Shown: piece by piece, positions 1-32,000 of the stretch | How positions within the stretch are numbered: the stretch's first letter is position 1 | Layout of the letters: each line of letters begins with the position of its first letter | Source: Fibrobacter succinogenes subsp. succinogenes S85 | Lineage (GTDB): Bacteria > Fibrobacterota > Fibrobacteria > Fibrobacterales > Fibrobacteraceae | Assembly (NCBI RefSeq): GCF_000146505.1 | Contig: NC_017448.1 | Location: 1,050,001 to 1,082,000 of the forward strand | Length of the DNA stretch: 32,000 nt | Direction of reading: 5' to 3' | Translations under genes and position numbers: made by a program | Notes under the pieces: model-generated | Database searches by the model: none | What the model was told of the DNA's origin: nothing | Seen by the model: the letters and a program-made list of their open reading frames with translations, nothing else

Positions 1-2423
1 AAATCCAACCAATACTTTTCATCGAATTTCAAGAACTGGTCGGTGTGCTCATAGATGTAGCTTTTGAGCGTCTTGATGGAATTGACGTTACCCGCTATTC
101 GCGTGTAGTATTCCACGAGTGCATCTTCGCTCGGAGCAAGCCCGAACTGGCGTTTACGCGCTTCGAGAGCATGGAGATTTTCAACAACGTGATCGTTGTG
201 CTTCATGAAATCGAAAGGCCTTGCCACCTCGCCCATCACTACCGCTTCGCGCCAGAAAATCTGAGCGCAATCTTCAGGATTCACGCGGGCGTAATCCACA
301 CGATGGCCACGGCTAATCACAAGCCCTCTAAAGCTCACTTCTTCGACAGCTTCGACAAAGCCACGTTCCTTGTTCCACGTCGGTTCAAACCAGCGGCGTG
401 TGCAGAACGGTTCTGCCACTTGCAAAATCCATTCCGGCTTGATTTCGGCAGCTTTCGTGAGGAACGTGCGGCTCGTTTCGCGCACTTCGGCACTGAAAAG
501 CCATTCCACGCTCTTGGCGTACAAATCGCTGCCCGGGAACACATGCGTTTCGCGACCGCTCACCAAGCGGTAACAGCCGTTTTCAATATCGCGATGCGCA
601 ATCCCGCCCAAGAATCCGGAAAGGAGCGCAATGTGCAAATTGTCGCGATGGAACGAATCGAACGGACAAACTTTATTTTCAAACTTTACTTCGAGAATGC
701 GGCTAAACTGTTCGTACAAATCAACCCATTCACGCAAGCGCAAAAAGTGCATGCTGTTCTTATCGCAGAACTTGCGAAGTTTGTTCCAAGATTTTCCGTC
801 CCAGTCCGTGCAGAATGCATTCCACATCGAAACGTAAACAAGAAAATCGCTCTTGTGACCGCAGAATTTTCGATGCAGCTGACGGATGCGGGTGCGTTCC
901 GGCTCATCGTTCGGCACCACACGCGGGTCCTGAATGCTAAGCGCCGAGCACACGATAAGCGCCGGCTGCAAAACGCCCAAATCACGAGCACGCAAAAGCA
1001 CCGCCGAAAGCGACACGTCCATCGGGAGGCGCGTCATATCGCGGCCAAGCTTGGTCACATAACCGCTAGAATTGTCTGCCGTGAGTGCGCCAAGTTCAAA
1101 CAACGTCTTGTAAGCGCCACGGAATGCCGAATGCGGAGGCGACTGTAAGAACGGGAAGTTTTCGAGTTCCAGCCCGAGACTGCGCAACTGCAAAACGACA
1201 TTTGCCAAATTGCTACGGCGAATTTCTGGCTCCGTGAATTCATCGCGCTTTTCAAAATTCTCGGGAGAGTAAAGGCGAATGCACACGCCGGGCTTCACGC
1301 GCCCCGCGCGTCCAGTGCGCTGCCGCGCGCTGGCCTTCGAAATTTCTTCGACGGGAAGCCCCTGGATTCTCGCCTGCGCATTGTAGCGCGAGATTCGAGC
1401 CATACCCGTATCGACAACGTAAGCAATTCCCGGAATCGTGAGAGACGTTTCAGCAATGTTCGTTGCCAAGACCACGCGAGTCTTGCCCGTGTGCTTGAAA
1501 ATGCGACGTTGCTCGTCAGGGCTCATACGCCCGTAAAGCGGGAGCACATCAAAAGTCGCTGCATCCAGCTCGTGCGCAAGCTCACCCATCAAGTCCTGAA
1601 TGTCGCGTTCCGTCGGCAAAAAGCAAAGCAAATGGTCACGATGGCGCGTTTCCAAATCGAGAATCGCATCACGCGCTTCTTCGATTAAGCCAGAATCGCC
1701 CTTGCCCGAGATGTCACGGAGTGCGCTTGCCGAACCATAGTCCGAGAAATAATACTCGACATCCACAGGGTACGTGCGGCCTTCGGCCTCCATCACGCAA
1801 CTGTTGTCATAAAATTCTTCAAAAAGTTTTGCGTCAAGCGTTGCTGATGCAACGATTAACTTGAAATCTGGACGACGAGAAAGTACCGTCTTGAAAATGC
1901 CAAGCAAGATATCGATGTTCAACGAGCGTTCATGCGCTTCGTCAATCATGATAGCATTGTACTGCCGGAACAAGCGGTCCTTGCGGAACTCCTGCAACAA
2001 GATACCATCCGTCATCACCTTGATGGGGGCTTCATTTGTACCTTGTTCCCAGAAACGAATTTTCGTTGAAACAAGCTCTTCGTCCTTGAGTTCTTCACGC
2101 AAGCGGTCCGCAATGGAAATCGCCGCCAAACGCCGAGGTTCCGTCACACCAATTTTAAAAAGTCGCACTTCGTGCTCTGAGGTATGAGCACGGGCTTCGC
2201 CCTTTGAGGTATGAGCGGCAGCCTCTCTCGTCTCTCGTCCCTCGTCTCTCGTCTTCGCAATAAACCATTCTAACAAAAACTTCGGTAATTGCGTGGATTT
2301 GCCGGAACCGGTATCGGCCTTGACGATGATAACTTGATGTTTTTCTAAAAGGTCAAAAAACTCCTCCCGATGTTCAACAACGGGAAGCTCCGGGTACTCA
2401 ATTTTCAAGTCGGTTAATTGCAT
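1..2423 (-). CDS. hrpA: ATP-dependent RNA helicase, HrpA-type DEAH-box (C-terminus beyond left edge)
   Basis: Absent from the ORF track because it runs off the edge. The reverse complement from ATG 2423 reads MQLTDLKIEYPELPVVEHREEFFDLLEKHQVIIVKADTGSGKSTQLPKF (Walker A). Further in is NAIMIDEAHERSLNIDILLGIFKTVLSRRPDFK (DEAH box). The frame is still in phase at base 1 (..YIYEHTDQFLKFDEKYWLD). The + ORF 45..1148 is its antisense shadow. Confidence 0.9.
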   Translation of the reverse strand, partial: MQLTDLKIEYPELPVVEHREEFFDLLEKHQVIIVKADTGSGKSTQLPKFLLEWFIAKTRDEGRETREAAAHTSKGEARAHTSEHEVRLFKIGVTEPRRLAAISIADRLREELKDEELVSTKIRFWEQGTNEAPIKVMTDGILLQEFRKDRLFRQYNAIMIDEAHERSLNIDILLGIFKTVLSRRPDFKLIVASATLDAKLFEEFYDNSCVMEAEGRTYPVDVEYYFSDYGSASALRDISGKGDSGLIEEARDAILDLETRHRDHLLCFLPTERDIQDLMGELAHELDAATFDVLPLYGRMSPDEQRRIFKHTGKTRVVLATNIAETSLTIPGIAYVVDTGMARISRYNAQARIQGLPVEEISKASARQRTGRAGRVKPGVCIRLYSPENFEKRDEFTEPEIRRSNLANVVLQLRSLGLELENFPFLQSPPHSAFRGAYKTLFELGALTADNSSGYVTKLGRDMTRLPMDVSLSAVLLRARDLGVLQPALIVCSALSIQDPRVVPNDEPERTRIRQLHRKFCGHKSDFLVYVSMWNAFCTDWDGKSWNKLRKFCDKNSMHFLRLREWVDLYEQFSRILEVKFENKVCPFDSFHRDNLHIALLSGFLGGIAHRDIENGCYRLVSGRETHVFPGSDLYAKSVEWLFSAEVRETSRTFLTKAAEIKPEWILQVAEPFCTRRWFEPTWNKERGFVEAVEEVSFRGLVISRGHRVDYARVNPEDCAQIFWREAVVMGEVARPFDFMKHNDHVVENLHALEARKRQFGLAPSEDALVEYYTRIAGNVNSIKTLKSYIYEHTDQFLKFDEKYWLD
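2224..2258. repeat. Tandem heptamer array TCTCTCG x ~5 inside the hrpA coding sequence
   Basis: Direct reading: tctctcg tctctcg tccctcg tctctcg tcttcgc, in continuous 7-nt phase. Confidence 0.85.
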
Positions 2424-2436
2424 TACGAGATAACAA

Positions 2437-2577
2437 TTACTCTTTAATATGCCCGCACTTATCGCAGGTGAGTTTATAGCTGTTATCGGGGTCTACGACC
2501 ATCACGCCGTCACATTCCGGCACTTCGCACGGGAGTTCGCCCGGCATCACTTCTCTATAAGTCTTTTTTTCTTCCAT
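2437..2577 (-). CDS. Small zinc-ribbon protein (46 aa) immediately upstream of hrpA
   Basis: MEEKKTYREVMPGELPCEVPECDGVMVVDPDNSYKLTCDKCGHIKE has CxxxxC...CxxC spacing. It ends 13 nt before the hrpA ATG on the same strand. Internal ATG 2577 is preferred over the track start at 2622. No clear SD. Confidence 0.45.
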   Translation of the reverse strand: MEEKKTYREVMPGELPCEVPECDGVMVVDPDNSYKLTCDKCGHIKE

Positions 2578-2638
2578 AATAACCTGAATATAGAAATTCA
2601 AGGCCCTGCTCGCCCACGACAATATTTATTTTTCGGAT

Positions 2639-3124
2639 ATGGAAAACGCAAAGACAGTCAAGCAATCTCAAGTCGAAACCCGCGACATCGTTCACCCTTC
2701 CGACGTCAACGCCTACAATTTTGTATTCGGCGGACACCTGACATCGCTCCTCGACAAGGCAGCCTGCATTGCCGCCTGCACCCATTCCAGACGCAAAGTC
2801 ACAACGGTCTCGATCGACAACGTGCGTTTTTTCAAGCCAGCCACAGTCGGAACCATTCTCACCATCAAGGCATCCGTAAACCGAGCCTTCAACACTTCCA
2901 TGGAAATCGGAGTGAAGGTCTTAGGAATCGACCCGCAAGTATCCTGGCAGCCCCAAATCATCTGCCACGCTTATATGACATTTGTCGCCCTGGACGAAAA
3001 CGGAAGACCGACCCCGATTCCCTCGATTATTCCCGAAACTGAAGACGAAATCCGCCGTTATGAAGAAGCCGGCATCCGCCGCGAAGCCAAGAAAAAACTG
3101 GCAACGGCCCTAGAAAACAAATAA
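2639..3124 (+). CDS. Acyl-CoA thioesterase, hotdog fold (YciA/BFIT-like)
   Basis: 161 aa. HPSDVNAYNFVFGGHLTSLLDKAA ... VSIDNVRFFKPATVGTILTIKASV ... AYMTFVALDENGRP is the typical hotdog thioesterase pattern. Confidence 0.8.
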   Translation: MENAKTVKQSQVETRDIVHPSDVNAYNFVFGGHLTSLLDKAACIAACTHSRRKVTTVSIDNVRFFKPATVGTILTIKASVNRAFNTSMEIGVKVLGIDPQVSWQPQIICHAYMTFVALDENGRPTPIPSIIPETEDEIRRYEEAGIRREAKKKLATALENK

Positions 3125-3216
3125 ACTCTCTCGTCCCGGAACAAGTCCGGGATGACAAAAGAATTTTATTCTCTCGTCTAAAAAACACTGGATACACTTG
3201 AAAACATTTTCATCAA

Positions 3217-3248
3217 AAAGGCCCTTTGACGGGGCCTTTGTTGTTTCT
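3217..3248 (+). terminator. Putative intrinsic terminator after the thioesterase gene
   Basis: 8-bp stem aaaggccc (3217-3224) / gggccttt (3232-3239), loop tttgacg, then gttgtttc. A weaker hairpin cccgga-acaag-tccggg lies at 3135-3151. Confidence 0.5.
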
Positions 3249-3260
3249 AGATTTTTACAC

Positions 3261-4595
3261 ATGAAACAGATCGACGTCAAAGACCGCTCGCTCATCAGCC
3301 TTTCGTGGCCGCTAATCCTCACATTTGCCGTGAGCATGATCCAGCCCATGATGGACAGCTGGTTTTTGTCGCGCACTTCCGAAACCGCAGCCGCGGGCGT
3401 CGGCGCCATGCTCCCGATTCTCGGGGCTCTTTTCACCGCGCTCCACGCATTCTCGCAATCGGGCGCCAGCATTGTTTCACAGTACATTGGCGCAAAGCAG
3501 AACAGCCACGCAAGCAGCACACAAACGATGGTCCTTTTCGGGAGCATCCTTCTCGGCATCGCTCTCACGCTCATCATTTATCCGCTTTCCGGTAACATTC
3601 CGCAATGGATGGGACTCACCGAAGCCCCCGCTGAATACGCCACGCAATTTTTAAGCGTTGTTTCATTCGGATTCGCCTTCCGCGCCTTGCAAACCATTTT
3701 GACCGCCCTCATCGCAACCCACGGCCTTACCATTTGGAACTTTGTCGGTAACACGCTCACGATTGCCACAAACGCAGCCTTGAACGTCGTATTCCTCGAA
3801 GGACTTTTCGGACTCCCTAAAATGGGCGTTCACGGAGTCGCCCTCGCGACCGCACTTTCCTGGCTCATTTCTTCGGGAATCCTTTGGCTTGTGCTCAAGT
3901 TCAAAGTACACCACCACAGCAAAATTCGCGACTGGAAACGCACCCGCGTTCTTTTGCCCGACTGGATCCGCATCGGACTCCCCGCCGCCGCAGAACCCAT
4001 CAGTTTCCAGCTTTTCCAAGTGTTCATCACAGCAATGGTCGTCTACATCGGCACAACCGCAATGACCGCCCGCGTGTTCGCAGGGAACTTTGCCGCGCTT
4101 TCCGTCATTCTCGGAGTCGGCCTTGGCAGCGGAAACCAGATTCTCGTGGCACACCTCGTCGGTGCTCATGACTACGTCAAAGCAAACCGCCGCGTCCACC
4201 AAACCCTCGCCGTGGGCATCACCAGCGGATTCTTACTATCCGTCGCAGTAGCCCTCCTCGGCGAACACCTGCTCAGGCTCTACACCGACAATCCCGAAGT
4301 CCTCCGCCTCGGGAAAATATGCCTCTGGTGCGATGTTGCCGTGCAACCCTTCAAAGCCGTAAACTTTATCGTCACCACATCGCTCCGTGCCGCAGGAGAT
4401 TCCAAATTCCCGGCACTCGTCGGTAGCGGCATGATGTGGACGCTCGGCCTTGCAACCTCGCTTATCCTCGCATTTGTCGTTGGGCTCGACCTCCCTGGCC
4501 TTTGGCTTGGCATGGCCGCCGACGAATTCTACCGTTCGTTCGCGAACATTTGGCGCTGGAAGAGCGGCCGCTGGAAAAGCAAAGCGGTGGTTTAG
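3261..4595 (+). CDS. MATE family efflux transporter
   Basis: About 12 hydrophobic segments. N-terminus MKQIDVKDRSLISLSWPLILTFAVSMIQPMMDSWFLS is typical of NorM/MATE. ATG 3261 is preferred over the TTG at 3198, which would overlap the terminator hairpin. Confidence 0.85.
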   Translation: MKQIDVKDRSLISLSWPLILTFAVSMIQPMMDSWFLSRTSETAAAGVGAMLPILGALFTALHAFSQSGASIVSQYIGAKQNSHASSTQTMVLFGSILLGIALTLIIYPLSGNIPQWMGLTEAPAEYATQFLSVVSFGFAFRALQTILTALIATHGLTIWNFVGNTLTIATNAALNVVFLEGLFGLPKMGVHGVALATALSWLISSGILWLVLKFKVHHHSKIRDWKRTRVLLPDWIRIGLPAAAEPISFQLFQVFITAMVVYIGTTAMTARVFAGNFAALSVILGVGLGSGNQILVAHLVGAHDYVKANRRVHQTLAVGITSGFLLSVAVALLGEHLLRLYTDNPEVLRLGKICLWCDVAVQPFKAVNFIVTTSLRAAGDSKFPALVGSGMMWTLGLATSLILAFVVGLDLPGLWLGMAADEFYRSFANIWRWKSGRWKSKAVV

Positions 4596-4603
4596 AAAGC
4601 AAA

Positions 4604-4637
4604 AAGTCCGGCAGGAAAGCCGGACTTCTATTTATTT
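4604..4637. terminator. Bidirectional intrinsic terminator between convergent genes
   Basis: 9-bp stem aagtccggc (4604-4612) / gccggactt (4619-4627), loop aggaaa. An A-run lies upstream and a T-rich run downstream. Confidence 0.7.
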
Positions 4638-4651
4638 AAAAATTATTAGTT

Positions 4652-5158
4652 CTACTCACGATAGACGATATTGAAAACAGTTCCTTCACTCTTTCCAAAA
4701 GTTAAATACTTTGCATCGGAAAATTTCACAGGAATATTGATTTCAAAATTAGAGAAACAAACACATCTTCTACGAATAGGCAAATATGTCGTATCAACAG
4801 TTCCTAAAGAGTCATTGACCGTAATAATGGTATCCGCAGGGACATAATCGTAATCAATAGACACGAATAAAGTGTCACTTTTACTTTCAATAGAGACTTT
4901 CGAAACCGAAGCAACTTCAGGGCATTCAGCAATCAAAGTCTTTCTCAATACAAAAGATCCATCTTTTTGTTTTATAATTTCTATAGAATCTTCCAGTACA
5001 GATTTAGCAAGAGTATTCTGACACGAAGCCTCGCTAGCAACATAAGAGCATGACTCCGCAGAATCTGCGAAAACATTTGAAGTTAGTTTATCATCACCAG
5101 AATCATCCGAACATGACACCAACAAAAAAGGTACAAAAAGAAAAGCTTTTTCAATCAT
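4652..5158 (-). CDS. Hypothetical lipoprotein (168 aa) in an AT-rich islet
   Basis: Signal peptide plus lipobox MIEKAFLFVPFLLVSC|SDD. No family motif recognised. Confidence 0.65.
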   Translation of the reverse strand: MIEKAFLFVPFLLVSCSDDSGDDKLTSNVFADSAESCSYVASEASCQNTLAKSVLEDSIEIIKQKDGSFVLRKTLIAECPEVASVSKVSIESKSDTLFVSIDYDYVPADTIITVNDSLGTVDTTYLPIRRRCVCFSNFEINIPVKFSDAKYLTFGKSEGTVFNIVYRE

Positions 5159-5246
5159 GAGTCAATTTTAACTTTTTTTTCGCATATGCTCAATAATCCA
5201 TTCAATTACATTTTTATTACAACTATTTCCTGTTCGCGTCACTTCC

Positions 5247-5330
5247 TACCGCCTACTGTCTACTGCCAACAGCCTTCTGCCAGCATATCCCAAATCACTA
5301 ACCACTAGTCACCAACCACTATTTACTACA
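5247..5330. repeat. 12-unit heptamer-phased, G-poor tract directly upstream of dnaG
   Basis: taccgcc tactgtc tactgcc aacagcc ttctgcc agcatat cccaaat cactaac cactagt caccaac cactatt tactaca. The 7-nt phase is unbroken over 84 nt and ends 8 nt before ATG 5339. Confidence 0.75.
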
Positions 5331-5338
5331 TTTGGCGC

Positions 5339-7507
5339 ATGCCGTTCTACTCCGACGAAATCATCCAAGAACTCAAGAACCAAGCGGATATCGCGCTGGT
5401 CATTCAGCAGTTCTTGCCGCTCAAAAAAAGCGGGGTCAACAAATACGTCGGCGTATGCCCATTCCACGATGACCATTCCCCGTCCATGTCGGTAAATTCC
5501 ACGCTGGGCATTTACAAGTGCTTTGCATGTGGCGCAGGTGGCGATGTTTTCAAGTTCATCCAGGAACACGAAAAACTCGACTTCAAGGGCGCTGTAGAAT
5601 GGGTCGCCAACTTTGTGGGTTTTGCACTTCCGAACCTCGGCAACAACGTCAATACCGAAGTGCTCGAAGAACGCACGATGGTCCGCAAGCTGAACGAGCT
5701 CGCCTGCGAATGGTTCGAACAGCAGCTCACGTTAAGCCCAAAGGCGTTGGAGTATTTGAACAAGCGTCATGTCTCGCCTGAGACGCGCAAACAGTTCCAC
5801 ATCGGCTACGCACCAACAGGGCGAGAAGGCTTAATCGGCTACGCCGCCCGCAACGGTTTTTCGCCTCGCGACTGCGTCAAGGCAGGACTTGCCGTCGAAA
5901 AAGAAAACGGCGGTATCGCAGACAAGTTCCGCGATCGCTTGATGATTGCCATCCAGAACCTCTCGGGTGTCGTTGTCGCATTTGGCGGTCGAGATTTGAG
6001 CGACCCCGCATCGCACAACGGAATAAAGCTTGCCAAGTACATGAACAGCCCGGAAACGGCGCTTTACAGCAAGCGCGATATTCTCTTCGGTCTGAACCAC
6101 AGCCGAAACGCCATCATGAAGGAAAATGCGGTCATTATCGTCGAAGGATATTTTGACCTCATCAGCCTTTACCAAAGCGGTGTGCAGAACGTCGTGGCCG
6201 CATCGGGTACGGCACTGACCGAGAATCACGCTAGCATTCTCGCCCGCTACGCAAAGACCGCTTACCTTGTATTTGACGGAGACGCCGCCGGGCAAAACGC
6301 CACGCGCCGCAGTCTCGAAATCGTGCTACCTAAGGGTCTTTCGCCAAAAGTTTTTGCACTTTCGCGACCGGACGGCACCAAGATTGACCCGGACAACTTC
6401 GTGAACGAACAAGGCCCGGACGCTTTCAGAAGAGCGCTCCGCACCGCCGAAGACTGGCTCAGCTATCTCGGGCGAACCATGCCGAACAACAGTCCCGAAG
6501 ACCGAGCCGCATTCATCACGCAGGCGAAGACACTCATCAAGAGCATCGAGAACCCGGAACTCCGCAATCAGTATTTGAAGCTCGTTTCCGAGCGTTACAG
6601 CACAACGCGCTCGCTCGCAGGCATCAAGGTGGCACACCCGAAACGCGAAAAAGCACCCACCGCCGAACAGCCAGCAGCACCGCAAGTGAGTGTCCCGTGG
6701 GAACTGCTCTCGCCGATTGAAGTGCGTTTTGCAAACTTGCTGTTCAGGAACCCCACGCTTCTTGACCGCGCCGCAGAATATTTCGACATGGACTTTGCCG
6801 CAAGCGGAATCCAAATTTTTGATTCTCCGCTGATTGATGAATTTATCCAGTCCATTCTCGCGCAGTACGCTGAAACGGGCGCGTTCTCGCCAAGAGTCTT
6901 GTACGAATCGCTTTCGCCACAGTTGCAACTTTTCTTGGAGCAACTCCCTGACGAAACGTGGAAAACGCCGAACGAAATTCTGGAATTTTACGACACGTTG
7001 GCCGTGCTCACACTCAACCTGTGCGACCGCTACAAAAAGCTCATCCCGCTCGACTCCGAAGCGGGCATGCGTCTCCGTATGCAGTTGAACAAATTCACGC
7101 AGGGCATCCAGACGATTTCCAGGAAGCGCAAGATTTCGGCCATTACGCCGGATGTTTTCGCCGAGCAGATTATCCAGAGCAAAACACCGCTCATCGAGCT
7201 TTACACTGAAATTAACGAGCTTGCGATGAACGGAGGGAACGCCGCGCAGTTCTCGCAGCAGGTCCCCGCGCAATTTGCAGCACCCGGCGCACAATTTAAT
7301 GATGCGCCCGCCGTGCAGTCCGCATTCCAGCAACCCGAAATGCCACCCGAGATGGAAGCCCCGCCTCCATTCGATGGTGACGAGCAATTTGCATCAAGCG
7401 AACCTCCCGAAGAAGCTCCGTACGATCCGAACGAAGAACCTTACGTTCCCGATGACGAGCCCTACGTTCCCGACGATGACTTTGGAGCCATGGACGATTT
7501 CGGCTAA
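5339..7507 (+). CDS. dnaG: DNA primase with a long acidic/Pro-rich C-terminal extension
   Basis: Zinc-binding CPFHDDHSPSMSV..YKCFACGAGGD, then a TOPRIM region (IIVEGYFDLISLYQSG ... YLVFDGDAAGQNA). 722 aa. Confidence 0.95.
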   Translation: MPFYSDEIIQELKNQADIALVIQQFLPLKKSGVNKYVGVCPFHDDHSPSMSVNSTLGIYKCFACGAGGDVFKFIQEHEKLDFKGAVEWVANFVGFALPNLGNNVNTEVLEERTMVRKLNELACEWFEQQLTLSPKALEYLNKRHVSPETRKQFHIGYAPTGREGLIGYAARNGFSPRDCVKAGLAVEKENGGIADKFRDRLMIAIQNLSGVVVAFGGRDLSDPASHNGIKLAKYMNSPETALYSKRDILFGLNHSRNAIMKENAVIIVEGYFDLISLYQSGVQNVVAASGTALTENHASILARYAKTAYLVFDGDAAGQNATRRSLEIVLPKGLSPKVFALSRPDGTKIDPDNFVNEQGPDAFRRALRTAEDWLSYLGRTMPNNSPEDRAAFITQAKTLIKSIENPELRNQYLKLVSERYSTTRSLAGIKVAHPKREKAPTAEQPAAPQVSVPWELLSPIEVRFANLLFRNPTLLDRAAEYFDMDFAASGIQIFDSPLIDEFIQSILAQYAETGAFSPRVLYESLSPQLQLFLEQLPDETWKTPNEILEFYDTLAVLTLNLCDRYKKLIPLDSEAGMRLRMQLNKFTQGIQTISRKRKISAITPDVFAEQIIQSKTPLIELYTEINELAMNGGNAAQFSQQVPAQFAAPGAQFNDAPAVQSAFQQPEMPPEMEAPPPFDGDEQFASSEPPEEAPYDPNEEPYVPDDEPYVPDDDFGAMDDFG

Positions 7508-7539
7508 GCCCAACAAGATTTTAAAATTAAAGAGGAAAT

Positions 7540-8289
7540 ATGTTATCCATCAAGAACCTTAAAGCAAGTATCGAAGACGGCACCCAAATCCTGAAAGGGA
7601 TCAATCTCGAGGTCAAGCCGGGAGAAGTCCACGCCATCATGGGCCCGAACGGCTCCGGCAAAAGCACGCTTTCCAAAGTGATTGCAGGCCACCCCGCCTA
7701 CCATGTCGATGGCGGTTCCGTAGAACTGGACGGCAAGAACTTGCTCGAAATGGAAATCAACGAACGCGCCAACTCCGGTCTCTTCATCAGCACGCAGTAC
7801 CCGACCGAAATCCCGGGCGTGAACAACGTCGAATTTTTGAAGATGGCGCTCAACAGCAAGCGAGCCTTCCTCGGCCAGCCCGAAATGAGCGACGAAGATT
7901 TCAAGAAGCTCTGCGAAGAAAAGATGGACTTGCTCGAAATGGACGAACGTTATCGTGAACGCGGCGTGAACGACGGCATGAGCGGTGGCGAAAAGAAGCG
8001 CAACGAAATCCTCCAGATGGCCATTCTCGATCCGAAGGTGAGCTTCCTCGACGAAACGGACTCCGGCCTCGATATTGACGCACTCCGCATCGTGGCAAAC
8101 GGCATCAATCACATCATGTCGCCCGAAAAGGCCGTGATTCTCGTGACGCATTACCAGCGCTTGCTGGACTACATCAAGCCCACTTACGTTCACGTGCTCC
8201 GTCACGGCAAAATCATCTTGAGCGGCGGCCCGGAACTTGCCCTCAAGCTCGAAGATCAAGGCTACGACTGGATTGAAGAAGCCAAGTAA
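7540..8289 (+). CDS. sufC: Fe-S cluster assembly ATPase SufC
   Basis: MLSIKNLKASIEDGTQILKGINLEVKPGEVHAIMGPNGSGKSTL (Walker A), MSGGEKKRNEILQ (signature), SFLDETDSGLD (Walker B). SD aagagga lies upstream. It starts 32 nt after dnaG. Confidence 0.95.
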   Translation: MLSIKNLKASIEDGTQILKGINLEVKPGEVHAIMGPNGSGKSTLSKVIAGHPAYHVDGGSVELDGKNLLEMEINERANSGLFISTQYPTEIPGVNNVEFLKMALNSKRAFLGQPEMSDEDFKKLCEEKMDLLEMDERYRERGVNDGMSGGEKKRNEILQMAILDPKVSFLDETDSGLDIDALRIVANGINHIMSPEKAVILVTHYQRLLDYIKPTYVHVLRHGKIILSGGPELALKLEDQGYDWIEEAK

Positions 8290-8304
8290 AGTCGAGGACG
8301 CATA

Positions 8305-9339
8305 ATGAACGCTGAATTTATACAGAACTTGCCCACCGCGGAACAGGCGATAGCGCGCCTGCGTGAGCTCGGCATGCCCCGTCGCAATAACGAACTTTGG
8401 TCGTTCTTCCCGGTTGCCAAAATCCCAACACCGGAATTCATGGACACGGATTTTGCGGCAGCCCCAACGACTTTCCCGGCAGCAGCCCCGGCCAACCAAG
8501 AAACCGACTTTGCCGCCCTCCTCCCGATTGCAAATCAAGCCCGCCCCATGATTCGCGAAATCGTGCCCGGCGCAGCCGAAATGGCGATGCTCAAGTGCAA
8601 CAACGACTTCGGTCACACAGTTCTTGACATCGGCAAAGGCGCCAAGGTGAGCCTCGAAATTCTCGACAACAAGGTCACTCACGACATCGCCGCCGAGCGT
8701 TTTGACATCAACGTCGGCGAAAATGCAGATGTCGAAATCTTCTTTGCAAACCCGGCCTGCGATTTGCCGCTCCGCTTTAGGCATTTCAACATCAACCAGG
8801 CCGCAGGTGCCAACGTCCGCTTTTCGAGCATCTGCAAGGATACAGCCATTGGCCGCGTCAGCGTCGAATGCCACCTCAAAGGCGAAGGCGCCAACTTCGA
8901 TTACCGCAGCCTCCACGTTCTCGATGGCGAAGCCTCGCAGCACAGCCGCCTCACAATTTACCACGAAGCCCCGCGCACCACAAGCACACAGCTTGCCCGC
9001 AACTTGCTTTCTGGTTCTGCACGTGTGAGCTACGACGGAAGCGTCATCGTCGGTTACGACTGCACAGGCGTCAACTCGAGCCAGCTCGTGAATACAATCC
9101 TCTTGAGCGAAGATGCTAGCGTCTCCGTGAAGCCCGTCCTCAAGATTTATCACGATGACGTGGAATGCACGCACGGCAACACCGTCGGCGAACTCGATGC
9201 TGAACAGATGTTCTACCTCGTGAGCCGCGGCATCCCCAAAAAGGCTGCCCAGGAAATGCTCATGCGCTCCTTTGCTCAAGAGACGTTCCTCCCGCTCCCC
9301 GACAGCCCCGCGAAAAAGCGATTGATGGCGGAAATTTAG
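8305..9339 (+). CDS. sufD: SufB/SufD-family Fe-S assembly scaffold, short SufD-like form (344 aa)
   Basis: C-terminal KIYHDDVECTHGNTVGELDAEQMFYLVSRGIPKKAAQEMLMRSF matches the SufD DDVKCSHGATVG..EQ.FYL.SRGI signature. It starts 15 nt after sufC. Confidence 0.85.
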   Translation: MNAEFIQNLPTAEQAIARLRELGMPRRNNELWSFFPVAKIPTPEFMDTDFAAAPTTFPAAAPANQETDFAALLPIANQARPMIREIVPGAAEMAMLKCNNDFGHTVLDIGKGAKVSLEILDNKVTHDIAAERFDINVGENADVEIFFANPACDLPLRFRHFNINQAAGANVRFSSICKDTAIGRVSVECHLKGEGANFDYRSLHVLDGEASQHSRLTIYHEAPRTTSTQLARNLLSGSARVSYDGSVIVGYDCTGVNSSQLVNTILLSEDASVSVKPVLKIYHDDVECTHGNTVGELDAEQMFYLVSRGIPKKAAQEMLMRSFAQETFLPLPDSPAKKRLMAEI

Positions 9340-9489
9340 ACGACAAATGCGTAAGGCGAATGAAGCAGGATTGCTTGCAAGCCTATTTCTGAGCCTAGCA
9401 TTTGGTACTTGTACAAAGAACGCTCGCAAACTCGCTACAGACGAGAGACGAGAGAGCCTGTAAGATACAGACACAACTAAACGATAAAA

Positions 9490-9520
9490 AAGGCGACTTC
9501 GGTCGCCTTATTTTATTTTT
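9490..9520 (+). terminator. Intrinsic terminator after the sufD-like gene
   Basis: aaggcgac-ttcg-gtcgcctt followed by ttttattttt. Confidence 0.8.
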
Positions 9521-9549
9521 AACAGATAAGATTTTTTATATTCTTCTAT

Positions 9550-10398
9550 ATGAAAAAATTTATCCTTATTATTGCATTGGGAGCATTGAACGCATTCGCT
9601 ATCGATTGCCTTCGTTCCACCCTTGACATTTTCATCAAAGACTACCCAACATCCACTGAGCCTACAATATTGAATTACAAGAACTTTCTTGTAGATAGCA
9701 TTTACTCCCAACAAGGATACTCTAGCCAACCCCAAAAGTACGAAAACTATAAGTATTACTATACAGGCTCTTACGTTGACAGTGCTAGGGTTTACACCAA
9801 GAAAAAAGGCTCTGACGATTGGGAAATCAAAGTCCAAGATCACGAGTCCCTTAACTATGGAGCTCTCGATGTCAAGATAACCATTACGCAAGAGGGAGAT
9901 TTCAAAATAATCCGCAAAGAAGGCAAGGGCAATCCACCCATCATTGAATATGTGGTTTACGAAGATAAGGACTCCGTCTTCTTTGTCAAGTCTTATGTTG
10001 AAAAAAACGGGGAAAAAACCAACTCTTATCTCTACAATTACTATATAAGTAATGATACTTTATACCAATTCAACGATGGAAGGAATACATTCATCGTTCA
10101 AGACTCAACAAACGAAAGCAAATGCTACGAATACGGTTCATCAACCGAAAGTGATTTCCAAGTCTCTTACGAATACGAAATGAGAGGCGACACACTTACC
10201 GCCACCGAAAAAAAACACGGGGACAACCAAAGGACAATCACCATATTCCTTGTTCCCAGTGAAAAATACTCTAGCACCGTTTCTAGCCCCATTACTTCCG
10301 CAACACGACGCCTCAAATTGAATCCGGCAAAATCGCGAGACTTCGATTTGCTCGGCCGCCCCGCCAAGAACAAGCACATCGCTATTTTCAAGCATTAA
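9550..10398 (+). CDS. Hypothetical secreted protein (282 aa), AT-rich, basic C-terminal tail
   Basis: Signal peptide MKKFILIIALGALNAFA|IDC. Tyr/Asn/Lys-rich body. The C-terminus is RRLKLNPAKSRDFDLLGRPAKNKHIAIFKH. Confidence 0.7.
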   Translation: MKKFILIIALGALNAFAIDCLRSTLDIFIKDYPTSTEPTILNYKNFLVDSIYSQQGYSSQPQKYENYKYYYTGSYVDSARVYTKKKGSDDWEIKVQDHESLNYGALDVKITITQEGDFKIIRKEGKGNPPIIEYVVYEDKDSVFFVKSYVEKNGEKTNSYLYNYYISNDTLYQFNDGRNTFIVQDSTNESKCYEYGSSTESDFQVSYEYEMRGDTLTATEKKHGDNQRTITIFLVPSEKYSSTVSSPITSATRRLKLNPAKSRDFDLLGRPAKNKHIAIFKH

Positions 10399-10430
10399 AA
10401 AAATCCGCCGGACGTATCCGACGGATTTTT
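10399..10430 (+). terminator. Intrinsic terminator
   Basis: tccgccgga-cgta-tccgacgga (9 bp, one mismatch), flanked by an A-run and ttttt. Confidence 0.7.
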
Positions 10431-10703
10431 CCATTGCTGTGAGAACTCTCATTACCTTTCATTCCCGAAAGCGGCTTCAGCCGCGAATGAACTCAACAGC
10501 AATGGACCACACACCCCAAACATCCCAAACACCCTAATTTTTCCCTTCTTCCTTTTGTACCAGTGGGCTACCACCGGCACATTTATAAATGTATACGAGA
10601 AATCAAGGGCGCGCTAAAAATATTTTCAAAAGCAACATCCAAACAAGAAAGTTCCAAGTCGGAATATTTTTTTAAAGGAGATTCCCGCGCGGTGGCGCGG
10701 TAT

Positions 10704-10733
10704 AATAAAAAAATCCCGCGAAAAGCGGGAAAT
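10704..10733 (-). terminator. Intrinsic terminator (minus-strand sense)
   Basis: tcccgc-gaaaa-gcggga. Read on the minus strand it is followed by a T-run of 8 or more (the complement of aaaaaaa at 10706-10713). It lies 10 nt downstream of the small ORF stop. Confidence 0.6.
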
Positions 10734-10742
10734 TTAAAGGTT

Positions 10743-10877
10743 TTACATGATGTTCACAAGGAACAATAGAGCGGAGCCGCTAAAGGCAACCACAAAATTT
10801 ACGACGAATTCCTCAAAAGCAGTCCGCTTCGGGTCTTCGTCTGTGTATTGATCTTCTTCCCAGTATCCCATTCTCAT
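10743..10877 (-). CDS. Candidate 44-aa tail-anchored membrane peptide downstream of the SulP gene
   Basis: Below the track cutoff. Sequence is MRMGYWEEDQYTDEDPKRTAFEEFVVNFVVAFSGSALLFLVNIM, an acidic N-half followed by one hydrophobic helix. A GGAG sits 13-16 nt upstream inside a hairpin, and a terminator follows immediately. Confidence 0.3.
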   Translation of the reverse strand: MRMGYWEEDQYTDEDPKRTAFEEFVVNFVVAFSGSALLFLVNIM

Positions 10878-11032
10878 CTCGTAAACCGTAGGATTCTCCT
10901 ACGAAGCTTAATTTAACTTTTTTTTTCAAAAATCAAAAGACTTTTTTAAAAAATTATTTACGATATTTCAGAAAATTTGAGCAAAGTTACCCGATAAACC
11001 CGTACAAAGTTTACTTATTTCGTACGGACTTA

Positions 11033-12937
11033 TTACTTGCGATCTTCAATCTTCTTGATGGGTTCGTCCATCATGCGTTCGGCAATGACTTCCGGAGTTT
11101 CTTCAGCCACGGCAGCGTTCGATTCTTCCGGCATCCACGGCTTGTCGAGGCTCTTTTCCCAAGACACGGTCGGAGCCTTCTGTTCTTCCTGGGAGGCATC
11201 CACAATCGGGAGGCCAAGGAGTTCGCGGGCGCGGTTGAGAGCAGCGTCAATGTTACCGAGAGCGTTTTCTTCGCCAAGCTGGGCAAGCACACCGGCACGG
11301 GTCAAAGCCACCACCGGCTGGGCATGCACGCCACTCAAGAGAAGCTGCGTACCTTCGCTCTTGCAACGCTTGAGCAAGTCTTCAATCATGTTGATACCGG
11401 CAGCGTCAATGCTAGAGACGCTACGCATGCGCAAAATCAAGATCTTCGGCTTTTCGGAAATGCGGTTCATCGTTTCCTTGAACTTGTCCACCGCACCAAA
11501 GAAGAGGGAACCGGCAAGTTCGTACACAAGCACGCCCTTCGGCACCTGGCGGCCGAGGGTATTACGGGCAGCTTCGTCATCGTCATCCTTCAAGGCAGAA
11601 GAAACCGCTTCGACTTCGGCGACATCGCTCATGCGCTTGATGAAGAGCACGGCAGCAAGGAGCACGCCCACTTCGATAGCAACCGTAAGGTCGATAATCA
11701 CCGTGAGGAAGAATGCAACAAGCATCACCGTCACATCGCTCTTCGGAGCCTTGAACATCTTGATCACGCTGCGGTAACCGCACATATTGAAAGCGACCTG
11801 GAAAAGCACGGCAGCAAGGGCTGCCATCGGGATCATTTCGGCATACTTGCCAAGCACGAGCATAATGAGCAAAAGAACGACAGCGTGAACAAGGCCAGAA
11901 ATCGGGCTCACGGCACCGTTACGGATGTTCGTTGCGGTACGGGCAATAGCACCCGTTGCCGGGATACCGCCAAAAATCGGGCTCAAGATATTTGCGACAC
12001 CCTGACCGAAAAGTTCCGTATTAGAGCGGTGCTTGGTACTCGTCATACCGTCAGCCACCACTGCAGAAAGGAGCGATTCGATAGCGCCGAGCATAGCAAT
12101 CGTAAGTGCCGGCTGGAACACCTTTTGCATCATTTCGAGGCTGATATTCGGGAGGTGCGGCACAGGGAATCCGCTCGGGATGTGGTTTTTCATGCCAATC
12201 GTCACGACGCCGTGACCGTTCACCGGATCATCCCAGCCAAGGACCTTCACCATTACCGTTGCAACGATAATCGCAATGAGGGAACCCGGAACCTTCGTAG
12301 TAATCTTCGGCCACAAAATGCAAACCGCGAGAGCGACAACGCCCACAATCACGGAATAGACGTTCATGGAACCGAAAGAAGAAACGTAAAGCTTGATTTT
12401 GCCCACGGCGTCAGCCGGGTCAGCGCCCGCAAAAGTAAGGCCGAAGAAGTTCGGCACCTGGCCAAGCGCAATAATAATAGCGATACCCGCCGTAAATCCG
12501 ACCGTCACCGGATACGGGATGAACTTGATAATCGCACCAAATTTAGCAAGACCGAAAATGACGAGGAAAATACCGGCCAAGAGCGTTGCCGAAGCAAGGC
12601 CATCGTAACCGTACTGGCTCACAATGCCATAGACAATCACGATGAATGCGCCCGTCGGGCCGCCAATCTGGAAGCGGGAACCGCCCAACAGCGAGATGAT
12701 GAAGCCCGCGATAATGGCGGTGTAAAGGCCCTGTTCCGGACCCACGCCAGAAGCGATAGCAAACGCAATCGCCAAGGGGAGAGCCAAAATGCCAACAATC
12801 AAGCCCGACATCAAGTCGCTAGTGAAATCCTTGCGAGTGTAGCCGCGCTTGATGCTACGAACGATTTCCGGGGTGATTGTCGAAACGACGCCTGTCAAAT
12901 ACTGCTTGACGGATTCCTTGGCGTGAATATCAGACAT
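11033..12937 (-). CDS. SulP-family anion permease with C-terminal STAS domain
   Basis: 634 aa. DLMSGLIVGILALPLAIAFAIASGV is the SulP signature region, followed by multiple TM segments. The STAS-like part is VLVYELAGSLFFGAVDKF...ILILRMRSVSSIDAAG. Confidence 0.92.
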   Translation of the reverse strand: MSDIHAKESVKQYLTGVVSTITPEIVRSIKRGYTRKDFTSDLMSGLIVGILALPLAIAFAIASGVGPEQGLYTAIIAGFIISLLGGSRFQIGGPTGAFIVIVYGIVSQYGYDGLASATLLAGIFLVIFGLAKFGAIIKFIPYPVTVGFTAGIAIIIALGQVPNFFGLTFAGADPADAVGKIKLYVSSFGSMNVYSVIVGVVALAVCILWPKITTKVPGSLIAIIVATVMVKVLGWDDPVNGHGVVTIGMKNHIPSGFPVPHLPNISLEMMQKVFQPALTIAMLGAIESLLSAVVADGMTSTKHRSNTELFGQGVANILSPIFGGIPATGAIARTATNIRNGAVSPISGLVHAVVLLLIMLVLGKYAEMIPMAALAAVLFQVAFNMCGYRSVIKMFKAPKSDVTVMLVAFFLTVIIDLTVAIEVGVLLAAVLFIKRMSDVAEVEAVSSALKDDDDEAARNTLGRQVPKGVLVYELAGSLFFGAVDKFKETMNRISEKPKILILRMRSVSSIDAAGINMIEDLLKRCKSEGTQLLLSGVHAQPVVALTRAGVLAQLGEENALGNIDAALNRARELLGLPIVDASQEEQKAPTVSWEKSLDKPWMPEESNAAVAEETPEVIAERMMDEPIKKIEDRK

Positions 12938-13026
12938 TGAAGGTCTCCATATTAAATTCGAGACCCAAATTTAGGAATTTACCCCAATTTCGTTAAGGGG
13001 GGTAAGATTTTTTTATAAAATATATT

Positions 13027-13368
13027 TTACAGCAAGCCCTTCTTTGCAGAGCGCATCAGGTTCTTGACTTGCTTTTTGTCCATCGCAGGCACGTTTGCGT
13101 CTTCAAAGCGCTTGGACCGTGGAGCACAATCTTCGCAGAGGTGCTTGACCACCGTCCCAAAACTTGCGGCTCCATCGGACACGGACATTTCACGGGAGCG
13201 GTAAGAGCGCAGCAAGGCTTCCTTGTGGCACTTGTCGCAGATGCCCATCTTGGGGGCGGCAGGCTCGCGGGCAGTATTGCGTTTCTGCTTGTCCTTTTCG
13301 GAATCAATGGAGAACGCACGGCTCATGGCCGCATTTTTACTAGCAAAACGATTGTCAAAAAGACCCAT
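13027..13368 (-). CDS. Hypothetical zinc-ribbon protein (113 aa)
   Basis: CDKC ...(about 33 aa)... CEDC. Basic termini. It starts 2 nt after the upstream gene on the same strand. Confidence 0.6.
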   Translation of the reverse strand: MGLFDNRFASKNAAMSRAFSIDSEKDKQKRNTAREPAAPKMGICDKCHKEALLRSYRSREMSVSDGAASFGTVVKHLCEDCAPRSKRFEDANVPAMDKKQVKNLMRSAKKGLL

Positions 13369-13370
13369 AA

Positions 13371-13961
13371 TTACATCTCCTTTAAATCTTCTACAAGTTT
13401 ATCCTGCAAATATAGCGCTAAAAGCATGCAGCAAAGCGACGTGGCAGAGCCATCTTCCATAAAGAGGGAGCGCCCGAACTTGCCGCGTTCCATCTGCTTT
13501 TCCTTGAACGTCTCGGCAAATTCCGCAAAATCGAGAAGCTTTGTGCGGGGGGCATTCGCAGCGCAAAACTCACGAATCATTGTATTTAGATATTCCACCT
13601 CGCTTACCGCAATCGGGAACATTTCCGGGGGAATCGTGAGCAAAAAAAGTCGCGACTGCGTCTTGTTCACGAGTTCATTCACGAGCGTTTCGTAAAGCAA
13701 GGCAATCGAGGCGCCATCGGTACCGCCGTGGTTCAGTTCACGCAACCCAAGCCCCATGATAATGCGGCCGGCATTTTTGCCTATGACATCGGAAGAAAGG
13801 CGCGCTTTGATTTGCGATAACGAGACCGCAACAGGCACATTTACGGAAAACTGTATAGGTCGGCTGGGTTCCCGGCACAGCACGGCTTCCACAAAACGGT
13901 TCGCCGCTTCGCCCTTTGGCCCAAATAATTCATCGCCTATAACTAATACTCTGTTTTCCAC
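13371..13961 (-). CDS. SGNH/GDSL-hydrolase-like protein, apparently lacking the catalytic Ser
   Basis: The N-terminal block VLVIGDELFG resembles SGNH block I, but with Glu where the nucleophile Ser is expected. Length (196 aa) and IIMGLGLRELNHGG fit the fold. I could not find a DxxH block. Confidence 0.5.
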   Translation of the reverse strand: MENRVLVIGDELFGPKGEAANRFVEAVLCREPSRPIQFSVNVPVAVSLSQIKARLSSDVIGKNAGRIIMGLGLRELNHGGTDGASIALLYETLVNELVNKTQSRLFLLTIPPEMFPIAVSEVEYLNTMIREFCAANAPRTKLLDFAEFAETFKEKQMERGKFGRSLFMEDGSATSLCCMLLALYLQDKLVEDLKEM

Positions 13962-13970
13962 ATAAACAAT

Positions 13971-14519
13971 CTATACTTTAGAATCCGATTTGACCACAGA
14001 GATTTCCCAATAATTGCCTTTTTTTTCGCGTGAAAGCACTTTATGGCCGTCAGCAATGAGCGATCCGGGCACATTTTCAATCGGGGACCCCTCATCTAGC
14101 CAGATTTTGAGCGTTCGGCCTGCCGGATAACCGGACATGACGATTCGCGAACGGACGGAATTGAGGGGGCATTTTACGCCACGGAGATCCAAAAGGGAGG
14201 GAATTTCGCCCTGGAGGGTGGCAGGTAACGGCAAAATTTTCGCTTTTTCGCAGAAATCGGCGATTTCTTCGGTGTAATTTTCGGGATTTTCAGCCCATTC
14301 CCCCACCGGGAACTCCGAAAGACCACAACATACTATTTTGGATAGAGCCTCTTCGGGGGTAAGGAGTGCCGATGTACCGCGACGGATCCATTCCACACAC
14401 GCGTACATTAACAATTTACGTAAAGATTCTGTAAAACCTGCAGTTTCGCGGTTCGCATCTATCCAGCGAGCGATTGGAGATGTTAAATTTTTCTTGCGTT
14501 CATCTGCCATTTTTTGCAT
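13971..14519 (-). CDS. TusA/SirA-family sulfur-carrier domain protein with a ~105-aa N-terminal extension
   Basis: C-terminal LLDLRGVKCPLNSVRSRIVM ... TLKIWLDEGSPIENVPGSLIADGHKVL matches the TusA LD.RG..CP motif and domain length. Confidence 0.7.
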   Translation of the reverse strand: MQKMADERKKNLTSPIARWIDANRETAGFTESLRKLLMYACVEWIRRGTSALLTPEEALSKIVCCGLSEFPVGEWAENPENYTEEIADFCEKAKILPLPATLQGEIPSLLDLRGVKCPLNSVRSRIVMSGYPAGRTLKIWLDEGSPIENVPGSLIADGHKVLSREKKGNYWEISVVKSDSKV

Positions 14520-14673
14520 ATTTCGCCATTGTAAAAAAGTCTAATCATACCTATGTAAAAATACACTTTCCAAAGCAAAAAATGGGCCAAAATTCCTGAA
14601 AAATGTAGCAAAGGTCACATAGCGTTTCTATATTTGGCCCCAAGCATTCAATAAATGCAAAGGTTACAGTAGA

Positions 14674-16227
14674 ATGAGTACTATACTACTATACGCAATG
14701 TTCGTCGTCTACGTTATCGCAGGCGTGGGATTGGTGATTTACGGGTTCAGTTGCTACTATAGCATTTACCTGTTCCTCAAGAACAGCCGCAAGACGCGAC
14801 TTTCAGACCGCAAAGCGATCTTGAAGTACTACCGCGAACATTCGCTCGCAGACCTCCCGCAGGTCACGACCCAGCTCCCGGTTTTTAACGAAGCCAACTG
14901 CGTTGAACGTCTCCTCGAAGCCGTCTGCGCCATCGACTACCCCAAGGACAAGCACGAAATCCAGGTCTTAGACGACTCCACGGACGAGTGCTACGAAGTC
15001 ACCAAGAAGAAAGTTGCTGAACTCGCCGCCCGCGGTTATGACATCAAGCTCATCCACCGCACGAACCGCAAGGACTTCAAGGCTGGCGCCCTCAAGGAAG
15101 GCATGGCTGTTGCAAAGGGTGAATTCCTCGCCATCTTCGACGCCGACTTCGTTCCTGAAAAAGACTTCCTCTTGAAGACCGTCCCATACTTGGTCATGGA
15201 TCCGCAGGTAGGCCTTGTCCAGGGCCGCTGGGGTCACTTGAACCGCACCGAATCCGGTTTGACGCTCGCTCAGTCTATTGGCATTGACGGTCACTTTGTG
15301 ATTGAACAGTCCGCACGTAGCTGGGGCAAGCTCTTTATGAACTTCAACGGTACCGCCGGTGTCTGGCGCAAGGACGCTATTTACGGTGGTGGCGGCTGGG
15401 AAGGCGATACGCTCACCGAAGACATGGACCTTTCTTACCGTTCCCAGCTTGCTGGTTGGAAGATGAAGTTTGTGTTCGACGTGATTGTTCCGGCTGAACT
15501 CCCGAACGACATCAACGCTTTCAAGGCTCAGCAGTTCCGTTGGGCAAAGGGTTCCATCCAGACCGCTATCAAGATTTTGCCGAAGGTTTTGCGTTCCAAG
15601 GTTCCGCTCCGCGTGAAGATTGGCGCCATCCTCCACACGACGCACTACTCGATCCACCCCTGCATGTTGTTCACAGCACTCTGCGCTTGGCCGTTGCTCG
15701 CGTTCTTTGAACCGGTCGGACACCTCCCCACTTGGGCATACACGGTTGGTTTCGCATTCATTTTCCTCGCCGCAATCGCGCCTTCTGTTCTTTACTTTGT
15801 CGCCCAGCGTTGCTCCGGCTACACCGGTTGGAAGATCCGCTTGCTCTCGCTCCCCATCTTGATGGCCCTCGGCGTTGGCATCGCAGTCAGCAACTCCCGC
15901 GCAGTGTTCGCCGCAGTTCTCGGTACAAAGGGCAGCTTCGTCCGTACCCCGAAGAGCGGTGGTGCAAAGAAGAAGGCCAAGAGCCATTACGCACAAAAGT
16001 TCCCGTGGATGGCACTTATCGAACTCCTCGTCGGCGTCTACTGCATTTTCGGTTTGCTCGAATACATCAACGCCAGCAAATACATCATCGGACCGTTCCT
16101 TGCCCTTTATGCAATCGGATTCCTCTCGGTGAGCGTGCTTAGCTTTATGCATTACATCAGCAACATTTTTGAAGTTCGCAAAGCCATTAAGTGCTCTGAA
16201 TGCGTCGAAGAACAGGCTACGAACTAA
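14674..16227 (+). CDS. Processive family-2 glycosyltransferase (cellulose-synthase-like, CslA/glucomannan-synthase type)
   Basis: N-terminal TM, then LDDSTDE, IFDADF, LTEDMDLSYR and QQFRWAKG (the D,D,D,QxxRW hallmarks). Several C-terminal TM helices follow. Confidence 0.9.
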   Translation: MSTILLYAMFVVYVIAGVGLVIYGFSCYYSIYLFLKNSRKTRLSDRKAILKYYREHSLADLPQVTTQLPVFNEANCVERLLEAVCAIDYPKDKHEIQVLDDSTDECYEVTKKKVAELAARGYDIKLIHRTNRKDFKAGALKEGMAVAKGEFLAIFDADFVPEKDFLLKTVPYLVMDPQVGLVQGRWGHLNRTESGLTLAQSIGIDGHFVIEQSARSWGKLFMNFNGTAGVWRKDAIYGGGGWEGDTLTEDMDLSYRSQLAGWKMKFVFDVIVPAELPNDINAFKAQQFRWAKGSIQTAIKILPKVLRSKVPLRVKIGAILHTTHYSIHPCMLFTALCAWPLLAFFEPVGHLPTWAYTVGFAFIFLAAIAPSVLYFVAQRCSGYTGWKIRLLSLPILMALGVGIAVSNSRAVFAAVLGTKGSFVRTPKSGGAKKKAKSHYAQKFPWMALIELLVGVYCIFGLLEYINASKYIIGPFLALYAIGFLSVSVLSFMHYISNIFEVRKAIKCSECVEEQATN

Positions 16228-16275
16228 GTTATAGCTCAGCAAGATGCGGCGAGATTCGCCAAACGCAATTCAAGA

Positions 16276-16302
16276 AGTCCCGCAAACGCGGGGCTTTTTT
16301 TG
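16276..16302 (+). terminator. Intrinsic terminator after the GT2 gene
   Basis: agtcccgc-aaac-gcggggct followed by ttttttt. Confidence 0.75.
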
Positions 16303-16318
16303 TTGGTGTTTTGGGGCT

Positions 16319-16597
16319 CTAGAATCGCGCACGAATGGCGCCACGGGATGCACGAGATTCGCCCGAGGTAGTGTCGCAAGGCGGGAGGCCACGCACAAAG
16401 CGGGTGCGGCAGCGGAGTTCTTGAGCTTTCCCGGTCGCAAAGTGGACATAGTTGTCCGAAGTTGCAACAACGCCGTGATGGAACATCGAATAAACGTTCA
16501 ACGAGACGGTCGTGAGGATCGCGGCAACCGTTATGGCGACAAGCATTTCCAAAAGCGTAAAGCCGTGTCGAGATGTTTTAGGCAGAGCTAGATTCAT
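16319..16597 (-). CDS. Prepilin-type N-terminal cleavage/methylation domain protein (pseudopilin-like, 92 aa)
   Basis: MNLALPKTSRHG|FTLLEMLVAITVAAILTTV is a class III signal peptide with Glu at +5. Confidence 0.75.
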   Translation of the reverse strand: MNLALPKTSRHGFTLLEMLVAITVAAILTTVSLNVYSMFHHGVVATSDNYVHFATGKAQELRCRTRFVRGLPPCDTTSGESRASRGAIRARF

Positions 16598-16621
16598 CGC
16601 AAATAAAAAAGCCTCCGATCC

Positions 16622-16927
16622 TCATCGACAACGCACGAGGCGTTTGAGAGAATAATGTTCACTCGCAACAACAGCCCACGCCAAATGTGAACAGCCAGGA
16701 ACACGAATCAGGCGAACCGACAGAGAGTCCGCGCAATCCGGGCGGTTCGCAACCAACGATTCCATCGAAGAGAGCACGTCATAGAATTCCTCCAAGCGCT
16801 TCCGCTCCCCCGCCACTTCGCGATTGAAGAAATTCCAACCGCCAAGGAGCGCCGTTGTTCCAACGAGAAAAACCGTAAGCGCCACGCAAACTTCGGGCAA
16901 AGTAAAGCCTTGACGAGAACAAGTCAC
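16622..16927 (-). CDS. Prepilin-type N-terminal domain protein (pseudopilin-like, ~101 aa)
   Basis: Start reassigned to GTG 16927, giving the leader (M)TCSRQG|FTLPEVCVALTVFLVG. This GTG overlaps the upstream stop as GTGA (16924-16927), a classic coupling arrangement. The track start, TTG 16969, is less likely. Confidence 0.7.
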   Translation of the reverse strand: MTCSRQGFTLPEVCVALTVFLVGTTALLGGWNFFNREVAGERKRLEEFYDVLSSMESLVANRPDCADSLSVRLIRVPGCSHLAWAVVASEHYSLKRLVRCR

Positions 16928-17889
16928 AAGCGCCTCCGGGAAAACACAACATTGCGAGTGTCCATACAAAATGGCAAAAGCGCCTGAGTTGAATCGAGAT
17001 GCTTTGCCGAAGAATCACGTTCAACAGTCCCAGACGGCGCAATCGCCAAGCCTTCAAACACTGACTTTTCAAGGAGCGACAAGCGGTTCTCACGATAGCC
17101 GACCGCAAGAGCCACGCTCGGGAAATTCATTTGTGCACGGTCTGAAATTTCAATATTCTGTTTTGAGAGGAGCGCACCCGCCATTGAGACATTCCCCGAG
17201 ACAGTCACGCTAGCAAGGCCAAAAATTTCAGCAAAGTCAGCGGTCACATTTCCCTGAACGCTCACTGAGCCAGTCGCATAAATCCGAAGCGTATCAAAGT
17301 GAACATTCCCGCGAATCTTGACATCGCCCTCAACATTCGCCATAAAAGAACGAATTGACTTGCGCGAACTTTGCGAATTTTCAAAAGCGCGGGATTCGCC
17401 GAGGTCTAACGTCAAATCGCCAGCGCTCACATTTATCGCCATCATGCGTTCTGCAGAGAGACCATCTGAAGAATCCAGTTTAAAAAAGCGACGATTTCCC
17501 GACAAGTTTTTCAAGCCCACTGAATGCAAAATGCGTTCATGCAAATTCTGCTCCAGCACTACGGCACAACGCGCCCATTCCGAAGTCGAGAATCGCCCGT
17601 ATTCAAGCCCCAGCATGAACTGGAATTTATTACGAACACGCCATTCGGTCCACGGTCCAAGAATCCGAGATTCAACAATCGGAAGCTCCGCAAAATAGCC
17701 ATCCGGAAAGCCATACAGTTTCGCGAGCACCGCAGATTCCGCGAAATACATTTCCTGCGTTTCTTTTGCCACAAGCGATACGTTTCGGCGAAGCGCCCCC
17801 GGCATTTTAAGCATCGCAGTCACGAGAATCGAAAGCACAAGTAACAAGCCCAACACAAGCGGAAGAACGTTACCGCATTTTGAGCGCAT
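16924..17889 (-). CDS. Membrane-anchored protein with PilX-N-like hydrophobic N-terminus and beta-helix-type repeats
   Basis: MRSKCGNVLPLVLGLLLVLSILVTAML anchor. Later come repeats GDVKIRGNVHFDTLRIYATGSVSVQGNVTADFAEIFGLASVTVSGNVSMAG. ATG 17889 overlaps the upstream gene by 20 nt. Confidence 0.6.
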   Translation of the reverse strand: MRSKCGNVLPLVLGLLLVLSILVTAMLKMPGALRRNVSLVAKETQEMYFAESAVLAKLYGFPDGYFAELPIVESRILGPWTEWRVRNKFQFMLGLEYGRFSTSEWARCAVVLEQNLHERILHSVGLKNLSGNRRFFKLDSSDGLSAERMMAINVSAGDLTLDLGESRAFENSQSSRKSIRSFMANVEGDVKIRGNVHFDTLRIYATGSVSVQGNVTADFAEIFGLASVTVSGNVSMAGALLSKQNIEISDRAQMNFPSVALAVGYRENRLSLLEKSVFEGLAIAPSGTVERDSSAKHLDSTQALLPFCMDTRNVVFSRRRL

Positions 17890-19069
17890 AACGAACCTCC
17901 TTGCGACCACAACGCATCACAACATCGTTCATTCCAATTCGCTTCACGCGATATCGAGATAGCGAATCACCGACCGAAAGCGTTTTCGTCTCGCCTGCAG
18001 ATGTTTTCACAAGCGCCACTCGCCCGCCCACAATTCCAAGTAAACTGAATTCCGACGAATCACAGGTTCCTCGTGAAGTTCGCCAACTTCTAGATGCGAC
18101 ACCGTCCACAAAACCCGCCCGTCCGAGAGTCCATTTTGCAGGGAGCAAATCGCGATGCCCTTCCGCCCACGCAAGCATTTCTAAATCGCGAGCGGCAGGC
18201 TGACTTAATTCAACCGGAGCAACATTCACAAATGAATTGTGAAATTCATCATCATAAAATTTTGCACATAACAAATTCAAAGAACCGCCGCTCATTGCAA
18301 AAACACACGCACAAAAAACAAACAAAGCCACGACGCTCATTATCCAACGCCTACGTTCGCAAGGTTTCATCGAATCGCACTCATCTAAATCCTTGCCACG
18401 CCAAAACGGATCACGCACAGCAACTTGAAATAGCTCATCCACCTTCGGCGAGCCCTCGCCAAACTCCCCCACGTCATTCATTTTCGCAAACAGTTCATCG
18501 GCTTTCAAGAATTCCTTAAAACGCGCAACACGCTCCCTACAAGCATCATCAAACACTTCTCCGTAGCCATACTCTTCTGACCAATGGCACAAACGGCCTT
18601 CCATAAAAACGAGGATGTACAGGCAATGTCCCCAAAACGCGACAAACAACAAATTTCCATTTTCCGCAACCTCCGCACATTCGCCGCCACACTCCGCGCA
18701 CGCTTCATCACACTTCAAGCAATTCTCACCATCCCGTTCGCCACGCAATATTTTGTCAGCAATAGCATACAACGCAATTTGTTTTGGCAAGCAACGGTCA
18801 AACGTTTTTCGGTAATTTTCCAACGGTTCATCCGCCACCGCCACGAGATAGCGATGTTTGCGTCCATCCGACGCATTGAACGAGACCAGCTGCCAAAAGA
18901 AAACCGCGCACTCGCCATCTGCAAAACCGGCATTAAATACATCTCTAAAATCTTCGTCAAATCGCTTGCGCAATTCCGTTTCCGTAGGCATCCCGTCAAA
19001 TGCTGTCGTCACTTCCCACGTCATCATCCGAGCCGCAACCGGTGCAATTCGCTTATTCCAGAAAAACAT
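17870..19069 (-). CDS. Hypothetical bitopic membrane protein (399 aa) of the secretin operon
   Basis: Cytoplasmic ~240 aa containing CLKCDEACAECGGEC, a single TM (WIMSVVALFVFCACVFAM), and a periplasmic C-terminus (LLGIVGGRVALVKTSAGETKTLSVGDSLSRYRVKRIGMNDVVM) reminiscent of PilP/GspC HR domains. Confidence 0.6.
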   Translation of the reverse strand: MFFWNKRIAPVAARMMTWEVTTAFDGMPTETELRKRFDEDFRDVFNAGFADGECAVFFWQLVSFNASDGRKHRYLVAVADEPLENYRKTFDRCLPKQIALYAIADKILRGERDGENCLKCDEACAECGGECAEVAENGNLLFVAFWGHCLYILVFMEGRLCHWSEEYGYGEVFDDACRERVARFKEFLKADELFAKMNDVGEFGEGSPKVDELFQVAVRDPFWRGKDLDECDSMKPCERRRWIMSVVALFVFCACVFAMSGGSLNLLCAKFYDDEFHNSFVNVAPVELSQPAARDLEMLAWAEGHRDLLPAKWTLGRAGFVDGVASRSWRTSRGTCDSSEFSLLGIVGGRVALVKTSAGETKTLSVGDSLSRYRVKRIGMNDVVMRCGRKEVRYALKMR

Positions 19070-19114
19070 GTTATTAACCCTTAGTCAATGGTTATTTTTT
19101 CACATCACTAATCC

Positions 19115-20926
19115 TTACAACTTTCCATCAATTTTCCCTCTCGTCTGTAGACTCGCAGAGCCGTTCTCTCGTCTAACATCCACACTCGGCGTGATAAAAA
19201 TTGCGAGTTCACTTTCGTCCTCTTCTTCGGAGGTGTAACTGAATAACCGCCCAAGAATCGGAATACTCCCCAAGAACGGCACCGCCGAACGCACCTCCGT
19301 CTTGTTCTTGCGAATAAGCCCGCCCAAGCACAAAGTTTCACCATCACGCAACACCACAGTTGTCTTCATGTTCCGAGAACTGATGTCTCGCGGCCCATCG
19401 CCAGTGCTCCTGCCCGCCGTCTTGATTTCCGGCGACACAGACAACGTTATCAAACCGTCTTGCGTCATCGTGGGGGTGAGTTCCAATGAAATACCATCGT
19501 TAAACGAACGATAATCCGTAATCGGGTACCCATCCGCAGAAACTTGACTGACAAGATAATAGACCGTATTCGTCACGTTGAGTTCCGCCTTATTGCCGTT
19601 CAACGTTGTCACACGCGGGCGCGCAAGAACCTTCGCCTCATTGTTCTCTTCCATCGACGAAAGCTCTAGTTCAAAGCGGTCCGGCAAGATTCCGATTTTT
19701 CCGAACGCCCCCGATTTCGAAATATCCTTGCCCAAGAAATCAAAGAACCCGCGCGCCTGAATATCGCGCTCACCCACATTCCGCGTTGCCCCGCTCCGCA
19801 CACCAATCGCAAAACTACGCCCCTTGCGGAACTCTACAATCACGCACGCAAGCGTCACTTGCATTTGAGGCACATCGACCATTTTCAAAAGCTCCTCAGC
19901 ACGCGCAATCGCCCGCGGTGAGCCACCAAGCACAAGCGCATTCTGCTCACGATATTCCGAGACATTCAGTTCCGAGCCTTTCATAAACTTTGAAAGTTGC
20001 GCCATAGCTTTCTCGGGCGACACATGCTTTAGCGAAAAGACACGCACATCGGCAAGCGCCTTTGCCCCCTCTTCCGAGACCCAAAGCGACGATGAATCTA
20101 GCCGAAACGTGAACGCACTCCCGCGAAAAAGTGACGCTAAAAGTTCCGGCAACGAAACATCCTTGAACGACATCTGCACTGTTTCATTCAAGTCGCCATA
20201 AACGGCCAAATTGAGCCCAGCCTCTTCTGCAATTGCCTTAAGCACTGCCTTGAGCGAAACCGACTGCAAATCCACCGAATAAAGGTCACCCGCACGTTCC
20301 ACAGAAACTTCCGCGCCATCCGACGAACCGTTCAAAGCATTCCCCGTTTTCGCACGCGAAACCCGCAAGCACCCGCGCTCCCCGCGAACCTTGAACCCGT
20401 TCGATTCCATCAACACGCGAAACGCCATTTCTGGAACCATTCGCCTCAGATTTCCACTCACCACACCATCCACGTCGTAATCCGCAAGCACATTCACGCC
20501 CGTATTCAGGCCAAATTCCTTCACAAACTCGCGCACGTTCATGTTTTTCACGTCAATGACCACGCCAGAATCTGTGAGCGCAATCGTACCGTTCTGCACA
20601 CGCGCCCGCCGAATATGGTACACACGCCCTTCCAACACCAAATCCAAGCCATGCGATGCACAAAGCGAAGTCAGCCCTTCGAAAAGGCTTACCCCCTCCA
20701 GGTGAAACGTCACGCGAACATCGCCCGCATCATCCGTCAAAATGGACGTTCCATACGCAAGCGAAAGCGTCCGCGCCACCTCCGCCAACGAAACATCCAC
20801 AAAATCGAGCGTTACCGCCCCCGGCGAAGTCCGAACAGACTTCGGCTTTTCAACCGAACGCGCTCCCGCCACCGACGAAGACAACAACAATGTCAAAAGG
20901 GAAATTCCCAAGATCCTTAGAAGCAC
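19115..20926 (-). CDS. Secretin (GspD/PilQ family outer-membrane channel)
   Basis: Signal peptide MLLRILGISLLTLLLSSSVAGA. The C-terminal secretin domain reads VLARPRVTTLNGNKAELNV ... LCLGGLIRKNKTEVRSAVPFLGSIPILGRLF ... ELAIFITPSV. GTG start is preceded by AGGAG (tttaggagaatcGTG). Confidence 0.9.
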   Translation of the reverse strand: MLLRILGISLLTLLLSSSVAGARSVEKPKSVRTSPGAVTLDFVDVSLAEVARTLSLAYGTSILTDDAGDVRVTFHLEGVSLFEGLTSLCASHGLDLVLEGRVYHIRRARVQNGTIALTDSGVVIDVKNMNVREFVKEFGLNTGVNVLADYDVDGVVSGNLRRMVPEMAFRVLMESNGFKVRGERGCLRVSRAKTGNALNGSSDGAEVSVERAGDLYSVDLQSVSLKAVLKAIAEEAGLNLAVYGDLNETVQMSFKDVSLPELLASLFRGSAFTFRLDSSSLWVSEEGAKALADVRVFSLKHVSPEKAMAQLSKFMKGSELNVSEYREQNALVLGGSPRAIARAEELLKMVDVPQMQVTLACVIVEFRKGRSFAIGVRSGATRNVGERDIQARGFFDFLGKDISKSGAFGKIGILPDRFELELSSMEENNEAKVLARPRVTTLNGNKAELNVTNTVYYLVSQVSADGYPITDYRSFNDGISLELTPTMTQDGLITLSVSPEIKTAGRSTGDGPRDISSRNMKTTVVLRDGETLCLGGLIRKNKTEVRSAVPFLGSIPILGRLFSYTSEEEDESELAIFITPSVDVRRENGSASLQTRGKIDGKL

Positions 20927-21221
20927 ACGATTCTCCTAAAATGCGCATGCCCGCTTTTTCAATGCGAACGCCTCTGGCGTTACAATTGCGGCCCCTGCCC
21001 GGGATAATATTTAAGGATCTAAGAAATGATATAATAAGTTGCGAACCAATGTATAAAAAAGCAATTAGAAAAACAAGACGTCTAAAGGGGAATAAAATTT
21101 TCGGAACTTTTATCCCCGCTGAGGCGAATTACCTCGTTTTTTTATGGGTTTTAAGACCAGCAAAAAGGACTTTTCGAACAAAAACATCGAAATTTACACA
21201 ATTTCGCCACATTTTCAAAAT

Positions 21222-21237
21222 TGGCACGGTTCTTGCT
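21222..21237 (+). promoter_or_regulatory. Sigma-54 (RpoN) -24/-12 promoter
   Basis: TGGCACGGTTCTTGCT matches the TGGCACG-N4-TTGCW consensus at every defined position. It lies 50 nt upstream of ATG 21287. The only other TGGCAC hexamers I noticed lack a correctly spaced TTGC. Confidence 0.65.
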
Positions 21238-21286
21238 AAATACAGGGTGGAAACAAAAAAATCCACCCACAACCATAGGAAGAATC

Positions 21287-22186
21287 ATGAAATCAAAATT
21301 CATCGCAATCCTCACAATCTCTACGCTTGCCTTTTTTGCCAATGCATCTGCCAAGAGCGATGCCTCTGACATGAAGAGCGTCAAGGCCGAAATCACCGCT
21401 GAAATTTCGGAAGAAGTCCAAGCTGAAGTTGTCGACAAGGTCGACTTCAAGAAGATGCGCGAAGAAAGCAAGGAAGCTCGCAAGGGTCTCCTTGACAAGA
21501 TCAAGCTCGACAAGGACGAAGCCAAGGTAGAAGCTCCGAAGCCGCCGAAGCCGGAAATCGAACCGCCGACCCCGAAGACGGAAGAAGAACTCCAGGCCGA
21601 ACGCGAAGCTCACAAGGCTGAACTCGAAGCCAAGAAGGCCGAACGTGAAGCTAAGAAGGCTGAAGAAGAAGCAAAGCGTGCTGAACGTGAAGAAACTTTG
21701 AAAGCTGAACGCGAAGCTAAGAAGGCAGAAATGGAAGCCAAGCGCGCCGAAGAAGAAGCTAAGCGTGCTGAACGCGAAGAAGCCCGCAAGGCCGAACGCG
21801 AAGCTAAGAAGGCCGAAATGGAAGCTAAGAAGGCTGAGCTCGAAGCACAGCGCGCAGAACGCGAAGAAGCTTTGAAGGCTGAACGCGAAGCTCGCAAGGC
21901 CGAAATGGAAGCCAAGCGTGCTGAACTCGAAGCACAGCGCGCAGAACGCGAAGAAGCTTTGAAAGCCGAACGCGAAGCTAAGAAGGCAGAAATGGAAGCC
22001 AAGCGTGCAGAACTCGAAGCTCAGCGTGCAGAACGCGAAGAAGCTTTGAAGGCCGAACGTGAAGCTCGCAAGGCTGAAATCGAAGCCAAGAAGGCCGAAA
22101 TCGAAGCACAGCGTGCAGAACGTGAAGCTTTGAAGGCTGAAAAGGAAACTGTAAAAGAAGAAAAGACCGTAGCACAGGTTGAATAA
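21287..22186 (+). CDS. Secreted Ala/Glu/Lys/Arg-rich repeat protein (299 aa), predicted long charged helix
   Basis: MKSKFIAILTISTLAFFANASA signal peptide with SD aggaag. The body is KAEMEAKRAELEAQRAEREEALKAEREAR-type 29-aa repeats. The track start, TTG 21221, lies inside the promoter and is rejected. Confidence 0.8.
   Translation: MKSKFIAILTISTLAFFANASAKSDASDMKSVKAEITAEISEEVQAEVVDKVDFKKMREESKEARKGLLDKIKLDKDEAKVEAPKPPKPEIEPPTPKTEEELQAEREAHKAELEAKKAEREAKKAEEEAKRAEREETLKAEREAKKAEMEAKRAEEEAKRAEREEARKAEREAKKAEMEAKKAELEAQRAEREEALKAEREARKAEMEAKRAELEAQRAEREEALKAEREAKKAEMEAKRAELEAQRAEREEALKAEREARKAEIEAKKAEIEAQRAEREALKAEKETVKEEKTVAQVE
21638..22146. repeat. 87-bp (29-codon) in-frame tandem repeat, ~5.8 copies
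   Basis: Copies start at 21638, 21725, 21812, 21899, 21986 and 22073, spaced exactly 87 nt. They differ mainly at synonymous third positions. Confidence 0.9.
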
Positions 22187-22263
22187 GGACTTTCCTCCTA
22201 AAAAACTGGGCGGCGGGAGCAACCGTCGCCCTCTTTTTTCCGAGTCTTTTCAAGGTTAACGCT

Positions 22264-22710
22264 ATGAAAAACGCAAACAAAATTATTGCACTTTTGACCA
22301 GCTCGGTATTCGTGGCGGTTCCGTTTGCACAACCGGAATCCGATATCGCGACACCTGCAGGAAGGTCAGAAATTTCGCAAGACGCCCCTGACCTTGGACA
22401 GAAACAGAAAGAAGACTGGCAGCGTTTACGCGAAGAACGCAAACAAGCTAGACAGCAGATTCTCTCGGACATCAAGGCAAATGCCCATGCCGAAATCAAG
22501 GATATCCAGCAAGACATCAACTTGCAAAAAACGAGCAACAACGCGCTAAACGAAAACAAGAATATCGCGAAAGAAAATATTATCAACAAAGAAAAAGGGC
22601 AAATTGAAAAGAATCGCGACGAATGGGAAAAACAGCACCCAGAAAACCCGCCGTTCGATGTTCCACGTCCAAACGAACACGTCCCTTTCCCTAAAGGTCC
22701 TAAATTTTAA
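22264..22710 (+). CDS. Hypothetical secreted charged protein (148 aa)
   Basis: Signal peptide MKNANKIIALLTSSVFVAVPFA|QPE. Gln/Lys/Glu/Asn-rich helical body and a Pro-rich C-terminus. It starts 77 nt after the repeat-protein gene with no terminator between them. Confidence 0.7.
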   Translation: MKNANKIIALLTSSVFVAVPFAQPESDIATPAGRSEISQDAPDLGQKQKEDWQRLREERKQARQQILSDIKANAHAEIKDIQQDINLQKTSNNALNENKNIAKENIINKEKGQIEKNRDEWEKQHPENPPFDVPRPNEHVPFPKGPKF

Positions 22711-22744
22711 GACCAAAGATTTGAATTTTACCAACCCACACAAA

Positions 22745-22774
22745 AGCGACGCCGAATGGCGCCGCTTTTTTTTG
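22745..22774 (+). terminator. Intrinsic terminator
   Basis: gcgacgcc-gaat-ggcgccgc (one mismatch) followed by tttttttt. Confidence 0.7.
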
Positions 22775-22790
22775 ATCAATTTTTAGCTTA

Positions 22791-24182
22791 TCACCACGTT
22801 GGCGGCGGAGCGTAGATGAATTGACCCGCGCTGCAAAAGAACACGCAGCCATCGATATCGCTAGACTCGCCTTCGTTTTCGCAAGCGGTTCCGATTACAG
22901 GGCTTGCCTGGCAACGCAGAGACGGGCGGTCGCAATCGACTTCTTCGCCACATTCGTAATACTTGAAGCGTTCCACCCACTTGTTATTGACGCAGATGTA
23001 GTTTTCAATTCTGAAACTATTATTGGATTCCACGATGCGGAGGTCTCTGCTAGATTCAGAACCGTCGCAAGGTTCGCTCAGCCATTTATCGTTGCAGTAT
23101 CTATCAATGCCATACTTGTTGCAAAGTTCGTATTCGCTATAACCGCATTCCGGAGCAAGGGCGTTGCATACAGGAACCGCGCATCCATCCATTCCTGGTT
23201 CGCAATCCTTGACATTCAGAGACCAGTATCCCTGATCACACACAAATTCCTCACCTGTTTCGCAATCAAATGCAAATCTTTTTTCTACACCACAAAAACC
23301 GCAACCAGGCCTATTATCATCGCATTTAACATCGGTGATGTGCTCGCAGATTTCATCGCCCATGCCGTACTCTCTCCACTTGCCGCCTTCGCACTTGTAA
23401 TGGCCATTGAAGACGCCTTCTTTAAAGCAAGCTTCGCAGTATTCAAGTTTGCCTTGGGCGCAGAGTTTATTGTTATCCGTCGCCTTGACTTCCCACGTTT
23501 CACCGTTGCAAACGTAAATGGCACCACTTCCGCAATCGGCAATTTCCTTGATGCCATCCGGTTGGCAGAGACGGTAGCCACAGCCACCCATCCCCGGCTT
23601 GCATTCATCCGGTTTGACATTCAAGCAAGTCACCGGCTGCCAATTGTTGTTTTGGCATTCATAGTTCGCACCTGTCACGCAGTCAACGGCGGTGCGACCG
23701 TTTTGATCCACGCAGTTACCCTTTTCGGTCATGCCATCGTAATCCGTGATGTGTCTGCAAGTTTCCACGGTTTTCTCTTCGCAGCAAACCGGCTCCTGAG
23801 TCCAAATTCCGTTACAGTGAGTCGTCCAATGACCATTCGGACACGATTCAACGGAACTCGAGCTCAATGGCTTTTGAGAAAACGAAGAACTGCTCACGCA
23901 GAAGTAGGTCTGGCCCATTTCACAAAGTTGTTCGACGGTGTAACCACACTCAGGAAGCAGTGCAGCACACTGCGAGCTGAGCGGGATATCGGATGAAGAG
24001 CTTACAGCAACCTCTGAGCTAGAGGACTGCGGAGCAGGCTGTTCAACGGCCGAGGAAGTCCCACCGTTTCCAGCGTTGAAATCAGGACCGCTGAGAGTAT
24101 CGTTATCGCATGCAACGACTGCGAAAGAAGTAGCCGCCACAACGGCAAGGCTCATCGCCTTGACATAATGATTCTTTTTCAT
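22791..24182 (-). CDS. Cysteine-rich repeat lipoprotein (463 aa)
   Basis: Lipobox SFAVVAC|DND, a Ser-rich linker, then about 42 Cys by hand count. Recurring modules are L.PECGY..E.LC...G...[FY]C, C.PGM.GC and DC.[ST]G..[YF].C....W. SD aaggag lies upstream. Confidence 0.8.
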   Translation of the reverse strand: MKKNHYVKAMSLAVVAATSFAVVACDNDTLSGPDFNAGNGGTSSAVEQPAPQSSSSEVAVSSSSDIPLSSQCAALLPECGYTVEQLCEMGQTYFCVSSSSFSQKPLSSSSVESCPNGHWTTHCNGIWTQEPVCCEEKTVETCRHITDYDGMTEKGNCVDQNGRTAVDCVTGANYECQNNNWQPVTCLNVKPDECKPGMGGCGYRLCQPDGIKEIADCGSGAIYVCNGETWEVKATDNNKLCAQGKLEYCEACFKEGVFNGHYKCEGGKWREYGMGDEICEHITDVKCDDNRPGCGFCGVEKRFAFDCETGEEFVCDQGYWSLNVKDCEPGMDGCAVPVCNALAPECGYSEYELCNKYGIDRYCNDKWLSEPCDGSESSRDLRIVESNNSFRIENYICVNNKWVERFKYYECGEEVDCDRPSLRCQASPVIGTACENEGESSDIDGCVFFCSAGQFIYAPPPTW

Positions 24183-24199
24183 GATGTTTTCTCCTTAAT

Positions 24200-25090
24200 T
24201 TATAATTTCACCCATTCATTACCCGTTTTAAGATTCGGGCAATTATCAGACAAATCCACATCAACTTTTATATGTTCCGTTTCGGCATGGCTATTGAGTT
24301 CGCCACAATAGTAGAACAGGAACCTGGACATTTGAGTCAAAGACAGCGCCTTACATTCTCCCGCCGGAATATCAATCACCTTGATGGTATTCTCGGTAAT
24401 TTCAGCAACGATATAGGCTGCAGTCAATCCATCGCTATACACATTGAACGTATAAAGTCCACAATTTTCGTCCAAAGTTTCGTTCTTTATCGCACTGATG
24501 ATTTGAGGATACATCGAAAACGCCATTGGGAAATATTCTTGCAGCAATTCGACATTCTGCTTTACAATCTTATGCGGCCAAGGCGTATCAAATTCGGTCG
24601 CCATCGGCGGATTCGGATTTTGCGGATCGCCATCCGTATTTAGATCAATCGCTGTCGCCATGACGCCACTGTCAAACGAGTCAGATGCTTGATTGAGCAA
24701 TTTCAAATAATAATCCAACGAAATATCTGGCTTTGCCGTACCTTCATTTGGTTTTTCGGAACTGCTAGAATTATTATTCACATCAACACCCGTAGAAGAA
24801 CTTGTGGCTCCCGGAAGCGAGCTATTCGAGGACTCCATATAAGAGCTGCTGGACGATTTTACAGAACTACTAGAAATTGTGCGCGAACTGCTGGATACGG
24901 CCTTCGAACTGCTAGACGATTTTGCAGAAGAACTCGACGATTCCTCTTCGGAGCTCGACGAAACTTTATAGGCAAATTCATTTGTCTCTTCGGACGTACC
25001 TGCAATTTTATCCGAAGAACACCCCGCAAAGAAGCTCAGCGAAAAGATTACCGTGAGCGTTATAAGTTCATACAAACTACACTTCTTCAT
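24200..25090 (-). CDS. Lipoprotein with long poly-Ser linker (296 aa)
   Basis: Lipobox LSFFAGC|SSD. Linker SSSSEEESSSSSAKSSSSSKAVSSSSRTISSSSVKSSSSS. The C-terminal domain of ~170 aa is unassigned. Its start overlaps the upstream gene by 14 nt. Confidence 0.8.
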   Translation of the reverse strand: MKKCSLYELITLTVIFSLSFFAGCSSDKIAGTSEETNEFAYKVSSSSEEESSSSSAKSSSSSKAVSSSSRTISSSSVKSSSSSYMESSNSSLPGATSSSTGVDVNNNSSSSEKPNEGTAKPDISLDYYLKLLNQASDSFDSGVMATAIDLNTDGDPQNPNPPMATEFDTPWPHKIVKQNVELLQEYFPMAFSMYPQIISAIKNETLDENCGLYTFNVYSDGLTAAYIVAEITENTIKVIDIPAGECKALSLTQMSRFLFYYCGELNSHAETEHIKVDVDLSDNCPNLKTGNEWVKL

Positions 25091-25910
25091 TTTCGTTCTC
25101 CTTCACGTTTTTCGTCAGGGGGAATAACTGCAAATTCAAGCGATAAACTTGTTCAATATTCTTTTCTTCGGCGGCGATGGCAATAATCTGGCGACGGCAT
25201 TCATTCAGCACACATTCAATCTTGTGGAACGACTCGCGCGAAAGCCCCATGGTCACTCCACTAAAATTACGAATTTCCTTGGGGAGTTCAAGCGCCGATG
25301 TCGCAAGTCTGGACATCTGGCGGTGCATATTTCTCATGGCAAGTCGCGTTGCATCCGTCGTCCCCCTAATCGAAGTTTCGGACTGGACAAAATTGTCTTC
25401 GTCTTTTTTCAGGAGTCCCGATTTCGTGAGGAAATCGAGGGAATCGCGAACTTCCGCAGCAGAAATCTGCGGGTAGCACATTTTTGCCATTTCGCCCGGA
25501 GTGGCGCCCGGCATAATCGGGGCAAGTTCCCTGACAACCGAGTTGTGCCAAGTATCGTAGTACTTGAAAAACTCGCCTTCAATCGTACGGACTTTGTACG
25601 TCTTTGCGATGGAAAGCATTTCTTCGTAGGCGGCTTTTTTACTTTCTTCTGTTTCCGCCTGGCCGAACTTGACCATCGCCCTGAAATAATCCATCTCGAA
25701 ACCAGCAAGTCCCATGGCGGCACCCGTGCGTTCTACACCGATACGGCTCAACTTGCTTTTACCGTCGCAAACGACCTTCATGTACGAGGGTGAACTGAAT
25801 CCTGCGTTCTTGGAGAATTCTCTCCAGGAGAACGCGGAACAGCGCTTGCGTTCCTCGTAGTAATCACGCATGAACATGCGGAAATCGGTATATTCGACGA
25901 TCGGTTTCAT
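25077..25910 (-). CDS. TIGR02147-like (DUF4423-type) protein, putative HTH regulator
   Basis: MKPIVEYTDFRMFMRDYYEERKRCSAFSWREFSKNAGFSSPSYMKVVCDGKSKLS is the characteristic N-terminus of the TIGR02147 paralogous family described from Fibrobacter succinogenes. This is from my recollection and was not searched. ATG 25910 is preferred over 25946. Confidence 0.75.
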   Translation of the reverse strand: MKPIVEYTDFRMFMRDYYEERKRCSAFSWREFSKNAGFSSPSYMKVVCDGKSKLSRIGVERTGAAMGLAGFEMDYFRAMVKFGQAETEESKKAAYEEMLSIAKTYKVRTIEGEFFKYYDTWHNSVVRELAPIMPGATPGEMAKMCYPQISAAEVRDSLDFLTKSGLLKKDEDNFVQSETSIRGTTDATRLAMRNMHRQMSRLATSALELPKEIRNFSGVTMGLSRESFHKIECVLNECRRQIIAIAAEEKNIEQVYRLNLQLFPLTKNVKENENEEV

Positions 25911-26009
25911 ATTAAAAAATATAAAACCGTATTTTTCAAAAATCAAGTCTTTTTATGCTACAAAATTAAAGATTTTTGCAAAATTTAAGCATTTTTCTAA
26001 AAATTTCGC

Positions 26010-26045
26010 ACAAAAATTTTGCATATACTACATCGTGTAGCATAT
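26010..26045 (-). terminator. Possible terminator of the racemase gene (AT-rich hairpin)
   Basis: atatactaca-tcg-tgtagcatat (10 bp, one mismatch) at 26023-26045. On the minus strand it is followed by gcaaaattttt. Confidence 0.4.
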
Positions 26046-26052
26046 AGAACAA

Positions 26053-26742
26053 TCAACCCAGCGATTGGCGGGCGGCTTCTTTGGCATGGATGATGGTCGT
26101 ATCGTACACAGGGAGCACGCTATCTTCTGCGGAGATGAGCATGCCGATTTCCGTACAACCAAGAATCACGCATTCAGCACCACGTTCCTTCAAGCTTTCA
26201 ATGATGCGCTGGTATTCTGCACGCGATGCATCAAGAACCTTGCCCAAGCAGAGTTCATTGAAAATCACGTTGTTCACAATCTCAATGTCCGGAGCGTCCG
26301 GCACAATCACTTCAAGGCCAGCTCCCTTGAGGCGGTCCTTGATAAAGTCTTGCGTCATCGTGAATTTGGTACCGAGCAGCGCAACTTTCGTAAAGCCATC
26401 GCGAATAACGCTTGTTGCAGCCGCATCGGCAATGTGCAGAATCGGGATATGAATTTCACGTTCGATTTGCGGGACAAGCTTGTGCATCGTATTCGTTGCA
26501 ATCACGATAAAGTCCGCACCCGCACATTCAAGGCGCTTTGCCGCATCCGCGAGAATCGCCGCATTGCCATCCCAATTGCCATTGGACATGTTCGCTTCGA
26601 GTTCTGCAAAATCGACACTGTTCATCAAGATTTTTGCGCTGTGGAAACCGCCCAATGCGCTCACAATTTCTTTATTCAAAATTTCATAGTACGTGATTGT
26701 ACTTTCCCAGCTCATGCCGCCAATCAAACCAACCGTCTTCAT
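26053..26742 (-). CDS. Aspartate/glutamate racemase family protein
   Basis: MKTVGLIGGMSWESTITYYEILN ... IVIATNTMH ... VILGCTEIGMLI contains both catalytic-Cys/Thr region motifs of the Asp/Glu racemase family. Strong SD ggagaaatttATG supports the start at 26742. Confidence 0.88.
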   Translation of the reverse strand: MKTVGLIGGMSWESTITYYEILNKEIVSALGGFHSAKILMNSVDFAELEANMSNGNWDGNAAILADAAKRLECAGADFIVIATNTMHKLVPQIEREIHIPILHIADAAATSVIRDGFTKVALLGTKFTMTQDFIKDRLKGAGLEVIVPDAPDIEIVNNVIFNELCLGKVLDASRAEYQRIIESLKERGAECVILGCTEIGMLISAEDSVLPVYDTTIIHAKEAARQSLG

Positions 26743-26866
26743 AAATTTCTCCGTTAGCATTCATTAAAGGCTAATATTCATTAGCCAACTACACCGCAAT
26801 AATAGCTAAAATAAACCGAGCCTTCATTCGAGGTCCGGGCTACTTACAAAAAGTTTTTTCAAAAAA

Positions 26867-27010
26867 TTAAGGAAGAGTGGCTATTTCGCGATCTAAAGAC
26901 TTAAATACGTCTTTCTGCGAAATCACTTTGCCCATGGCCATATCTCGGCCATTTTGAGCGAGCAACTTGATAAGCTTCAATCGTTCACGCGCAACCTGAA
27001 TTGCGTCCAT
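26867..27010 (-). CDS. Candidate 47-aa protein with strong SD
   Basis: Below the track cutoff. ggaggaaatacacATG, then MDAIQVARERLKLIKLLAQNGRDMAMGKVISQKDVFKSLDREIATLP. Confidence 0.35.
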   Translation of the reverse strand: MDAIQVARERLKLIKLLAQNGRDMAMGKVISQKDVFKSLDREIATLP

Positions 27011-27258
27011 GTGTATTTCCTCCTGGAATCATTCTATTGTCTTTAAATATAAAATAATTAGAAATTACCATTCCTTGTGGCGATGTCCGTTTTTTAGGAA
27101 AAACACCTTTTTATCCGTTTAATCAACTGCCTTAATGTGCAGTATTCAAAATTTTTATATATTTGCTGGACGATCATAGCAATCGCATTAAGCCCACTTT
27201 AATTTTGGCGAGAACATCGTTTGCTATATATGGAATTGAATTTTAAAGAGATTGATTA

Positions 27259-29103
27259 ATGGCAGCTACGAAATATACAGAAGACAGCATCAAATCCCTA
27301 GAGTGGCATGAACACATCCGTCTGCGCCCCGGTATGTACATCGGTAAGCTTGGCGACGGACAAAGCCCGGACGACGGCATTTACGTGCTCGTCAAGGAAA
27401 TTATCGACAACTCCATCGACGAATTCGTGATGGGTGCCGGCAAGAAGATTGAAATCAACATTGACGACCATGCGGCTCGCGTGCGCGACTACGGGCGCGG
27501 CATTCCCCTCGGCAAGGTCATCGACTGCGTATCGAAGATCAACACGGGTGGTAAGTACGATTCCGAAGCGTTCCAGAAATCCGTCGGTTTGAACGGCGTG
27601 GGTACAAAGGCTGTGAACGCTCTTTCTACCAAATTCATTGTTAAAAGCTACCGCGATGGCCGCATGAAGCAGGCCGAATTCAGCCGCGGCGTGCTCGTAC
27701 AAGACTATAAGGAATGCGCCACAAACGAAAAGAATGGTACCGAAATTTACTTTGAACCGGATGCCGACATTTTCAAGAACTACCGCTTCCTCCCGGCCTA
27801 CATGGAAGAGAAGGTCTGGAACTACGCTTACTTGAACAACGGCCTCCAGCTCGTGATGAACGACAAGGTCTACACGAGCCCAAACGGCCTTTTGGACCTT
27901 TTAAACAAACACGTGGACGATTCCATCCGCTACCCGGTAATCCACTTCAAGGGCAAGGATATCGAATGCGCCTTCACGCACGGAAACCAGTACGGCGAAC
28001 ATTACTACAGCTTTGTGAATGGCCAGCACACCACGCAGGGCGGTACACACCAGCAGGCTTTCCGCGAAGGTCTTGTCAAAGGCGCCCGCGACCACTTCAA
28101 GAAGGACTTGGACCCACAGGATGTGCGCAACTGCGTCATTGGCGCCATTTCCGTGCGCATCCAGGAACCGGTTTTCGAGTCCCAGACAAAGACAAAGCTC
28201 GGCTCGACGACGGTCGCTCCGGGTGGCGCCCAGCTGCGCTCCTGGGTTGTGGATTATGTGGCAAGCGAATTTGACAACTTCTTGCACAAGAATCCCGAAA
28301 CCGAAAAGGCGCTCCTCAACCGCATCACGCAGAACGAACGTGAACGCAAGGAAATCGCAGGCATCAAGAAGCTCGCGAACGAACGCGCCAAGAAGGCAAA
28401 CTTGCACAACCGCAAGCTTCGCGACTGCAAGATCCACCTTACCGACGTGAAAAACGCGCTCAACCGCGAATCGATGATTTTCATTACAGAAGGTGACTCC
28501 GCATCCGGCTCTATCACCAAGGCTCGTAACGTGCAGACGCAAGCCGTGTTCAGCTTGCGCGGTAAGCCGCTCAACAGCTTTGGCATGACCAAGAAGGTCG
28601 TGTACGAAAACGAAGAATTCAACTTGTTGCAGCATGCGCTCGACATCGAAAACGGTCTCGAGAACTTGCGTTACGACAAAGTGATTATCGCGACCGATGC
28701 TGATGTGGACGGTATGCACATTCGCCTTTTGCTGATGACGTTCTTCTTGCAGTTCTTCCCGGAACTTGTGGAACAGAAGCACTTGTACATCTTGCAGACG
28801 CCGCTTTTCCGCGTGCGCAACAAGCAGGTGACCAAGTACTGCTACGATGAAGCAGAACGCGACAAGGCCGCCAAAGAAATCGGCAAGACCGGTCTTGAGA
28901 TTACTCGATTCAAAGGTCTTGGCGAAATCAGCCCGGAAGAATTCGGACAGTTCATCAACGAGGACATGCGCCTCGAGACGGTGAGCATTCCGCCTGACGC
29001 TTCGCTCGGCAAGATGCTGGAATACTACATGGGCAACAACACGCCCATGCGCCAGGAACACATCGTGCTGAACCTGAGAGCAGAAGCTGTGGAAGAATTG
29101 TAG
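27259..29103 (+). CDS. parE: Type IIA topoisomerase B subunit, short ParE-type (topoisomerase IV subunit B)
   Basis: [40 protein letters not shown] (GHKL ATPase), TEGDSASG and [12 protein letters not shown] (TOPRIM). At 614 aa it lacks the GyrB insert, as in FCB-group ParE. Confidence 0.88.
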
Positions 29104-29181
29104 TTGATTCAGTAGACAGTACAAAGGAGGCGGTTGGAAGGACGCAGTTGCAGCTTACCACCGCCATCCTAACGAGAAACG

Positions 29182-29210
29182 AAAAAATCCCGCTTGAAGC
29201 GGGATTTTTT
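29182..29210. terminator. Bidirectional intrinsic terminator between parE and the CNNM gene
   Basis: aaaaaatcccgc-ttgaa-gcgggatttttt, a perfect 12-bp palindromic stem including the A/T runs. Confidence 0.8.
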
Positions 29211-29240
29211 GCATTGTCATTGTCGCGGGAATCGCGAGAC

Positions 29241-30566
29241 TTACACCTTATGGAGAGTCTGCGTCTTGGGGCCTTTCACGCCGGCAGGGAGGATCATCAT
29301 GACCTTTTCCATGCGGGTGCCGTCCATGCGCAGAACGCGGAACGTGTAACCCTGAATCTTGACTTCGGCGCCCGGTGACGGGATGATGCCAAGCGTTGCC
29401 TGGATGAGTCCGGAGAGCGTTTCCACGTGGGAATTCTCAGGTGGCTTGAGTTCCACATCAAGCTCGTATTCCAAATCCGAAAGAGTCATTAACGGGTCGA
29501 GGATGTAGCGTCCGTCCTTCAACTTCTGCACGTCCTCGTCTTCGTCCATGTCGTCTTCGTCGCGAATTTCACCGACGATTTCTTCGAGAATATCTTCAAG
29601 CGTCACAAGTCCAGCCGTACCGCCGTATTCGTCCACGACAATCGCAAGCTGGTTACCCGTCTTGCGGAGTTCCGTCAAAAGATCATCAATCTTCTTGTGG
29701 TACGGCACGTAGACCGGCGGCATCACAAGCTTCATCAAGTCAAACGGTTCTTCGTGATGTTCCGTGTACCATTCCAAGAAGTCGCGGTTCGAAAGGATTC
29801 CGACAATGTTGTCGACCGTTTCCTTGTACACCGGCAAACGCGAATGGCGTTCGTTGTTCAAAACCTTCACCAAGTCCTCAAGCGACGTGTCCACATCAAT
29901 CGCGCACATGTCCACACGCGGCGTCATGATTTCGCGCACCGGCGTTTCCACGAAGTCGAAGATGTTGAGGATCATCTGGCGTTCTTCTTTTTCGAGGCCC
30001 TCGCCTTCAGAGAGCGAAGAATCCGAAAGGTCCGCCTGCACAGCATCGCGGCGTTCTTCGGGCAAGAAGCTGAGCTTAGCGTCGTAACCCAAGGCGTTCA
30101 GCAACTTGAGGTAAATGGTATGGCAAACGCGTCCCACCGGCACAAACGGCATACGGATGAGCCTGTACAGCGGCACGAGCACCACGGATAAAGTATCCGG
30201 CTTCAAGTTGCCAATTAAGTTCGGGAAAAAGATGGTCACGATATAAATCACGGCACAAGCGCAAAGCATGTACGCCATGATACCGAGCAGCCAAAAATCG
30301 TGCGTCCACTGCCACGGGGCATTCGAGAACAGATAAAATCCAAACACGCCAATGCCCACGTCCGAAAAGATTCGGCCGATGGAGACGGTTTCGTTGTAGC
30401 CGCGGTTTTCGACAATCTTTGCAATCTTCGCTTCGCGGTCCGTGCGGTCGTGGTCTTCACGCTTGGCATAGATGGCGGCAAAGACTGCCTTGATTAAAGT
30501 AAACGATGCCGAAACTAAAAGAAAGAAAACGAGAAGAACAATCGCAATGGTGTTCGTATCACCCAT
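29241..30566 (-). CDS. CNNM (DUF21)-CBS-CorC_HlyC family protein (hemolysin/Mg-Co efflux-like)
   Basis: N-terminal TM domain, a CBS pair (REIMTPRVDM...; ...AIVVDEYGGTAGLVTLEDILEEIVGEIRDE) and a CorC C-terminal domain. ATG 30566 overlaps the ybeY stop by 8 nt (ATGGGTGA). Confidence 0.9.
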   Translation of the reverse strand: MGDTNTIAIVLLVFFLLVSASFTLIKAVFAAIYAKREDHDRTDREAKIAKIVENRGYNETVSIGRIFSDVGIGVFGFYLFSNAPWQWTHDFWLLGIMAYMLCACAVIYIVTIFFPNLIGNLKPDTLSVVLVPLYRLIRMPFVPVGRVCHTIYLKLLNALGYDAKLSFLPEERRDAVQADLSDSSLSEGEGLEKEERQMILNIFDFVETPVREIMTPRVDMCAIDVDTSLEDLVKVLNNERHSRLPVYKETVDNIVGILSNRDFLEWYTEHHEEPFDLMKLVMPPVYVPYHKKIDDLLTELRKTGNQLAIVVDEYGGTAGLVTLEDILEEIVGEIRDEDDMDEDEDVQKLKDGRYILDPLMTLSDLEYELDVELKPPENSHVETLSGLIQATLGIIPSPGAEVKIQGYTFRVLRMDGTRMEKVMMILPAGVKGPKTQTLHKV

Positions 30567-31044
30567 TTTCCATGCTCTCCTTGTCCTTGTATGGATCCAG
30601 TCCCAAGAACTCACATTCGCGGGCGCGCATCACCTTGCGGTCGGCGGCCTTGATATGGTCGTACCCCGACAGGTGGAGCAGTCCGTGAACAATCACACGC
30701 TTCATCTCGGCAAAAAAGCTATTGCCGTACTGCGGGGCCTGGCGCTTGACCTGGTCCCTTGCGATGTAGATTTCGCCGAGCATTTCTTCTTCGCCCGGGA
30801 TTTCTTCGTGCCATTCGAACGAAAGCACGTCCGTCACCTTGTCGAGTCCGCGGTAGTTCTTGTTCATCTCGCGAACGAACTCGTCGGTGCAGAGCACGAT
30901 GTTGACGTTGTTCTCCGTGCCTTCTTCGGCAAGGAGCTTGCGGGCCATAGCTTCGAACTTATCCTTCCACGGGAAGGACTCGATATTCCCCTCGCACAGG
31001 AAATCGATAGTGTAGTCTTTCTTTTTACTAGCAGGGTCTGGCAT
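30559..31044 (-). CDS. ybeY: Endoribonuclease YbeY (rRNA maturation)
   Basis: HGLLHLSGYDH zinc-binding motif. 161 aa. Confidence 0.93.
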   Translation of the reverse strand: MPDPASKKKDYTIDFLCEGNIESFPWKDKFEAMARKLLAEEGTENNVNIVLCTDEFVREMNKNYRGLDKVTDVLSFEWHEEIPGEEEMLGEIYIARDQVKRQAPQYGNSFFAEMKRVIVHGLLHLSGYDHIKAADRKVMRARECEFLGLDPYKDKESMENG

Positions 31045-31334
31045 TAAATGTTATACCACTTTTTTAAGACGTTGATAATGGCTTCGGCTTGCGCCTTGCC
31101 TGTAATCTTGAACTTGCCTTGGGGCTTGAACGTGCCTTGCATCTTGCGGTAACGGCGCAGAGAGACCTTCGGTTCGCTGAACTCGCCCGTTTTCGGGTCA
31201 CGGTCCTGGTAGAAGAACATCACGGTCGGCCAGGCGCCCTTCGAAAGGACTTCCTTGCTCAATTCCTTGATGACGACTTCGCCGGTTTCTTCGTCAGTGT
31301 ATTCGACGGTCAAATCTTCGACTTCTGCACTCAT
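31044..31334 (-). CDS. Hypothetical 96-aa protein upstream of ybeY
   Basis: SD ggaggtaaaaATG. MSAEVEDLTVEYTDEETGEVVIKELSKEVLSKGAWPTVMFFYQDRDPKTGEF... Its stop overlaps the ybeY ATG by 1 nt (TAATG). Confidence 0.6.
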   Translation of the reverse strand: MSAEVEDLTVEYTDEETGEVVIKELSKEVLSKGAWPTVMFFYQDRDPKTGEFSEPKVSLRRYRKMQGTFKPQGKFKITGKAQAEAIINVLKKWYNI

Positions 31335-31395
31335 TTTTACCTCCAATGAAACACAAGTACGATACAATTATAACATTATTATGGAGCTTGTGGGT

Positions 31396-32000
31396 TCACA
31401 CTTCGTGGTGGTGATGCTCGCAGCAGCCACCGTGGGTATGGTCATGGCTCCCGAGAACGCGATGCGGTACCCCATGGGCAATCAAATCAACTTCGCAACC
31501 ATAAGTGCTATGGAGCATTTCTTCGGTCAGGTTCGCCCCTTCGTGGTAATGCACGGAATGGTTCACGCAAACGACGCTCTTCACCTTGTGCGAAAGCGCC
31601 ATCAAGTCGTGCGTCACAATCACAATCGTCATCGTTTCGCTAAATTCTGCAAGCATGCTGTAAAGCGCTTCAATCCCCGCGACGTCAATGTTATTGGACG
31701 GTTCATCCAAAAAGAGAATCTTCGGATTGCAGACAAGAGAACGTGCAATCAGCACGCGCTGGCGTTCACCGCCACTCAGTTCACCCAGACGACGGTCCAA
31801 AAAGGTGCCAATATGCACGCGTTCAAGCGCCGCCTTCACTTCATCCGACTTGGGAGAAAGCCCGGTCTTGCCAGTTGCAACGCACTCGCCCACCGTAATC
31901 GGGAAGTCGATATTCTTGTTCGTATTCTGCGGCACATAGCCGATAGCCACTTTCTTCGTCGGGACCTTTTCGCCAAACACGCGCACCGTTCCAGACGTCG
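31396..32000 (-). CDS. Metal (Zn/Mn-type) ABC transporter ATP-binding protein, N-terminus beyond right edge
   Basis: LSGGERQRVLIARSL (signature), ILFLDEPSNNID (Walker B), VTHD (H-loop). His/Cys-rich tail GSHDHTHGGCCEHHHHEV. Walker A is not in the window, so the M at 31986 is not the true start. Confidence 0.85.
   Translation of the reverse strand, partial: TSGTVRVFGEKVPTKKVAIGYVPQNTNKNIDFPITVGECVATGKTGLSPKSDEVKAALERVHIGTFLDRRLGELSGGERQRVLIARSLVCNPKILFLDEPSNNIDVAGIEALYSMLAEFSETMTIVIVTHDLMALSHKVKSVVCVNHSVHYHEGANLTEEMLHSTYGCEVDLIAHGVPHRVLGSHDHTHGGCCEHHHHEV

Follow-up and report, generated by a model that had tools for sequence, protein, structure and literature searches.

A genus-restricted secretin and pseudopilin operon of Fibrobacter succinogenes, probably an accessory type IV filament-like module with its motor encoded elsewhere

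What is the role of an operon that encodes a secretin and several pilin-like proteins, with no motor beside them? The question is raised by five minus-strand ORFs of Fibrobacter succinogenes S85, Fisuc_0539 to Fisuc_0535, in a stretch of 32,000 nucleotides that we analysed as a whole (the window). Genes called independently on the source genome are the same five, and the tight packing described in a sequence-only reading of this DNA is confirmed. A 20-nt overlap at 17870-17889, between the 399-aa and 321-aa genes, is directly legible in the sequence, and a GTGA at 16924-16927 combines the GTG start of the 101-aa gene with the stop of the 321-aa gene. The latter has a GGAGG 7 nt 5' of its ATG, from which it encodes 321 aa (328 aa if an upstream GTG is used). 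The locus is laid out as follows.

14674-16227, convergent flank: gene for a membrane-bound family-2 glycosyltransferase (GT2)
16272..16299, no strand assigned: GC-rich hairpin where the operon and the GT2 gene converge (consensus scan only)
16319..16597, minus strand: very small prepilin, 92 aa, Fisuc_0535 (Pfam N_methyl, TIGR02532)
16622..16927, minus strand: small prepilin, 101 aa, GTG start, Fisuc_0536 (TIGR02532)
16924..17889, minus strand: 321-aa pseudopilin-like protein without Glu5, Fisuc_0537 (AF2 model and N-terminal motif)
17870..19069, minus strand: bitopic 399-aa connector protein, Fisuc_0538 = FSU_0963 (AF2 fold and topology)
19115..20926, minus strand: secretin, 603 aa, Fisuc_0539 (Pfam/NCBIfam)
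20927..21286, no strand assigned: intergenic region that separates the secretin gene from the divergent Fisuc_0540 (sigma-70-like consensus matches)
21287-22186, divergent flank: repeat-protein gene Fisuc_0540

The hairpin is a terminator-like site with a 12-bp stem and is likely the terminator of both the operon and the GT2 gene. At the other end, where the upstream gene is indeed divergent, the intergenic region has two minus-strand matches to a sigma-70-like consensus (21218-21191 and 21055-21026) and presumably contains the promoter and regulatory sequences of the operon. The operon is also complete without a motor, as had been proposed: the called or long ORFs checked in the window gave no match to the T2SSE, T2SSF, peptidase A24, PilM/N/O or GspL/M families, and in none of 63 species genomes does an ATPase, platform protein or prepilin peptidase gene adjoin the block.

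In these 63 Fibrobacter(aceae) species genomes, the five genes keep the same order and syntenic position, and all have dN/dS below 0.5 (range 0.06-0.49; secretin 0.06-0.17, 399-aa protein 0.15-0.42, 321-aa protein 0.10-0.49). Because it has been kept in this way, the block is not a chance arrangement. Judged by these ratios, the operon is under purifying selection, and the block is restricted to the rumen genus Fibrobacter and found throughout it. The operon is almost silent in culture. Its RPKM is 0-15, with cellulose little different from glucose (PMC4668043), and in a second dataset its mean log2 expression is 1.5-5.7, compared to 11.3 for the other S85 secretin (PMC6204037). In the same dataset, the divergent Fisuc_0540 (13.52) lies roughly 8 log2 units above the secretin gene (5.71) and up to 12 above the promoter-distal prepilin gene (1.45). 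This could be what is left of an ancestral T2SS after the loss of its E/F/G/O genes, by now either without function or in decay. Expression is near zero in every published condition, a search of the supplement text of one proteome study of the cell envelope found none of the operon proteins, selection is relaxed compared to the flanks, and the middle genes evolve fast, with about 30% identity where their neighbours keep about 90%. However, the five ORFs remain intact, ordered and translationally coupled in about 60 species between which identity falls to 30%, their dN/dS values are far from 1, and motifs are strictly conserved (GRLCHWSE, Cys336/Cys387, the prepilin G/FxLxE and YxAES). Furthermore, the secretin gene is up by log2 2.4 at pH 5.65 (PMC5442110). 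We consider decay quite unlikely.

The conserved neighbourhood could point to another role, exopolysaccharide export coupled to the adjacent GT2, by analogy with cyanobacteria and myxobacteria, whose slime secretion depends on a secretin and pseudopilins. In nearly every genome the GT2 gene, about 90% conserved, converges on the operon, the prepilin N-termini weakly match HpsB/HpsC, and both secretin-dependent slime secretion and Hps pseudopilins are known from other phyla (PMC12475490). However, the GT2 gene forms a transcription unit of its own in convergent orientation, and its expression (log2 9.73 versus 1.5-5.7) is roughly 16-fold (secretin) to more than 250-fold (prepilins) higher. The evolutionary rates are wholly different (90% identity versus 30%), and genes further downstream, TusA and SulP among them, are equally syntenic, such that the two may be neighbours because gene order is conserved here in general. 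We therefore regard such coupling as very unlikely.

Gene 1 is a secretin, as the sequence-only reading had it (Pfam Secretin 4.9e-43, Secretin_N 4.9e-12), and its N0 match just passes threshold (27.3 bits versus a cut-off of 27). It is 56-94% identical over the 63 genomes. Its domains are as follows.

aa 1-22: signal peptide
aa ~40-280: N0-like and STN-like N-terminal domains
aa 294-356: Secretin_N
aa 425-582: pore domain

For the proposed GspD/PilQ type, the protein falls below both curated cut-offs (PilQ 186 versus 284, GspD 153 versus 351); that of HofQ is likewise missed, and no AMIN domains were detected. Among solved structures, those of PilQ and GspD secretins and of phage f1 pIV come nearest (E about 1e-24 to 1e-26). 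The last of these raises the possibility of a secretin module domesticated from a filamentous phage, and the secretin does match the PHROG family of M13 protein IV (7e-59) and f1 pIV itself (7ofh, 2e-24). This similarity is a generic secretin signal, not above that to PilQ or GspD. Named phage families gave no match to the remaining four proteins; beyond the secretin, there is just a weak match (E 0.0015) of the 92-aa prepilin to a PHROG family of unknown function. A Zot-like ATPase, integrase and repeat boundaries are absent, the GC content of the block is that of its flanks, its position is fixed throughout the genus, and no plasmid homologue of the 399-aa protein was found. A phage origin is highly improbable.

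The two middle proteins had been described as carrying nothing that could be mapped to canonical parts. At the level of sequence families this stands: profiles, including those built from the families themselves, and hhalign gave no confident homology of either protein to PilM, GspL, PilP, GspC, GspK or PilX. It does not stand at the level of fold. The 399-aa protein has no sequence match in Pfam, NCBIfam or PDB, and its family has only 99 members in 1.84 billion representative proteins. We divide it as follows.

aa 1-239, nt 18353-19069: cytoplasmic domain
aa 240-269, nt 18263-18352: membrane helix
aa 270-334: periplasmic linker, poorly conserved
aa 335-399, nt 17873-18067: C-terminal beta domain

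The single strong membrane helix has six K/R before it and one after, and we therefore assign an N-in/C-out topology. The cytoplasmic domain carries a hypervariable Cys-rich insert at aa 111-135, and Cys336 and Cys387 are invariant in the predicted periplasmic domain. The overall confidence of the AF2 model is low (mean pLDDT 57), with 82-86 for the C-terminal domain and 60-79 for the N-terminal domain. In Foldseek searches against PDB, the C-terminal domain matched the GspC HR domain 3oss_C (TM 0.80, rmsd 1.9 Å, prob 1.00), PilP 3jc8_Pa (prob 1.00) and LspC 7oio. The best matches of the cytoplasmic domain were PilM structures of three species (prob 0.33-0.85): 5eoy, 5eox, 5eq6, 5eou and 3jc8_Ma at 0.60-0.85 and 2ych at 0.33, with low global TM (0.15-0.19). 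All top-ranked matches of the protein are parts of T2SS/T4P alignment complexes, and none reached E <= 0.001. A weak link at the sequence level exists for the C-terminal domain: the tail of an exhaustive profile search contained proteins of TM-linker-HR type with weak T2SSB/T2SSC signals. The modelled fold suggests that the 399-aa protein links the inner membrane to the secretin channel.

The 321-aa protein (AF2 pLDDT 70.5, pTM 0.72) has a GspK/PilX-type pseudopilin-like N-terminus without Glu5, followed by a beta-solenoid.

aa 1-58: Gly6, hydrophobic helix and the conserved Y48-x-A-E-S52 motif
aa 102-121: helix
aa 126-291: beta-solenoid

The N-terminal motif is kept in 63 orthologues, and hhalign aligned the first 61 aa to the E. 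coli GspK N-terminus with 28% identity, at a probability of only 4%. In Pfam the protein gave only sub-threshold beta-solenoid matches (FapA, DUF7305, DUF2807, bactofilin), and Foldseek against PDB returned only generic beta-helices. Among the weak matches are the Caldicellulosiruptor tapirins 4wa0, 6n2b and 6n2c, beta-helix cellulose adhesins whose genes lie next to the type IV pilus locus, such that there, too, a beta-helical protein goes with a pilus-type locus in a cellulolytic bacterium. However, none of these matches is significant (E >= 0.56, prob <= 0.41), tapirins lack the pilin-type N-terminus of the 321-aa protein, and the operon is essentially unexpressed on cellulose (RPKM 0-15).

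Both small proteins have the prepilin leaders that had been recognised by eye, and both pass TIGR02532. The 101-aa protein (MTCSRQG/FTLPE, mature length about 94 aa) scores 21.5 bits against a cut-off of 16.3 there and 19.6 against 21.2 for Pfam N_methyl; it has a conserved Cys pair, PxC ... VRC, with VRC at the C-terminus. The 92-aa protein (MNLALPKTSRHG/FTLLE, mature length about 80 aa, chiefly alpha-1 helix) scores 30.7 bits with TIGR02532 and 32.7 with N_methyl. Counted over 64 loci (the 63 species genomes and the S85 locus, L001), a first prepilin ORF of GF[TS]LxE type is present in 62 and a second in 53, with a mature length of 60-89 aa.

Such short pseudopilins could form a Com-like pseudopilus in a dedicated DNA-uptake (competence) module, induced under specific conditions, with the secretin as a HofQ/PilQ-type DNA porin; this would be a functional special case of the accessory module that we favour. 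The N-terminus of the 92-aa prepilin weakly resembles those of GspJ, GspH, GspI, ComGE and ComGF, and ComGC and ComGD also appear among the weak likenesses of the small prepilins. The secretin matches HofQ DNA-uptake porin models at E 1e-35, far under their cut-offs. The near-silent expression resembles that of the cryptic E. coli hof genes, and S85 has a ComEC/Rec2 (Fisuc_2281) that is also very low (RPKM 11/10). However, the ComG and HofQ matches are all sub-threshold and reflect generic secretin and N-terminal pilin similarity; comEA, comEC and dprA were not found near the block; we came across no account of natural transformation in Fibrobacter; and DNA could just as well be taken up by the well-expressed type IV pilus system. 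We think a competence function unlikely.

We consider it reasonably probable that the block belongs to the type IV filament superfamily as a genus-restricted accessory module, T2SS / type IV pilus-like, with its motor encoded elsewhere in the genome. In agreement with the earlier suggestion of a borrowed motor, published tables place GspE (Fisuc_0291), PilC (Fisuc_1050), a prepilin peptidase (Fisuc_2027) and PilT paralogues away from the operon; the numbers of GspE/PilB and PilC paralogues, taken from differential-expression tables and a supplement, are at least those given (PMC4668043 S1 table; PMC6204037 supplement). The same sources list a separate, well-expressed secretin-PilN-PilM (pilMN/pilQ) cluster, Fisuc_0248-0252, and the known pilins FSU_1212 and FSU_2567 also lie outside the operon (PMC6851124). 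Because that canonical cluster is separate and well expressed, the block does not represent half of a split standard T2SS/T4P.

Like a T2SS, the operon has an N0-bearing secretin, tight gene coupling, small Glu5-bearing pseudopilins and a large pseudopilin that lacks Glu5 and is about as long as GspK (321 aa versus 327 aa in E. coli). In the models, its bitopic inner-membrane protein would have a GspC HR fold in the periplasm and, as in GspL, an actin-like cytoplasmic domain fused to the membrane helix, such that GspC-like and GspL-like functions appear fused in one protein. In contrast to a T2SS, the locus lacks GspE, F, G, H, M and O, the fused protein has no PDZ, coiled-coil or ferredoxin-like periplasmic domain, the large pseudopilin bears a beta-solenoid rather than the GspK alpha-domain, and sequence-level family membership is missing, including the GspD equivalog cut-off. 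The type IVa pilus PilM-PilN-PilO-PilP-PilQ system offers a similar comparison: the best folds of the 399-aa protein are PilM (cytoplasmic) and PilP (periplasmic), its partner gene encodes a PilQ-like secretin, and the operon is proposed to rely likewise on PilB, PilC and PilD-type components. However, one polypeptide stands in place of four, with no PilN/PilO ferredoxin-like domains detected, and the secretin lacks detected AMIN domains and the PilQ score. Orphan or accessory secretins or minor-pilin sets that use a common motor are known from P. aeruginosa (XqhA) and E. coli (hofMNOPQ with ppdD-hofBC), where the secretin locus also lies apart from the ATPase, platform and peptidase genes and is cryptic or poorly expressed in the laboratory. 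Those loci encode recognisable PilM/N/O/P, or a secretin alone, whereas the accompanying proteins here are sequence orphans of one genus.

By homology, the secretin forms the outer-membrane channel. The N0 domain is the known site where HR/PilP domains dock, and the GspC-HR/PilP-like C-terminal domain of the 399-aa protein, held in the inner membrane, could dock there, while its PilM/GspL-like cytoplasmic domain may touch the assembly ATPase or platform. One polypeptide might thus do the job of a PilM-N-O-P or GspC-L-M alignment complex. A prepilin peptidase encoded elsewhere would process the three pilin-like proteins into a short pseudopilus, with the two Glu5-bearing mini-pilins as its stem and the Glu5-less 321-aa beta-solenoid protein as a GspK/PilX-like cap; energy, platform and peptidase would come from GspE Fisuc_0291, PilC Fisuc_1050 and PilD Fisuc_2027. 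The idea of a novel envelope machine does not hold up: because the middle proteins match known parts by fold or N-terminus, the components are recombined, highly diverged known modules. The operon, hardly expressed, is thus probably a compact variant that supplements the ordinary type IV pilus apparatus of the cell, no new kind of machine, and it probably has a conditional role, for example in secretion, adhesion or DNA uptake.

An ORF listing and independent gene calls were concordant on a set of five minus-strand genes at 16319-20926, in a window whose counterpart in the S85 record CP001792.1 lies at about 611-632 kb.

Genes of the operon, in order of transcription
19115-20926, minus strand: secretin, 603 aa, Fisuc_0539
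17870-19069, minus strand: connector, 399 aa, Fisuc_0538 (FSU_0963)
16924-17889, minus strand: large pseudopilin-like protein, 321 aa, Fisuc_0537
16622-16927, minus strand: small prepilin, 101 aa, Fisuc_0536
16319-16597, minus strand: very small prepilin, 92 aa, Fisuc_0535

Read directly from the DNA, the genes overlap by 20 nt at 17870-17889, with a GGAGG preceding the ATG, and by a GTGA at 16924-16927. One border of the operon is a convergent family-2 glycosyltransferase (GT2) gene, with a hairpin at 16272-16299 common to both, and the other is a divergent gene at 21287-22186. Promoter and terminator scans gave consensus matches only, and promoters of the sigma-70 type may not be those of Fibrobacter. 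In the 32-kb window, the ORFs that were checked include no GspE/PilB ATPase, GspF/PilC platform, prepilin peptidase or major (pseudo)pilin, and no member of the PilMNO or GspLM families. The sequence-only reading, which had described five genes without a motor, was correct in its coordinates, in both overlaps and in the lack of a motor.

Fisuc_0539 falls within the secretin superfamily (PF00263, 147.1 bits against a Pfam cut-off of 27.5, E 4.9e-43), with a Secretin_N domain at 46.3 bits (cut-off 28.2) and an N0 domain at 27.3 bits, barely over the cut-off of 27. It did not score as GspD by the TIGR02517 equivalog (153.2 bits against a curated cut-off of 351) or as PilQ by TIGR02515 (186.3 against 284), although the latter, sub-cut-off as it is, was its top secretin subfamily match. 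Judged by these profiles, Fisuc_0539 is a secretin outside every curated subfamily, and its distance from the PilQ, GspD and phage pIV secretins of known structure is about the same. One rival explanation is a phage-derived secretin; we rejected a phage or plasmid origin, as PHROGs and PLSDB yielded only generic similarity to the pIV secretin.

The two smallest proteins carry a prepilin-type N-terminal domain, in which a short basic leader precedes a hydrophobic alpha-1 helix and Gly stands at -1, Phe at +1 and Glu at +5; the G/FTLLE and G/FTLPE motifs are visible in the sequence itself. The 92-aa Fisuc_0535, with the predicted leader MNLALPKTSRHG/FTLLE, scored 30.7 bits with TIGR02532 and 32.7 bits with PF07963, and the 101-aa Fisuc_0536, with the predicted leader MTCSRQG/FTLPE, scored 21.5 bits with TIGR02532 (cut-off 16.3) and 19.6 with Pfam against 21.2. 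Both are unusually short, with mature lengths across orthologues of ~70-137 aa in the Fisuc_0536 family, which conserves a Cys pair, and 60-89 aa in the Fisuc_0535 family, which has scarcely anything beyond the alpha-1 helix.

In the 321-aa Fisuc_0537 we find a different type of pilin-like N-terminus. Its orthologues begin with basic residues, a Gly and a hydrophobic helix without Glu5, followed by Q-x-x-Y-x-A-E-S, and this pilin-like helix lacking Glu5, our functional mark for the class, is the pattern of GspK/PilX-type minor pseudopilins. The first 61 residues are 28% identical to the N-terminus of E. coli GspK, in a comparison with this single sequence to which hhalign gave a probability of only 4%, so that a resemblance to GspK itself is tentative. 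None of 41 orthologues matched GspK (PF03934/PF21687) or PilX_N (PF14341) at E <= 0.1, and by sequence the protein lies outside both families. Pfam returned only sub-threshold beta-solenoid families (FapA, DUF7305 at 22.8 bits against 27, DUF2807 and bactofilin). The Foldseek matches were all beta-helices of a generic kind, among them ice-binding proteins and, as weak matches, the tapirins of Caldicellulosiruptor. In the model itself (pLDDT 70.5, pTM 0.72), a long helix at the N-terminus, another helix and, at residues 126-291, a beta-solenoid can be seen; the model was built from a shallow alignment, a third, broad homologue search having again given mostly the close clade. By functional analogy, we infer that Fisuc_0537 may be a pseudopilin that lacks Glu5, bears a large head domain and serves as a cap.

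The 399-aa Fisuc_0538 gave nothing usable with Pfam and NCBIfam for the window protein, with Pfam for 48 orthologues, in a profile hmmsearch against all PDB sequences, or in hhalign against E. coli GspL, GspC and HofM. There was no sequence match to PilM (PF11104) or the GspL cytoplasmic domain (PF05134), and for the GspC homology region (HR, PF11356) or PilP (PF04351) the sole signals were T2SSC in a single orthologue (E 0.089) and GspC_delta (E 0.29). An index of 5.8 billion proteins returned 239 matches, every named one from Fibrobacter, and when 1.84 billion representative proteins were scanned exhaustively with a profile, the family numbered only 99, the tail of the scan containing a few PilP/GspB-like proteins of TM-linker-HR layout with faint T2SSB/T2SSC signals. 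The protein has a single strong membrane helix at residues 240-269, with six K/R before it and one after, which predicts ~240 cytoplasmic and ~130 periplasmic residues; the domain predicted to be periplasmic contains the invariant Cys336 and Cys387. Residues 111-135 (window 18665-18739) form a Cys- and acidic-rich insert, NCLKCDEACAECGGECAEV, whose length and sequence differ greatly from species to species (column identity 0.09) and which the model shows as disordered. It does not follow a conserved zinc-finger pattern.

For the fold of the connector, we took as GspC HR or PilP a small periplasmic beta-sandwich docking on the secretin N0 domain, and as PilM or GspL a cytoplasmic actin-like ATPase fold, PilN-binding or fused to a membrane helix, that contacts the assembly ATPase. 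Taken as a whole, the AlphaFold model is of middling quality (pLDDT 57), with pLDDT 82-86 in the C-terminal beta domain and 60-79 in the N-terminal domain. Foldseek against the PDB matched PilP of the Myxococcus type IV pilus machine (3jc8_Pa, prob 1.00), the HR of ETEC GspC from the GspC-GspD complex (3oss_C, TM 0.80, rmsd 1.9 A over 64 columns, prob 1.00) and Legionella LspC (7oio, prob 0.82). It also matched PilM structures, Pseudomonas PilM among them (5eoy, 5eox, 5eq6, 5eou and 3jc8_Ma, E 6e-3 to 0.09, prob 0.60-0.85), with Myxococcus PilM at prob 0.63 and Thermus PilM (2ych) at E 0.28 and prob 0.33. No PDB match reached E <= 0.001, and the PilM superpositions, on a domain of pLDDT 60-79, are globally poor (TM 0.15-0.19); for this reason a GspC HR/PilP-like fold is well supported for the modelled C-terminal domain, whereas the N-terminal domain is only probably PilM/GspL-like. 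The C-terminal assignment is further supported by the two invariant cysteines and by the TM-linker-HR proteins in the tail of the profile search. As modelled, the chain reads as a GspL/PilM cytoplasmic half, a membrane helix and a GspC/PilP secretin-binding domain, and for this protein the earlier view that the middle proteins are without canonical counterparts is not borne out at fold level. The case illustrates how "hypothetical" proteins confined to one genus, which escape profile searches, can be identified by comparing folds.

Conservation of the neighbourhood, a check named in the sequence-only reading, bore out the operon as a unit. When a single genome from each species was scanned, the 399-aa family was present in 63 Fibrobacter/Fibrobacteraceae genomes and nowhere else, and essentially all 63 keep the order secretin, 399-aa family, 321-aa family and two GF[TS]LxE prepilins, followed by the convergent GT2 gene, a TusA-like gene, two small genes and SulP. 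No GspE/PilB ATPase, GspF/PilC platform, major (pseudo)pilin or prepilin peptidase lies within 8-10 kb of the block in the 63 genomes, and the locus does not qualify as a complete T2SS or T4aP locus, in which these would accompany the secretin. The upstream flank is variable; a motor hidden upstream of the secretin in distant species was considered and rejected, the genes there being ABC-2 permeases, a pectate lyase, CotH and a helicase. One rival explanation would couple the operon to the GT2 for polysaccharide export. The middle genes fall to ~30% identity versus the ~90% kept by GT2 and SulP. The GT2 (Fisuc_0534, 14674-16227, plus strand) is a multi-pass protein that is 86-100% identical genus-wide, far above anything nearby, and is always convergent on the operon with the hairpin at 16272-16299 in common.

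Another rival explanation would make the operon a decaying remnant. Pairwise dN/dS was 0.06-0.17 for the secretin, 0.15-0.42 for the 399-aa family, 0.10-0.49 for the 321-aa family and 0.14-0.37 for the small prepilins, and the five genes are real, fast-evolving and under purifying selection, with no pseudogenes. Within a given genome pair, their dS was mostly ~2-3 times that of the flanking genes (0.50-1.07 versus 0.22-0.36 between the S85 locus and a related one); recombination, or weak constraint on the codons of silent genes, might account for this.

Among the genes listed in the published S85 expression tables (PMC4668043; PMC6204037), the operon is almost silent: RPKM on cellulose/glucose are 15/11 for Fisuc_0535, 10/8 for 0536, 4/2 for 0537 and 0/0 for 0538, and mean log2 values are 1.45 for 0535, 1.86 for 0536, 3.43 for 0538 and 5.71 for 0539. 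The only condition reported to alter Fisuc_0539 expression is acid pH, where it rose by log2 2.4 (adjusted P 3e-4) at pH 5.65 versus 6.70 in acid-adapted S85 (PMC5442110). Literature searches by locus tag led only to expression tables and this one acid-stress list, with no paper describing the operon, and the pilus-gene list of the genome paper does not include it (PMC3079729).

The same tables list further genes of this kind, motor genes among them, elsewhere in S85 (PMC4668043; PMC6204037): another secretin that has PilN and PilM beside it (Fisuc_0248, 0251 and 0252; RPKM ~500, mean log2 11.3), GspE Fisuc_0291 (mean log2 6.3), PilC and PilT (Fisuc_1050 and 1051, about log2 9.3), further PilT paralogues (Fisuc_0956, 1016 and 1017) and the prepilin peptidase Fisuc_2027. 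Since the GspE and PilC genes come from differential-expression tables, the genome has at least those listed and paralogue totals are a minimum. The known pilins FSU_1212 and FSU_2567 are likewise encoded elsewhere (PMC6851124). The idea that the operon borrows a motor is reasonable; it would use one encoded elsewhere, whether shared or dedicated. Fisuc_0291, the only GspE-type ATPase among the genes listed, has a log2 of 6.3 that is close to the 5.7 of the orphan secretin and unlike that of PilQ (11.3) or PilC (9.4), and ComEC/Rec2 Fisuc_2281 is likewise very low (RPKM 11/10); their low expression may hint at the operon's partners. That ComEC is encoded, and also expressed very low, speaks for a further rival explanation, in which the operon would serve DNA uptake.

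The other side of the locus is expressed very differently from this. Divergent Fisuc_0540 (21287-22186, plus strand) and Fisuc_0541 (22264-22710, plus strand) are among the strongest cellulose-induced genes of S85 (RPKM 5173 vs 35 and 1959 vs 14; mean log2 13.5). Fisuc_0540 has a signal peptide and is made up of six tandem repeats of 87 nt (29 aa), rich in Glu, Lys and Ala, at 21614-22141; it belongs to no Pfam family, and only the closer Fibrobacter species have a recognisable counterpart. A 463-aa protein at 22791-24182 (minus strand), with a lipoprotein-type signal (…AVVAC/DNDT) and many regularly spaced Cys, is also without a Pfam family and conserved only in closer species, at 58-82% identity.

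The best-supported reading of the operon is an accessory type IV filament/T2SS-like module. It would bring its own outer-membrane channel, one-piece connector and three-protein pseudopilus set, with the ATPase, platform and peptidase supplied by genes elsewhere in the genome. The C-terminal domain of the connector would dock on the secretin N0 domain, its cytoplasmic domain would contact the motor, and Fisuc_0537 would act as the cap. What sets this module apart is the apparent fusion, on the evidence of the model, of GspL/PilM-like and GspC/PilP-like functions in a single genus-restricted chain. We hold it possible, if somewhat unlikely, that the operon encodes a minimal trans-envelope pseudopilus machine, in which one PilM-like/membrane helix/PilP-like fusion replaces the four-protein alignment complex, a beta-solenoid-headed Glu5-less pseudopilin is a specialised tip, and a motor encoded elsewhere, possibly common with the housekeeping type IV pilus, is used, the whole being on only conditionally, for example under acid stress or in rumen community life.

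If true, no known coupling of a secretin to its motor would be more compact, and the operon would offer a tractable model for the recombination of type IV filament modules. If the 399-aa protein alone bridges motor and secretin, the PilMNOP or GspCLM alignment complex would be compressible into one chain, which would aid the understanding and engineering of minimal type IV filament machines. To our knowledge, the literature on Fibrobacter adhesion and secretion has so far dealt only with type IV pilins, the T9SS and vesicles. Fibrobacter, whose mechanisms of adhesion and secretion are still debated, would gain a second, conditionally expressed secretin system.
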